Assembly (NCBI GenBank): GCA_051251855.1 | Contig: JBPOGI010000008.1 | Coordinates: 23,250 to 87,249, forward strand | DNA from: Roseibacillus sp. | GTDB taxonomy: Bacteria > Verrucomicrobiota > Verrucomicrobiia > Verrucomicrobiales > Akkermansiaceae | Reading direction: 5' to 3' | Length of the DNA: 64,000 nucleotides | Shown here: positions 1-64,000 of the stretch, one piece after another | How the letters are laid out: the number at the start of each line of letters is the position of its first letter | How positions within the stretch are numbered: the first letter of the stretch is position 1 | The notes under the pieces: model-generated | Database searches by the model: none | What the model was told of the DNA's origin: nothing | Seen by the model: the letters and a program-made list of their open reading frames with translations, nothing else | Made by a program: the position numbers and the translations under genes

Positions 1-7
1 ATATTTT

Positions 8-1510
8 TCACGCTTCCTCCCTCTCTCTCTCTTTTTCCTTCAGTCTTCCAACCACCTCAATGGCCTTACGCACCTCCACTCGGTCGTCGAAGGTGATCGT
101 CTCGTTCGCAAAAATTTGGTAATCTTCGTGCCCCTTTCCTGCCACGAGAACGATGTCATTGGGCTTCGACATCTCGATGGCCGTTCGAATAGCTTCTCGA
201 CGATCAGGAATGCTCGCGTGCCCTGCACCCATGAAACCCTTCTCAACATCACTGATGATGGAGGCTGGTTCCTCGCCGCGAGGGTTATCTGAAGTCACAA
301 TACAAAAGTCGCTGTCTTTCTCAGCTGCACGCGCCATCGGAGCACGCTTACCTCGGTCGCGACCACCACCACAGCCAAAGACCGTAATGAGTCGTCCGGG
401 CTCCAATTCACGAAGAGTTCGGCAAACATTCTGAACCGCATCTGGGGTGTGAGCGTAATCAACAAAGACTGCCGCACCATCCACCATACCAGCCAACTCA
501 AGACGCCCGGGCACCCCTGCAATGTCCTTCACTGCGGAAATGGCATCGCGCAGTGGAACGCCAATGGCATCGACCGAAGCCAAGGCAGCCAAGGTATTCA
601 AAACATTGAATCGACCGATCAAGGGCACCCGCACAAGAAACGACTTCCCTTTTGCTTCCAAATGAAACTCCATCCCCTTGGCCGATTGCTTAATTCGCCC
701 AGCTTGAAAATCACAATGAGTACCGAAGCCATAGCTCACCAACTTCAAGCGTCCTTCAAAGTCTCTTAATAAATCGGCTCCATAAGAGTCGTCGCCATTG
801 ACCACCGCCACCGCCTTTGAACTTTCTGCGGCCATGCTCGTGAAGAGAATCTTCTTTGCTTCAAAGTAGTTCCCCATCGTCCCGTGATAGTCGAGATGGT
901 CCTGCGTGAGGTTCGTGAAGACTCCCACCTTAAAATTGACTCCTTTCACTCGCCCCTGCTCCAAGCCGTGGGACGACACCTCCATCGCAACTCCGTGGCA
1001 ACCATTGTCGCGCATGCGAGCCAACAGCCCCTGCAACTCAACCGCTCCAGGCGTGGTGTGCGTAGCAGGCGTTACCGTCAATCCATCGTCTACCTGAATA
1101 GTCCCGATCATACCCGCCCGCTGGCGAATGCGCTTAAGAATCTCATGAACCAAGTAGGCAATAGTCGTCTTTCCGTTGGTTCCCGTAATGCCAATGATAT
1201 TGAGGTCTGCCGAGGGAGAACCTGCCTGTAGGTCGGCAAGCACTGCGAGAGCGTCACGTGAATTACTCACTTGAATCCATGTCCCTGCAAAGCTATCCAA
1301 CGGCTCATCTTCAGCAACAATCGCCACCGCCCCACTCTCGATCGCAGTCGCAATGTAGCGATGCCCATCGAACTCGGTTCCTCGCACCGCAACAAACACA
1401 GAGCCGGACTCCACTATACGAGAGTCATCAGTTACTTGTTTCCACACACCTTCGCGTGGCCCGCTAATGCGCGCCTTCGGGAGACAAGGTATAATTTCAG
1501 TTATATTCAT
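8..1510 (-). CDS. murE: UDP-N-acetylmuramoyl-tripeptide synthetase (m-DAP-adding)
   Basis: GITGTNGKTT P-loop, MEVSSH, FTNLTQDHLDYH, DYAHTPDA, SDNPR (DAP-specificity motif), AGKGHE. Its TGA overlaps a GTG that probably starts the next dcw gene beyond the window edge. Confidence 0.97.
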   Translation of the reverse strand: MNITEIIPCLPKARISGPREGVWKQVTDDSRIVESGSVFVAVRGTEFDGHRYIATAIESGAVAIVAEDEPLDSFAGTWIQVSNSRDALAVLADLQAGSPSADLNIIGITGTNGKTTIAYLVHEILKRIRQRAGMIGTIQVDDGLTVTPATHTTPGAVELQGLLARMRDNGCHGVAMEVSSHGLEQGRVKGVNFKVGVFTNLTQDHLDYHGTMGNYFEAKKILFTSMAAESSKAVAVVNGDDSYGADLLRDFEGRLKLVSYGFGTHCDFQAGRIKQSAKGMEFHLEAKGKSFLVRVPLIGRFNVLNTLAALASVDAIGVPLRDAISAVKDIAGVPGRLELAGMVDGAAVFVDYAHTPDAVQNVCRTLRELEPGRLITVFGCGGGRDRGKRAPMARAAEKDSDFCIVTSDNPRGEEPASIISDVEKGFMGAGHASIPDRREAIRTAIEMSKPNDIVLVAGKGHEDYQIFANETITFDDRVEVRKAIEVVGRLKEKEREREEA

Positions 1511-3423
1511 TGGCTTGCTAAAGGCTGCACCACGGTGCGCGTTGGCTTGAGATTCATTGCGGAGGCCAGACGGCCAGCGACTTTGGAAAAAATTGGGGCC
1601 GCAATCGTTCCACCCCCATGAGTCGCATCAGGAGTTTGAGGGTCATCAATCACCACCACACAAACGAACTCGGGATTCTCAACAGGAAGCATTCCGGCAA
1701 ACGAGGCTACCTTACGATTCTTGTCGTATCCCCCATCAATCACCTTCCAGGCCGTCCCAGTTTTGCCTGCAACTCCAAATCCGGGGACCGCCCCTTTGGT
1801 CGCCGTTCCACCGGGTTCGGTGACGGTTGCCAAAGCACGACGCATGTGAGCCGCCGTCTGAGGCGAAACCACCTGTCGAATCATTTCTGGTTCAAAGGAA
1901 TGAATACGTTGACCGTTAGGCATCATTACCGACTTCACTAAGAGCGGCTTCATCAGCTTTCCTCCGTTCGCAATCACGCAATAGGCATTGGCCACCTGAA
2001 GGGGCGTCACGTTCACAGCGTAACCATAACAGCGGGAAGCAAACTCACGGTTATTTGCTGTATGAGGAGTCAGGCCCGCCTGCTCGCCTCCAAGAGAAAT
2101 CCCCGTCCGCTGCCCGAAACCAAAATCGTCCATATAGCGATAGAAACGCTCCCGCCCTAACATCTTAGCAAACTGGAAAGTGCCAATGTTACTCGATTTC
2201 GCTAAAACTTCCCGTAGGGATAACCATCCAAAAGGCATATAATCCTTCACTGGCGGTTTCAACTCATTGCATTCGCCATCGTGGCAAAAAACTCTCGTCC
2301 AAGGATTGGCCAACCCCTCCTCAATCACCGCTGCGGTGGCAATAATCTTAAACGTTGATCCCGGCTCGTAAACGGCCTGCATCGCATAGTTCACCCCGGC
2401 CACTCCTACATTCTCACGCTTATTTAAATCAAAGGTAGGCCGACTCGCCATCGCGAGAACTTCTCCCGTATGAGGATTCATTACCACAATCGCCCCCCGC
2501 TTCGCATGAGCGAAAGCCAAGCCTGCATCGAGTTCCTCTTCCACCAATGCTTGAAAACTCAAGTCGAGACTCAACTGAACATCGAGCCCAGGAATCGGTG
2601 GCTTCACTACTCCACTGGTCTTTCCAAGGCGAAGATTTCGCGCATCCCTCTTGGTCACCTCGTAACCATCCTTACCCTGAAGATACTTTGCTTGGCTTCT
2701 CTCGATTCCTGAAACCCCAACAATGTGCTCTTCTTTTGATCCCTCCCTCACCGGACGAGAACTTCGGATTCCCACCACGTGAGCGCCCAACTTAGGGTTG
2801 GGGTAGATACGACGGTAGCTCTTCCGAAAAATAAGCCCTTGAATACGGTTCTCTCTGGCAGCGGCTTGAATCTTATCCGAAATTTCTTCCGGCACCTTCT
2901 TCGCTAGAATCAAAGGCCGATTAATACGCTTATCGACCGGCCCAACCTTTTCTAACAAATCATCACGGTGCGGATACTCCTTCAAGTGAGGAGTCAAAAT
3001 AGAAGCCAGCAATGAAAGGTGCTGCTGCACAATATCAAGCTTATCGCGAGTCTTCAGAACCTCATCGCTCAAGCCCCCTACAATCTGATCTCTTTGGTGC
3101 TCACTCGCGGTTGACCACTCCTCGCGTAAAACCGCACGAGCATAGGCCACTCCCGGAGCAACCACGGTGGCATCGGTAAGGTGATTGAGGTCTACCGAAA
3201 TTTCTGTGACCGGATTATTACGTGCAATGACTTCTTCATTGCGATCGACGATATACCCATTCTGGGCAAGCAAAGGACGCTTAATAGAACGACCAGGCGA
3301 CGACGAATGAGCATCCTCCTCCGAGTCCCACTGCAGATAAATGAGACGACCCGAAAGCGCGCTGAGCCCAGCTACCAAAGCCAGGCACACAATCAACACT
3401 CGCGCTTGTAGTCCTTTATTCAT
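1507..3423 (-). CDS. ftsI: Class B penicillin-binding protein (FtsI/PBP3-like)
   Basis: N-terminal TM helix, RIYP, EPGSTFK (SxxK), SSN (SxN), KTG; position in dcw cluster. Confidence 0.92.
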   Translation of the reverse strand: MNKGLQARVLIVCLALVAGLSALSGRLIYLQWDSEEDAHSSSPGRSIKRPLLAQNGYIVDRNEEVIARNNPVTEISVDLNHLTDATVVAPGVAYARAVLREEWSTASEHQRDQIVGGLSDEVLKTRDKLDIVQQHLSLLASILTPHLKEYPHRDDLLEKVGPVDKRINRPLILAKKVPEEISDKIQAAARENRIQGLIFRKSYRRIYPNPKLGAHVVGIRSSRPVREGSKEEHIVGVSGIERSQAKYLQGKDGYEVTKRDARNLRLGKTSGVVKPPIPGLDVQLSLDLSFQALVEEELDAGLAFAHAKRGAIVVMNPHTGEVLAMASRPTFDLNKRENVGVAGVNYAMQAVYEPGSTFKIIATAAVIEEGLANPWTRVFCHDGECNELKPPVKDYMPFGWLSLREVLAKSSNIGTFQFAKMLGRERFYRYMDDFGFGQRTGISLGGEQAGLTPHTANNREFASRCYGYAVNVTPLQVANAYCVIANGGKLMKPLLVKSVMMPNGQRIHSFEPEMIRQVVSPQTAAHMRRALATVTEPGGTATKGAVPGFGVAGKTGTAWKVIDGGYDKNRKVASFAGMLPVENPEFVCVVVIDDPQTPDATHGGGTIAAPIFSKVAGRLASAMNLKPTRTVVQPLASQ

Positions 3424-3762
3424 CTATTCAGCTCTGGCCATTTCGGGAACAGTCCCGACAGCGTAGACATCTTCGATTGCTTGCAGTGGAATACCTCTCA
3501 GTTGAGTTTCAGCAGCAACTAGGGAGTTGCGTAGATCCCAACGATTCTCTAATTGCCCTAGGCGAATCTCCAAATTGGTAACATCACGATCGTGCTCTCG
3601 GATCCGACGCTCCACCTGCTCAATCTCGCGAACCACGTTCAACTGTTGATTCTTCATCACAGTATGAAAGACACCCGTTGCACCCAACGAAATAGCGGTG
3701 AGCACCAAGAGGGCAAACACTCCCGGATTCAAACTGGCTCTCTTCTTTTTATTTTTACTCAT
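3424..3762 (-). CDS. ftsL: FtsL-like division protein
   Basis: Basic N-terminus, single TM, coiled coil; located between rsmH and ftsI. Symbol assigned from synteny and topology. Confidence 0.7.
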   Translation of the reverse strand: MSKNKKKRASLNPGVFALLVLTAISLGATGVFHTVMKNQQLNVVREIEQVERRIREHDRDVTNLEIRLGQLENRWDLRNSLVAAETQLRGIPLQAIEDVYAVGTVPEMARAE

Positions 3763-4817
3763 CGTCTTTTAGCGAGTCGTAGCTTTGCGCTTCGCGCGCG
3801 GGTATTACGGGCGAGCTCGGCATCTCCTGCCGAAATCGCTTTGCGAGAAATCAGGTCCCAAGCGAGCTCAGGATTTGGACGTGGCTCAGGCCACTCAGGA
3901 CGGTCGATAAACTCAACACTCCCCTTTTTTAAAAATTGTTTAACGAGGCGATCCTCCAAACTGTGAAAAGTAATCACCGCCAAGATGCCACCAGGCTTCA
4001 GAACATCTTGCGCCGCCTCGAGACCAGCTGTCACCGAGTCCAACTCCGTATTCACCGCCATCCGCAACGCTTGAAAAACTCGCGTAGCAGGATGCTTACG
4101 CCCCCGTCCGCCCATCGTCTTCTCAACACACCCCGCCAACTGCAAAGTGGTAGTAAACTCTTGCTCTTCACGAGCCTTCACAATTGCCGCTGCAATTCGG
4201 CGCGACGCCTTCTCTTCTCCATAGAGAAAGAAAATGTTCGCCAACTCTTCAGCCGATCGCGTGTTCACATAGTCCGCAGCGGTTTCCCCTGCCGACTGAT
4301 TCATCCGCATATCTAGCGGACCTTCTTTTTGAAAGGAAAACCCGCGCTCAGCCTGATCGAGTTGCCAAGATGACACCCCCAAGTCTAACAAGACCCCATC
4401 GACAGACTGCGCGGGCACTACCGAACGCATTTCCGAAAAATTTCCCTGCTCAGCACGAAAGCGATCTCCAAAGACCTCCAGTCGTTTTCCAGCATAGGCG
4501 AGGGCATCGCTATCGCGGTCCATTCCGACGACTTGCGCACCCGACTCTAACAGACGCTCGCTGTGACCACCGCCACCGAGCGTTCCATCAAGAAATAGTT
4601 TATCCTCTGTAGGCTCTAGTCCCGTAAGAGTCTCATCTACCAAAACAGGTTCGTGATAGAACTCACGCTCATTAACTTCCCCACCCTGTTCGGTAGCAGC
4701 AGAGCTTTGAAAAACGTGACCCCGCCATTCCGGCACCACCGATTCCACCGTCCGTCGTATAACGGCAAGGCAGTCGGAGAAGTCGGCAAATGCCGGAATG
4801 AATGCGGGTGTCAGCAT
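3759..4817 (-). CDS. rsmH: 16S rRNA m4C1402 methyltransferase with N-terminal extension
   Basis: HEPVL, DGTLGGGGHS, DLGVSSWQLD, RGFSF, PLDMRM, HPATRVFQALR, ITFHSLEDR, RARSAKLR. Nearest in-frame ATG upstream of the conserved domain is 4817; start uncertain. Confidence 0.95.
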   Translation of the reverse strand: MLTPAFIPAFADFSDCLAVIRRTVESVVPEWRGHVFQSSAATEQGGEVNEREFYHEPVLVDETLTGLEPTEDKLFLDGTLGGGGHSERLLESGAQVVGMDRDSDALAYAGKRLEVFGDRFRAEQGNFSEMRSVVPAQSVDGVLLDLGVSSWQLDQAERGFSFQKEGPLDMRMNQSAGETAADYVNTRSAEELANIFFLYGEEKASRRIAAAIVKAREEQEFTTTLQLAGCVEKTMGGRGRKHPATRVFQALRMAVNTELDSVTAGLEAAQDVLKPGGILAVITFHSLEDRLVKQFLKKGSVEFIDRPEWPEPRPNPELAWDLISRKAISAGDAELARNTRARSAKLRLAKRR

Positions 4818-5350
4818 GTTTTTCAGTGTTCCAATCCTGTTTTTATCCAGTAAATCCAGTAGCTCGAGGGAGGTCCGCGACCTGCCCCTCACGCAAAATT
4901 TTGAAATAACGGAAAGCTGCCACCCCAAGCCCACGCTCGCACAGCGTCGCAAATCTCTGACCGGCAAGGCAGATGGCTTGCGCCGCGCGAAACAGCAGGT
5001 TTTGGGGTGACAACAGTGTTCCAGTTATCCAGTTATCCAGTAAAGTCGTCGGGAAACTGCCACCACTCCGGGCCTCACGAAGGCCCTCTCCTGACTTGAA
5101 AGTCCTTTTGGCAAGGCAGTCTTGCCGAGAGGAGGCTCTCGATTCGCGCCGGAGTGGCAGCATTGTTCCAGTGTTCCAGTTATCCAGTAAAGTCGTTGGG
5201 AAATCAGACAGGAGGACGCCGCCACCCCAAGCCTCGCAAAGGCCCGTTTTCAGCAGAAAGCACCTTTCGGCAAGGCAATCGTGCTGAGTCAGGGTTTTCG
5301 CTTGGTTTTGAGGTGACGACATTGTTCCAGTGTTCCAGTTATCCAGTAAA
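4708..5350 (-). ncRNA. Array of four putative structured RNA units separated by (ACTGGA)n linkers
   Basis: Units at 5217-5321, 5058-5162, 4916-5014 and ~4708-4825. Closing stems covary. TGCCTTGCC at 5269-5277, 5110-5118, 4963-4971 and 4764-4772. The repeat is directly visible; RNA function is inferred. Confidence 0.65.
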
Positions 5351-5355
5351 TTCAT
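4843..5355 (-). CDS. Possible 170-aa leader ORF reading through three repeat units
   Basis: ATG 11 nt after the mraZ stop; repeat spacings of 159 and 147 nt keep the frame (LLDNWxTGT...CLA three times). May be a by-product of the nucleotide repeat. Confidence 0.3.
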   Translation of the reverse strand: MNLLDNWNTGTMSSPQNQAKTLTQHDCLAERCFLLKTGLCEAWGGGVLLSDFPTTLLDNWNTGTMLPLRRESRASSRQDCLAKRTFKSGEGLREARSGGSFPTTLLDNWITGTLLSPQNLLFRAAQAICLAGQRFATLCERGLGVAAFRYFKILREGQVADLPRATGFTG

Positions 5356-5366
5356 TCTTAAGCCCC

Positions 5367-5834
5367 TTACCCAAAGTCGACTGAGTCGTAGAGGTCTTCC
5401 AAAATCTGCGCTTCCTTCGCGCGCAGTTCTTCCACATTCTTCGGAGCCACCAAATCAAAGGCTGCTCCCCGTCCAAAAAGGTGTACTGACTCCCCCGCTT
5501 CGAATCCGTGAGCACTCGCGGTCTTTTTTGGCACCGCCAACTTGCCCTGGTCATTCAAAGTCACTGACTCGCTGCCCGAGTACACCGCCTGCTTCTGCGC
5601 ATTTCGCGTTCCGGCAGGAATGGCCTCATTAGAAGCAATCGATTCAATAACAGCCTCGAAGGCCTCTTGGGTCATCGCCCGCAGAACCGGAACTTTCAGA
5701 TGCTTCCACTTCAAAAGTCGCAACTGAACCGTCTGTCCACTCGCAGGGCGCCAAGCGGAAGGCACGGAAACTCGATACTTACTATCAAGTTTATGCTCAA
5801 CAACGCCTTCAAGGCTCTGGTTTGGTACACCCAC
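5367..5834 (-). CDS. mraZ: Division/cell-wall cluster transcriptional regulator MraZ
   Basis: Two AbrB-like repeats (HKLDSKYRVSVP; TLNDQGKLAVP); first gene of the dcw cluster. GTG start at 5834 is a best guess. Confidence 0.88.
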   Translation of the reverse strand: MGVPNQSLEGVVEHKLDSKYRVSVPSAWRPASGQTVQLRLLKWKHLKVPVLRAMTQEAFEAVIESIASNEAIPAGTRNAQKQAVYSGSESVTLNDQGKLAVPKKTASAHGFEAGESVHLFGRGAAFDLVAPKNVEELRAKEAQILEDLYDSVDFG

Positions 5835-6086
5835 GGTTTCTCTTGGTTCCTTACGGTGCACAGTAGTACACAATTTGACCCTACACGGTCAATCTCTTTG
5901 TTTTCAGTACACTTCGCATTGCTTAACAATCCTTGCTAGCACAATGTTTTTAAAACTTTTACTTCGTGTCAGCGGATTATTAATAAAACTTAATTAAACT
6001 GCTGAACAGCCCACGCAGCGTCAGCATTTGCTCCTCTCTGGCACCCTTTGCCGTTTCTTTTTTTTAAAACGAGGCCAGCCTTCCCC

Positions 6087-7385
6087 GTGCGCGAAATCCT
6101 CTCTGGCTCCGGCCCCTTCCGTCATAATAACGTTCGGCTCTACGCTTGGTTCACCGTTCTCTATAACGCACGGGCCTACTACCCCATTTTCGCTATTCTC
6201 TTCCTCGACCTCGGCCTCAGCCGCGAGCAGTTCCTCACTCTCAACGCGGTCTGGGCTGCCGCCATCTTTCTACTCGAAGTCCCCTCCGGCGCTCTCGCCG
6301 ACACCATCGGCCGCAAAAAACTCCTCGTAGCTGCGGGCATCATGATGATTCTCGAGATGGCCCTCCTCCTCTTTGCCCCTCAAAACGGCGGCTGGGTTCT
6401 TCTCATGATGGTCTTCGCCAATCGACTTCTCTCAGGCGCTTCCGAAGCCTCCGCCAGCGGGGCCGACCAAGCCCTCGCCTACGACACTCTGCAGGAAAAG
6501 GGCGAGGAAGAACAATGGGACCACGTTCTCGCCACCGTCATGACCCTGCGCTCGGCAGGCTTTTTCACAGCCATGATTCTCGGCTCCCTTCTCTACGACC
6601 CCTCCATCTTAGCCAAAGTCATTCCAAACCTCGGCGACCTCGATAAGTCCCTCACTCTGCGCCTCCCCCTCGCGCTTGTCTTTATCCAAGGCATCGCCTG
6701 CCTCTTCCTCGCCCTGCGTATGCGCGACATCGAAGACAGCGACGCCGAGCGCCCCTCTTTAAAGAAAGCCTTTCGCACCACCCTCTCCGCCGGCAAGTGG
6801 CTCTTCACTACCCCCCTCGCTCTCATGGTCGTCATCGGTGGCGTGCTTGCAGACTCCTTCGCTCGCACCTTCGCCACCCTCACCTCGGACTACTTCCGCT
6901 TCATCCAAGTCCCCGAATGGCTCTTCGGATTTCTTGGCGCGGGCTTCGCCGTCGTCGGCATCTTCACCCCCAAGCTCGCCAAGACCCTTTCCCAAAAATA
7001 CTCCCCACGCACCCACCTCCTCATCATCGTCACCTGGGCCACCGGAGCCCTCCTCCTCCTCGGCCAAGCTTGGCCCTATTGGGGTATCATCCCCGCGGTC
7101 CTCACCATGATGGTCCTCTCATGGACCGACTTTCTCTGCTCGCGCGAGCTCAACAAACTCGCCGACTCCTCCCAACGCGCCACCATTCTTTCGGTCAAAG
7201 GCCTCATCTTCAACCTCGGCTACGGACTCGCTTCTCTTGGATTCGCTGGTGCTGTCGCTGGCTTCCAAAAGCAAGGCCTCACCGAAAACCAAGCCTTTCA
7301 ATCCACCCTCCTCTGGCAACCCGCCCTCCTCGCCTCCCTCATTATCGTCTTCGCCGTCTGGTCCCGCGGCGTCAAACAGCCCTAA
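6087..7385 (+). CDS. MFS transporter
   Basis: About 12 TM helices; EVPSGALADTIGRK motif A; start uncertain. Confidence 0.9.
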   Translation: MREILSGSGPFRHNNVRLYAWFTVLYNARAYYPIFAILFLDLGLSREQFLTLNAVWAAAIFLLEVPSGALADTIGRKKLLVAAGIMMILEMALLLFAPQNGGWVLLMMVFANRLLSGASEASASGADQALAYDTLQEKGEEEQWDHVLATVMTLRSAGFFTAMILGSLLYDPSILAKVIPNLGDLDKSLTLRLPLALVFIQGIACLFLALRMRDIEDSDAERPSLKKAFRTTLSAGKWLFTTPLALMVVIGGVLADSFARTFATLTSDYFRFIQVPEWLFGFLGAGFAVVGIFTPKLAKTLSQKYSPRTHLLIIVTWATGALLLLGQAWPYWGIIPAVLTMMVLSWTDFLCSRELNKLADSSQRATILSVKGLIFNLGYGLASLGFAGAVAGFQKQGLTENQAFQSTLLWQPALLASLIIVFAVWSRGVKQP

Positions 7386-7541
7386 AACGTCGACCTCAGA
7401 CGGACCGCGAGTCTTTAGCTCGCCCCGCCGGTCCGGCTCCTTCCTGCAGGTAGGGCGCTCTAAACACTCGCCGTCTCTCGAAAAACCGTAAAACTCCTCC
7501 CCAACAAATAACTCATAACAAGTAACAAATCACCCCACCCC

Positions 7542-8612
7542 ATGCTCCCACTCATCCTCGGCCTCGACGGCCCCTCTCTCACCGACGCCGACCGCGAGCG
7601 CATCGCCCGCCACCAGCCCACCGGTTACATTCTCTTCACCCGCAACATCGTCGACGCCCAGCAAACCCGCGCCCTCACCGACGAACTCCGCACCCTCACC
7701 GACCACACCCCGCTCATCGGTATCGACAACGAAGGCGGCCGCGTTTGGCGTACCTCCGGACTCGGCCCCACTCCCCCCGACGCCGGCACCTTCGGCTCCC
7801 AAGGTGACTTTAAGCAAAGCGCCTGGTTCGGAGCTCTTGCCGGACGCCACCTCGAGATGCTCGGGGTCAACCTCAACTTCGCTCCCGACCTCGACATCGA
7901 TCACGAACCCGAAGAAGCCAACGCCCTCCGCGGACGCTGCTGGGGCCGCGACTCGCAACACATCATCGACCACGCCGGCAACTTCAATCGCTGGCTCCGC
8001 AAAAACGGCGTCCTCTCCTGCGGCAAACACTTCCCCGCCGGAGGCCGCGCCCGCGTCGACCCTCATCATGACCTCCCCATCGTCGACTCCACCCTCGAGG
8101 AACTCCTCGCCACCGACCTCATCCCCTACACCGCGCTCGATAAGGAACTCGACACCATCATGATCGCGCACATCCGCTACCCGCAGATAGACAACGAATA
8201 CCCCTCCTCCCTTTCCCGCCGCATCATCACCGACCTCCTCCGCAATCAACTTGGTTACCAAGGTCTCATTCTCACAGACGACCTCGACATGGGCGCCATC
8301 ACCAAAGGCTACGGCCGCGGCCCCGACTTCGAACTCGCCTGGCTTGCCGGCAACGACCTCCCCCTCCTCTGCCACGAACTCACCACCATCGACACCGCCG
8401 CCGAAGCCTACCAGCGCCTTCCTCACGAAATCCAAGAAGACATCGAAATCCGTCTCGAAAAGAAGCTCAAAAAACTTCCCCCGCCCCCCGCCTTCTCGCC
8501 CAAGAAATTTGAGAAAGACCTCGCCGACCTTTCCAAGCTCACTCACGACCTCACCGGCCAAGACTCCTTCACCTCGGACACCGCCACCCAGTCGCCCGTC
8601 GAAGACTACTAA
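7542..8612 (+). CDS. nagZ: GH3 beta-N-acetylhexosaminidase
   Basis: GYILFTRN, IDNEGGRV, NFAPDLD, KHFPAGG..DPH, LTDDLDMGA. Confidence 0.88.
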   Translation: MLPLILGLDGPSLTDADRERIARHQPTGYILFTRNIVDAQQTRALTDELRTLTDHTPLIGIDNEGGRVWRTSGLGPTPPDAGTFGSQGDFKQSAWFGALAGRHLEMLGVNLNFAPDLDIDHEPEEANALRGRCWGRDSQHIIDHAGNFNRWLRKNGVLSCGKHFPAGGRARVDPHHDLPIVDSTLEELLATDLIPYTALDKELDTIMIAHIRYPQIDNEYPSSLSRRIITDLLRNQLGYQGLILTDDLDMGAITKGYGRGPDFELAWLAGNDLPLLCHELTTIDTAAEAYQRLPHEIQEDIEIRLEKKLKKLPPPPAFSPKKFEKDLADLSKLTHDLTGQDSFTSDTATQSPVEDY

Positions 8613-8639
8613 TCGAAAAGCAACCTTTTGGTCGCCTAC

Positions 8640-8664
8640 GGAGGGGCGACCTTTACTGTCGCCC
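8640..8664 (+). repeat. REP-like palindrome (GGAG + hairpin)
   Basis: GGAG followed by GGGCGAC-ctttact-GTCGCCC just after nagZ; an alternative hairpin GGTCGCC/GGCGACC spans 8630-8651. Confidence 0.4.
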
Positions 8665-8920
8665 AGCACTGCAATCGTCCTCCCGTTGAAAAATCCGAGA
8701 CTCTTCTTCCACCCAAAAACCGACTTCACACACCACCCCAGCGGCAATAAAGGCCGCCGCTCCAGTCGATTCTCGACCTTCTCTTCTCAAAAATGAGAGC
8801 ACTTTCTCCCCCTTCTTGCTCTTTGTGTCCTTCGTGGTTCAAATTGTCCCATTTCATCATTTCCAAAAGCCCTCCTTTCCCCCACATTTCGAGCAAAAAA
8901 CGACCTCAACCCTTTATCAT

Positions 8921-11698
<2,778 letters not shown>

Positions 11699-11776
11699 CC
11701 CCTGGGAGCGCTGGTCTGTGACCGGGTTCCCCCGACTTGTCGGGGCCCCACTGCCAGATCCATCCAACCAAATCCC

Positions 11777-11905
11777 CATGGCCGACCCACCAAGGACCTC
11801 GACCTCTGGGTCAAACCTTCGATGGTAAATGCCAAAAAAATCGCGAAAACCTTCTCCATCTTCGGACTCCCGAAAGAAGAAGAAATCACCCAAGCTGAAT
11901 CCTAA
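11777..11905 (+). pseudogene. Fragment of a nucleotidyltransferase-like gene
   Basis: Translates as HGRPTKDLDLWVKPSMVNAKKIAKTFSIFG, resembling the HG..R.T.DLD.W..P...NA......FG pattern; no start codon, early stop. Confidence 0.55.
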
Positions 11906-11919
11906 CCGCTTTCCAGTTC

Positions 11920-14900
11920 TCACTCGTCTTCCTCAACTTCTAACCGAGCAAAGTACTTGCTGTTCGCGCTGACCGGAACGGGAAAGCGCCAGACCTCAGC
12001 AATCATGCCTTCTCCATTCGGAGTTGAGGAATGCAACACCGCCCCCTCCTCGTCCCATTCAACAAGGTCGGGAGAATACTGCACCTGATAGCTCAGCCCT
12101 TCGACATCAGCTCTTCGCTCGAACGAAATCGTCAGGTATGAGGAGATGGACGAGTCCACTGTGAGAGGCTCAACAAGGCCCACCGGTAAAACAGCAGTCG
12201 AATCAGCATCCAAGTCGCCATTGAGGAAAAATTCAAGGAGGTTCACGATGCCGTCACCGTCCTCGTCACCTTGCCCGTCGCTGATTCCGTGAGCGGCTAG
12301 CCAGACCTGATAGCTGTTCGCTTGGAAGGACCCCGGAGTTCCAAAATCATCGAAGCTAGCCCTCCAGTTGGCGGGAAGCGAATGATCAGGAGCGGCCGAA
12401 GGGTTGACTAACACAACACTCTTTCCGTCACCATCTGCTCCTTCGGGCCAAGGCGCCCCATCTTCATAGGTGAACTCGTGGATCGCCACTCCTGCTCCTA
12501 AGGACAACTTCAAGAGTTCGCCTCCATTGGAGAGTTGGTCGCCCCCATAGTTACCGGCAATGGAAATCCCCGGGCCATAACGAGCGGTGAAAGCCGCTTC
12601 GTTTTTAACAATGACAATCGAAGCTCCCGCTGCCAGTAGGGTTCCTGAAGGAAAGTCGAAATCAACTCCCTTGGTAAACCTCACGTTCGTTAAGTCGAGT
12701 GCGGTCTCGCCCACATTGGTCACTTCGATCCATTCGTAGTCATCATTTTCGGTAGAGACCAACAATTCAGCTCCTTGGGGAGCGGGAGGGTTGAACATGA
12801 ACTCCGTGATCACCAATTGATTTTGATAGCCCGAGACATCGCTCTCGCCTGCGACGAACTGCATCGGCTCGGACCAGCGACTCCAGCGCCCCACCGAATC
12901 GAGATGCCGGACCCGCACGCGGTAGTCGCGACCGGGTCGGACTTCAGTAGCAGGTATCTCCATCGTCTCGGTAAAAGCGGTTAAGGTACCCGACTCCCAA
13001 TCGCATTCCGCCTCATACTTGCGCGGCTCCATCGGATCAAAGGCCACGCTGGTCTCATCGGTCACTTCCGCCAAGCGGTATTCCATCCCCGCAAAGGAAG
13101 AACCCACCGGACTACTGAATCCCGAAGAAGCCACCGCAATCTCGTTAGCTGGAAACCCGCTAGTCCCCTCGTAACTCAGCACCGGCCGATGAGGAACCTG
13201 CGCCGAGTCAGTGAGAACATTTTGCTCAATCCAGGCCCGACGGGTCACGATGTAGTTTCTCATCTTCTGAGCCATCCCCTCGAAGGAATCAGGGGTCGTA
13301 GCCGACAGCTTGTAAAACTCTCCATGACCAGCCTGATTTAAACTTACAAAACTGGATACCAGAATGGGATTGTAGTCCCACATGGCCCGATCGGCATCGA
13401 CGTAGGAAGGAAAGCCATCGGTCCAAACAAACTGCATCCTCTCGTCGATGAGGAGATCGGTTTGTTCACTATTAAAGAGAAGGTCCAGCAAACTCCGGGC
13501 CTCATTGCGATACTCCTGAGCCAAGGCCGGAATGGCTAGAACACGACTTTTAAAGGGTTCATTCCCAGTTCCAAACCCACCATCAGACCAAGCGACATCG
13601 AGATCCCAAGCATGAACCTCCCATTGATCCGACTCAGGATTATTGAAATAGAAATAGTTTTTCCCGGCATGAATATCGTAGTGCCGGATCCCTTCCACGA
13701 TAGTCCGATAGGCATAGTAGCGGGAAAGATCGAGATTGTCTCGCCACCATTGTTCGGTTTGGGTGCCGCCCTCATAAGTCCCGAGGAAGTCATCCAGGTC
13801 GGAACGGTCACTCGGTTGGTTAGGTCCTTGATTATTTGATATCCCCGTCCCCGACTCCATTTTGTAAAGATTACCGTCAGGAAGGTCATGCTCTTCGAGG
13901 TACTGCCCATCCATTTGTTCAATCGCGAGATAAAGTCCCTGGAAATCATTATCAAATTGTGAATTGGTAGGCCCCTCTTCATCCGCATCCTCAATAATAC
14001 GAAAATGCACGTAATGGGTGTTGCTGGCCTCCGACCCAGCGAGGTCAAAGAGCTCAAAACCCACCGACTCATAAAGCCCCTGTTCTCCCCGTTGATTAAA
14101 GTTCCCCTGCTGAATAATGGCCGAGAAATTCAATTTACTCCATTCGGTCTCGTATTCCTCTCCGTAGTCATCCCGGGCTTGAAAGCGATGACCACGATTA
14201 AAATCAAACTTCCACATATTCTTGCCCATGCGGTAGCGATGCACCCCGCCGCGAGCGCGAAAGCGAATATGATCGTAGACCTCACCCTCGTAGATAAGAC
14301 AACCTTTCCACAAATAGTCACTGCCGGTGTAGCCGCTGCCCCGTGTTGAACCCGGAATATACTGCGCGTTCACATGCTCATCGCGAGTGGTAATCAACTG
14401 ATAGACCGCCACCTTCTGCTGCCCATCCGGAAGATTATTAAAATCAAAGCTCACATTGGGATCGGTAGGAGTGGCCTGCCCCGTCCAAGTGGGAAGCTGA
14501 TCATAGACGAAGTAGGCAAAATTCGGCGTAGGATCATCAGCATAAGGAACGAGCACCGAAGTGCCATTGCCATCCTCCGCACGAATTCGATAGCGCACCA
14601 AATCTCGATGAGATTGCAGAGTCGCAGGAAGAACCACCGAATAAGTGGAATCCCCTGCAATCAGATCGCCCTGCGTTCCGGCATCAGCCATCGCTAGGGT
14701 GGTCCAATTGGTGCCATACCGAGGATCATCGATCGTGATATAGTCTCCTGGAGCAACGAGCTGATAGTCCAACTCAACAAAGGAGACCCCTTCGGGATCG
14801 GTGACCTTAGCGGTGATAGTCACCTCATCACTGCTCGTTGGCCTCTCGGGCGTGTGGCTCACTTGTCGAATCGACGGTGGTGCATTCCCCGCAAACACCG

Positions 14901-15993
14901 AATTCACTGCACCTGGAGAAGGCTCGAGGGCAGTCCCCCCACTAGCCGCGCCAAGGAACACCAGCTCCACGTCGGCAGTGGCATCAGTGCTGCCCAAGTT
15001 GCGATTGATGAGTTGCACCGTAATGGTATTGGTCCCTTCAACGAGATAACTGGTGGCGCCAGCAATGGTCACCTCTTCGTAGTCGTTCGCCTCGTGCTGC
15101 AAGGCGAAACCAGCGGGAGGAGGAAAGGAGATCGCCCCCGACATCAGCGAAAAACGTTCCACTTCAACGCCATTGATATGAACCGCCAAACCGTCATCAT
15201 ATAAGGCTCGCAAAGTCAGCTCATCCGGAACCTCTCCCGCAGCAATCGTAAACTCGTGCCGCATAAAGAAGGAAATGTAGTTCCCCTCCATCCCCGCTAG
15301 CACGGTATTATCATCACCATCCCCAAACCCGAAGGGCGCTTGCGAGACCGCCCAGTTCCCATCGTCGCTCTCATCGTAACCGTTTTCCGTCCAATTCTTT
15401 CCGCTCAAGTCATTGTTAGGAAAGGAAGTCCCCTCTCGGTAGCTCCACCCGGAATCATTCCGCAAAACATAATTCGCGGCCGGAAGAGAAGAACCTTCCA
15501 AATTCCCCGCCGACCTCCAGTTTCCGCCCAAATCATTGTCTAACAGTGGATGAATCAATTCCATCGAAGGGCTGGGTTCATCCCCTACCGTCGGCCAAGG
15601 AAATCCAAGTTGATAGCTCACCTCATCGACCTTTACTCCCCCGCCATCACGCAAAACCACGGACTCGCCCTGATTGCTCAGCTTCCCCTCCCACGGCCCC
15701 AAAGCATCCGCATATCCAAACTCCGCACTCAACATCGTCGGATTCCACGCCACCACGAGATAGCCCCCAGCCTCGATACGACTCCCCGCAGGAAAGGTGT
15801 AATCCACCCCACTGGAAAAAGACCAACCCGAGACATCTACCGCGACCGTTCCCGAATTGTAGAGTTCAATAAATTCCGCTTGTTTCGTCTTATCGTCCTC
15901 GTCGATATGAAGCTCGTTGATCACCACCGAAGCCAAAGCCTGAGAGAAACAGATACAGAGGTAAGAAAATAAAAAGGCTAAGCGAACGTTCAT
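11920..15993 (-). CDS. Secreted lamin-tail-domain / CotH-kinase-family protein
   Basis: Signal peptide; two LTDs (VINELH..EFIELYN; ITEFMFNP..EWIEVTN); CotH-like core (RARG, KFDF, KNYFY, WDLD); DxDGDG motif and shared C-terminal module. Confidence 0.88.
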   Translation of the reverse strand: MNVRLAFLFSYLCICFSQALASVVINELHIDEDDKTKQAEFIELYNSGTVAVDVSGWSFSSGVDYTFPAGSRIEAGGYLVVAWNPTMLSAEFGYADALGPWEGKLSNQGESVVLRDGGGVKVDEVSYQLGFPWPTVGDEPSPSMELIHPLLDNDLGGNWRSAGNLEGSSLPAANYVLRNDSGWSYREGTSFPNNDLSGKNWTENGYDESDDGNWAVSQAPFGFGDGDDNTVLAGMEGNYISFFMRHEFTIAAGEVPDELTLRALYDDGLAVHINGVEVERFSLMSGAISFPPPAGFALQHEANDYEEVTIAGATSYLVEGTNTITVQLINRNLGSTDATADVELVFLGAASGGTALEPSPGAVNSVFAGNAPPSIRQVSHTPERPTSSDEVTITAKVTDPEGVSFVELDYQLVAPGDYITIDDPRYGTNWTTLAMADAGTQGDLIAGDSTYSVVLPATLQSHRDLVRYRIRAEDGNGTSVLVPYADDPTPNFAYFVYDQLPTWTGQATPTDPNVSFDFNNLPDGQQKVAVYQLITTRDEHVNAQYIPGSTRGSGYTGSDYLWKGCLIYEGEVYDHIRFRARGGVHRYRMGKNMWKFDFNRGHRFQARDDYGEEYETEWSKLNFSAIIQQGNFNQRGEQGLYESVGFELFDLAGSEASNTHYVHFRIIEDADEEGPTNSQFDNDFQGLYLAIEQMDGQYLEEHDLPDGNLYKMESGTGISNNQGPNQPSDRSDLDDFLGTYEGGTQTEQWWRDNLDLSRYYAYRTIVEGIRHYDIHAGKNYFYFNNPESDQWEVHAWDLDVAWSDGGFGTGNEPFKSRVLAIPALAQEYRNEARSLLDLLFNSEQTDLLIDERMQFVWTDGFPSYVDADRAMWDYNPILVSSFVSLNQAGHGEFYKLSATTPDSFEGMAQKMRNYIVTRRAWIEQNVLTDSAQVPHRPVLSYEGTSGFPANEIAVASSGFSSPVGSSFAGMEYRLAEVTDETSVAFDPMEPRKYEAECDWESGTLTAFTETMEIPATEVRPGRDYRVRVRHLDSVGRWSRWSEPMQFVAGESDVSGYQNQLVITEFMFNPPAPQGAELLVSTENDDYEWIEVTNVGETALDLTNVRFTKGVDFDFPSGTLLAAGASIVIVKNEAAFTARYGPGISIAGNYGGDQLSNGGELLKLSLGAGVAIHEFTYEDGAPWPEGADGDGKSVVLVNPSAAPDHSLPANWRASFDDFGTPGSFQANSYQVWLAAHGISDGQGDEDGDGIVNLLEFFLNGDLDADSTAVLPVGLVEPLTVDSSISSYLTISFERRADVEGLSYQVQYSPDLVEWDEEGAVLHSSTPNGEGMIAEVWRFPVPVSANSKYFARLEVEEDE

Positions 15994-16165
15994 GGGGAAA
16001 ATTGTCACTGGGGAATGAAAGACCATCGAACGCCCCTCATCAAAATCCCGTTCATCGGAACTCACGACAACAAATCCTCAGCAAAACGGGCCTTTCGGCC
16101 TAAAAGAGAACGAAATACAGAGAGCCAAAGCAAGCCAGAAGGCCTCAACGCTAGAGATGGACAAC

Positions 16166-16206
16166 GAGGAACACGAAATCGCAGTCCAAGGCATCGACCT
16201 CACCAA
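16166..16206 (+). repeat. Decayed copy of acnB 3' region
   Basis: 34/41 nt identical to 11618-11658 (EEHEIAVQGIDLT vs EEYKTAVQGIDLT). Confidence 0.8.
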
Positions 16207-17117
16207 TCCTGAGGAAAAGATTGCGACAAGTCCGGACCATCTTCACTTTGATACTCAGGAAGGAGATAATAAGCCCGCGTAATACCCCACCGTTTGATCG
16301 TCAAGCGACGGACTTCATCCCTCAGCGCAGGGTCATCAATGTGATCGGCAGTCTTCAATCCCGCATACCCAGCAGGTAAGGCTACTTTTCTCAAGAGCTC
16401 ATTCCGTTTCTCCCGATCCCAATAAGAGGCAATCCATTCCGTTGCCGCTTCCAAGTCCTCTTCTGCCCCCTCAATAGCGACCGAGGGGAAAAGGGTCTGA
16501 TCCGCTTCAGGCCATTGCTCAAAGAACAAGTCCACGAAAGCAGCCGCTTCTTCAGGGTGATATTGAGCAAGGTCACGCGCATACTCGTTCAGAATGCCAA
16601 TATGGCCCTTCTTCTTGGTCTTAAGAAGACTTTGCAGAGCGGCATCCTGATCCATTGCCAACCAAGTGAACAGAACGCCACGAGTGGCTTCTTTCTCAAA
16701 ATCTTTATCCTGCAGAGCACTCGACCAAGCTTCCTCAGGTGAGAGCTCAGCCCAACGAGCATAGAGAGCGGTAGCAAATCTCCCAAAACGGGATTTCGGC
16801 TCCATTTCGCGCAAAGCATCTCGCACGGCCATAAGCTCCTCCAAGCTGAAGCTAAAAATGAGCAGCCGAAGATTGTTTTCCAAGCCGGCATCGAACTCAG
16901 ATTCTTGATACCCACGAAGGGTCTCAACGATGGACTCTCGCTTAGACTTCCCCGAAGCCAAAGACCGTCCGGAACCACTCCCTCCCCCAACAACAGTCGA
17001 AGCCTGCTGACCTAAAGGCTCCTTAACTGCAGTATTCTTACGTGGGAAAAAATGATGCGAGATAAAGAACAAGAGGCTCCCTAGGGAAAAACAAATAAGG
17101 AATCCTCTCAGCATCAC
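16200..17117 (-). CDS. Membrane-anchored hypothetical protein, possibly 3'-truncated
   Basis: N-terminal hydrophobic helix; helical W-A-x-x-[DS]-P-x-x-A repeats; stop lies inside an acnB 3'-end remnant. Confidence 0.7.
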   Translation of the reverse strand: MMLRGFLICFSLGSLLFFISHHFFPRKNTAVKEPLGQQASTVVGGGSGSGRSLASGKSKRESIVETLRGYQESEFDAGLENNLRLLIFSFSLEELMAVRDALREMEPKSRFGRFATALYARWAELSPEEAWSSALQDKDFEKEATRGVLFTWLAMDQDAALQSLLKTKKKGHIGILNEYARDLAQYHPEEAAAFVDLFFEQWPEADQTLFPSVAIEGAEEDLEAATEWIASYWDREKRNELLRKVALPAGYAGLKTADHIDDPALRDEVRRLTIKRWGITRAYYLLPEYQSEDGPDLSQSFPQDW

Positions 17118-17560
17118 TTTACCTACATTCTATCAAATAGCCTTCCAGCTCAATTTAAGCATTCAAGCAAATGCATCAAAATGCCGAGGCTTACAATCTG
17201 AAATCCTCGGGTCCTATTGGGGTCAGTCCGGAATGGCGCTGCAATAAGCGGTTTTTCGTGCCGCAGGCAACGAATGAGGAGCGTGGTCTTTTCAAGCCGC
17301 CACCTTTCATCGTTGAAGGTTGAGGGTAGGCCTACTCGTTTCCGAAGTCACTCATCTGGCGATTCCTTGGAGGTCTTCCTCGCATCGTGATCAAGCCAGC
17401 GGCTTAAAAAGCCACGCTCCGAAGCCTGCGGCCACTGTCCTCGAGAACTCTCAGTTTTTGTTCGGGATTTCTCTTAACGCAGTGCCATTCGGGTCAGTTC
17501 GCGCATCAGCACATTTTCCTCTCCCCTACCCGGGGGGTGAAGGAGGCTAGGAAGCCGACC

Positions 17561-17806
17561 TCAAACGATCCCCTTCTTCTTCAGAAAGGGAATCAATTCA
17601 TCGACCCCAAAGTCAGCCAAGACTTCGCCATGCCAGTTCATGGTGGGAGCCTTAGTCTGCCCCGAAAGCTCCTTCATCTCCTTCATCGCCTCGCGATTCC
17701 CGGAGACGACAACGGTTTCGACCTCGATGGCCTTTTGCGAGAGATAGTCAACGACCTCGACGCACCAAGGGCAGCTGGGTTTGAGATAGAGAACGGGTAA
17801 GGACAT
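17561..17806 (-). CDS. Glutaredoxin-family protein
   Basis: LYLKPSCPWC (CxxC), SGQTKAPT cis-Pro motif, LADFG. Confidence 0.92.
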   Translation of the reverse strand: MSLPVLYLKPSCPWCVEVVDYLSQKAIEVETVVVSGNREAMKEMKELSGQTKAPTMNWHGEVLADFGVDELIPFLKKKGIV

Positions 17807-17866
17807 AAACTGGTGAGGGACGGTAGTGGCAGTTTCCAAAACAGGCAAGAAAGCCTCCATCCATCC

Positions 17867-17913
17867 CGAATCAAGCAAAGGCGAATCAAGCAAAGGCGAA
17901 TCAATCAAAGGCG
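17867..17913. repeat. 15-bp tandem repeat, three copies
   Basis: CGAATCAAGCAAAGG twice, then CGAATCAATCAAAGG. Confidence 0.9.
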
Positions 17914-18153
17914 TCAGTCCGCGCATTTGAACATTTCCCCTACTCCCTCCCCTTCTGAGCAAGAGGCTCGCTTCGCTAGAGAATAATAATAAATTGTTCC
18001 TCCGAACAATTACCTCTACGCTAGGCCAGAAGAACAAGAGAACACTTCCGCCTCCCCTTTTTTACTTTAATTTGACAAAACCGAGGCCCCCGCGCGCTAC
18101 TTATTAACCCTTTCTCACCCAACCCACCTTTCTTCATCTGCTCACCACTCCGA

Positions 18154-19860
18154 ATGCCTGTCTTTGCTCGTTTCATAAACAGCTGTCTAGCCATCCTCCT
18201 TTTGGGTGCTTGCAGTACGAATCACTACAAAAAACAGGCTGATAAGGACGTCTATGCCATCCTAAAGAAGGTCGAGAGCGACATCTTCGGAGACTCCTCC
18301 AACTTCTCTATCGACAGCCCCACCTCCGGAAAAAAGAGCAAGAACGTCACCCCCAAAACCGTTCTCAAATCCCGCACCCAAGGCGGAAAAGTCACCCTCT
18401 CCCTCGACCAAGCCCTCGGCTACGCCATTAAGAACAGCCGCGAGTATCAATCGGAGAAAGAAAGACTCTACCTTACCGCCCTCACTCTCACCGGAGAGCA
18501 ACACAGCTTCCGCCCCAACTTCTTCGGGCGCACCCGCATCCAAGGCACTCGAGCCAGCGATGGCGAACAAACCGGCACCGCAGCCTCAGAACTTGGCGTC
18601 AACCAGGCCCTTATCAGGGGCGGCAGTCTTGGCATTAGCATTGCCAATGACCTCCTCAAATACTTCACCGGAGACCCCCGGCGCTCTGCGGTCTCGGTTC
18701 TCGACCTTAATATCACCCAACCCCTCCTCCGTGGAGCCGGCCATCAAATCGCCGCCGAACGACTCACTCAAACCAACCGCAACGTGATCTACGCCGTCCG
18801 CGATTTCTCCCATTTCCAGAACACCTTCTCGGTCGGGATCGTCAACGACTACTTCGACCTCCTCCAACAGAAAAAGGTTATTTTCAACGAGTATAACAAC
18901 TACGAATCCCGCCAAGCCAACCGGGAATACCTCACTGCCCGAGGCGACCGCGAATCACCAGAAGCTATCGGCGATGCCGAGCAAGCGGAGCTGCAAGCCA
19001 AGAACCGCTACATCAACTCCATCACAAGCTATCGAAACTCGCTCGATCAATTTAAAATCACCCTCGGCCTCCCCCAAACCACCGACCTGCGGCTCGAGGA
19101 CAAAGAGTTCGACCTTGTCCGCGCCGCTGGGGCCAAATCACTCTCCCTCGGCAGTCAAGAAGCCTTCCGCGTCGCGCTTGACCACCGTCTTCCCCTTTTC
19201 AATCAAATCGACCGCTTCGAGGATAACAAGCGCCAGGTCGCCATCGCGGCCAACCAGCTCAAAGCCGACCTCAACCTTCTCGCCAGCAGCTCTGTCAGCA
19301 CCGACGGCGGCCCCACCGATTATGTGAACTTTGACTTCAATAAAGTCCGCACCACCGTCGGCCTCCAACTGAACCTCCCTCTCGACCGCCTCCGTGAGCG
19401 TAACACCTACCGCGCCACCCTCATCAACTTCGAGTCCGCCACCCGCACCCTCGGGCAGAACTTCGATGAGCTCCGTAACCTCCTCGACCGCCGCATTCGC
19501 GAACTCGAGCAGTTTCGCCAATCCTACGAGATTCAGAGAAACGCCGTCGTCCTCGCCGCAAGGCGCGTGGAAGGAAACCAACTCCGCCTCAAAGCTGGCA
19601 CCGTCATCTTCCGCCGCCTCAGTGAGTCCCAAGACGCTCTCATCTCCGCCCAAAACGCCGAGACCCTCGCTCTCGTCGACTACCTCGGCGCACGGCTCAA
19701 CCTCCTCATCGACCTCGGCGTCCTGAAGTCCGATGAAAAGCGCTACTGGCTCAAGGAGAACCCTTCCAAAATCAAGTTCCAGAATGCTCCCCCGTTAGAA
19801 AACAGTCTCCCTCTCGAAATGGGCGACACCGTCATCTCACCTGAACGCCTCTTCCGATGA
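18154..19860 (+). CDS. TolC-family outer membrane efflux lipoprotein
   Basis: Lipobox LGAC; ITQPLLRG and LNLPL beta-strands; first gene of efflux operon. Confidence 0.88.
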   Translation: MPVFARFINSCLAILLLGACSTNHYKKQADKDVYAILKKVESDIFGDSSNFSIDSPTSGKKSKNVTPKTVLKSRTQGGKVTLSLDQALGYAIKNSREYQSEKERLYLTALTLTGEQHSFRPNFFGRTRIQGTRASDGEQTGTAASELGVNQALIRGGSLGISIANDLLKYFTGDPRRSAVSVLDLNITQPLLRGAGHQIAAERLTQTNRNVIYAVRDFSHFQNTFSVGIVNDYFDLLQQKKVIFNEYNNYESRQANREYLTARGDRESPEAIGDAEQAELQAKNRYINSITSYRNSLDQFKITLGLPQTTDLRLEDKEFDLVRAAGAKSLSLGSQEAFRVALDHRLPLFNQIDRFEDNKRQVAIAANQLKADLNLLASSSVSTDGGPTDYVNFDFNKVRTTVGLQLNLPLDRLRERNTYRATLINFESATRTLGQNFDELRNLLDRRIRELEQFRQSYEIQRNAVVLAARRVEGNQLRLKAGTVIFRRLSESQDALISAQNAETLALVDYLGARLNLLIDLGVLKSDEKRYWLKENPSKIKFQNAPPLENSLPLEMGDTVISPERLFR

Positions 19861-21326
19861 AATTACTCTTCAAAAAAAGAATCCTCATTCCGCTCGTGCT
19901 CATCGCGCTGTTCGCCGCCTTCATCGTCAACAAGAGCGGCAAGGATACGGATGATGGATTCTACCACACCGTCGAACGCGGCGACTTCGTCATCTCCATC
20001 GTCGAAGGGGGCACCCTCGAGGCCGTCAATGAAGTCGTCGTCAAAAACACCATCGACGGTGAGTCCCGCATCATCTCGCTCATCCCCGAAGGCACCTACG
20101 TCAAGAAAGGCGACCTCCTCGTCGAGTTCGATGCCGGCGAAGCCGAGAACAAGGTAGAAGAACAACGCGTCCAATACCAATCCCGCGAAGCCGCCCTCGT
20201 CAAAGCTCAAAACGATCTCATCATCACCAAGAGCACCACCGAGAGTGAAATCAGCCAAGCTGAGCAAGAAGTCCGCTTTGCCACCATGGATTTGGAGAAG
20301 TTCGAGCAACTCGAGAAAGTGCACAAGCTCCGAGAATCTGAACTCAAAATCGATGCCGCCGAGGAAGCCCTCAAACTCTCCCAGCAGAAATACGAGTGGT
20401 CCCTCAAACTCGCCGAAAAAGGATTCGAAACGCAGAGCCAGGTCGATCGCGACAAGCTGGATGTCAGCTTCCGATCGAAGGAGTTTGAAACCGCCAAAAG
20501 CACCTTCAAAATGCTCGAGACCTTTGACCTCATCAAGCAGCACGCCGAGTTCACTTCTAAGAAAAAGGAAGCCATCGCAAAACTCGGGCGCGCCAAAAAA
20601 CAAGGCGAAAGCAAAACCACCCAACATGAGGCCGCCGTCAAATCCGCCGAAATCACCCTCAAGGTCACCAAGGAAAGCCTCGACAAGAAGACCAAACAAC
20701 TCGACGCAACCAAGGTCTACGCCCCGCAGGACGGCCTCCTCATTTACGCCAAGCCGAGATATTACTGGAGCGATGATGCCCAGATCACCGAAGGCGCCAT
20801 GGTCCGAAACCGCATGGATCTTGTCAAAATTCCCGACGTCTCCTCGATGAAGGTGACCGTCAAGATTCACGAGTCCATGATCAGCCAGGTCAAAACGGGG
20901 CTGAAAGCCTATGTCGTACTGGATTCCCGCCCGGACGAACGCTTCAATGCCGAGGTTACCAAAGTGGCCATCCTTCCCGATAGCGAACAGAACTGGTCCA
21001 ATCCCGACCTCAAAGTCTACACCACCGAAGTCGTCATCTCAGAAGTCATCGAGGGCATTAAACCCGGCGTCTCCGCCAAGGTTGAAATCATCACCGAGGA
21101 ACTCTCCAACGTCCTCACCGTCCCCATCCAAGCCGTCACCACTGTCGACGGAAAACAAATGTGCTACCGCTCAAAGGGAGGTGAGCCCGTTGGCATCCCC
21201 GTCGAGGTCGGCAAGTTCAACACCAAACACATCGAGATTAAATCCGGACTCAAAGAAGGCAGCAAAGTCATGCTCGACCCACCTCTCGACACCAACATCA
21301 ATCTCACCGGAGAAACCTCGCAGTAG
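19857..21326 (+). CDS. Efflux periplasmic adaptor (MacA/HlyD-like)
   Basis: EGTYVKKGDLL lipoyl-like half, long coiled coil, YAPQDG, VPIQAV, SGLKEG. Confidence 0.9.
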   Translation: MKLLFKKRILIPLVLIALFAAFIVNKSGKDTDDGFYHTVERGDFVISIVEGGTLEAVNEVVVKNTIDGESRIISLIPEGTYVKKGDLLVEFDAGEAENKVEEQRVQYQSREAALVKAQNDLIITKSTTESEISQAEQEVRFATMDLEKFEQLEKVHKLRESELKIDAAEEALKLSQQKYEWSLKLAEKGFETQSQVDRDKLDVSFRSKEFETAKSTFKMLETFDLIKQHAEFTSKKKEAIAKLGRAKKQGESKTTQHEAAVKSAEITLKVTKESLDKKTKQLDATKVYAPQDGLLIYAKPRYYWSDDAQITEGAMVRNRMDLVKIPDVSSMKVTVKIHESMISQVKTGLKAYVVLDSRPDERFNAEVTKVAILPDSEQNWSNPDLKVYTTEVVISEVIEGIKPGVSAKVEIITEELSNVLTVPIQAVTTVDGKQMCYRSKGGEPVGIPVEVGKFNTKHIEIKSGLKEGSKVMLDPPLDTNINLTGETSQ

Positions 21327-21337
21327 GAGTAGAATCA

Positions 21338-22060
21338 ATGAGCGATTCCACTGCAGCTTCCGAGGTTATCCGAATCCGGAAAATCGAAAAGAACTTCCAA
21401 GTCGGCGAGGTCGAAGTCCGTGCCCTTCGTGGAATCGACCTCACCATCACCAAAGGTGAGTTCGTCGCCATCATGGGACCCTCCGGCTCAGGGAAGTCGA
21501 CCCTGCTCAATATCCTCGGCTGCCTCGATCGCCCGACCACAGGTGAGTATTTTCTCGGAGGCGAAGACGTCGCCCAAATGGATGACGACACCCTCTCTGC
21601 CGCCCGCGGAAAACGACTCGGCTTCATCTTCCAGTCCTACAACCTCATCGCCCAACTGACCGTTCTCGAAAACATTCAAGTCCCCCTCATCTACCAACAA
21701 GAGAGCCTCGAAGAACACAAGGAGCGCTGCGAGGAACTCGGAAAACTGGTTGGCCTCAGCGACCGCCTTGACCACCGACCCAACCAACTCTCCGGCGGCC
21801 AGCAACAGCGCGTGGCCATCGCCCGTTCTCTCGTCAATGAACCCCTCATGATTCTTGCCGATGAGCCCACCGGAAACCTCGACTCCCAAACCGAAATCGA
21901 AGTCCTCGCCATCATCAACGACCTCAACAAGCAGGGCCGCACCATCGTTCTCGTCACGCACGACGACATCGTCTCTTACCACGCCCACCGCGTCATCCAC
22001 ATGAAGGATGGCCGCATTGACCGCGAAGTCATCAACTCCAACCCGGGAAGCAAACCATGA
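21338..22060 (+). CDS. ABC transporter ATP-binding protein (MacB/LolD-like)
   Basis: [30 protein letters not shown]. Confidence 0.95.
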
Positions 22061-23343
22061 TTTCTTCCCACCTTCTCAACACCGTCCAGCTTGGCATCAA
22101 GAGCCTCCTGCTGCACAAGCTGCGCTCGGGCCTCACCATGCTGGGGATCATCTTCGGGGTTTGCTCCGTCATCGCGATGCTCGCGATCGGAGAAGGCGCT
22201 TCCTTCGAAGCGCAAGAACGCATCAAGCGCCTCGGCAGCGAGAACATCATCGTCAACAGCATCAAGCCACCCGAGGACAACCAACAAAACTCCAGCGGCA
22301 AATCCTTCTCCGTCGAATACGGCATCACCAACAAGGACGTCACTCGAATTCAAGACACCATTCCTGGGGTTGAGAGGGTTGTTCCCCTGCGCATCATTCG
22401 CGAAAACATCCGCTTCGACCGCAATCAAGAAGCCGGTCAAATCATCGGCACCCTCCCCTCCTACGCTCTCGTTCAAAATGTCGACGTCGTCGCCGGCCGC
22501 TTTCTCAGCGACACCGACCAACGCTTCGAGCGCAACGTTTGCATCATCACCCAAAGCCTCGTCCGCAAACTCTTCCCCTACCAAGACCCGCTGAAGTCCA
22601 CCGTCCGCGTCAAAGATGGCTACTACGAAGTCGTGGGCGTCATCGATGAAACCGGCACCTCCGAGCAACGCCCCCAAATGGGCGACAGCCAGGGCAAGGC
22701 CGTCGACAACAACATCTACATCCCTCTTTCTACCGCCCGCTCTCGCTTCGGAGAATTACTCATCAAGCGCACCTCCGGAAATACCAGCGCCGAGCGCGTC
22801 GAGCTCCACCGTCTCATCATCCGCATGAGCAGTCCCAAGACCGTCATCTCTGGAGAAAGGCAAATCCAACATCTCTTCAACCACTTCCACGAGAAGAAAG
22901 ACTTCGAGCTCATCGTCCCCCTCCAGCTCCTGCGCGAAGCCGAGGCCACCAAGCGCATGTTCAACATCGTCCTCGGCTCCATCGCCGCCATCTCCCTCCT
23001 CGTGGGTGGCATCGGCATCATGAACATCATGCTCGCCACCGTCACCGAGCGCACCCGCGAAATCGGGGTCCGCCGTGCCCTGGGAGCCAAACGGAAGGAC
23101 ATCATCGTGCAATTCCTCATCGAAACCATCGTCCTCTCCATCGGCGGTGGCCTCATCGGAGTCCTCCTCGGCATCCTCGTCCCGGTTTGCGTCTCCTACT
23201 TCACCGACATGAAGACCATCATCACTCCTTGGTCCGTCTTCCTCGCCTTTAGCATCTCGGGCCTCACCGGCATCATCTTCGGCATCTACCCCGCCTCCCA
23301 AGCCGCCAAACTCGACCCCATCGACGCCCTCCGTCAGGAGTAG
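22057..23343 (+). CDS. ABC transporter permease (MacB/FtsX-like)
   Basis: LTMLGIIFG, LLVGGIGIMNIML..VTERTREIG.R.ALGA, YPA.QAAKLDPIDALR. Confidence 0.95.
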   Translation: MISSHLLNTVQLGIKSLLLHKLRSGLTMLGIIFGVCSVIAMLAIGEGASFEAQERIKRLGSENIIVNSIKPPEDNQQNSSGKSFSVEYGITNKDVTRIQDTIPGVERVVPLRIIRENIRFDRNQEAGQIIGTLPSYALVQNVDVVAGRFLSDTDQRFERNVCIITQSLVRKLFPYQDPLKSTVRVKDGYYEVVGVIDETGTSEQRPQMGDSQGKAVDNNIYIPLSTARSRFGELLIKRTSGNTSAERVELHRLIIRMSSPKTVISGERQIQHLFNHFHEKKDFELIVPLQLLREAEATKRMFNIVLGSIAAISLLVGGIGIMNIMLATVTERTREIGVRRALGAKRKDIIVQFLIETIVLSIGGGLIGVLLGILVPVCVSYFTDMKTIITPWSVFLAFSISGLTGIIFGIYPASQAAKLDPIDALRQE

Positions 23344-23406
23344 GAGGCAAACTATTCCGGAATCCCCTTGCACTTACAGGCATCAACACACACCACCTCA
23401 ACCACC

Positions 23407-23697
23407 ATGCCAGAGAAAACAACGCCCTCCTCTTTCGGATTTCCAAAATCCACCCCAAAAAGTCTACAAGCGGAAATCGAGAAGCTCATTCCCAAAGAGC
23501 AACACGAACAAGCCATTGTCATCCTGCGCGATAATGAGAAGCAAAGCCTCCGCGACGTTCTCTCCACCAAGCCTTACAGCCTCGGTCCCAACATGATCGC
23601 GATGCTGATGAAGAACTACTACTCCCACGGCTGCGACCCCGCCACCATTTTGGACAAAGCGAGCCAGCTCGCCGCCCTCACCCAGCCAAAAAAATAG
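23407..23697 (+). CDS. Small hypothetical protein (96 aa)
   Basis: Host-like codon usage; its 3' end is duplicated downstream. Confidence 0.7.
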   Translation: MPEKTTPSSFGFPKSTPKSLQAEIEKLIPKEQHEQAIVILRDNEKQSLRDVLSTKPYSLGPNMIAMLMKNYYSHGCDPATILDKASQLAALTQPKK

Positions 23698-24049
23698 TCC
23701 TGCCAACAACGCCCGGCTCGGGCCCGGAATCGAGATAAATGGAAGCCCGAGAGGGTCAGCCCGCACGTCCGAACACTCGTCTTGCCTACGTTCCCCTCCT
23801 CTCAAAGGCCCACTTTGCTGACTGAGCCTCTCATGCAAATCCCCCTGTTCTGGGAATTTTCAAACTCTCAGCCCAACTTTAGGCTTGATGAAGCTCATTC
23901 CCCCCAGTTTGGTTAGCTAGGTAAAATGTAGGGAACGGAGTTCTCTCCTCTTTCTTGATCCTTCTCCGGTCCTCACAAAAAAGGTTTCTGAGAAAATGAG
24001 GGGAAAATGGAAATTTCCTAGCAATGAAACATTACAACAAGCACTCCCA

Positions 24050-25519
24050 ATGAAATCTCCAAGACATCTTCTCTGTCCAACACTTCTCATTTTCTCCGCC
24101 TTACCCTCCCTAGGCGGCACCGTAACCAACAACAGCGCCACTGACCCGGGTTCTTTAAGATCGACTATCGCGAGCGCAGTCTCTGGGGAGACGATCGATT
24201 TTGCACCGAATCTAGATGGTGAAACGATTACCCTCGAAGGGCAGATTTCCATCACCAAAGACCTCATCATCGACGCATCGAGCCTACCGAATGGCATCAC
24301 TATCGACGGCAACGGCGCAGTCACCGAGCAACGCGTCTTTATCCTACCGAGCGCAGGTACTGAAACTACATTTCGGGGACTCACTATCACTGGAGGATCG
24401 GAGACATTCGGGGGAGCGATACAGGTTAGTCAAAGTACTTTAAAGCTCTACGACTGCACCCTCACCGGAAACACTTCTGACTTCATCGGTGGCGCCATCT
24501 ATGTCGTTAATCGCCGTTCGAAGACCTCTCCTGCCAGGCTTGAAATGTATAACTGCAGCCTATTCGCAAACTATGCAGAGGACCGCGGCGGAGCCATATT
24601 CCTCAACGGCTCTGACGGAGGAACGGTTTCAGGACTTTTCGAATCATGCACCTTTGCCGAGAATCGCGCCGACGATCGTGGAGGCGCGATCATTTCTTCG
24701 GGTCCTGGGACCGACGCTGAGGCTAGCTTAATCCTCCGCTCCTGCACCATCTCGAATAATCAAGGCGGGCGCAACGGCGGAGGCGGCGTAGTCAGCGATG
24801 GTCGCTTCGAAGGGAATTCGGTGCTCGAACTGGACAATACAATCATTGCCGGAAACACGGCGCCATTTGGCATCGACCTTCAAGAACGTAGTACTTCAAA
24901 CGGAGCGACTTTCCTGACTCTGACGGGAGTGAATTTGATTTCCGATCTCGGTGGCAACAGCATCGTCTCTGGGACCGTGTTAGAGGGACTGCCCGGACTC
25001 GCGCCCCTCGGCAACTACGGCGGCAAGACACCAACCATGCCTCCCCTACTCGCTTCACTCGCCATTGATCCAACCGGAGGCATCACCACCGATCCCGGCG
25101 GAACCGACCAGCGCGGGTTCTCACGTTTTGTGAATGGCACCGTGGACATCGGCGCCTCCGAATTTCAAGGCGCCGCCCAAGAGCTCAATATCGGCTTCTT
25201 CGGTGATCACGACGGTGACGGCACCCCGACCGGACTTGAGCAAGCAGTCGGATCGGATCCTCTCGTCGTTGACCTCGCTCATCCCAACAAACTCATGATC
25301 ATGGGAGTCGACGCCAGCGGCCAAGCTACTTTATCCTTTGGATACGAAGACCAGACGATTGGTCTTAACCTCCTTCGCTCCACGAATCTCGAGAGCTTTG
25401 TGCCACTGATCACCGGAGTTGCCGCACCTGCACCAGGTATGCTGATCGAGATCAACGATCCAAACCCAGCGACAGGTGGAAAGGCCTTCTACAAACTCGA
25501 GGCCGTCCCACTTAACTAG
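24050..25519 (+). CDS. Secreted beta-helix (Pmp-like GGAI repeats) / choice-of-anchor Q-type protein
   Basis: Signal peptide, GSLRSTI, repeated GGAI, LGNYGG.TPT, DQRGF.R...DIGA.E, shared C-terminal module. Confidence 0.85.
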   Translation: MKSPRHLLCPTLLIFSALPSLGGTVTNNSATDPGSLRSTIASAVSGETIDFAPNLDGETITLEGQISITKDLIIDASSLPNGITIDGNGAVTEQRVFILPSAGTETTFRGLTITGGSETFGGAIQVSQSTLKLYDCTLTGNTSDFIGGAIYVVNRRSKTSPARLEMYNCSLFANYAEDRGGAIFLNGSDGGTVSGLFESCTFAENRADDRGGAIISSGPGTDAEASLILRSCTISNNQGGRNGGGGVVSDGRFEGNSVLELDNTIIAGNTAPFGIDLQERSTSNGATFLTLTGVNLISDLGGNSIVSGTVLEGLPGLAPLGNYGGKTPTMPPLLASLAIDPTGGITTDPGGTDQRGFSRFVNGTVDIGASEFQGAAQELNIGFFGDHDGDGTPTGLEQAVGSDPLVVDLAHPNKLMIMGVDASGQATLSFGYEDQTIGLNLLRSTNLESFVPLITGVAAPAPGMLIEINDPNPATGGKAFYKLEAVPLN

Positions 25520-25659
25520 TGGCCCACGACACTAAGACATTACCCCTCATCGACGATAAGAGCGAAGTCAATAGAAGACGAAACCGATACCTCAGATTGT
25601 CTCGGAAACTCTTGTGGAGCCTCCGTGACAATCTCTCCACAAAATCTTAACAGCTCGAG

Positions 25660-25759
25660 CGCGATGCTGATGAAGGATGGATCCTCCCACGGATAAGACC
25701 CCGCCACGATTCTGGAGAAAGCGAGCCAGCTCGCCGCACTCATCCAAGACAAGAAGTAA
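25660..25759 (+). pseudogene. Decayed duplicate of the 3' 100 nt of the 23407-23697 gene
   Basis: 79/100 identical, ungapped, to 23598-23697; internal TGC>TAA stop. Confidence 0.9.
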
Positions 25760-25763
25760 TCTC

Positions 25764-25814
25764 AGGCATCGACCTCACCCAATTCGCATCGCCTGCGAAG
25801 GTGATGGTTACGAA
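25764..25814 (+). repeat. Second decayed copy of acnB 3' end
   Basis: GIDLTQFASPAKVMVT vs GIDLTKFAPPVNEMVA; first 24 nt are 23/24 identical to 11641-11664. Confidence 0.8.
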
Positions 25815-25847
25815 CTCACAGAGAAACCTAATCATATTCCAACTTTT

Positions 25848-25881
25848 AAAAGCCGCCCCTGTCCGAAGTGGGCGGTTTTTT
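25848..25881. terminator. Intrinsic terminator, probably bidirectional
   Basis: AAAAGCCGCCC-loop-GGGCGGTTTTTT, 3' of the carbonic anhydrase gene and of the acnB remnant. Confidence 0.75.
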
Positions 25882-25910
25882 CGAAAACCGGACCAGAGAC
25901 TCTCACGCTC

Positions 25911-26492
25911 TCAGCCCGCTTTTCCCGCGGCAGTGGCAGCAGGCACTTCGTTGAGCTTGCCTGTCTTGCAATCGTAGATGTAACCGTAAATCGGAATATC
26001 GTTTGGAACCAACGGGCTATTGCGAATGCGCTGAACATCTTCCACGACACTTTTTTCCTGGTCGGTGAAGGTCAGCCACTGAATGAACTTCCCTTCAACT
26101 GAGCCTGGGCCATCGCCACTGTCTTGCCAACCGGAAGCGTCGACGCTGGAGGTCTTCAAGCTGCTGGCGAGGAGGTCACCCATGATCTGGTTGTCGAAGG
26201 TCAGCATCCCACAATCGGTGTGGTGGATGACGAACCACTCTTTCGTTCCGAGTAGCTTGTAGGAAATCACCAACGAGCGGATGGCATCGTCGCTCGCGCG
26301 TCCGCCGGCATTGCGAATGACATGAGCGTCGCCTTCAGCAAGGCCTGCATACTTCGCCGGATCGAGCCGTGCGTCCATGCAGGTCAAGATTGCGAAATGC
26401 CTCCCGGGAGGCATCGGTAGCTCACCCTTACTTCCAAACTCGGCAACATAAGTCGCATTAGCAGCCAACACCTCATCATGAATCTTGCTCAT
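25911..26492 (-). CDS. Beta-class carbonic anhydrase (clade D-like)
   Basis: TCMDAR, RNAGG, HHTDCGM zinc ligands. Confidence 0.95.
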
Positions 26493-26573
26493 TTCGAAAG
26501 GCTATCGGAAGCGGACAGGGAGACACCAGCCAAAAAACCAAAGAGATTTACCTCTCAAGTATCTCCCCAAAAC

Positions 26574-28043
26574 CTACTTCAGAGGCACCGCGTTGGCAGG
26601 GACATACTGTGAGGCGTCGCGCTTCTTTTTGACTGCCCAAGCTTCATCAGAAATCTTGGTGCGCCTTTTTGCACGATGGCTGAGCGGCCAATTGGGGTCT
26701 TCTTGGTGAGCATCTTCAAAAATAGTTTTCGCCTTCGCGACCAACTCGGGACTTTCCTTCGCGAGGTCATTCTTCTCACCCGCATCCTTGGAGAGGTCAA
26801 AAATTTCAATCGGCTTCTTGAAGCCATTCTTTACCGCTTTCCAGTCCTCCCAGCGCGCAGCCTGATAAGCCCCGGCGCCTTCCTTGTCTTCATGGAGCTC
26901 CCAGTAGAAGTAGTCACGTTCAGGTGCCGCTCCTCCCTTGAGAAAAGAAGCGAGTGAGAGTCCATCGGTTTGATAGCCTTCCGGTTCCTCCACCCCAGCC
27001 AGTTCAACAAAGGTCGGCATCAGGTCCCAAAAGGCCCAAGGCTCGTCACTCACTCGGCCCGCTGGCACCACTCCAGGCCACCAAGCAAAGGCCGCTTGCC
27101 TCAACGCTCCTTCATACATCCCTCGCTTATAACCGCGCATCCCATTGGCGTCTTGCTGAAAGAGCTTCCCAATCTCGGACTTGGGATTGAAGGAAGAACC
27201 ATTGTCGCCCGCAAAAACGATGAGAGTATTCTTATCTTTGCCCAACTCCTTGAGTAAGTCCACCAGCTCTCCAACATCGCGATCAATGCGAGTCACCTGA
27301 GCGGCGTAAGACTTTTGTCGGTCACTCCAAGGCTTATCCTGATAGATCCCAAAGTCATCAATCTCATGAGGACCGTGAGGCAGCGTGATGGCGTAAAAGA
27401 GGAAGAAGGGATTCTTCTTTTGCTCGCGAACCCACTCTAACATCTCCTTTTGAACGAGGGCTTGAGAATAGGTCTCCCCCACCCCTTTGCCTGTATTTCC
27501 AGGAAGTTTGATCGGAACATCGTCATCCCACAGATAGGTAGGAAAGTAGGAATGCGCATGTCGCTGACAATTGTAACCATAGAAGCGGTCCATCCCCTGT
27601 TTGAAAGGACTGCCCTCACCATCAAAAAAGCCCATGCCCCATTTTCCAAAAGTCGCGGTGGCGTAACCACCCGCTTTGGCCACTTCCCCAATAGTCAAGG
27701 TCTCCGCTGGCACGGGAAGCTGTCCTTCGGGCGGCAGTTCATAGTTCCCACGGATAGCGCAGTGACCAGAGTGCTTCCCCGTGAAGAATGAAGCTCGGCT
27801 CGGAGCACAGACTGTAGTTCCGCAATACGCCTGCAGGTAGCGGGTACCTTCTTGACATAGGGCATCCAGCCGTGGGGTTTGAATCAGCTCCTGACCGTAG
27901 ATGCCGAGGTCTCCCTGCGCGACATCATCACTCAGGATGAAGACAAAGTTAGGCCGCTCCGCTCCGAAAAGAGAAGAAGTGAAAGAAAAAGCGATCCCAC
28001 TGAATATGCCCAGCAGGACGAGAAGAGTTGGCAAACAACGCAT
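26574..28043 (-). CDS. Arylsulfatase-family sulfatase (Cys-type)
   Basis: Signal peptide, [30 protein letters not shown]. Confidence 0.95.
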
Positions 28044-28232
28044 CCCGTAAGCTAGATCTTCTACGAGCCAATAACAATCCCGACCTCAGCTAAAATCTAA
28101 AAAGGAGAGACATCTAGAGCACCAGCCGGTGGCAGTTCGGCTCTCTTGAGAACGCAGAATTTTGGGAGTTTTGAATCCTCGAAAGAATGCTAGCGTTTCT
28201 TTCGTCTCAACGCCTATCTCCACAACGCTTTT

Positions 28233-30173
28233 ATGAAACACGTTCTCCTCACCATCATCTTCCTGAGCACTCTTTGCCAAGCCGATCCCGTTGAAGAATT
28301 CTCCCGCCAACCCTATATTCAGCTCGCTACCCATGATTCTATTCGGGTGCTCTGGAGGACGCGCAACGCCATTGCTCCTCAGGTTCACTTTGGTTTGAAC
28401 TTTGAGAATCTCAATCAAACCGTCCCCTCCAAGAACGTCCTCACCCGCGAACATCCTTCTCTCGAGTCCAAGAACCCCCTCTTTGAAGACTGCCCCGTCG
28501 ACACTCGCCAATTCGAAGCCACCCTTTCCGGCCTGCAACCAGACACCATCTACTACTACGCTATCTATGATGGTAAAAAACGGCTTACCCCAGTCGACCG
28601 GTCATACAGCTTTAAAACCCACCCCATCCCCGGAACAGAGGCTCCCCTTCTTTTTTCAGTCATTGGCGACTCTGGCACCGGCGGAAAAGAACAAGCCGCC
28701 GTGCACAGTGCGATGGTCAAGCACACCGAGAAAACGCAACGCCCCCTCGACCTTTTTCTCCACGTCGGAGACATGGCCTACGGCTCAGGAACCAACAAGG
28801 AATTCAGCGACCGCTTCTTCGACATGTATGCCCCCACTCTTCGCCACACCGTGTGCTGGGCTTCCATGGGCAACCACGAAGGAAAGACCTCCAAAGGCTC
28901 CACCGGCACCGGCCCTTTCTATGATGCCTACATCAACCCCACCAAGGGAGAAGCGGGCGGCCTGCCTTCCGGTCGCGAAGCCTTCTACTCCTTCGACTAC
29001 GGCCAGACCCACTTCATCTGCCTCGACTCCCACGACCTCGACCGTCGCTCCACGGGAGAAATGGCGCAATGGCTCAAAGCAGACCTCGAAAAAACAAACG
29101 CTAAATTTCTTATCAGCTTCTTCCACCATCCCCCCTATACCAAAGGATCCCATGACTCGGACAAGGAAGAGCAACTCATCGAGATGCGCGAATACATTAT
29201 GCCCATTCTCGAAAGCGGAGGCGTCGACCTCGTCTTCACCGGGCACTCTCATATCTACGAGCGCTCTATGCTCATCGACGGCGCCTATCAAACCCCCTCG
29301 GTGGCTCAAGGAGTCGTTCTCGACGACGGTGATGGCGACCCCGCGGGCGACGGTTCCTACCGCAAAAGCGAAGGACTGCAGCCGCACAACGGCCACGTCT
29401 CTATCGTCGCTGGTAACGGCGGCACAGGGCTCAAGCGTAAGGGCACCCATCCCCTCATGCGTCGCATCATTCTCGAACACGGCTGCTGCCTCATCACCAT
29501 CGAGGGCGACACCATCTTAGCTGAAATGCTGAATACCAAGGGCGAGATCAGCGATACCTTTACCATCGAAAAACGAGGCACCGTGACCCACACCATCGTC
29601 GAATCCCCTTGGGAGCATGAAGATTGGACCCCTCCAATCAAAGGAGGCAAAGCGGCTCCCCGCAACGTTACCACCTTGATCGACAAAGGGGCCTCCTGGT
29701 CGTATCTCGGAGGTTCCCACCCACCAGGCTCCCCCACTGCGTGGGCCGCTCCTAACTTTGATGACTCGGACTGGCCAACTGGCGAAGCAGGCTTTGGCTA
29801 CGGAGATCAGGACGACAAGACCGTCCTCGAGATGCGCAACAAATACACCACCCTTTACCTCCGCAGAGAATTCGAACTCCCCGAAGGACCCAATCTCAAA
29901 AATCTCGGCCTTCACATTTCCTATGACGACGCCTTCATCGCCTACCTCAACGGACACGAAGTTCTGCGACAAGGAGTCGACCACGAACAAGGAGCACAAG
30001 CGGAAGGGTTCACCATGCACGAGGCTAATCAGACCTTCGAATACTTTCCTCTCACGGGAGTGTCCCGCATCCTCAAGCCCGGTCAAAAGAACGTCCTCGC
30101 TATCGAAGGCCACAATGCCAACCTCAAGAGCTCCGACTTCACGCTGCACCCTCGCCTCCTCTTAAGGAAATGA
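28233..30173 (+). CDS. Purple-acid-phosphatase-like metallophosphoesterase with C-terminal jelly-roll domain
   Basis: GDSG, GDMAY, GNHE, HHPPY, GHSH.YER motifs; FN3-like N-terminus. Confidence 0.9.
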   Translation: MKHVLLTIIFLSTLCQADPVEEFSRQPYIQLATHDSIRVLWRTRNAIAPQVHFGLNFENLNQTVPSKNVLTREHPSLESKNPLFEDCPVDTRQFEATLSGLQPDTIYYYAIYDGKKRLTPVDRSYSFKTHPIPGTEAPLLFSVIGDSGTGGKEQAAVHSAMVKHTEKTQRPLDLFLHVGDMAYGSGTNKEFSDRFFDMYAPTLRHTVCWASMGNHEGKTSKGSTGTGPFYDAYINPTKGEAGGLPSGREAFYSFDYGQTHFICLDSHDLDRRSTGEMAQWLKADLEKTNAKFLISFFHHPPYTKGSHDSDKEEQLIEMREYIMPILESGGVDLVFTGHSHIYERSMLIDGAYQTPSVAQGVVLDDGDGDPAGDGSYRKSEGLQPHNGHVSIVAGNGGTGLKRKGTHPLMRRIILEHGCCLITIEGDTILAEMLNTKGEISDTFTIEKRGTVTHTIVESPWEHEDWTPPIKGGKAAPRNVTTLIDKGASWSYLGGSHPPGSPTAWAAPNFDDSDWPTGEAGFGYGDQDDKTVLEMRNKYTTLYLRREFELPEGPNLKNLGLHISYDDAFIAYLNGHEVLRQGVDHEQGAQAEGFTMHEANQTFEYFPLTGVSRILKPGQKNVLAIEGHNANLKSSDFTLHPRLLLRK

Positions 30174-31084
30174 AACGGCCCCTCCTCTTAGCTTTCTCAC
30201 TCTGCCTCGGCTCCGCCCAACCTTCGCTGGCCCACAGCAACCTCTCTGAACTCATCCAAGAACTCAGCAAGGAAATCAAAAGCGCACCCACTGCCGACCT
30301 TCACTATCGCCGCGCCACCGAATACCGGGCCCTCGGCGAAAGAACGCACACTCTCGAAGACCTCCGCTCCGCCCTCCACCTAGCTCCCGGACACCGTCTA
30401 GCCACCATCGCCCTCATTAAAGAACTCGGCCACAGCGACGAAGCCCTCACCCTCGCCCAAGAGCTTGCCAAAACCGCCCAGCCCCCCGCCCAAGCTGCTG
30501 AAACCAAATTCCTTCTCGCCCGCATTCATCACCTGCGTGGCAAGCAAGAGGCAGCGCTCCAAATTTGCGAGGAAGTCCAAGAGACTCATCCCGAGCACGA
30601 TTCCAACATCGACCGTCTCCACGCCCAAATCCTGCTCGACCTCAAGCGACCAGATGAAGCGGCTACCATCCTTAAAATCTCGTGGCAACGCACCAAATCC
30701 ATCGTCATTCGCAATACTTGGATCGACACTGCTCTTACCGCCGAGCAAACCGACGAAGTTTTCCCCCTCATTCAAAATGAGCTCACTTCCTCCCGCTACC
30801 AGTCCTCCTGGCTCATCCGCCGCGCACGCGCCCAACTCACGCTCGGTAAATACGATTCAGCCCGCGCCGACCTCCAAGCAGCACTGGCCGAAATCAGCAC
30901 GCGTCTTAACCCTTCGCGTCCCGACCTCACCCTCATCGCCGATCGCGGCCTCATCCACTCGCTCTTAGGGAATCCCACTCTCGCCCAAAGAGACCTCACC
31001 ACCCTCCAAAGCTCTTCCCTCCCCCCCGACTCCTACCGCCTTCTCAGAGACAGCATTGCAGGCCGAGTTCCTAAAATGCCTTAG
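30170..31084 (+). CDS. TPR-repeat protein, secreted
   Basis: Signal peptide and TPR-like helices; ATGA overlap with the phosphatase gene. Confidence 0.8.
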   Translation: MKRPLLLAFSLCLGSAQPSLAHSNLSELIQELSKEIKSAPTADLHYRRATEYRALGERTHTLEDLRSALHLAPGHRLATIALIKELGHSDEALTLAQELAKTAQPPAQAAETKFLLARIHHLRGKQEAALQICEEVQETHPEHDSNIDRLHAQILLDLKRPDEAATILKISWQRTKSIVIRNTWIDTALTAEQTDEVFPLIQNELTSSRYQSSWLIRRARAQLTLGKYDSARADLQAALAEISTRLNPSRPDLTLIADRGLIHSLLGNPTLAQRDLTTLQSSSLPPDSYRLLRDSIAGRVPKMP

Positions 31085-31192
31085 CTAGAAAAACCCAAAA
31101 TCTGAAGTAGAGATTCACCCCAAGCACAAGCCCCATCACCACGCAGGCGCCCAAAACCTCCCAACGATTTCTGACATCCTCGCTATCAGCAT
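31085..31192 (-). pseudogene. Decayed duplicate of the SSS symporter 3' end
   Basis: 31105-31169 is 59/65 identical to 32988-33052; weaker similarity extends on both sides. Confidence 0.9.
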
Positions 31193-31206
31193 CGGCTTCT
31201 TCGAAA

Positions 31207-32823
31207 TCAGTTAGAAAAAGAAACTTCGACGGTGCTAAAAATTTTGGGTGTCTCAGCAGTGTTCACCGGTTCATTGAGCGTTACTCGTTCCCACTCGGAG
31301 TCGATTGGCTCGACCATTTGAGTCGCCACTCCCTCCAGGGGCAGAAGGACATCAAAGTTGACGAAGTTAGAAATCTTCGGAGTGTAGGTGAGGTTTCCTC
31401 CTATTCGTCGCAGATATTGTATCTGCCAGTAACTTTGGTCATTCAGCGTAACGAGAGAGCTTCGTGGAAGCCCTGATATCCCGTTAGGACCTAAGGTGTG
31501 GCTGTCGGCACCAACAAGATTCATATTGAACGCGAATTTGAGAATGTTCTCGATTTTATCGTTATATGGAACCGCACTCGGGAAAGTCTCTTCTTCCAAA
31601 AGGCCAGCACTATAGACTGCAGAGGAATAGGGGGAGGTAGGGGTCGCGGCAAGCGTTACAGTTAAGGTATTCCAGTCGGAAGAGAGACTGCCAAAAGATT
31701 GGGCGTGCTCTGGTAAGACAAAGGCAGTTCTTTCTGCAGTAATATGGCTCAGGAAAGAGTCAGGGGTTGCGGAAGGGGCTTTCCCTTCGAAGTAAAAGCT
31801 TTCAAGGTTGTGGCAAAGCGCGAATGCCCTTCCTCCAATCGTGGTTATCGAGCTAGGAATGGAGACGCCAGTAAGACTATTGCACTGGTTAAAACAGGAG
31901 TATTCTAAGGAGGACATCCCGTTTCCAAGAGACAAATTAGCGAGGCTAGCACAACCGGAAAACGCATGTGATTCGATGGAAGACACGGAATCGGGAATTG
32001 AGATATCAGTGAGACTGCTACATCCTTCAAAAGCGTATTCTTCGACCACTGAAAGTCCTTCAGGCAACGATATCGCAGTGAGACTGGAGCAGTTACGGAA
32101 GGCTGAATCTCCAATGGAGGTAATACTATTTCCTAGATCAACATTGCTCAGACCTGTGCAGTCCTCAAAAGTGCCTTCCCTGAGAAGGGTTATCGAGTCT
32201 GGAATGGAAATACTGCTAAGACTACTACAACTGGCGAAAGAGTATTCTCCGATAAAGGTCACGGTTTCCGGAATCGAAAGGGATGTTAGACTTGAGCACC
32301 TTTTGAATGCGTAGTTTCCAATACCAGACAAGGATTGAGAAAGTGTGACGTTGGTAAGACGAATACAATTCCGAAAAGCAAGGTCGCTAATACTCGTAAT
32401 GTGATTGGGTAGAGTGATGCTAACGAGACCACTGCAATCGGAAAACGCTCCATACGCGATGGATTTCAGTTTCGAACCAAAGGAAACGCTGGACAGACTG
32501 GTACAACCTGAAAAAGCGAAAGTGCCAACCCCTATGACCGTATTGGAAATGGAGATGCTGGTAAGATTGACGCAGTCAGAAAACGCATTTTCTTTAATGT
32601 AGTGAACTGGGAGGTCTTCGATTGTCTCAGGAATCGCCATAGCTCCTGCGGCGCTGGTGTCACAATCAGTAATCATAATAGAGATTCCTAGGTTGGTGTA
32701 AGACAGGTCGGAGAGGTCAGCTGCGGAACCGCGCTTTGAGGAGCCCAAGACAAAAACAGCAATCGATATTAGGAGGGAAAACTTGAGGCCTTTGCAGTCC
32801 CTTCTTGCAGTAGGATTTATCAT
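31207..32823 (-). CDS. BspA/LRR_5 leucine-rich-repeat surface protein
   Basis: Repeated AFxxCxxLxxIxIPxxxxxI units; signal peptide; C-terminal module. Confidence 0.92.
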   Translation of the reverse strand: MINPTARRDCKGLKFSLLISIAVFVLGSSKRGSAADLSDLSYTNLGISIMITDCDTSAAGAMAIPETIEDLPVHYIKENAFSDCVNLTSISISNTVIGVGTFAFSGCTSLSSVSFGSKLKSIAYGAFSDCSGLVSITLPNHITSISDLAFRNCIRLTNVTLSQSLSGIGNYAFKRCSSLTSLSIPETVTFIGEYSFASCSSLSSISIPDSITLLREGTFEDCTGLSNVDLGNSITSIGDSAFRNCSSLTAISLPEGLSVVEEYAFEGCSSLTDISIPDSVSSIESHAFSGCASLANLSLGNGMSSLEYSCFNQCNSLTGVSIPSSITTIGGRAFALCHNLESFYFEGKAPSATPDSFLSHITAERTAFVLPEHAQSFGSLSSDWNTLTVTLAATPTSPYSSAVYSAGLLEEETFPSAVPYNDKIENILKFAFNMNLVGADSHTLGPNGISGLPRSSLVTLNDQSYWQIQYLRRIGGNLTYTPKISNFVNFDVLLPLEGVATQMVEPIDSEWERVTLNEPVNTAETPKIFSTVEVSFSN

Positions 32824-32968
32824 ATTGATGAAGCAAACGAACAGAGATATTCTTATAGCCAGTAGAGAGGCTATGAAAGATTTTTAAGCAGTCGAAGGAA
32901 ATCGAGTTTGCCTGCCTGAACATGGCCCCTTTTCAGTCCTTCCTTCTCGCACTCAGAAGAGCACCCCC

Positions 32969-34663
32969 CTACCTCAGCCAAAAGCTAAAGTAGAGATACA
33001 TCCCGAGCACCAGCCCCATCACCACGCAGGTGCCCAAAACGTCCCAACGATTCCAGCTGTTCCGGATATCTTCTTTATCGGCAGCCGACAGACCTTGCCA
33101 AGTGAGACCACGCGTCTTCTCCTCCGTGGGAGCGTCTGTGAGAAGAGAAAGTCCCACGATGATGACCGTGCTAATCACCAGCAGCACACCCGAGTAGTAG
33201 AGGAAATTAAACTCCGCGATAAAGGCTAACGGTCCCGTGGTAATGCCCTTCTGAGAGGCAATCGCTTCAACCATCAGCTTCCCCATCCCCAGCACAAATC
33301 CAATTACGAGACCGTAGAAGGCTCCCGTAGCATTGATTCTTCGCCAAAAAAGACCCAGCAAGAAGACTGCGGTAATGGGAGGCGCGAGATAGCCCTGCAC
33401 TGATTGCAAATACTTGTAGATGCCCCCTCCGGCCATCTGCTTCATGATGGGAATCCAAATCAATCCCGCCACTACCACCACTCCAGTCGCGACCCGTCCC
33501 ACGGCCACATACTGACGCTCGGTCTTACCGGGTTTGAGTTTCTGATAGATATCGATCGTAAAGAGAGTGGCACAGCTGTTGAAGAGTGACGCCAACGAAC
33601 TCATCAGCGCCGACATTAAGCCAGCCACCACGAGACCCCGCAGTCCCACTGGCAACAAGGTCGAAACCATAGTAGCAAACACCTGATCGCCATCCAGCTC
33701 ATCGCTGCCCGTCTTCGAAGGAATAGAAATCGCGCCCTGATTGTGCAAGGCCATCCCGATGATACCCGGAACGAGAAAAATCAGTACGGGCCAGACCTTC
33801 AAAAACCCACCCCAAATCGCGCCACGACGGGCCTCGGTCAAACTCTTGGCCGCCAGCGTTCGTTGCACGATGTATTGATCGGTGCACCAATACCAAATTC
33901 CAATCACCGGCGACGCAATCAAGATCCCCAACCACGGAAAGTCATCATTCTTCCACCACGGCACTCCCGGTTGCGAGAGCGGTCGCCAGAGTTCGAAATT
34001 CATTTCACTATTGATGGCCGCCGCTTTCAGCTCCCCCCAGCCACCGAGCTTCTCCAAACCAAAAAGAGTGATTAACAAAGACCCTACCAAAAGAACCACC
34101 GTCTGAGCCACCTCCGTGTAGAGCACCGCACGCAGACCACCAAAGACAGTATAAATCCCCGTCAAAACCACCGTCACAATAGCACCCACCCAAAAGGCAT
34201 TATCCGGTGAACCGAAGGTATCGGGAAGGAGCGTCCGGAAAACAAGCGCCCCCGCATAAACGGTCACCGAAACTTTGGTGAAGACATAGGCTACCAAGCT
34301 CACAACCGAAAGAACCCAACGAACCCGCGCATTGAAACGCCGCTCCAAAAACTCCGGCATCGTGTAGACTCCACTCTTGTAATAGAATGGCACAAAGACC
34401 CACCCCAACAACACCATCACCCAGGCATGAAGCTCCCAATGAGCCATCGCCATCCCACCCGAAGCCCCACTCCCCGCCAGCCCCACGATGTGCTCGGAGC
34501 CAATATTGGAGGCAAACAAAGAAGCTCCCACCACAAACCAAGAAGCATGACGCCCCGCGAGAAAATAATCTTCCGTCGTCTTCTGCTTTCCCGCAGACCA
34601 CTTCACAATCCCCACCAGCCCAGCAAAATAGGCCGCCACTAAAATCCAATCGAGAACTTGCAT
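32969..34663 (-). CDS. Sodium:solute symporter (SLC5, sugar-type)
   Basis: YFLAGR, FASNIGSEH, TMPEFLERRF, WYWCTDQYIVQR, ALMSSL. Confidence 0.95.
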   Translation of the reverse strand: MQVLDWILVAAYFAGLVGIVKWSAGKQKTTEDYFLAGRHASWFVVGASLFASNIGSEHIVGLAGSGASGGMAMAHWELHAWVMVLLGWVFVPFYYKSGVYTMPEFLERRFNARVRWVLSVVSLVAYVFTKVSVTVYAGALVFRTLLPDTFGSPDNAFWVGAIVTVVLTGIYTVFGGLRAVLYTEVAQTVVLLVGSLLITLFGLEKLGGWGELKAAAINSEMNFELWRPLSQPGVPWWKNDDFPWLGILIASPVIGIWYWCTDQYIVQRTLAAKSLTEARRGAIWGGFLKVWPVLIFLVPGIIGMALHNQGAISIPSKTGSDELDGDQVFATMVSTLLPVGLRGLVVAGLMSALMSSLASLFNSCATLFTIDIYQKLKPGKTERQYVAVGRVATGVVVVAGLIWIPIMKQMAGGGIYKYLQSVQGYLAPPITAVFLLGLFWRRINATGAFYGLVIGFVLGMGKLMVEAIASQKGITTGPLAFIAEFNFLYYSGVLLVISTVIIVGLSLLTDAPTEEKTRGLTWQGLSAADKEDIRNSWNRWDVLGTCVVMGLVLGMYLYFSFWLR

Positions 34664-34822
34664 AAGTTTGGCCGCCCATTGTTTCTCAACAAAAGGAATC
34701 CGCAAGAACTTCGCTCCCTAAAGATCGAGAGAAAAAACGCTCGCGTGTAAGAAGCCCTTTGACTTATTTCAGCATCAATGCTCTTGAAGACTAACGCATT
34801 CCATTTATCCTAAGCTGGACAA

Positions 34823-36346
34823 ATGAGAGTGAGTTTGATGACAACCCTCCTGCTATTTGGCGCGCTCGAAGCTGCAGATATCAGTAACTTGACATGGAGG
34901 CTTCAAGGCTCGGAAATCGAAATCACCGATTGCGACCCAGATGCTATCGGTGATTTAGTCATCCCTCCCACAATTAACAATTTCCCAGTCACGGAAATTG
35001 GTTACGGAGCATTTAGGAGTTGTGACTCCCTTACATCTATCACCTTGCCCTCCGGCATAGAAGACATAGGATCCACCGCATTTGTAGATTGTTTGAATCT
35101 CACCGACATCCACATCGAGTCAGGAAGCCAATCCTATACTTCAATAGACGGCGTGGTATTTAACTCTGTGCAAACACGCCTGGTAGCGTTCCCATCTGGG
35201 AAGACAGCCTTAAACTACCTCATACCCCAAGGCGTCACAACTATTGGCGATTACTCTTTTAGCTACAGCAACAGTTTGGCTGCAGTGACCCTCCCCGACA
35301 CCGTGACAGTGATCGAGCCCGATGCCTTTGGGAATTCGGCTCTACTTACTGCTAATCTCTCTCCAAATCTGAATCTGATCGGATACCGTGCATTCGCTAA
35401 TTGTTTAAATCTCGAAAATTTGTCTCTCCCAGACAGCCTCTCTTCTCTCGAATACCAAGCGTTTTCAGGATGCGATCAGTTAATCAACGTAACAATTCCA
35501 GCGAACACGACGAGCATCAGCTACGGAGTCTTCAGAACCTGCAACAGGCTTAAGTCTATTCAAGTAGCGGCTGCAAATACCAATTACAGCTCTATTGACG
35601 GCGTCTTGTTCAACCAGTCTCTCAACACTCTCGTCCAATTTCCGGCTGGAAAATTGGCCAGCTACTATCAAATACCCAATGGAACCCAATCCATTGCTAG
35701 GCAGGCCTTTCAAAACAGCGATCTCCTCGAAGCGATCGAACTCCCGGATAGCTTAATTGAAATCGAACGAGATGCATTCGCGCATTGCAGTGGCCTTTAT
35801 GAAGTCATTTTTCCTAAAAGCCTCACCTCTATAGGCTCACTGTCTTTTGAGAGATGCGAAAACCTGTTCCGAGTCGTCATTTCTGCCTCCGTTGAAGAAA
35901 TCGAATTTGGAACGTTTAGAAGTTGCGAAAACTTAGCTCAAGTTGTCTTTGAAGGAGACCCACCCGAAAACATTGGAACCTTTCGCGCAATTTTCCCCTT
36001 TGGAGACACTGCTCCCAATGCCCGCGCCCTTGTGTTGCCCGAGTTCATCAACTCCTTTGGCGGCATCGGCTCGGATTGGTTCGAGCTCACTGTCTCGGCT
36101 CGACAAGCCCCAAGTGCAGAAATTGAGATCACTCGTTCTGGATTCGTCAGCGCAGGAGTATTTTTCATCGAATTCTCCCCTGGTGGCATGGACTTCAAAA
36201 TTATGCAGGATGAGAATCTGGCTTTCGAAAACGCAACTGAAGTGCCTCCATTGAAAGAACCTTCGAGTTCGACTGGAAATCGTTTCGAATTTGAGGCTTG
36301 CGAAACACGCGGTTTCTTTCAAGTCGTTAAGATCCCAGATTCCTAA
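34823..36346 (+). CDS. BspA/LRR_5 leucine-rich-repeat surface protein
   Basis: LRR_5 repeats with YxSIDGVxFN...LVxFP inserts; N-terminus paralogous to 31207-32823 (ADxSxL..ITDCD..A.G...IP.TI...PV). Confidence 0.92.
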   Translation: MRVSLMTTLLLFGALEAADISNLTWRLQGSEIEITDCDPDAIGDLVIPPTINNFPVTEIGYGAFRSCDSLTSITLPSGIEDIGSTAFVDCLNLTDIHIESGSQSYTSIDGVVFNSVQTRLVAFPSGKTALNYLIPQGVTTIGDYSFSYSNSLAAVTLPDTVTVIEPDAFGNSALLTANLSPNLNLIGYRAFANCLNLENLSLPDSLSSLEYQAFSGCDQLINVTIPANTTSISYGVFRTCNRLKSIQVAAANTNYSSIDGVLFNQSLNTLVQFPAGKLASYYQIPNGTQSIARQAFQNSDLLEAIELPDSLIEIERDAFAHCSGLYEVIFPKSLTSIGSLSFERCENLFRVVISASVEEIEFGTFRSCENLAQVVFEGDPPENIGTFRAIFPFGDTAPNARALVLPEFINSFGGIGSDWFELTVSARQAPSAEIEITRSGFVSAGVFFIEFSPGGMDFKIMQDENLAFENATEVPPLKEPSSSTGNRFEFEACETRGFFQVVKIPDS

Positions 36347-36459
36347 GCAACTTCTCCCGCTATACTAGAAGGTCGGTGAGCGAAGATGTACACAAACTAT
36401 TATAATGCTTCGCTGCATATTAAGAATGGAGCGAACAGAAACTATCGAGATCGTGTAGG

Positions 36460-36690
36460 CTTCTTTGTGCTACTCGTTCTTGTCTTAATCTTTCTCGCCA
36501 ATTTAGCTGCAGACGAAGCCATCATCCCCCGCGACGAAACCAAGCTGACCTCGCGTATCACCATCGCCTTCGGGTCCTGTATGTAACAGGCTCGGCCACT
36601 GGCTATCTTTGACACTACCGCCAAAGATGAGCCCGACCTTTCACTCTTCCTCAGGGATAACGTCTATGTCGACACGAACGACACGACCAT
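36460..36690 (+). pseudogene. 5' fragment of an alkaline phosphatase D (PhoD)-like gene
   Basis: IAFGSCM*QARPLAIFD...PDLSLFLRDNVYVD matches the PhoD AFGSC...PD.F.FLGDN.Y.D pattern; internal stop at 36584-36586 and truncation. Confidence 0.75.
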
Positions 36691-36755
36691 TAACACCGAT
36701 TCAAACCACTCTACGGGTCCGTTAAAGTAACTTTGAGAGGAAGCGCCATTCCTGT

Positions 36756-37697
36756 CTAATTAAGAGACGATTTTCGGAAAAACACCTTAATCGAAGCAAG
36801 AAGCAAGAGTTCGACCACTATCTGGATGGCACGCCAGAGAATAGCAGCGGTCGCCACTTCAGCACCGATACCCAGCGGTTCAAAAACAAGATAAAGAACG
36901 CCCTCACGAACCCCCATCCCCCCCGGCGCACCAAACGCCAGGAAGCCGACAATCCACGCTAAGCCGTAGCTCCCTGCTGCATCCATCAAAGTTGGCAGAG
37001 GCTCCACTCCGGTGGCCTGCAAGCACAGGAGAAAACCCGCACCATAGAAGATGGAAAGAACAAGATACTCAGCAAAAGCACGCAGTGTGATTCGCCATTG
37101 CAACAGGCCGTTCAGAAGCTCTCGCGACGCGTTTAAGACTCTAGAACGCACTCCAAGGACATCGAATGACAATACGACGATTGAAATCACGAAACATCCT
37201 CCTATGGCTATTAAGAACCCCGTGGGAGGAATTTGAAAACGCTCTAAGTAAATAAGGCCCGCTGCGCGGAGTTGAGGAGAACAAAGAGTACCCACCACTC
37301 CCAAGGTGGCCCATGCCGCGACCGTAATGGCGAGTTCAACCGCCAAACTCAAAGCAGCAGGTCCCTTGGCTGCACCAACCTGCTTGGCCTCCACTACACG
37401 AGAGGCATAGCCCCAAATACCACCAGGCAGCCATCGCATCGATTCGCATTCAATCCAGAGTCGTGCCGCCCTCCAGCGAGAGACCTTAACCCCCACAAGA
37501 CGAAGAATCAGTCCCCAAACCGATGCATTGAGACAAAGGTAGACCGCAGCAAGAAGAGCAGCCCCTAACAAAAGTAGATGGTCTGCATTGGCGAGAGCCT
37601 CCCCCAATTGCGCACGCAACGCCCAAAGACCCCACCCCATAAAGGCGAGCACCGCGAAAAAGCAAAGCGGTTTGACGCGATTAAGAAAGCCTTTCAT
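36756..37697 (-). CDS. Lysylphosphatidylglycerol-synthase-TM (flippase-like) membrane protein
   Basis: Multi-TM; RWLPGGIW, APGGMGVREG; follows glycosyltransferase genes. Confidence 0.85.
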   Translation of the reverse strand: MKGFLNRVKPLCFFAVLAFMGWGLWALRAQLGEALANADHLLLLGAALLAAVYLCLNASVWGLILRLVGVKVSRWRAARLWIECESMRWLPGGIWGYASRVVEAKQVGAAKGPAALSLAVELAITVAAWATLGVVGTLCSPQLRAAGLIYLERFQIPPTGFLIAIGGCFVISIVVLSFDVLGVRSRVLNASRELLNGLLQWRITLRAFAEYLVLSIFYGAGFLLCLQATGVEPLPTLMDAAGSYGLAWIVGFLAFGAPGGMGVREGVLYLVFEPLGIGAEVATAAILWRAIQIVVELLLLASIKVFFRKSSLN

Positions 37698-37704
37698 CAG
37701 CCGC

Positions 37705-38919
37705 TTATTGCACCGGTTCCTCAGCGGTTTCGGCATAGACTGCTACCGTTGCGCTAACAATCCGCTCCCAGTCAAACACCTTCTGCGCATAGTCAAAACC
37801 TTGATTGGCCAATCGCTGCGCCAGCTCGGAGTCATCAAGAATGCGTAAGATTGCCGCAATCAATGCCTCTTCGTTCTTTTCGGGAACAAGGAGACCTGTC
37901 TCCTCATCTTTAATAACATCAACGATCCCGCCTACCCCTGAAGCCACCACTGGTTTGCGGTGTCGCAAGGCCTCAATGAGCACAACCCCCAAACCCTCGG
38001 TATCGCCACGATCGTCAAAAATGGCTGGGTGCACATAGCAGGTGCACGTATGATAGAGCTCAGCCAAGCGCTCACTACTCACGAACCCCGCCCACTCAAC
38101 CACTTCGTCGAGGCCGAGTTCCGTCGTCAACTTCATCCACTCCTCCTTGCAGTCCCCTTCTCCCGTGATGACCACTTTAACCTTCCTCTTCTCAAGAATC
38201 TTAGGCAGAGCCTGCAGCAGAACATGTAGTCCCTTCCGTTGGATCAAACGCCCACAATTGAGAAGCATCGGAGGATCTGAGACAGGATACTCTTCCCCGA
38301 CCTCCGCCGATTCAACAGTAGCGCCATAGGGCAAAATATGGATAGGCCGGTCGCAGAGTTTACGAACCTCGTTCGCGGTATGAGAACTGTTCGCACAAAG
38401 GGCATCACCTGACTCGAGAAGAAGCGCCAACGCTTTGCGAACTCCTCCGCTATTTCTAGCCAAAGCCAATTCAGCTCCGTGACAAGTCATCACCACGCGC
38501 GTGCCAAAAATCTTAGCTGGCAACCAACTCATGAAACCGTGAGGAAAGGGCCAATGCACATGCAACACGTCGAATTTCTTTTTCCAAGTCCACCAAAAGA
38601 CAGCCAACACCCCACAAGCGATGTAACTGAGAGCAAAAACCTTAAAGAGAGGCGAACCCTGCTTATTCGGAGCCCCCTCATCATGCGTGAGAGTCTCCCA
38701 TTTCTTCGGAGCATAGCGCCACCGCAGAACCGGAACTCCGTCGATTTCATGACTCGCAAGAGCACACCACGAAGGAGCCAGCACCGTGACCTCGTGACCA
38801 GCGGCCGCGGTACGATTGACAATCTCCCGCTGCCAAGGGACGCCTGGGTCCTCATGATTCCGGGGATAAGTCGATCCTAGCACTGCGATACGCAGCTTCT
38901 TTGAAATTGAACTTTCCAT
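37705..38919 (-). CDS. GT4 family glycosyltransferase
   Basis: GRLIQRKG, EGLGVVLIEA (ExxxxxxxE), GGIVDVI..GLLV. Confidence 0.93.
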   Translation of the reverse strand: MESSISKKLRIAVLGSTYPRNHEDPGVPWQREIVNRTAAAGHEVTVLAPSWCALASHEIDGVPVLRWRYAPKKWETLTHDEGAPNKQGSPLFKVFALSYIACGVLAVFWWTWKKKFDVLHVHWPFPHGFMSWLPAKIFGTRVVMTCHGAELALARNSGGVRKALALLLESGDALCANSSHTANEVRKLCDRPIHILPYGATVESAEVGEEYPVSDPPMLLNCGRLIQRKGLHVLLQALPKILEKRKVKVVITGEGDCKEEWMKLTTELGLDEVVEWAGFVSSERLAELYHTCTCYVHPAIFDDRGDTEGLGVVLIEALRHRKPVVASGVGGIVDVIKDEETGLLVPEKNEEALIAAILRILDDSELAQRLANQGFDYAQKVFDWERIVSATVAVYAETAEEPVQ

Positions 38920-38937
38920 TTCCAGGTGGGTGTTAGG

Positions 38938-40371
38938 CTAACTCACCTTTGCATCTAATACTGGACGCAGCGCGCGGCTGGCGGTAATCGCCCGCCCCAG
39001 AGTCGCCACCAGTTCGTCCTTTTGAATCGGCTTGGAGAGGAAATCGAAAGCTCCCGACTTAATTGCCTCAGCTCCATCCTTCGCTTGATCCGAGCCCGAT
39101 AGAACAACCACTTGCGCATAAGGAGCAAGTGCCTTGAGCTTAGGAAGAGCCTCCAGCCCCGAAAGGCCTGGAAGATAGATATCAAGTAAGACGGCATCGA
39201 ATTCAGAGTTAATGGCCGCCATCGCCGCCTCAGCGGTATCAACGGCAACGACTTCCCAGCCTTCTTTCCCGAGCATCAGTGTGCTCAAGCGACGTAAAGT
39301 GGAGTCATCATCGGCAACAAGAATCTTAGCTTTTTGCTCTGCACCACCATCAGATGCAGCACCGAGAGAAGTAATGGAAGTTACCTTCTCGCTCACTTCG
39401 GAGCTCATGGGCTCGATTCGATCAACGATTGGAAGAGGATGCTCCTTGGAGTAATGACGATTGGTCATCATCTCGGCGAGAAAGCCTATCATGACGAGGA
39501 CTGGAGCCGCAAAAAGAGCTGCTGGCGCTGCCGCCAAGAGCCCCGAGCGAAGACCACCGGGAAAGAAAGGAAGAAGAGCTAACAGCCACAAGAAGACTGC
39601 CGTCATTGCACACAGAACCGCAACTCCTCCCATAAGGTGAAGAGGGCGCTCTCGAAAATTCTTGATGAAGTGCACGGACCACATATCCATGAATCCCCTT
39701 ACGAAACGCTTCACCCCATACTTTGAAACCCCGTGGAGTCGAGGATGGTGCTCAACAACAATCTCAGTCGTGCGATACCCTTCAATCGAAGCAAGCGAAG
39801 GAACCATGCGATGCATCTCACCATACATAGGCAGAGATTTCACTACCTCAAGGCGGTAGCATTTAAATCCACAGTTGTGGTCATGCAACTTTACCCCGTT
39901 CACTTTACTGAGCATTAAGTTAAAGACACGGCTTGGCAGGACCTTGTGCCAAGGGTCATGCCGTTTCTCTTTGTAACCCGAAACCACATCCCACCCTTCG
40001 CCTTCCTTGAGCTTATCCAAGAAACGAGGAATCTCTTTAGGATCATCTTGAAGGTCGGCATCCAAAGTGAAGACAATCTCACCCGAAACCTCAGCATATC
40101 CAGCGGCAAGAGCCGGGGCTTTTCCTTGGTTACTACGAAAGCGTATCGCTCGCACGTGGTCCGCATCCCGCTCGGCTAACCCCTGCACGACCTCCCATGA
40201 AGAATCCGTGCTCCCATCATCAATAAAAATGATTTCCCAGTCGCGAGACAACTCATTCGCCTGCACCGCGATCCGGTCATAGAGTTCTTGCAGAGACTCT
40301 TCTTCATTCATCAACGGAATGATAAAACTAAGAGTCGGCTTTTGGCTTTGATTGGGGGTTGAAGAGGACAT
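38938..40371 (-). CDS. GT2 (ArnC/DPM-like) glycosyltransferase fused to a C-terminal receiver domain
   Basis: IDDGSTD, DADLQDDP, DHNCGFK, HHPR..SKY, two TM helices; then ADDD, LLD, LSG, KP receiver motifs. Confidence 0.92.
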   Translation of the reverse strand: MSSSTPNQSQKPTLSFIIPLMNEEESLQELYDRIAVQANELSRDWEIIFIDDGSTDSSWEVVQGLAERDADHVRAIRFRSNQGKAPALAAGYAEVSGEIVFTLDADLQDDPKEIPRFLDKLKEGEGWDVVSGYKEKRHDPWHKVLPSRVFNLMLSKVNGVKLHDHNCGFKCYRLEVVKSLPMYGEMHRMVPSLASIEGYRTTEIVVEHHPRLHGVSKYGVKRFVRGFMDMWSVHFIKNFRERPLHLMGGVAVLCAMTAVFLWLLALLPFFPGGLRSGLLAAAPAALFAAPVLVMIGFLAEMMTNRHYSKEHPLPIVDRIEPMSSEVSEKVTSITSLGAASDGGAEQKAKILVADDDSTLRRLSTLMLGKEGWEVVAVDTAEAAMAAINSEFDAVLLDIYLPGLSGLEALPKLKALAPYAQVVVLSGSDQAKDGAEAIKSGAFDFLSKPIQKDELVATLGRAITASRALRPVLDAKVS

Positions 40372-40663
40372 TATTTGCGATGGGTGACAAACATTGATAG
40401 TAAATAATGACAAACTAATCAACAGCAAAGTTTGACAACCTTTGAACACTATCTGTTCAAAATTAAACCCGATTAGAGCTAACCTACTGAAAATCAGCAC
40501 AGAAGTTCACCTCCTCTCTTTTCCCATTTCTCACTCCCTCAGAAAGGTTTGCCCCCAAGATAGAGGCCCCTTTCTCCTCGATTCATGACAAAAGCAGCTC
40601 TCAATTAAAGCATTATTGAGTCGATGAGATTGCTTCCAAAGAGATGTTTGCTTAGATCCCGCC

Positions 40664-41473
40664 ATGGCCCATCGCGATACTCCAGCCACCTTTCCGATTC
40701 CTAAGGACAAAATTCTTATCGAAAAGAGCAAAGCGATTGCCAGTTCACCACTCACTTGGGTTGCAGCTGTTGGTGCAATTGTAGCTCTCGCCTTGCTGCC
40801 GAATCTCTATGGCCTCGCTATAGCCACTGGAGTCATCTTCGGCACTGCCGCACTCTGGAAAAAGCGCATGCCCCAAATCGAGGACGGTATCGTAGCCGCC
40901 CTCATCGAGAGCAGTAACAAGGCCCAAACCCGCTCTCTCAAAAAGGGCGTCGAGCAACTAAAAGATTGGGACTACGAGGACTACGCCGACCAACTCACTG
41001 AAATTCTGGCTCTCAAAAAACAAGTCGAAGGAACCATTCATAGTCAGACCCCACGCACTTCCACGGATGAAAGTATCGAGTCGCTCGTCGACACCTTGTG
41101 CAATGAAGTCTCGCGAGACCTCTTCAAGATGGCGGATATCAACTACACTCTCCGTAAAAAACGAAAACGCCTCTCCGACCAGCAAAAAAAGGAGATGAGA
41201 AGCGACCAAGAGGAACTCGGGGAGCGCGTCAAGCAAGCCACCCTCGCTCTCAAAGAAGCGCACGCCCAACTTGCACTCACCACTGGGAAAAGAATCCCCG
41301 ACAAGGGCGACAATCCCCTTCTCGACCAGACCATCGAACGCCTGCGCGAGGAGTCAGCTCTCGCCCAGCGTATCCGAGCCCGCATCGAAACCACCTATGT
41401 CGATACTTTGGAAGTCGTTCCAGAAACAACGTCCACCACAAGCTATTCCTCCCCGAACACAATCTCACACTAA
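40664..41473 (+). CDS. Membrane-anchored coiled-coil hypothetical protein
   Basis: Two N-terminal TM helices followed by helical coiled-coil segments. Confidence 0.8.
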   Translation: MAHRDTPATFPIPKDKILIEKSKAIASSPLTWVAAVGAIVALALLPNLYGLAIATGVIFGTAALWKKRMPQIEDGIVAALIESSNKAQTRSLKKGVEQLKDWDYEDYADQLTEILALKKQVEGTIHSQTPRTSTDESIESLVDTLCNEVSRDLFKMADINYTLRKKRKRLSDQQKKEMRSDQEELGERVKQATLALKEAHAQLALTTGKRIPDKGDNPLLDQTIERLREESALAQRIRARIETTYVDTLEVVPETTSTTSYSSPNTISH

Positions 41474-41613
41474 ACAACCAAGTATCTAGACCCTAGGCTA
41501 CCTCCCTCGTATCCCCCTGCGTCCATCCGTCTCAATACCCAAGTCGAAATCATCGACTACCGCGCCAGAGGAATCCCCCTTACCCTTAAGTCCTGACGAA
41601 CAGTCTCAAAAAC

Positions 41614-44589
41614 TCACTTCTTTTCTACTTCATAGCGAAGGAAATACTTGGGTTGCTGGTCCACATTCTCATCGACAATGAGATTGTAGAAACCGTTACC
41701 AATATCGATTGGAGAAGCTTGAACCTCATTCCACGACATCAAGTCGATCGACCACAGGAAGGTCAAATCGACAAATTTCTCCGACAAGGAATTGTAGGTA
41801 AAGTAATACCTCAAAGCCTTAGAAGACGGAACTGAAGTCAATCCGCTGACAAACTCCTCATTGTAGACGTCCGGGTTCAACCCAAAGACAAACTCTTCCA
41901 AATTAGTGAAACCGTCATTGTCGCCATCCGCTTCAGCCACAATGTCGGAAGCAGAAGAAGGCGAACCATAGCTCAGCTCGAACAAGTCAGACAAACCATC
42001 ATCATCAAAGTCTGTGCACGCCTTCCCTTGGTATTCGTGTCCTCCCATATCCACGATAGCCACCGCGTTATCATCTCCGTCTACAATCCGTTCTTCCCCC
42101 AGCGCATCTAAAAGAAGCCCCGTCGCCACCGTTTCCACTCCTGGTCCACCTCCATCCAAATCGGCATCATTGTCTCCTTGATCAATAGCGGGAGAATCAT
42201 GACGAATCCGAGGGTCATCCGTGGACACGAAGAGAGGATCGACATCCAGATTGCCTCCCTCATCAGAGCCAATCGAAAGCTCCCACGAATTTCCACTTCC
42301 ATTCGAATGGTCAATCAAAGAAGACGCACAAGCCGTGGTTCCGCCCAAAGTATTCACCACCGATTGCTTGTAGGCATCAAAGCGGTTGAGTCCAACCACC
42401 CCGTTTAGCCAAACAATAGAGTTACTCAATAGAAACGAGCTTCCTACATTGTAGATTGCTCCCGCGATCGCACTGGGGTCAACAGATTGATTCTGCGTGA
42501 TGGTACAATTCACCAATGCCACTTCTGCTGTGGTAGAGAGCGTCGAGACAACCGACCCCGCACTCGCTTGGTTCGCCACAAAGAGAGTGTTCAAGAAGAC
42601 GGGTGAACTCGCGCTGGTGCACATCACCGCCCCTCCTGGTCCAGCTGAATGGTTACCAGAAAAAATACAATTCCTAACAACCGGACTCCCGTTATCAAGC
42701 AGGATTCCTCCTCCTGAGTTGTCAGGAAAACTCCCATTTGCAAAACCATTCGAGACAGTGAACCCGTCCAACACCGCCGAGCTATCCACTCCCGAACCGT
42801 CAACCACATGATAACTATTCATTCCTGCGATTCCAGCTGTATCGTCCTCATCAATATCTCCGCTCAAGATTGAAGTATTCTCAGTGAAATCTCTTTCATT
42901 CACCTCAGCCTCTGTCCCCTGAAATCCACCGTAAAGAGTCACTCCACTTTTGAGCTCGAATGAAACCAAAGGGTCCCTCGGACCCGAGGCAGCGCTATTC
43001 CCTGCCGTTGCATAGTAGGTCCCCTCGGCCACCCAAATCTGCTGCCCCGAAAGAACGTTTTCCAACGCTGCAGCAAGAGACGAATAGGCGTCTGACCAGC
43101 TCAGCCCATTCAGCATCCCGCCGCTAACACCCCGATCGACGAACACCACCGATTCGGAAGATTCAAAGGCACCCAAGTCCGGATCACCAAAAATCACCCG
43201 AGGCATCCGATCGAAATCAAGCGGAAGATCTTCCGTGGTGTTCCCGTCAAAATCGATATCAACAGAATCATTATGAAGAAAGGCCATATCTCCCCGATTG
43301 ATGGTGGGAGAACTTTTCTTCATTCGCAAATCCACTGCAGAAATCTCTGCGATCGTTGCTGCCTCAACTCTCGCGGGCTCAATAAACAAGGGGGCATTGC
43401 CAGAAACAGTTCCATTCATATTTCCAATTCCCGCAGGGTTCCATCCCTCAATCAAACAGTGCCGATAAGTCGGTATCACTTGGCTACTGACGAAAACATC
43501 AGAAGCGCTGCCACCGCCAGAACTCTCGTTATCCCAAATCACACAATGAGAAATGTCGGTCGTTCCTGTCTCATTCAAAAAAATGGCAGCCCCTTCAAGC
43601 GTTGCCTTGTTTCCTGAAAATGTAGAACTCCAAATATCGCTCCCTATGCCACTATTGAGATAAACTACTCCGTTCGCTGCCAAATTATTGTGAAAAACAC
43701 AGTTCACGATATGAGGGGATCCGGAAGCATAGATAGCACCACCATCCGCAGCAACGCTGTTCCCAACGAAGCGACAATTCGCAACTTTTCCACCGTTCAG
43801 CCTCAGCGCTCCTCCTTGATTGGGAGCGGAATTATACTCGAAAACACAATCCACCACAGAGTTACTACCTACAGCTGAAAGAGCCCCACATCGAAACACG
43901 CCTTTATTTCCAGAAAAGAGGCAGCCAATAAATGAGCTCCCCGAGTTTCCCGAATCTACCGCACCGGCGTTCGCTCCAGTGTTTCCAAAGAATTGACAAG
44001 TCCTCACCATTGTAGCGGTGCCCTCAATGAGGAGAGCCCCTCCTGAACCAATGTTAGAAGAGTCACCAGCGGTCACCACAAAGCCATCAATCAGAACTGA
44101 GGTTCCTCCCGATGCCACGGTCACTACATGGCGAGCATTGGCTCCTTGCCTATCAAAAGTCGTTTCTGCGATTAAATTTCCATCACTATCCGAATCGTCT
44201 TGCTGCAAGTCACCACTTAAAATCGTAACGCTGACCTTAGGGTCTCGCTCTCCGAAAACCTGACCATTTTCAAAACCTCCATACAACTCAACGCCATCAT
44301 TGAGCACAAAAGTAGCGCTCACCTCATCGTCTGTCTGGCCCGTGCCTTCGTCCGGATAATAAACTCCTGCCGCGACCCAAACTTCGTCCCCACTCGCCGC
44401 CACAGCCAGTGCATCTTGCAAGGAATGAAATGCATTCGCCCAAGACACCCCGTCTGCCGCACCCCCAGAAAGATTTGAATCCACATAGCGAACCGCAGCT
44501 TGCGACATGGAAGGAACGAGGGTCATCCCCATCCCGATGATGGAGCAGAGTGTTCGTCCAATAGAAAGCGGACCGTTTTTTCTTATCAT
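41614..44589 (-). CDS. Secreted protein with two pectin-lyase-like beta-helix / choice-of-anchor Q-type modules
   Basis: Duplicated G.SW..A..SL..AL...WVA.G.Y / LYGGF / ILSGD module; DLGAFE, DMGGHE; DxDxDG repeats; C-terminal module. Start chosen from signal peptide. Confidence 0.85.
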   Translation of the reverse strand: MIRKNGPLSIGRTLCSIIGMGMTLVPSMSQAAVRYVDSNLSGGAADGVSWANAFHSLQDALAVAASGDEVWVAAGVYYPDEGTGQTDDEVSATFVLNDGVELYGGFENGQVFGERDPKVSVTILSGDLQQDDSDSDGNLIAETTFDRQGANARHVVTVASGGTSVLIDGFVVTAGDSSNIGSGGALLIEGTATMVRTCQFFGNTGANAGAVDSGNSGSSFIGCLFSGNKGVFRCGALSAVGSNSVVDCVFEYNSAPNQGGALRLNGGKVANCRFVGNSVAADGGAIYASGSPHIVNCVFHNNLAANGVVYLNSGIGSDIWSSTFSGNKATLEGAAIFLNETGTTDISHCVIWDNESSGGGSASDVFVSSQVIPTYRHCLIEGWNPAGIGNMNGTVSGNAPLFIEPARVEAATIAEISAVDLRMKKSSPTINRGDMAFLHNDSVDIDFDGNTTEDLPLDFDRMPRVIFGDPDLGAFESSESVVFVDRGVSGGMLNGLSWSDAYSSLAAALENVLSGQQIWVAEGTYYATAGNSAASGPRDPLVSFELKSGVTLYGGFQGTEAEVNERDFTENTSILSGDIDEDDTAGIAGMNSYHVVDGSGVDSSAVLDGFTVSNGFANGSFPDNSGGGILLDNGSPVVRNCIFSGNHSAGPGGAVMCTSASSPVFLNTLFVANQASAGSVVSTLSTTAEVALVNCTITQNQSVDPSAIAGAIYNVGSSFLLSNSIVWLNGVVGLNRFDAYKQSVVNTLGGTTACASSLIDHSNGSGNSWELSIGSDEGGNLDVDPLFVSTDDPRIRHDSPAIDQGDNDADLDGGGPGVETVATGLLLDALGEERIVDGDDNAVAIVDMGGHEYQGKACTDFDDDGLSDLFELSYGSPSSASDIVAEADGDNDGFTNLEEFVFGLNPDVYNEEFVSGLTSVPSSKALRYYFTYNSLSEKFVDLTFLWSIDLMSWNEVQASPIDIGNGFYNLIVDENVDQQPKYFLRYEVEKK

Positions 44590-44877
44590 GAGTCGTCGGA
44601 TTGTTAAATGGAAACCATCAAATCGAGAAGAGGAGCTCGATTTACCGGCAGATACTATCAACATCGATAGCACAATCGAGTGCATTCTCCATCATCTTGC
44701 TCGGCCATCCTCTTCGTTCGGACGGCTCGAATCAAAAGTGAACAGGGAATACCCATCCCTTACTCGGGCGCCAAAATTCATGCAGTCATCACCTGATCCA
44801 CCGAAAAACCGAAGTGACGTCAGCGGAGAAGAAACTAAAGTCCTCCGGCACTTTGCTTCTCTACTTTAGAAAAATTC

Positions 44878-45214
44878 TCATTGCATAACCAACCTCAAGA
44901 ACTGCCTTCCGACTCCTTCGCTCACTAGAAGTTTCACCCAAACAAATTCAATAGTAGCGTTCCCCATCGGCGACATCCAAGATGGTTGTCAAAACGGTCA
45001 TCCACGAGCACAACCCACCCTACAGTCCATTGTTCGAAACCTGCTCGACACTGGAAAAATGCCCCCCATCATCTCCCACCCGATCGCGGCCCAAATAGAG
45101 CTCCCGAAAATTGATCAGCCTGTTCTGGTTGGGGTCGGAGTTAGGACTCGAGTCTTGTCTTTCGCAGCCAGCCGGTCCTTCCCAATCAGAAATCGGTAAG
45201 AGCTGGATCACCAT
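44878..45214 (-). pseudogene. Decayed C-terminal end of a secreted-protein gene
   Basis: DPNQNRLINFRELYLGRD (DxDxDG..N..E..LG.D-like); after a stop and a frameshift, EFVWVKLLVSEGVGRQFLRLVMQ*. Confidence 0.55.
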
Positions 45215-45332
45215 TCCTACTAGGGCCTCGGTTTCCTCCTGAGTCCTCGTTCTCTCAGACCTCGACCGTCAATAGCGCCCACTGTTTCCGTAGCTCCGTC
45301 CCACTCATCGAACCGGCTCTTCTTTCATCAAC

Positions 45333-48300
45333 TTAGTTCGAACTGCTCGTGACTGTTGGAAGAGAGCGCATCCGCACGAAACCTTGCGGGGAGTCGGCAA
45401 GGATGTTGGCGATTTCATCAGTTTGGATCGAGCCGTCTCCAATGAAGGTGAGCCCGAGGTTCCAATCTTGCGCATTGAAAGAATACTCGATGAAGTAGGT
45501 GGTGCCGAGGTCCGTCAGAATTCGAGCTGAAAGAATGCCCCGCGAAAACGAAGTCGCGTAGGGGTTCTCAGGATCGAGCTCATCAAGCGAAACTGCGAAT
45601 TCTTGGTAGGAGTTTTCGTAAGAGTCGATCTCTTCCACGGTGGCATAAATTTCTGCGCCAGGCGCAGCTACCTCCAAGTAGTCAAAATTGGCAACTCCTT
45701 TGGGCTTTTCCACGAAGCTGCTAAAGGCATTTCGCAAAGTCAAATTGTGGACTCCTTGCTCAAGGTAGACTGAACGTGTCTCCGTCAATTGCCATTCGTC
45801 CCAGCTCGATTGGGTTTGGAGATTAAAAGTCGTTACCCAGCTGCCATTGACTTGAAGTTCGACTTGGCCTGTCCCTGTGAGAGGGCCCACCGCTGAGTCA
45901 GGGCCACGAGCGTAGCGCACCGTGAATTGATAGTTTCCTGACGTGGTAGCCTCGTAGGGCACGATGACCTGTTCGTTAGTATCGATGCCATCCCAATTGG
46001 CAATGTAGCCGTTATCACTGTATCCTAAGGTTTCAGTTCTTACTGCAGCTCCATTAGTAGGAGTGCCGTTCTCAAGCTCCAGTCGTTGGATACCGCTCTC
46101 AGTGGGTGTTGGGGGTATCGCGGGAGGGCCCACAGATGCGAGTTCCAGATAGTCAAAATTGGCCACTCCAATGTTCTTATCGCTTTCGGTTGAGAATGGA
46201 TTGCGCAAAACGAGATTATGGTTCCCTGCTTCCAGATAGACCGATGTCGCTGCCGAGGTTTGCCACTCGCTCCATTCATTGGTCGTCGAGAGAACAAGGC
46301 CACCAAGGTAAGCCCCGTCGAGTGAGATATCAACTTGTCCAAATCCAGAGAGCTCACCCACACCCGAATAACGACCACGTCCATAGCGCAAAGTGATTTC
46401 GTAGTCTCCCGAGGTGGCAATCGCAAACGGAACGGTGACCGTTTCGTTGCGACCAATCCCGTCCCATCCCGCGATGAAACCGCTGCCGCTATATCCTGCA
46501 TCATCGGAACTCACGAAAGCCCCGTCACCCGGGGTGCCATCTTCGAGCTCGACGCGAACAACGCTTGGTTCGGGCTCTGGAGAAGTTGCTCCTTCAAAGG
46601 TGAGGTCAATGGAATCAAAATTGGCGACTCCCCATTGCTTCCCTTCTTGCGACGAGTGAGGGTTGCGCAGGCTGAGAGTGCGGGTACCCGCTTCCAAAGG
46701 GAGTGAGGTTTCTACCTGCTGCCACTCATCCCAATCGGCGGAGGTTTGGAGAGTGAGGGTTTGGACCAAGATGCCGTCCACTAAGAGTTGCACTTGTCCT
46801 TCACCAGTCAACTCGCCGAGGGCAGACCACGTTCCTCGTCCGTAGGTAAGGACAAGCTGGTGGTCGCCGGATTCTGGAATATTAACGTCAATGCTGAGTT
46901 CTTCGTTCTGACCAACATTATCCCATCCGGCGACAAAGCCGTTGCCGCTATATCCGGGATCTTCATTGCTGAACCCTGCACCGCTGGAAGGGGTGCCATC
47001 TTCGAGTTCCAAGCTGACAAAACCGTTGCTAAGAGTCGGAGTGCCTGGTTCCGGTTCCGGTTCCGGTTCCGGTTCCGGCTCCTCATTCTCACCAACCTCA
47101 ATCGTAATCGTTCCCACTGTCTCCACCAACCCATCCCACACATTGAACTGAAAGCTATCACTCCCCTCAAAGCCAGAGTTGGGAGTATAGATAAAGTTAG
47201 GAGCCGTTCCAGAGACTTCCCCATTGGCCGCATTAGTTGCCACGGTGATATTGAGCGAGTCACCGTCAGCATCACTTCCGGTGGCGGTAATGCTTACCTG
47301 CTCTCCGGGAGCTGCATCCACTTGAATATCGTTTGCCTGCGGCGACTGGTTCGAGACTCCTGAGCCAACTCTGGTAAAAACGCCCTGACTAGCATTCCAG
47401 TAGGTTCCATTCGGATTCACCTCCAACTTAACAGCGCGAACCATATAATAAGTCGTTGCCGTGGGAAAAGTCTCATGTCGATAGAACAACGCATTGAGAG
47501 GCGCGTTCGTAAGACGGGAAAATGAACCTATAGGGTCTTGCGAAACATAGAGATGATATCCGACTACCGCCGAGTCCGAGGACGCTCCCCAGGAGAGGTC
47601 GACGCCACTGCCATTCATCACCGCAGTCACATTCCCCGCAGGAGCAACAGGATGAACACGAAGAGTCGGGTCCCCCATCAAATTAATATGAACCATGCCG
47701 TCGAGTTGACCATTCACCTCGTCGATGGGACTATAGTCATGGCCTTCCGCAGAATTAGCGTTGTCGTTATTATTAACGGTACGGAAGTTGCTATAGCCTA
47801 TCGTCTCCCCCATCCCAGTATGGTGGAAATACCAATTCGGCCGTACTCCCCAGAAACAAGTTAACCCATACCAAGGCATCGTGAGCATCGCACGCATGGG
47901 ATTATTATCGTATTGCCAAATCTGCTTTCCGCTCAGGAAGTTGACTGTGAATTGAGACTGAAAACGAAAGTCCGGGTAGAGCTCACCATTCCAATGACGA
48001 CCTGCAACCCCCCAGAGGAAAGGCTGGGTCTGCTCCGTCACTTCTTCATAGACCTCCAAAGTATTGGACGGTCCTAGCATCCCCACGACAGCAGCGGTCT
48101 CCACCGGGCTCTCATCAAATGCCATGAGGGTCACACAGCCTGTCCGCGGCACCGTATAGCGAAGATGTCGGAAGTTATGGTTTTTCTCAAGATAGAGACG
48201 AAGCAACTCGGTCTCACTCTGTGACCAAGCAGGCATATCCGCAAAATCAACCCGACCAATTGGAATCTCAATGCGATGGTTGGGGCCCGGAATGACGTTG

Positions 48301-49067
48301 TCGTCGTAATGCCCGTCGTCGGGATAGTAATCTTGCTGATCAGAATCAGAGGTCGAAAGAATATCACTCCACTCCCCATCGACATCGGCGTAGAACAAAT
48401 CCGTCGGCTGGCGATAGAGCTCATGCTCGTCAGGCCGAATGAGACCACTCGTCACCACTGGCAGGTGACCGAACAAGATAATAGACGCAAGAGGACTGGC
48501 TGCATGACGCGTCTGTATTTCCGCACGAAGTGACTCAGGACTCGCCGCGCCCTCGCGGCCAAAGTTCAGCCGTTCCACCCTCCAACCATCGCCCACCAAA
48601 TCCATTTCGAAACGCTGTAACTCCTGAGTTAACGAACCCGCGATGGAATCATCAACGACCAACAGGACCTTCCCGCGCGCATCGACCAACGGTGCCTCAA
48701 TTCCACAGCTTGCATAGGCCGCAGTTGGATAAGCGAAATCCTCATCCGCTGGCACGAAAAATTGATATTCGTAGATAATCCCGGGTGTGACGGAAGAATC
48801 AGTCCAGCTGCTCGTGCTTCGAGGTAGGGTCACTTGTGGAACCCAAGTCAATCCGGTGAGTTCTCCCTCGACCCGACGTGAAATCTCAATACCGGGACCA
48901 TCGTCATCATCTCGAGTCCAATCAAAGGTGATTTGATTCGCTTGCTCATCAACAGAGATCTCCAATGCGATCAAATTTCGCACCCCTGCAATGGAAGCAA
49001 GCGAGGAGAGAAATAGCAGGGCAAGAAAAACAAGACGCGGTCGGAACAACGGGAACAAAACGATCAA
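45333..49067 (-). CDS. Secreted multidomain protein: FN3, peptidase-C25-like core, FN3, Ig-like, three CBM6/CBM35-like modules
   Basis: IILFGHLP, DLFYAD.DG, IGR, NLMGDPTL; three xELExG..GYSG.G..A.WD..ANFD repeats; (EP)n linker. Confidence 0.8.
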   Translation of the reverse strand: MIVLFPLFRPRLVFLALLFLSSLASIAGVRNLIALEISVDEQANQITFDWTRDDDDGPGIEISRRVEGELTGLTWVPQVTLPRSTSSWTDSSVTPGIIYEYQFFVPADEDFAYPTAAYASCGIEAPLVDARGKVLLVVDDSIAGSLTQELQRFEMDLVGDGWRVERLNFGREGAASPESLRAEIQTRHAASPLASIILFGHLPVVTSGLIRPDEHELYRQPTDLFYADVDGEWSDILSTSDSDQQDYYPDDGHYDDNVIPGPNHRIEIPIGRVDFADMPAWSQSETELLRLYLEKNHNFRHLRYTVPRTGCVTLMAFDESPVETAAVVGMLGPSNTLEVYEEVTEQTQPFLWGVAGRHWNGELYPDFRFQSQFTVNFLSGKQIWQYDNNPMRAMLTMPWYGLTCFWGVRPNWYFHHTGMGETIGYSNFRTVNNNDNANSAEGHDYSPIDEVNGQLDGMVHINLMGDPTLRVHPVAPAGNVTAVMNGSGVDLSWGASSDSAVVGYHLYVSQDPIGSFSRLTNAPLNALFYRHETFPTATTYYMVRAVKLEVNPNGTYWNASQGVFTRVGSGVSNQSPQANDIQVDAAPGEQVSITATGSDADGDSLNITVATNAANGEVSGTAPNFIYTPNSGFEGSDSFQFNVWDGLVETVGTITIEVGENEEPEPEPEPEPEPGTPTLSNGFVSLELEDGTPSSGAGFSNEDPGYSGNGFVAGWDNVGQNEELSIDVNIPESGDHQLVLTYGRGTWSALGELTGEGQVQLLVDGILVQTLTLQTSADWDEWQQVETSLPLEAGTRTLSLRNPHSSQEGKQWGVANFDSIDLTFEGATSPEPEPSVVRVELEDGTPGDGAFVSSDDAGYSGSGFIAGWDGIGRNETVTVPFAIATSGDYEITLRYGRGRYSGVGELSGFGQVDISLDGAYLGGLVLSTTNEWSEWQTSAATSVYLEAGNHNLVLRNPFSTESDKNIGVANFDYLELASVGPPAIPPTPTESGIQRLELENGTPTNGAAVRTETLGYSDNGYIANWDGIDTNEQVIVPYEATTSGNYQFTVRYARGPDSAVGPLTGTGQVELQVNGSWVTTFNLQTQSSWDEWQLTETRSVYLEQGVHNLTLRNAFSSFVEKPKGVANFDYLEVAAPGAEIYATVEEIDSYENSYQEFAVSLDELDPENPYATSFSRGILSARILTDLGTTYFIEYSFNAQDWNLGLTFIGDGSIQTDEIANILADSPQGFVRMRSLPTVTSSSN
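47047..47082. repeat. Hexamer tandem repeat (GGTTCC)x5 plus one variant, encoding a Glu-Pro linker
   Basis: Seen directly; in frame. Confidence 0.95.
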
Positions 49068-49389
49068 AAAGGGGGTGAACGGGGCGTTCTTAAACGAATT
49101 CGAGCATTTGTAACGAAAGTTTTGTCATATTTCGCCCTACGCGACGAAAATTGAAGAATAGAAAGGCAGTTTTAGCCAATCGCGGAAAGCGTTTCCTTCC
49201 TCGAGCGTGAGGTGAGGATGCATCAGCAGACCGAGGATGTATTAGAGAACCTCCCGAAGCATACTTTTGCAAATCAGAACATACCGATTGTCAAGTTATT
49301 CAAACTAGATCCTTCAAAAGAATACTTGAACCCACGTGCCCCATTCCTAAGTCTCTTTCTCCTACGTAGAAAACAACTCGCAGCGACAA

Positions 49390-50151
49390 ATGAAAAACCA
49401 AAAGAACCCTGTCCTCAAAACGTTGATTCTCCCTCTTACTTTAGTAAGCGTTGGAGCCAGCAACTCCAATGCGGCGATTACAATAACGCCAGCATTCACT
49501 GTTCTTGCTTCACCGCCAACGGTCAGTAATACCGATTTAGCCCAAACCGCCGTCTCAAATCCCACCGTGGACATTACTGCAGTAAGTGGTGACACGTTGG
49601 GAGCCGGGACCCGACGCCTTGGTTTGTTCAATGGTGCAGTTGGCGATTCGACCCAGAACACAAATGAAGCTGACTATGTGCGGGTTGTCTCAGGGGACAC
49701 GCTTTCCATCGATTTCGATGTCACCACAAATACGCTTGGATACGACATCACAGGAATCACCTCCGTCTTCAACTGGGGGGACCGTGCCGACCAAGGTTTC
49801 TCTGTCGATATTGATTACGTAGGCGGCACGACTGCAACCTTACTCGCTGCTGGTTTCTGGGGTGATCAAAATCCTCAGAACGGCACTACACAATATTCGA
49901 TCGTGACCATTGCCAACACAGGTGGTGGAGCTTTGAATAACGACACCTTTACTTTCGGCGGCACAACAACTGCAGGAACGAGTGCGGTTGCTACCGGCGT
50001 AGAGTCGATCACATTCACTTTCAACAACCTCAGAAACCCTAGCGTTGCTGGAGAAATTGACATCTTCGGAGTCGCAACTGTCCCCGAACCTTCCTCAGCT
50101 CTTTTGCTCGGACTTGCCGGAATGGGATTCTTGGTTCGCCGTCGCAAATAG
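49390..50151 (+). CDS. PEP-CTERM sorting-domain protein
   Basis: Signal peptide; C-terminus VPEPSSALLLGLAGMGFLVRRRK. Confidence 0.95.
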   Translation: MKNQKNPVLKTLILPLTLVSVGASNSNAAITITPAFTVLASPPTVSNTDLAQTAVSNPTVDITAVSGDTLGAGTRRLGLFNGAVGDSTQNTNEADYVRVVSGDTLSIDFDVTTNTLGYDITGITSVFNWGDRADQGFSVDIDYVGGTTATLLAAGFWGDQNPQNGTTQYSIVTIANTGGGALNNDTFTFGGTTTAGTSAVATGVESITFTFNNLRNPSVAGEIDIFGVATVPEPSSALLLGLAGMGFLVRRRK

Positions 50152-50174
50152 ATTCAAAACGCACGCTCTTTTCG

Positions 50175-50206
50175 AAGAAGGCCACCCTCTGGTGGCCTTC
50201 TTTTTT
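50175..50206 (+). terminator. Intrinsic terminator
   Basis: AAGAAGGCCACC-CTCT-GGTGGCCTTCTT followed by a T-run. Confidence 0.9.
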
Positions 50207-50327
50207 GTATTCCACAAGTGAACATATCTTTTGGAATTGCTTCTCAAAGAGCCTGTTTCCGCTCCATGCCCTCTCACAAAGTCAATCAGTTTTAGGGGCC
50301 CTTATGGCCGCAATTTTTTGTTCCTGA

Positions 50328-52709
<2,382 letters not shown>

Positions 52710-52753
52710 ATCTATCCTTGCCATCTCTCCCTCTTAGTTCCTAACCTTTAAAG

Positions 52754-54256
52754 ATGGGTTCAAAGCTATTGTTAGTCGCGAGTCACCTTCTCGTCTTCAC
52801 CCTCTGCCTCCTACTGGGCAAGTCGCTCGCTAACACCTCACCCAGAACCTCCACAGCACCTAAAAACCCTACCAGCGGCAACCCTCACCCTCCCTTACAT
52901 TCACCCCGAGAGACTCTCTCCAGATTCCTACCTCAAGCAACCGACTCTTACAAGGAGCTGGCACAAAGTATCGCTCCCTCCACCGACTTCGCCTCTCAGC
53001 TGAGCAAACTTCTGAAGCAAGTAAAGCTACCCCGCGTTTATAATGACGACGATGTTTCCGGAGACTCCGTTGAGGAAATCGCTCTCTTCAACCAGATTCA
53101 TGCTCATGTCTATCAATGGTTACAGACAGATCCCGAGGCCTTCTTCCAGTTTCTCCAAAAGGACTCTGACTACCGCCATATTCTCAGCAAAGGACCGACC
53201 AATGCTCTCTTAGATCATATTGCCGAAACAGGAGTCCTCAACAACCTCGAACTCATTCGCAGTATGGGTGGCAGCCACAACAGCCACTTCCTCAGCAAAT
53301 CTCTTCAAAGCGAATTTGAAAAAGGTGCCCGCTTGAGTCTCCTTGATCGACTTGAGACAGAGATCGTAGGCTTCCCTTCAAAGGAACAAGGGCAGAGCGA
53401 CCTCATCGCTGCCTTTGTTTCTTTTGACCAACGAGAAGACTTGCTCTCCCGAGTGTTAGATGCGGAAAGACCGAACATCTACGAAATTGTTCGTTTCATA
53501 AGAAACAAGGAGCATCCTCAAGCTGAGATTATTCCTTGGGTGCAGGGACTACTTGCTTCCGATAGATTGAGCGAGGAAATGAAAGAGGGACTGCGCCCTA
53601 ACTTTCGGTATTGGCTGGAAAGATATGCATCTCAAATTCCCCCCGATGAGCGAGTGGCACTCACCGTGGCAGAAACGGGAGGTAATCCAAAGCAAGTCGC
53701 TAAGAGCGTTGCTCAAAACGAAGTCTTCTCGTTCCTTAACGATAGCGATCTCGATTACCGCTATCAATTCCGTCACGGTAGACTCTCCGCCCAAGAGATT
53801 GGAGCCCTCTTCCAAAAGCAATACCCTGACCTTCTAACTCAAAACCCAGTTGATAGCGTGAGAAGACTCTATGTGGAGCTCTCCGAAGAAGGCCCCACAG
53901 GCGCGCTCCCAATCCTTGATCTCCTCAATGATCCCATCCGAGCGACCAACATCCAATATTATGCCTTTACGAGGGGCTTCTTCAATGTGTCACCTGACCA
54001 AATCCTTGAGCAGTCCGAAAGCCTCCCCCCTCCTGCCGGTCCAGGACAAGAGAAGGCTCGCTATCAGGCCTGGAAGCTCCACAGCGACGACTTACTCAAA
54101 CGACACGGCAATGACTACGTGCAGTGGGTGACCGAGATGACTCCAGGCCCCCAGAAGGAAGCAGCCATCCATTGGACCTCTCAATATGCCGAAGAGCTCT
54201 TTCCCAAGCAGGCTGAAGAAATCTCCTCTCAACTGAACTTCTCTCGAAATCAATGA
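52754..54256 (+). CDS. Membrane-anchored hypothetical protein
   Basis: Long ORF; N-terminal SHLLV hydrophobic helix; W...DPEA helical motif. Confidence 0.8.
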   Translation: MGSKLLLVASHLLVFTLCLLLGKSLANTSPRTSTAPKNPTSGNPHPPLHSPRETLSRFLPQATDSYKELAQSIAPSTDFASQLSKLLKQVKLPRVYNDDDVSGDSVEEIALFNQIHAHVYQWLQTDPEAFFQFLQKDSDYRHILSKGPTNALLDHIAETGVLNNLELIRSMGGSHNSHFLSKSLQSEFEKGARLSLLDRLETEIVGFPSKEQGQSDLIAAFVSFDQREDLLSRVLDAERPNIYEIVRFIRNKEHPQAEIIPWVQGLLASDRLSEEMKEGLRPNFRYWLERYASQIPPDERVALTVAETGGNPKQVAKSVAQNEVFSFLNDSDLDYRYQFRHGRLSAQEIGALFQKQYPDLLTQNPVDSVRRLYVELSEEGPTGALPILDLLNDPIRATNIQYYAFTRGFFNVSPDQILEQSESLPPPAGPGQEKARYQAWKLHSDDLLKRHGNDYVQWVTEMTPGPQKEAAIHWTSQYAEELFPKQAEEISSQLNFSRNQ

Positions 54257-55614
54257 AACTCAAATTCCTTGTCACTCATTTGTTGGTTGGCCTCTTGGGT
54301 CTCTTCCTCGCCCGGACGGTTGCTCTTTCATCTCATGGCGGTAGCCAATCCCAAGGCCTTCTCGGCCATCAAAACAACCTGACTTCTGAGGCCGAGGCTA
54401 AGGCCACGAAATCTCAGAATACCCGCAGGACCTCGAGCGCGCCCCGAAGTCGAGACTATCTCTCCGCTTGGCAGGCTCTCCCCGACCAGCCCCTTTCAGT
54501 GAAAGATCGACTCTCGACACAGAAGCGGCTTCTCCGCGAATGGGCCAAAGTCGATCTCACCGCCGCGATCGAAGCTGCGCTGACCGAAGCATGGGATGAT
54601 GATCGAGACGGAGAAGAAGCCGGCCCCCTAGCGAGTATCTTTAGAGAAGCCTTTGCCCAAGACCCCGAAGGCAGCTGGCATCTCATTCAATCCGGAAAAT
54701 TCGGAGTAGGAGCCGGCCTTCTTCGGCGCGCTTGGTATCAGACGATGGTGAGTCAAGAGCCTGTTCTCCTCAGCAAAATGCTCTCCCAAGTTCCTTTCTC
54801 TGATTTGGACAGCACCGTCGCACTACTCGCAAGCAATGCCTACCATACCCGAAAATATCATCCCGAAATAGCTAAAGCTCTCCTAGCTCTCCCCGAGGAC
54901 CTCATTGATAACTCACATATCATCCGTTTTTTGCCTCCTCGGGAAGCTTCCGAACTCTCTGCGGCCTTGAGGGAAATGAACAACTTCGATTCCCGGGAGG
55001 CCTCCCTGCTTCTCCATCAGTTAGCGAAGGAACATCAGGACTATGAATTGAGTGTGGTAGAAGAATTCAGCTTACTACGCCAGCAGCTCAAAGAGTTCCC
55101 AAAAGAAGTCCAAGGCCAGTTACTATTCAATGTTCTCACTAACAACGATAGCCGTAGCTACTGGGGAGGAAGACATGCCGGGAAAGGAACCCTCACCCTT
55201 TTGAATCTGATGGTAGAAGGTGAGCATTGGGAAGAACTTGGCACCCAACAAGCCAGAGACCGCCTGAAATATCAAACCGGCGAACTGCCCGACGATGAAG
55301 TCGCAGCTTGGTCGGTCAACCTTCCCGAGCGCGAAGAACTAGCAAGGCTCTTTGTCCGCGGGGTGATTCCTTACATCATGAACAACATGGAACCTTCTTG
55401 GGACTGGATACAAGAATTTCCGTCTGGCCTCTGGCGTGATCGAGCTTTGGCAGAATACTCCCAACAGGCCTGGCAAAACCACGACGACTACGAAGCCTCC
55501 CGCCGCGCGCTCGATGCTATCGAAAACCCCGACTTTAAAGCCTTCGCTGAAAGCTGGCGCCCACCACACATTCGAGCTCTTGACCGACACGCTAACGAAG
55601 GTGAAGACCCTTAG
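54253..55614 (+). CDS. Membrane-anchored hypothetical protein
   Basis: ATGA overlap with upstream gene; THLLVG helix; WAKVD..AA, DPEG.W, G.WRDRA motifs. Confidence 0.8.
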   Translation: MKLKFLVTHLLVGLLGLFLARTVALSSHGGSQSQGLLGHQNNLTSEAEAKATKSQNTRRTSSAPRSRDYLSAWQALPDQPLSVKDRLSTQKRLLREWAKVDLTAAIEAALTEAWDDDRDGEEAGPLASIFREAFAQDPEGSWHLIQSGKFGVGAGLLRRAWYQTMVSQEPVLLSKMLSQVPFSDLDSTVALLASNAYHTRKYHPEIAKALLALPEDLIDNSHIIRFLPPREASELSAALREMNNFDSREASLLLHQLAKEHQDYELSVVEEFSLLRQQLKEFPKEVQGQLLFNVLTNNDSRSYWGGRHAGKGTLTLLNLMVEGEHWEELGTQQARDRLKYQTGELPDDEVAAWSVNLPEREELARLFVRGVIPYIMNNMEPSWDWIQEFPSGLWRDRALAEYSQQAWQNHDDYEASRRALDAIENPDFKAFAESWRPPHIRALDRHANEGEDP

Positions 55615-55715
55615 GGAGAACGCCCCGCTTCTCAATCCATTCAGGCCAAAGGAGAGCTTGATAGAACAGCCCCCAGACTGGTCATCGCAGAGTTTCCCTC
55701 TACGATTAACGCTCC

Positions 55716-56132
55716 TTGGAACCTACACACCTCACTCACGCCTTTGCCGTCTTCGCTCTCTTCGGATTGATTTGGACCATCCAACTTGTGCATTACCCGA
55801 TGTTTAAGTTTGTGGAAGCTCCGCATTGGCCACGATTCCATCGCTTTCATAGCCGGAATATCACCTTCATTGTCTTTCCGCTTATGCTAGTCGAATTACT
55901 CACTTCTCTCCAACTGTTCATTGGAGAAGACAGTTTTACTAATTCACTCGCTTTACTCTGCTCGGCGGCAACTTGGCTGCTCACCGTGACAGTCTTCCTC
56001 CCTCTTCACAACAGAGTCGCCGTACGACCCGACTCATCTGTTTTTGCCAAAATCGTCAACCTCAATTGGCTACGCACAGGCGTCTGGACCATCGCCAGCG
56101 TCAATGCCTTCACCAATCTGCTATCCGTCTAG
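55716..56132 (+). CDS. Conserved small membrane protein (GLIWxxQLVHYP family)
   Basis: Four TM helices; QLVHYP, PLML.E, PLH, NWLRT..W; start uncertain. Confidence 0.8.
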   Translation: MEPTHLTHAFAVFALFGLIWTIQLVHYPMFKFVEAPHWPRFHRFHSRNITFIVFPLMLVELLTSLQLFIGEDSFTNSLALLCSAATWLLTVTVFLPLHNRVAVRPDSSVFAKIVNLNWLRTGVWTIASVNAFTNLLSV

Positions 56133-56195
56133 AAGGGCCAAGAACGCCGATAGGTCTTGGCGAAGATGGGCCGAACTGGCATTCTTGCCCGAGAC

Positions 56196-57110
56196 GTGCC
56201 TCACCCACCGTTCCAGTATCTAACCGCCCCTGCAGTGTGGCAGCCTCGAGCCGACGCTCATCGCCAAGCACTGGCCCCCATCACCTCTGCCTACCGCAAG
56301 CGCAAAGCTCAGGGCACTCTCCATCCCGTCCACGACTTTCTCTTTAGCTACTATTCCTACACCGCCGGAAAGCTCGAGCAATGGCACCCCGCAGTCGGTG
56401 AAACGCTTGCCCTCGACGCCTCGTCTGCCCATCTCTTTACCCAGCGTCACTACCGACGCGATGGCGACGCCGTCACCCTCGACGTCAGCATACTCCGTCC
56501 CAAGGACCTCGAACGACTCCGCTTCTCTCGGCGACTACTCGAACTCACCGCTAGCCGCCCGCCTAACTTTGGCTGCTACGGACTGCACGAATGGGCCATG
56601 GTCTATCAAAGCGATAATCCACGCCACCGCGAACGAGCGCCACTCCGCCTTTCTCCAGAAGAAATTGCTCGCTTCGTCAAGTCCCAGCCCCTTGCTTGCT
56701 CGCACTTCGACGCCGTGCGCTTTTTCACACCCGCGGCCCTTCCCCTTAATCGCCTACAACCCTCCCTCATGACGCGCGAAGACTTCGAACAACCCGGCTG
56801 CGTTCATGCCAACATGGATCTGTATAAATGGTCCTTCAAGGCCATGCCCTGGGTAGGCTCGGACCTTCTTCGCAAAACCTTCATGCTGGCACTGGAGCTG
56901 CGTGAACTCGATATGCGCGCGTCTCCCTACGACCTCAGCGAATACGGCTATCACCCCATCGCCATCGAAACATCCGCAGGCCGCGCGAAGTATGTGAAAA
57001 TTCAGCAACTTTTAGCGAACAGAGCCGCCTCCTTGAGAGTCGAAGTGATGAAAGCCTTAGATTCCCTCTTCGAACAAGTGACCATTTCCTCCTCATCCCC
57101 CTCTATATAG
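56196..57110 (+). CDS. Conserved protein of the family usually labelled '3-methyladenine DNA glycosylase'
   Basis: HPV.DFLF.YY, FGCYGLHEWAMVY, CSHFDA.RFFT, EQPGC.HANMDLYKW, DMRASPYDL; start uncertain. Confidence 0.8.
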   Translation: MPHPPFQYLTAPAVWQPRADAHRQALAPITSAYRKRKAQGTLHPVHDFLFSYYSYTAGKLEQWHPAVGETLALDASSAHLFTQRHYRRDGDAVTLDVSILRPKDLERLRFSRRLLELTASRPPNFGCYGLHEWAMVYQSDNPRHRERAPLRLSPEEIARFVKSQPLACSHFDAVRFFTPAALPLNRLQPSLMTREDFEQPGCVHANMDLYKWSFKAMPWVGSDLLRKTFMLALELRELDMRASPYDLSEYGYHPIAIETSAGRAKYVKIQQLLANRAASLRVEVMKALDSLFEQVTISSSSPSI

Positions 57111-57123
57111 CACCCGCACAACC

Positions 57124-57588
57124 ATGAGCCGTCCCCTCTCTCTCTTACTCCTCCTGCCCCTCACCCTCCTTCTTTACTCCTGCGGTGGTGGGGAGGAGCC
57201 CGAGCCTCCTACCAGCGAAACGAGGCGCCTTGACGCCTCTTTCGACTCTGCTAATCGCTCATTATTCTTCTCGGGCAATGCCACGACCGGAGGGAAGTTC
57301 GACTCCGAACTCCCCTTTTCACTTTGGTTCTCGTTAGCCGCCGACCCCATGTCTGCGGAAAACGAAGCCTCCCGCTTCCTCCTCGACAACCACGGTCCCC
57401 ACATCACTCAGCGAGCCACATACCGCTCTGACAACGGTAAAAATGGCGAAATAGCCCTCCTCGGCGGTCGACTCATGCTTCGTGGTAAGTCACGCCACAA
57501 CGGACGCGAACTGGAAGGCACTTGGTATTTCGACGGCCAAGCTGGCGGCACCTTCTGGCTGGCCCCCGATGGCACTATCTTTCCCTAA
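57124..57588 (+). CDS. Hypothetical lipoprotein
   Basis: Hydrophobic leader ending LYSC. Confidence 0.75.
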   Translation: MSRPLSLLLLLPLTLLLYSCGGGEEPEPPTSETRRLDASFDSANRSLFFSGNATTGGKFDSELPFSLWFSLAADPMSAENEASRFLLDNHGPHITQRATYRSDNGKNGEIALLGGRLMLRGKSRHNGRELEGTWYFDGQAGGTFWLAPDGTIFP

Positions 57589-57648
57589 ACGTCCCAGTCA
57601 CGAAAAAGACTATTCAGGCCCAGCCTCTTGGTTCAAAACTTCGGGGTA

Positions 57649-58287
57649 ATGAAATCCCTCCCCCTCCTCCTCGCTATTCTGACCCTTGGAATCAACTCCT
57701 GCTCCACCGCCTACTATGGAGCGATGGACAAATTGGGCTTCGAAAAAAGACACATCCTCGTCAATCGCGTTAAAAAAGCGAAATCCTCCCAGATCGAAGC
57801 CAAAGACCAATTTTCCTCCGCTCTCGATGAATTCATCGCCGTCTCCAACTACGAAGGCGGAGAACTCGAGAAAATGTATCGCCGCGTTGAAAAGGCCTAC
57901 AACAAATCCGATGACCGCGCCAAAGAAGTCCGCAGTCGCAACGACGCCGTCGAAAACACCGGCAAAGCCCTTTTCAAAGAATGGGGCAAGGAAATCAAGA
58001 TGTTCACCGACCCCGAACTCGCCGCCGCCTCCCGCGTGCAATACAAGGCCGCCGAAGACCGCTTCGACGAGCTTCAAATCGCAATGCGTAGCGCCGAATC
58101 CAAGCTCGATCCCGTTCTCAAAAAATTCCGCGACCAGACCCTCTTCCTGAAGCACAACCTTAACGCCAAGGCCATCAATGCCCTCGAAAGCCAAGTCGTC
58201 CGTGTCAAAGTCGATGTCGACCGTCTTATTCGCGACATGGAGCGCTCCATCGCCGAAGCCGACCGCTTCATCGCCGAAATGCGATAG
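57649..58287 (+). CDS. DUF2959-like lipoprotein
   Basis: C..AYY.AM.K.G..KR.ILV.RV, QFSSAL, LF.EW..E, LKHNLNA.AI. Confidence 0.85.
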   Translation: MKSLPLLLAILTLGINSCSTAYYGAMDKLGFEKRHILVNRVKKAKSSQIEAKDQFSSALDEFIAVSNYEGGELEKMYRRVEKAYNKSDDRAKEVRSRNDAVENTGKALFKEWGKEIKMFTDPELAAASRVQYKAAEDRFDELQIAMRSAESKLDPVLKKFRDQTLFLKHNLNAKAINALESQVVRVKVDVDRLIRDMERSIAEADRFIAEMR

Positions 58288-58292
58288 ACAAA

Positions 58293-58316
58293 GGAGCAGG
58301 GACATTCCTGTCCCTG
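58293..58316 (+). repeat. REP-like palindrome
   Basis: GGAG followed by CAGGGACA-TTCC-TGTCCCTG, 5 nt after a stop codon. Confidence 0.55.
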
Positions 58317-58353
58317 AGTTGAGAAAGGCGCTCTCTTAAAACACCACCGAACA

Positions 58354-61300
58354 ATGAAATCTCTGCGCTCTCTCAACTCTCCTTCTTGCGACGGTATTAC
58401 TCGCTCTGGGCCCCGTGTTGAAAGCCGCGGCGTTCAGCTCCCCCGGCTTTGTACAGGAGACGATCTACCAAGGCAATGGCATGATTACCATGCGCTTCGA
58501 TTTCGCGGGGCGCTTGTGGGTATGTGAAAAGCAAGGACGCATCCTCGTTTTCTCGCCGACTTCAGACACTGCTTTCGGCGTTCCCACTGTCTTTATCGAC
58601 GTAGTTTCCCAAGTGAACACGAGGGCCGAGAGCGGCATGCTTGGCCTCGAACTTGATCCTGATTTTGAGAATAACCGCTACCTCTACCTATTCTTCACCA
58701 CCGCGAGCGACCAACGCATCGTGCGGCTCACTTCGAACGCGAGCTTCGACGGGGTCATTCCTGGTTCTGAGCTTGTTCTCCTCAGCGGGCTGCCAAATAC
58801 GGTTGGGATTCATAAGGCCGGCGATATCGCCTTCCATCCAAACGACCCCAGCAATCTCTACGTGATGATTGGAGACGATGGAAAGCGTGAGCTTGTGGAC
58901 AACCTCGAACTCTACAACGGCAAACTCCTCAAAATCAGTTCTTCAGATGGAAAGGGCCTCACCACGAACCCCTACTCCACCGACGACCTCAATTCAGTTC
59001 GTTCGCGGATTTGGGCCACTCGCTTTCGCAACCCCTACCGCTTCACCTTCGACCCCGCGACCCCCATTGCTGACGTGCTCTACATTTCCGAAAACGGCGA
59101 CGGAACGGATCGTCTTCTCCGCATCGAGAAAGGCGCCGACGGTGGTTGGCCGACCCAATACAATGCCAATTCGAAAGACGGTAAGCGTCAAATCTTGCAG
59201 ACCTCTTCTCCGTCGAAGACCGGAATCGCTATCATTCGCAAAGGGCCGCTCTCCGTCGGCGGCGCCCCGACCCTCTACAATGCCCGTCACAATAGCGAGG
59301 TCATGCGCTGGACTCTAACAGGGCCGAATCTCAACACCCTCACCCCTGTGCCTGCAGATGATGGAGGAGCATTCGCGAAAGATTTCGACCACAACATCGC
59401 AAGCTTCACCGCGGGTCCTGATGGCGCTCTCTACTACACTTCTAGTGGTCAAGGCCCCGCTACCGGAAGCGGCAATCGTTTCGCGCGCATTCGCTTTGTG
59501 GGCGGCACGCAGCCCATTGCGAAGTTTACCGCCAGCCCAGAGTCCGGCCAGTCGCCCCTGAAGATCACTTTCACCGATTCCTCGACCGCCCCCGACAGCA
59601 GCCTTTCCTCGTGGAGTTGGAATTTCGGCAATGGCACCACTTCCACCGCGCAAAACCCGGTCCATTCCTACCCCGACCCCGGAGTCTATCCCGTCACCCT
59701 CACCGTCAGAAATGCTCAAGGCCTCGAGGATACTGAAGAGAGAACCCTGACCGCCTTTCACCAAACCAACCTCACCTTGTCTGGTCAAATCTATGACGGC
59801 CGTACCCTTTCGGCCGTCGATCTAACCGCTCCTACCGAACTTCATTTTTACCAACAGGACGGATCCACTCCTCTTGCGATTTCCGGCGGGACCGGAACAG
59901 ATCACAATGTACTCTCCATCGCGGCAGGCGGTGAAATCGACGCCACCTTTTCCTCGAAAATCATGGGCGACACCATCATCATTTCTGCTGGGGAAGCGGC
60001 TTCCGATGGAATGGAACCTGCCTTCGTCGGCGTCGCGCTTTCAACCACGGATGTGAATCAGACCGCGAGGGTGAGTTTTTATCTTTCGGACACGATGCTG
60101 CGAGGTCGCGTGCTCGACACCAAGAACGCTCCCGCTCGCGTGGATGTCGGAGTCTCTCGGGACACCGTTGAGAATGACTATGGCTTTGCCGGTGGACGGG
60201 ACTACCTTTCTGGCTCCGGCCTTTCCGCGAGCGGCACCGATCATCGCATCGTTCCCGACGTCCTCGGCTACTATCACGTTCCTATCCGCACCGGGACTGG
60301 CGGAACCACCTTCTATCTCGACACCACTGCCGACACCCTCACTTCGAGTCATGGAAAAATCAGCGAAGCGGTCCTCGTGCCGAGTGGTGAAACCGTGATC
60401 AAAGACCTCACCATCGGCCTCTTTCACGGTGGCACAGACGAGGCCGATCTCTCCGGTATCGCAGTCACTCCCAACGTGAACTTTGGCAGTCAAATCGAAC
60501 CCATTCTCAGCGCCCAGTGCTCAGCCTGTCACAACGACATCGCCTCTAACAGCTTCGGACTCGACCTTCAGACGGGCGCCGCCTACAGCGAGCTCGTCGA
60601 TCAGGAAAGCGGAGAAGCTCCCGGAGTGATGCTGGTGTAATCGGGCTCCGCCGCGCGTAGTTACCTGATGGAGAAACTCAGTGCCGCCCTCCCCCAGCAA
60701 GGCACCATGATGCGACCCGGCGACCCCATGCCTCTCGCGCAGCAAGCGCTCATTCGTGATTGGATCAACCAACTCACTCCACCTAATCCTGATGCTCCCC
60801 CGGAGATTGACAGCGCCCTCGCCCAGTCAGGCGTAGTCAGCACTCGATTCCGCTATCAGATCACCGCAATCAATACCGCAACCCGCTTTGGTGCAACCAA
60901 CCTGCCCGCAGGCCTCTCATTGAATTCAACCACGGGCCTGATTTCGGGTATCCCCACCGCGGCCGGCACCACCAATACCACTATCACCGCCACGAATGCC
61001 AATGGCGCCGATACCGAGACCCTCGCCTTCACAATTACCACGGGGCCCCCGCCGGAAATCACCAGCCCAGCGACCGTCAGTGGCGCGGTAAACGCCGCCT
61101 TCTCTCATCTCATTACCGCAGAGCACAATCCCGTCAGCTTTGCGGCCAGCCCGCTGCCCGCTGGCTTTTCGCTCAACTCCGCCACCGGTGAGATATCGGG
61201 TACGCCCAGCGAGGCAGGCTCCAGCATCGTGACCATCTCCGCCACCAATGCGAACGGAACCGATACCAAGACCCTGAAAATGTCCTTCCTTGCCAATCTC

Positions 61301-61726
61301 TCCGCTGGTCAGCCAACAGTGACCTCGAGCGACATCAACGACCGAAGCACAGGTGCTGCGGCGGTCGACACCGACTTGAACCAAAGTCGCTGGGAATCGA
61401 TCCACAAGGTCGATCCCCAGTGGATCGCAATCGACCTCGGTTCGAACAGAGCCATACAAAAGGTCGTGCTCAAGTGGGAAAACGCCGGAGGCAAAGACTA
61501 CAAAATTCAGGTTTCCGACGACCCCTCAGGCCCTTGGAAAGACATAGTGTCGGTGGTTGCCAACACCATCACCGACCAAGATCTCATCTACGACGGACTC
61601 GATTTCACCGGTCGCTATGTCCGCATGCACGGGACAGCACGCACAACGCCTTATGGCTACTCGCTTTACAACTTTGAGGTCTGGGGCCGCAATGCTTCTC
61701 TGATATCGGCACCGAAACCAAAGTAA
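58354..61726 (+). pseudogene. Interrupted gene: PQQ-type sugar-dehydrogenase-like propeller, PKD, cytochrome c, two Ig-like domains, F5/8C
   Basis: ORFs 58415-60640 and 60668-61726 are in one frame across a TAA (MLV*SGSAARSYLMEKL) that splits the CSACH cytochrome domain; the signal peptide is frameshifted near 58368-58375. Confidence 0.8.
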
Positions 61727-61841
61727 AAACAGGAAAACTCGAGATTTTCTATCAGGTCGCGGACAAATTCAGGCGAAAGTCAGGAGGCCTCCATCCAATT
61801 CCCTCGTCTTCTTCGCGAAGTCTGATAAGGGAGAATGCGGA

Positions 61842-64000
61842 ATGAACAAAACGCATCTTGCACTGGCCCTCCTTCTCACCCTCGGCTCCGTCGGCTTGGC
61901 GACGGCCCAGACCTCCTTCAACGGAAATTCTATCACCGATGCCACCAACTGGAGCAACGGACTCCCCACCAATATCAACCCCGGCACCATCGCCACCAAC
62001 GGCACGATCTCCGATGCCACCTTCTCCTATTCCGGAGCGACTGTCACCCAATCCAGCGGCACCATCACCACCGACCCGTTTAACTTCACCGGCGGGACTT
62101 GGAACCTGACCGGAGGTCGCATCGAAGCCCGCTTTGTCCTCGCCAATGGGTCAAGTGGAGGCAATGGAGAAGACGCCCATATTCACGCAAGTGGCGGCAC
62201 CATCTTTCTGAAGGATGTCACCGGCGCGCAACAAATCGGAGTAGCCAATGATGGCAAACTCACCATTTCCGGCACCGCCATCCTCGATGCCACTCAGGGC
62301 ACCCTCGCAGTGCCAACCGATGGCACCATTAACATCCTCAGCGATTGGACCGGCTCTTGGACACAGGGCACCTACACCAACAACGGCGACGAATGGAAAA
62401 ACCACTTCACAAGCGGCCAGATCCTTTTCAATGGCACGAGCATCGACGAAAACACCTTCGACGGATGCTTCAACGTTTCTGCCGATGGCAAAACGCTCAC
62501 CGCAAAGAACCTGCACTACGCCACCTCCTTCTCCGACCTCACCGCCGGTGACCTCAACGGTCAGGATGGCTGGAGCGCCCAAGCTCACTGGGATGCCAAC
62601 GGCGACGGAACCATCACCAACAAAGTACTCAATGGCAACGACAACGGCGCCTTCGTCCGTGCTCACAACACCAATGTCCTCGCCTCCACCACCATTGGTG
62701 AGACCGCCACCATCACCTCCACCTTCTCCCTCGGCAGCTACAACGACAGCATCTCCAATCTCGCCAACTTCCAAGAAGGCGTCCTCATCCAGGCCCTCTC
62801 CCACGAGCAAGGCCGCGTCGACTTCCCCATCGGCCTTGGGGTCGGACTCCACATCGATGACGACACCACCCCCGGCACCCGCATCCTCGAACTCCGCCAC
62901 AACGCCCCCACTGGCGTCAACATCGACTCCGGCACCTCCTCCGCTGTCATCGCCAATGCCGCCACTCTTACCAACACCGGCATCTGGACTCTCGTCACCG
63001 CCTTCACTCGTCTCGATATCGTCACCTACCAAGTCATCGCCACCATCGACAACGACTCCGATGCCAACCCTGCCACCTCCATCACCTACACCGCCACCGT
63101 CGAGAACGAACTCGCCAACGATAGCGATGGCGGCGGCATCCTCGGCGGCATCCAGGCCCTTCCCGGCGGCGGTCTCACCCCCAGCTCTACCCCCCTTTAC
63201 GCCGATATCACTCTCTCCCAATACTCCTTCAGCGTCGGCACCATGGTCACCACTCTCGATGATGAAGACGACGACTCCAACTCCCTCAACACCCCCAGCG
63301 ACATCTCCCTCCGCGAAGCCATTCAATACTCCGCCCCTCACTCCACCATCACCTTCGCCCCCTCCCTCTCCGGACAAACCATCACCCTCACCCAGGGCCA
63401 ACTCCTCATCAACAAAGCCCTCTCCATCGACGCCTCCGCCCTCCCCAACGGCCTCACCATCGATGCCAACGGCTCCGTCACCAACCATCGTGTCCTCGAG
63501 GTCACCTCCTCCGCCACCAACGTCACCCTCTCTCATCTCACCCTCATCAACGGCCACACACCGGACGGCGGCGACGGCGGCAGCGGCACCAACGGCGGCG
63601 GCATTCTCAATGCCGGCACCCTCACCCTCCATCACTCCACCCTCGCTCACAACTCCACCGGCGACGGCGGTGACAGCGTTGACTTCGGCGGCTTCGGCGG
63701 CGACGGCGGCGGCATCTTCAATTTCGGCACCCTCACCCTCCATCATTCCACCCTCGCTCACAACTCTACCGGCGACGGCGGTGACAGCGGCGTCGGCAGC
63801 TTCGGCGGAGACGGCGGAGACGGCGGAGGTATCTCCAATTTCGGCACTCTCACCCTCCATCATTCCACCCTCGCTCACAACTCCACCGGCGACGGCGGTG
63901 ACAGCGGCGGCGAAGGCGGCGGTGGCGGAGGTATCTCCAATTTCGGCACTCTCACCCTCCATCATTCCACCCTCGCTCACAACTCCACCGGCGACGGCGG
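61842..64000 (+). CDS. Large secreted adhesin-like protein with CSLREA-like and Gly-rich beta-helix repeats (3' partial)
   Basis: My translation: MNKTHLALALLLTLGSVGLATA signal peptide, ISLREAI, open to the window end. Absent from the ORF track, probably because it has no stop in the window. Confidence 0.88.
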   Translation, partial: MNKTHLALALLLTLGSVGLATAQTSFNGNSITDATNWSNGLPTNINPGTIATNGTISDATFSYSGATVTQSSGTITTDPFNFTGGTWNLTGGRIEARFVLANGSSGGNGEDAHIHASGGTIFLKDVTGAQQIGVANDGKLTISGTAILDATQGTLAVPTDGTINILSDWTGSWTQGTYTNNGDEWKNHFTSGQILFNGTSIDENTFDGCFNVSADGKTLTAKNLHYATSFSDLTAGDLNGQDGWSAQAHWDANGDGTITNKVLNGNDNGAFVRAHNTNVLASTTIGETATITSTFSLGSYNDSISNLANFQEGVLIQALSHEQGRVDFPIGLGVGLHIDDDTTPGTRILELRHNAPTGVNIDSGTSSAVIANAATLTNTGIWTLVTAFTRLDIVTYQVIATIDNDSDANPATSITYTATVENELANDSDGGGILGGIQALPGGGLTPSSTPLYADITLSQYSFSVGTMVTTLDDEDDDSNSLNTPSDISLREAIQYSAPHSTITFAPSLSGQTITLTQGQLLINKALSIDASALPNGLTIDANGSVTNHRVLEVTSSATNVTLSHLTLINGHTPDGGDGGSGTNGGGILNAGTLTLHHSTLAHNSTGDGGDSVDFGGFGGDGGGIFNFGTLTLHHSTLAHNSTGDGGDSGVGSFGGDGGDGGGISNFGTLTLHHSTLAHNSTGDGGDSGGEGGGGGGISNFGTLTLHHSTLAHNSTGDG
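63615..64000 (+). repeat. In-frame coding tandem repeats (111, 117, 102 nt spacing)
   Basis: GTLTLHHSTLAHNSTGDG(GDS) core starting at 63615, 63726, 63843 and 63945. Confidence 0.92.

Follow-up and report, generated by a model that had tools for sequence, protein, structure and literature searches.

A conserved array of putatively translated hairpin units between mraZ and rsmH in Roseibacillus

Results

Genes and features at the head of the division cluster

The window analysed here is a stretch of 64,000 nucleotides from a Roseibacillus sp. genome (assembly GCA_051251855.1, contig JBPOGI010000008.1), the minus strand of which carries the head of a cluster of genes for division and the cell wall in the order mraZ, a 550-nt gap, rsmH, an ftsL-like gene, ftsI and murE (Table 1). 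The rsmH/ftsL-like and ftsI/murE junctions overlap by ATGA, and the ftsL-like gene and ftsI abut. We take the names of these three downstream genes from their position and from familiar motifs; the ftsL-like frame, the only one of the three that was scanned, gave no match to FtsL. The mraZ reading frame matches the Pfam MraZ family weakly (E=0.024), and its assignment also rests on its place at the cluster head and on homologues preceding rsmH in relatives. GTG(T/C)AC boxes at 10-nt spacing upstream of mraZ are common to six genera. Lying over the predicted mraZ promoter, which a strict sigma-70 scan did not call, they are likely to form a family-specific operator at which MraZ would act.

RsmH carries an N-terminal extension of 52 residues ahead of its methyltransferase domain. 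Close relatives, at 80-87% identity, are in records named Roseibacillus, amongst them the cultured, non-pathogenic R. persicicus, which has a four-unit array of its own and whose RsmH orthologue is annotated at 352 aa with a start identical to unit 4. A second, distant rsmH paralogue (36-42% identity) was seen in 15 of 61 genomes (G020, G029, G032, G033, G036 and ten of other families). The product of the open reading frame upstream of rsmH (uORF) has no Pfam match, and its exact sequence is absent from the protein collection.

Table 1. Features of the mraZ-rsmH region and the adjoining genes, in window coordinates
Feature	Coordinates	Strand	Details
Predicted mraZ promoter region	5856..5912	-	TTGACC 5892-5887; GTG(T/C)AC boxes 5912, 5871, 5861
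mraZ	5367..5834	-	Start likely GTG 5834; longest ORF from TTG 5873
uORF, 159 codons, through units 1-3	4843..5322	-	170 codons if from ATG 5355
Unit 1 leader	5323..5350	-	Three CTGGA boxes, 8-nt period, mostly unpaired in predicted folds
Unit 1 hairpin	5216..5322	-	Starts at uORF ATG; motif 5277-5269; z -4.25; covariation
Unit 2	5057..5191	-	Leader 5191-5164, hairpin 5163-5057, motif 5118-5110; duplicate of unit-1 type
Unit 3	4914..5044	-	Leader 5044-5017, hairpin 5016-4914, motif 4971-4963
Unit 4 leader	4818..4854	-	Contains uORF stop TAA 4845-4843
Unit 4 hairpin	4712..4817	-	Equals rsmH codons 1-35; motif 4772-4764; z -5.01
rsmH (mraW), 352 aa	3759..4817	-	Pfam PF01795 at residues 53-351
Downstream genes	8..3762	-	ftsL-like 3762-3424, ftsI 3423-1507, murE 1510-8

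Four hairpin units share a fixed codon-to-motif spacing

The gap and the first codons of rsmH hold four units, each of which folds better than all 200 of its shuffles (z -3.9 to -5.0) and contains a motif of 9 bases, TGCCTTGCC, with the genus form GCCUUG(C/U)(C/U). A preliminary description of the window had placed this motif 45 nt from the codon at the stem base in all four units (ATG 5322 to 5277, ATG 5163 to 5118, CTG 5016 to 4971 and ATG 4817 to 4772). We could reproduce this spacing, together with the four 18-residue readings M/L-x13-[DI]CLA exactly as given there and the 170-codon frame, which begins 11 nt past the mraZ stop and ends 25 nt ahead of ATG 4817. The intervening sequence, described there as divergent, is indeed so: over positions 14-45 the units share 7-17 of 32 bases, and the fixed length is thus not plain copy identity.

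In a BLAST search of the genome the units matched nowhere else, and TGCCTTGCC alone was found 49 times. Searches of viral contigs returned 23 pattern matches in one case (none better than a model E of 0.26) and 0 in another, none of them supported. A dispersed repeat or mobile element was rejected, as there are no unit copies elsewhere in the genome and no supported phage copies. In metagenomes a strict pattern gave 0 matches, and a relaxed one gave 120 loci, a single one of them beside rsmH (L181, ATG at -45) and the others chance-like. Weak covariance-model matches in other genera of the family (g5, g6, g8) and on contig C7 of the source genome are not at rsmH and look unrelated. At G000:C7:590103-590184, behind an unrelated gene, two leader-like 8-nt repeats precede a terminator-like hairpin, a weak model match that is probably unrelated as well.

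The units descend from old duplications of the rsmH start module

The genus set comprised nine genomes, eight of them with the region; G003, where only the rsmH end is present, was left out, and one spurious TGCTTTGCT match in L003 was left out of the unit rows. The array has three or four hairpin copies, with 2-4 motif units per genome, and the motif units of the eight genomes add up to 27, of which 8 come first, 12 are internal and 7 lie at rsmH. The distance from the stem-base codon to the motif is 45 nt in 25 of the 27 and 42 nt in the other two, so that the spacing, called invariant in the preliminary description, is so for the four units of the window but not across the genus. Both 42-nt units cluster together in the unit tree (98/97), so that a single deletion is involved; the spacing is conserved and alters by a triplet only, and variable, non-triplet spacing was not seen amongst these units. 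The 3' arm, as set by the folding register, measures 57, 59, 60 or 61 nt in 26 of 27 units. Within the genus the 5' arm changed in length once and the 3' arm about five times, events too few to prove that the 5' arm is more constrained and suggestive only.

In the unit tree, in which 12 of 26 inner branches are unresolved, the grouping largely follows a unit's position and not its genome, which indicates that the duplications are old. Unit 3 forms its own orthologous class across the genus, as a clade of 8 rows with support 96/100. Every orthologous class has retained motif and leader, and the arms have diverged to near-random identity. As old duplicates, the units repeat the start module of rsmH, which consists of a leader, an AUG and a covarying hairpin of about 105 nt. 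In L005 (G005) the rsmH unit has lost the motif and the leader and has kept a different long inverted repeat, which makes this rsmH start a natural control for function.

The array is conserved as RNA and not as peptide

In the 12 unit-1 and unit-2 sequences, 92% of cells pair and double changes occur at 16 of 27 pairs, a number as high as which was found in 0 of 500 shuffles, with 3-6 pairs in slid controls; because the structure was taken from the tested alignment and the sequences are kin, we treat this covariation as support and not as a probability. Covariation is also present in the remaining unit classes, including the unit 4 hairpin class with double changes at 8 of 25 consensus pairs. 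The register in which the motif pairs differs between the classes, with no single fold, which suggests that the motif is probably read as sequence. Base composition is asymmetric, the 5' arms being C-rich (339 C, 226 G) and the 3' arms G-rich (355 G, 177 C). A search within mraZ-rsmH for a cis pairing partner gave top duplex sites that differ among the 8 genomes.

The codons of the motif were counted over 29 units, the 27 of the genus and two from genus g9. The first reads TGC in 25, AGC in 2, CGC in 1 and GCC in 1; the second CTT in 28 and TTT in 1; the third GCC in 23, GCT in 4 and GTC in 2. The comparison of synonymous with non-synonymous change that the preliminary description had proposed thus returns 7 amino-acid-changing substitutions and, in the first two codons, 0 synonymous ones. 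Residues change (C to S, R or A; L to F; A to V) and synonymous positions are fixed: it is the nucleotides of the motif that are conserved, not the residues CLA. At other genera's loci the same position reads TWRE or SSFN.

Over the uORF, the differences among four genomes are spread evenly across codon positions 1/2/3 (309/303/291; pN/pS 0.68-1.05), whereas the RsmH core of the same four genomes shows 254/107/961 differences and a pN/pS of 0.10-0.16. There is no amino-acid selection on the uORF. Stalling on a leader peptide, offered in the preliminary description, does not agree with this lack of codon-position bias, with the pN/pS values, or with a motif that varies at the amino-acid level. 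Synonymous divergence is 0.23-0.47 in the uORF, about half that of the RsmH core (0.65-0.82).

The upstream frame is open in all genomes, but internal start codons are not kept

Read from the unit-1 ATG, the frame runs without a stop across every upstream unit in 8 of 8 genomes, over 90-168 codons, with each upstream motif in frame. Since ATG 5355 is not kept in relatives, the conserved frame is the 159 codons from 5322. Base shuffles of the uORF were open in 0-137 of 3000 cases. Of the 18 upstream units whose arm is 45 nt long, none contains an in-frame stop; the other two frames have stops in 8 and 7 of 18, and column-resampled units in 47%. These comparisons argue for selection to hold the upstream frame open.

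ATG is kept at unit 1 in 8/8 and at rsmH in 7/7 genomes, and only these two positions keep AUG. The equivalent codon of the 12 internal units is ATG in 2, CTG in 4, TTG in 2 and GTG, ACG, AAA and GAG in 1 each, and the stem of the AAA unit is compensated. Initiation at all four codons, as first proposed, finds no support in the codons of the internal units or in this compensated stem; with AUG kept only at unit 1 and rsmH, the ruler is better understood as the length of a hairpin arm than as a series of four initiation sites. Moreover, the first base of the internal codon can be any of the four letters and the next two are paired in the stem, so an NTG there needs no initiation.

In the 8 genomes the uORF stop lies at -25, -25, -25, +7, -38, -60, -56 and -17 relative to the rsmH ATG, and rsmH is in frame 1, 1, 1, 2, 2, 0, 2 and 2 relative to the uORF. 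A programmed frameshift into rsmH was rejected, as the frames differ and a common slippery site was not seen. A general ribosome-binding signal was likewise discarded, since the leader words are not enriched before 1154 crude starts.

Start hairpins recur at rsmH in other genera of the family

In most loci of g1, g5, g8, g9, g11, g14, g15, g17, g18 and g20 we predict a long hairpin whose axis lies near +46 to +55, counted from the rsmH ATG, and in g12, g13, g3, g19, g6 and g7 a stable rsmH start hairpin is not predicted (z -1.5 to +0.8). The tip motif differs by genus and begins at +42 to +48: at 42 in g9 (2/2) and in all 9 pattern-matching loci of the 20 in g20, at 45 or 48 in 9 of 12 loci of g11, and at about 45 in g8. 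The 26 loci of g15, many of them from close kin, contain 21 motifs in the RsmH frame, with an ATG at -45 in 21/21 and a loop sequence that differs from that of Roseibacillus; two further loci are without a match and two have a single motif outside the computed frame. A separate upstream copy is present in 19 of the 26, with an in-frame GTG at -75, ATG (9) or CCG (10) at -45, and a stop 15-54 codons past the loop. The spacing recurs family-wide with differing loops and, in the duplicates of two genera, outlives the loss of the start codon.

The mraZ-rsmH gap of g15 (L229, L230, L231, L233, L325-L342) has its own, separate duplication of two units, in which the loop is G-rich, the leader has a 10-nt period and the uORF starts with GTG. 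Many of its loci have a short out-of-frame ATG about 23 nt ahead of the rsmH ATG, and on the reverse strand the g15 leader resembles the mraZ promoter boxes. In g5, g8, g14, g16 and g13 different hairpin repeats continue in frame into RsmH, and the arrays of two-hairpin modules there make RsmH extensions of about 100-315 aa (L013-L017, L023, L198-L217, L244, L245).

Comparison with known RNA elements

An Rfam scan of 4400-5700 at E<=5 gave two chance-level matches only, and a literature search did not find a description of the array, though supplements of motif-survey papers may hold one. The closest analogue is the actinobacterial mraW motif (RF01746), whose long, irregular hairpin sits directly 5' of mraW/rsmH and bears a short conserved, pyrimidine-rich motif at the tip, as laid out in the available text of PMC2864571 and in tables in the accessible part of PMC3890552; in C. 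diphtheriae it lies upstream of the mraW start site (PMC5784534, in the portion available). The Roseibacillus units likewise place a long hairpin immediately 5' of the mraW domain. Their tip motif is GCCUUG(C/U)(C/U) as opposed to CUUCCCC (PMC2864571), and unlike the mraW motif the array has 3-4 copies, is probably translated and carries 8-nt leader repeats. The RF01746 model gave no score in 5 family genomes (E<=1) or in the window region, and the control in C. glutamicum did score.

The in-frame rsmH arrays of g5, g8, g14, g16 and g13 share the family, the operon position and translated hairpins conserved as RNA, and their first hairpin at the rsmH AUG looks homologous to the Roseibacillus start hairpin. 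They are nevertheless two-hairpin modules with other loops, fused to RsmH in open frames of up to 743 aa, whereas in Roseibacillus duplication has placed copies of the entire start module in a separate uORF, and the covariance model of these units does not match the in-frame arrays. Bacterial SECIS elements are in-frame translated hairpins with the loop at a fixed distance from the codon held in the ribosome. For the Roseibacillus units this can be an analogy only, as there is no UGA recoding and the anchor would be the start codon or the helix base. Same-operon precedents are the E. coli decRNAs and FtsO, which, as far as the available parts of PMC6156199 and PMC7815308 describe them, overlap real proteins, are single copy and Hfq-linked; the Roseibacillus frame is without amino-acid selection and Hfq was not found in the 5 genomes searched. 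The array does share with decRNAs a depressed synonymous change over a stable fold.

With attenuators and arrest peptides the array has in common a conserved open leader ORF with a kept start (8/8 genomes); conserved peptide or control codons were not found, and between 5355 and 4700 there is no intrinsic terminator. CsrA sites have the consensus ANGGA. A CsrB-type RNA binding CsrA/RsmA was rejected, as CsrA was not found in 5/5 genomes and the boxes read CUGGA. The leader repeats were also rejected as an MraZ operator, their period being 8 nt as against the 10 nt of the GTG(T/C)AC promoter boxes.

The preliminary description had further speculated that GCCUUG mimics 16S rRNA just 5' of the RsmH target C1402. 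In the lineage this falls away: Roseibacillus 16S reads GUCUUG there, and GGGTCTTGTAC precedes C1402 in 3/3 family 16S genes (from two Roseibacillus genomes and one g15 genome, the assembly of the source genome being without 16S). With the matching word absent and RsmH acting in vitro on 30S subunits and not on naked 16S rRNA, as the available text of PMC2831307 has it, mimicry is unsupported. Of 44 comparisons of motifs with lineage 16S and 23S rRNA, for mimicry or pairing, 1 reached p<0.05: a ten-base identity of the leader repeat (5323-5339) with 16S 308-317 (L259), at p=0.03 uncorrected.

Discussion

The array is a real, conserved structured-RNA element of the rsmH-leader hairpin kind, and its 45-nt spacing is best read as the conserved arm length of a translated hairpin that starts at the rsmH start. 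Of the alternatives left by the preliminary description, which were a ribosome-dependent mechanism or a length-measuring complex, the array is best read as an RNA element that depends on length and is translationally coupled, and leader-peptide stalling is unsupported. What the array does is a more tentative matter. Judging from sequence, we lean towards a translated cis-element that gates rsmH and the coupled division genes, although we would put this at somewhat less than an even chance. Ribosomes leaving mraZ would restart at unit 1, 29-44 nt past the mraZ stop, unfold the peptide-neutral hairpins and terminate close to the rsmH start (-60 to +7 nt); that start would be occluded by the last hairpin and would head a series of coupled, essential genes. 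The 45 nt would then measure an arm that sets the motif at a fixed distance from the helix base for a partner, in which case additional copies would mean more sites for binding or pausing. Being translated would also shield the array from Rho, for which two genes are present in 5/5 family genomes (G000:C1:50760-50975, G000:C9:334661-334873). In Verrucomicrobium spinosum rsmH is dispensable and the remainder of the cluster essential, according to the available text of PMC12283558, which would fit control aimed downstream. The place of the uORF stop varies, which speaks little for tight coupling, and the fixed spacing could also reflect common descent together with a low indel rate of a translated hairpin and the limits set by frame and stem.

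The repeated layout of a leader plus a stable stem would equally suit processing or decay, in which an RNase cuts the unpaired leaders to release stable 147-159-nt hairpin RNAs that protect the dcw mRNA or act as trans sponges via the motif, translation only timing the cutting. RNase E/G and RNase III were found in 5/5 genomes (the N-terminal domain of RNase Y in none of the five), a sponge would scale with copy number, and in the available accounts the E. coli mraZ-murE operon gives four decay-generated RNAs (PMC6156199) and FtsO sponges RybB (PMC7815308). Hfq, however, was not found in the 5/5 genomes searched, 14 intergenic complement sites of the own genome offer no obvious partner RNA, and the fixed AUG-to-motif distance in rsmH units would be left unexplained; we regard processing as unlikely, if still worth serious attention. 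Less probable again is control of elongation where the long dcw operon begins, with hairpins or motif pausing or protecting RNA polymerase, or masking C-rich sites for the loading of Rho. Ribosome and polymerase couple at a distance of about 40-47 nt, to which the 45 nt would correspond, and the C-rich 5' and G-rich 3' arms and the two Rho genes point the same way. Yet the array has no intrinsic terminator, its loops differ between genera although polymerase is conserved, and the C/G asymmetry follows from the stem itself.

Feedback by RsmH, which would bind the hairpins, or whose missing methyl mark would let ribosomes initiate differently there, seems to us distinctly improbable. The long conserved-loop hairpin that also precedes mraW in Actinobacteria (PMC2864571), the rise of non-AUG initiation on RsmH loss (PMC2831307), both as given in the parts available, and the near-cognate codon of 8/12 internal units would agree with it. 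Against it stand the absence of the proposed mimic word from lineage 16S, the single rRNA comparison below p=0.05, the requirement of RsmH for the 30S particle (PMC2831307) and the stem-paired internal codons, at which NTG calls for no initiation. That the units are tolerated relics, old rsmH-start duplicates whose function is limited to holding the frame open, is very unlikely: copy number does vary (2-4 motif units), the motif is lost at rsmH in one genome and the hairpin is absent in several genera, but motif and leader are kept per class while the arms diverge, changes are compensatory and g15 has a separate duplication. Stalling or attenuation by an M-x13-DCLA peptide has in its favour only that the motif is always in frame and that AUG is kept at unit 1 and rsmH; with amino-acid selection absent, residues changing, synonymous positions fixed and TWRE or SSFN at the motif place elsewhere, it is hardly credible.

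A more specific version of a ribosome-linked element, a model that we consider improbable, is a ruler anchored at the start codon. Its core stem begins at about +15 to +19, the place of the entry channel of an initiating ribosome, and the fixed arm would bring the lineage-specific loop, or a bound factor (possibly RsmH), to a set 30S site, reporting the state of the ribosome to the translationally coupled ftsL-ftsI-murE and being tuned by copy number in at least 3 separate amplifications in one family. It would link ribosome maturation to cell division. As for why rsmH, a dispensable rRNA methyltransferase gene, heads an essential division cluster, the rsmH start presents a structured RNA that is conserved, has an arm of fixed length and a genus-specific loop, and is amplified separately in several genera with the frame open each time. 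The uORF start, the arm length and the motif are mutable features with which to ask if translation, or the state of the ribosome, is coupled at this locus to the division genes. The array may also bear on the actinobacterial mraW motif, whose role is only presumed in the available accounts.

Two further peculiarities of rsmH were seen in relatives. In 7 loci of g11 (L218, L221-L226) the open rsmH frame reaches 252-284 codons further upstream than the core and crosses mraZ in a different frame; either an overlapping frame or a fusion by frameshift could account for this. In L238 and L239 (g3) and L247 (g19), RsmH has an N-terminal extension of 137-214 residues without a stable start hairpin, which may be a fused protein domain.

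Follow-up and report, generated by a model that had tools for sequence, protein, structure and literature searches.

Translation of a gene may be coupled to that of its neighbour by an occluding hairpin, or controlled by a leader ORF: the start codon lies in a stem and an upstream ORF ends close by. Structured repeats may also reside in open frames while the encoded peptide drifts, as exemplified by the Rickettsia RPE, intragenic REP/BIME and STRR hairpins.

At the locus of interest here, the mraW RNA motif (RF01746) is a hairpin of 107 positions whose loop reads CUUCCCC, located upstream of mraW in Actinomycetales according to the accessible part of its description (PMC2864571). The available sections of three corynebacterial reports indicate that the element is transcribed and that a 5' end maps within it or downstream of it (PMC3890552, PMC5784534, PMC4046766), and the accessible text of a 2017 paper calls its function unknown (PMC5640933). 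Another structured RNA of the dcw cluster, the leader sRNA UpsM of Rhodobacter sphaeroides, lies upstream of mraZ, is single and non-coding, and has a terminator, as far as the accessible portion of its report goes (PMC5089854). Our literature search, which mostly did not extend to subscription journals and included the supplements of PMC2864571 in part, returned no description of a Verrucomicrobial element.

Organization of the mraZ-rsmH interval

The window (the whole stretch of DNA analysed, 64,000 nt) belongs to a Roseibacillus sp. assembly of 4.96 Mb which is 95%-complete. The locus is on the minus strand, where mraZ, the interval, rsmH, a probable ftsL, an ftsI-type PBP gene and murE follow one another, with abutting starts and stops. 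Its features are:

5856..5892, minus strand: putative mraZ promoter, with a -35-like TTGACC and two GTG(T/C)AC boxes at a 10-nt distance; found in relatives too, upstream of mraZ
5367..5834, minus strand: mraZ, from weak MraZ family matches and synteny; stop 5369-5367, start codon not settled, GTG 5834 likely
5323..5350, minus strand: leader 1, ACTGGA-type octamer repeats immediately 5' of the unit-1 AUG
4843..5322, minus strand: upstream ORF comprising units 1-3, 159 codons, stop-free
5217..5321, minus strand: unit 1 rod, 105 nt; stem begins at the U of the AUG (5322-5320); apical motif 5277-5269
5164..5191, minus strand: leader 2, in frame inside the upstream ORF
5058..5162, minus strand: unit 2 rod, 105 nt; apical motif 5118-5110
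5017..5044, minus strand: leader 3, in frame inside the upstream ORF
4916..5014, minus strand: unit 3 rod, 99 nt; apical motif 4971-4963; CUG where the start codon would be
4818..4854, minus strand: leader 4 (diverged), contains the upstream-ORF stop and precedes the rsmH AUG
4708..4825, minus strand: unit 4 bulged rod, encloses the rsmH AUG (4817-4815); apical motif 4772-4764
3759..4817, minus strand: rsmH, its conserved core preceded by an N-terminal extension of 54 codons; stop overlaps the start of the next gene
3762-3424, minus strand: probable ftsL, by position only
3423-1507, minus strand: ftsI-type PBP, abutting or overlapping its neighbours
1510-8, minus strand: murE, abutting or overlapping stop and start

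An earlier note on this DNA had pointed out that mraZ and rsmH are normally nearly adjacent, as is indeed the case in E. coli (gap of 1 nt), and had described a ~540-nt insertion between them. The distance from the mraZ stop (5367) to the rsmH AUG (4817) is 549 nt, but most of it is ORF, and unit 4 lies within the rsmH coding sequence, of which it encodes the first ~36 residues. The 54-codon extension consists of this hairpin and a Gly/Ser/Glu-rich linker, and the RsmH core matches TIGR00006 (318 bits) from residue 53 onward. The upstream ORF ends at a TAA inside leader 4, 25 nt 5' of the rsmH AUG, and would be lengthened by 11 codons if an in-frame ATG at 5355 were used. MraZ (5367-5822) is divergent, scoring below the cut-off of the Pfam and all NCBIfam MraZ models; a scan of genome contigs with MraZ returned three loci only.

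On the operon strand, the array is composed of four rod hairpins of ~100-120 nt, each folding as a single interrupted rod with an apical UGCCUUGCC. The motif TGCCTTGCC, proposed earlier to be invariant, is present in all four units at the apical positions listed above (consensus (U/A/C)GCCUUG(C/U)(C/U)), 14-15 codons downstream of the start. The arms of units 1-3, the span of unit 4 and the common length of units 1 and 2 were also as first described, but the ~28-nt leader preceding each unit had been missed and, among four small interior hairpins proposed, only GCC-GAAA-GGU occurs in a minimum-energy structure. Folding z-scores of units 1-4 are -5.7, -5.2, -4.0 and -5.6 on the minus strand (0/200 shuffles each) and -1.3, -3.5, -1.6 and -6.2 on the plus strand; strand-specific folding, another early claim, thus holds for units 1-3 but not for unit 4.

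The leaders are made of ACTGGA-type octamers with a period of 8 and without GTG. MraZ boxes have a 10-nt period in the available text of PMC12957436, and such boxes are located upstream of mraZ at this locus; the leader, which lacks GTG-core direct repeats of that period, is therefore not the MraZ operator. The GTG(T/C)AC boxes at 5856-5892 are, judging from their sequence and placement, a likely candidate for the MraZ operator of the family. Upstream of 1239 crude gene starts, the leader motif shows no enrichment, and no 16S rRNA was found in the 95%-complete assembly. One sequencing run (type guessed, contigs only) gave scattered pieces, one of them over unit 2, and was left out of the evidence; contigs cannot show RNA ends.

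Comparison with described elements

By analogy, the array resembles the mraW RNA motif, as a hairpin standing before rsmH. Both are rods of about 100-110 nt upstream of mraW/rsmH, with a variable, covarying stem and a conserved pyrimidine-rich apical motif, and the array units (99-118 nt) covary and lie directly upstream of rsmH, as in RF01746. The two differ in apical sequence (CCUUGCC in the array, CUUCCCC in the nine RF01746 alignment rows available), in host taxon (Verrucomicrobiota instead of Actinomycetales) and in organization, since the array has two to four tandem units with a leader instead of a single hairpin; in addition, its units lie in open frames. Searching 4300-6300 with RF01746 down to E 10 gave no match, the gathering score of 50 bits not being reached; the best score in the genome was 14.5 bits, on another contig, and the control exceeded the cut-off in one of 14 genomes. 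An Rfam scan of the same segment to E 10 yielded four chance matches far below cut-off, in keeping with the earlier failure to recognise an RNA family. As the array shares position and shape with RF01746 but not score, loop or taxon, we consider it to work like this motif without being filed under it.

Like UpsM, the array is a lineage-specific structured RNA heading the dcw cluster, but it is 3' of mraZ and in an ORF. It shares with occluding-hairpin coupling a buried start codon and a nearby upstream ORF end; here, however, the upstream ORF is itself built of duplicated start modules, and the RsmH of other genera carries such repeats as in-frame fusions. Open frames and a drifting peptide are also found in RPE, REP and STRR-type repeats. 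Unlike these, the array is not dispersed but confined to one conserved locus, with units that are orthologous by position and strand-biased in their G-U pairs. No cognate transposase was found within the mraZ-rsmH interval.

Selection on the RNA structure

The array DNA matches the same locus in seven of eight Roseibacillus-like congeners; the eighth is 85% complete, and mraZ was not found there either. Outside the genus, the DNA search gave three weak matches. The 27 units identified are distributed among eight genomes (4, 4, 4, 4, 2, 3, 3 and 3). Covariation was counted on sequence-based alignments, and counts across genomes overstate independence because all genomes are kin. In the basal stem, 83.4% of cells are paired (29 units, including two from genus g9), as opposed to 38-64% in slid registers, and both sides have changed at 13 of its 14 pairs; none of 500 shuffles reaches the paired level. 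The upper stems covary at 16 of 30 pairs among the 12 first and second units and at 20 of 30 among the eight penultimate units, counts that lean favourable because the structures were predicted from the same alignments. In 240 basal cells from the 20 non-final units there are 44 G-U against 0 A-C, and the acting strand is therefore the mRNA strand. Two early observations, that the arms differ between copies yet stay paired and that G-U pairs favour RNA over a DNA cruciform, are borne out by these counts.

Position-matched units are on average more alike across the four 4-unit genomes (identity 0.72) than are units within a genome (0.46), which indicates that each copy is kept separately. The Leu codon CTT is unchanged in 27 of 27 units. 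From these substitution patterns, we conclude that the four units are under selection as single-stranded RNA structure.

Dispersed copies, or arms without covariation, had been named at the outset as findings that would count against a structured RNA. The arms clearly covary; BLAST detected no further array copy in the genome, and a covariance model recovered the four units at 105-138 bits plus a single leader-like match of 27.6 bits. The latter (G000:C7:590101-590177, L223) has leader-like CTGGAA repeats and a perfect 12-bp hairpin followed by a U-rich tail, perhaps a terminator. Ten covariance-model matches outside the training genera were looked at: two are at the rsmH locus (genus g33), and the eight located elsewhere resemble chance or short ACTG repeats. 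Metagenome matches to the leader pattern were discarded as chance, since all 53 lacked both a nearby mraZ or rsmH and a unit. Short ACTGAAA-type tandem repeats in L234, L237 and L238, with a long hairpin in L234, resemble the array leader and may be its source.

Coding status of the interval

The region had initially been regarded as non-coding, but its units lie in frames that are open across the genus, the last one forming the 5' end of rsmH. In 8/8 genomes, non-final units make up a single ORF of 90-168 codons starting at an AUG at the foot of unit 1, in the frame of which the apical motif always reads C-L-A or a variant. These ORFs contain no stop in 8/8 genomes, compared with ~30 expected from 706 substitutions (a rough estimate), and the other sense frames of the array have one to eight stops each. 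Spacings between non-final units are multiples of three in 12 of 12 cases (147, 159, 162 or 165); indels between distant pairs are so in 24 of 52, from alignments that are unreliable. AUG is retained in first units (8/8) and final units (7/7) and in only two of the 12 internal units, as would be expected from use of the outer starts alone. The upstream ORF stops between -7 and +60 nt from the rsmH AUG in 8/8 genomes, and the final unit opens the rsmH frame in 7/8, a different hairpin being found there in congener L005. ATG is absent within 15 codons of the RsmH core in all eight genomes, two of which have GTG or TTG there. The start, the open frame and the stop near the next start expected of a leader ORF are all conserved. 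Hence the interval looks translated rather than non-coding, on the evidence of its frames.

The encoded amino acids are another matter. Values of pN/pS are 0.61-1.03 for the upstream ORF and 0.59-1.12 for the extension, compared with 0.06-0.39 for mraZ and 0.10-0.35 for the rsmH core, and substitutions are evenly spread over the three codon positions. Synonymous divergence between the closest pairs is 0.23-0.39 in the array versus 0.57-0.69 in flanking genes, and pS is mostly lower in the array than in these genes. As gauged from substitutions, the amino acids of the ORF and of the extension drift, and the peptide is weakly constrained.

The mraZ-rsmH junction across the family

We examined 130 loci with both genes in the family (database f1), which we take to be the Akkermansiaceae of GTDB. 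These loci derive from best-scoring RsmH matches and are not a random sample; duplicates were dropped, as were three loci without mraZ on the fragment, and for z-scores a single 150-nt window at each locus was compared with 15 shuffles. An rsmH frame open along at least 80% of the interval, often through hairpin repeats, is seen in 107 of the 130 loci; the corresponding counts for the other two frames are 12 and 11. The 23 exceptions are from the genus studied here (8) and genus g15 (15).

In genera g9 and g33 there is one rod only, with a related apical motif, beginning just after the AUG; the covariance model recovered g33 at this locus without training on that genus. In genera g5, g8 and g14, tandem hairpins are fused to RsmH as extensions of 122-317 codons. 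Their repeats (~105-114 nt, e.g. in L019, L106, L115 and L133) have fixed loops, CGGGAC or GGCUGG, read as GGG ACA in 128 of 148 and GGC TGG in 138 of 142 copies, and are spaced by multiples of three in 100 of 104 cases. In a fixed register, all 11 positions pair above shuffles around the GGGAC loop (101 copies), whereas the result is marginal for the GGCUGG loop (95 copies). In 5/5 genomes, the g5/g8 repeat is found only at rsmH. Stems are short (~12-17 bp) in the short repeats of other genera, and reach ~23 nearly contiguous pairs in the sister-genus alignment, in which only two of 23 pairs covary because the arms are nearly invariant.

In genus g15, the first unit has its own open frame in 11/11 two-unit loci, starting with ATG (4) or CTG (7). 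These loci (L107, L108, L141, L145, L151, L158, L178, L180 and L182-L184) have a leader of their own, and several show a stop inside the second leader, as in the present genome. An ATG lies within 15 codons of the core in 17 of 18 g15, nine of 19 g33 and eight of 17 g11 loci; the hairpin could therefore be bypassed there. The hairpin signal is weak in genera g12 and g3 (z<-2 in 1/14 and 3/12, respectively), in which the extension is open, and none of 13 loci tested outside the family has a z-score below -2.

Two other arrangements were encountered. RsmH proteins of genus g3 (12 loci; e.g. L191:841-1506, L193:847-1509, L198:2392-3042) carry an in-frame N-terminal region of 138-219 codons, which matches Y1_Tnp (PF01797) in three of six cases tested, one above cut-off (24.5 bits), and has an H-V-H motif in several; by these matches it is apparently a degenerate HUH transposase domain joined to RsmH. 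In L203, L204, L206, L208, L209, L211 and L214, from other classes of the phylum, a separate ORF of ~55-75 codons lies between mraZ and rsmH, this ORF being alike among the f23 loci.

A proposed ribosome relay and its alternatives

The element is likely to act as RNA within translated sequence, whatever its effector. The proposal of a tandem cis-regulatory element, made in the earlier note, survives in that the array appears to act at the RNA level, is strand-specific (units 1-3 fold), locus-bound and tied to the division operon; its non-coding nature does not. The reading we are inclined to favour, with reservations, is that of a translated cis-acting mRNA element which would relay translation, its hairpins gating or coupling rsmH and the downstream division genes. 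Each unit would be a duplicate of the rsmH translation-start module, namely a leader, a start codon and a ~100-nt rod. As rods pairing from the AUG onward would hinder free initiation, translation would be relayed from mraZ to the upstream ORF and then to rsmH: ribosomes leaving mraZ would initiate at the upstream ORF and unfold units 1-3 on their way; terminating in or close to the final leader, they would expose unit 4 for translation of rsmH, which would in turn be coupled to ftsL, ftsI and murE. The peptides would be by-products. Under low ribosome traffic the rods would refold and become substrates of a ligand, at a guess RNase III (stems), a protein (apical motif) or Rho (naked RNA). Refolding would set the output of downstream division genes relative to the repressor MraZ, and extra units would tune the response.

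The genome has a gene for RNase III and two for Rho-like proteins, which score 470 and 424 bits, both under the cut-off of 509, and are located at G000:C9:334517-335740 and G000:C1:49872-50981 (L216, L217). CsrA, considered as a reader of the folded state, was not found in the 95%-complete genome. Besides the ATGs close to the core in other genera, the different hairpin of L005, the weak signal in g12 and g3 and the indel counts, all given above, further points weigh against the relay. Coupling alone does not explain the near-invariant apical motif, the leader or the multiplicity of units, and the transcript 5' end within or after the corynebacterial mraW motif hints, by analogy, at a promoter or processing role instead.

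Processing is the first alternative: RNase III or another nuclease would cut the rods, constitutively or on signal, and separate mraZ from the downstream genes, possibly freeing ~100-nt small RNAs, with the open frame only preventing polarity. The long stems, most of all those of sister genera, and the RNase III gene would suit such a role, as would the dcw-leader sRNA UpsM (PMC5089854, accessible part) and RNase III cleavage of mraZ mRNA in C. glutamicum, known from a partly available source. Yet cleavage within unit 4 would destroy the message for rsmH, no terminator-like site closing the units was found, and the short repeats of other genera have stems of modest length, so that processing is an unlikely main function.

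A second alternative is a multivalent operator, with RsmH, MraZ or another protein binding the apical motif and the leader to repress its own operon, and copies adding cooperativity. The invariant CTT, the fixed distance between motif and start, the fixed loop codons of other genera and the HUH/Y1-like domain fused to RsmH in g3 all point in this direction. Nevertheless, loop sequences vary between genera, RsmH acts on 30S subunits and not on naked rRNA (from a source available in part), CsrA is missing from the gene complement recovered, and AUG retention is left unexplained; we regard an operator as quite unlikely on its own. It is compatible with the relay, as its ligand step.

An extension of the relay, which we hold to be decidedly doubtful, is that the array serves as a feedback sensor of ribosome state heading the division operon. 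Non-AUG initiation increases when the RsmH mark (m4C1402) is lost, according to the accessible part of PMC2831307. At the start position, ten of the 12 internal units have AUG or a codon differing from it by one base, and the first unit has CUG there in seven of the 11 two-unit loci of g15. Under-methylated ribosomes would start at more units and open the last hairpin more often, giving more RsmH, FtsL and FtsI. The UG of internal start-position codons is, however, constrained by the stem anyway.

It is improbable that the repeat peptide is itself the functional product, be it a repeat protein, a multi-core precursor or a stalling peptide. The frame is open, C-L-A is always in frame, ten related proteins of 103-180 aa are predicted (one from R. 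persicicus) and pN/pS is often slightly below 1. Against this, substitutions are even across codon positions, and the leader recurs in different contexts, 5' of the first AUG, in frame, and in a frame containing a stop; the upstream-ORF peptide has no Pfam or NCBIfam match, and its AlphaFold model has a mean pLDDT of 37.8, a weak test from only 11 sequences.

Short ACTG-type tandem repeats elsewhere in the family and the weak REP-transposase-like domain at the mraZ-rsmH junction of g3 might suggest a selfish or neutral repeat (REP/RPE/MITE/STRR-like) that came to lie in frame and is simply tolerated. But the repeat occupies one locus per genome (the present one having only the extra 27.6-bit leader-like match), is restricted to rsmH in g5/g8, and consists of units that are orthologous by position and more conserved than synonymous sites. 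Very improbable overall, this explanation is largely refuted as present-day biology.

Finally, a DNA-level element, that is internal promoters or extra MraZ operators, could draw on the TGG-core direct repeats and on 5' ends near the corynebacterial mraW motif, but it is the most improbable of these readings, as no sigma-70-like site was found in 4600-6050 (by a scan which missed the mraZ promoter too), the leader has a period of 8 against 10 for MraZ boxes, and G-U-biased covariation requires a single strand.

Significance

A hairpin before rsmH was already known in Actinobacteria, and the present lineage offers a natural experiment in which the element has been amplified one to eight times. 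The frame and the outer starts are kept while the peptide drifts, which makes a testable claim of the idea that the element operates while ribosomes traverse it. It also illustrates how ORFs are retained for being translated, not for their product, and predicts RsmH proteins with 40-320-residue extensions derived from RNA repeats. If the sensor extension were true, it would link ribosome maturation to cell division and give the mraW motif class a testable function. The finding also bears on how MraZ output is decoupled from that of FtsL and FtsI; according to the accessible part of a study of V. spinosum, the cluster holding FtsL/FtsI is essential in that species and mraW is not (PMC12283558).
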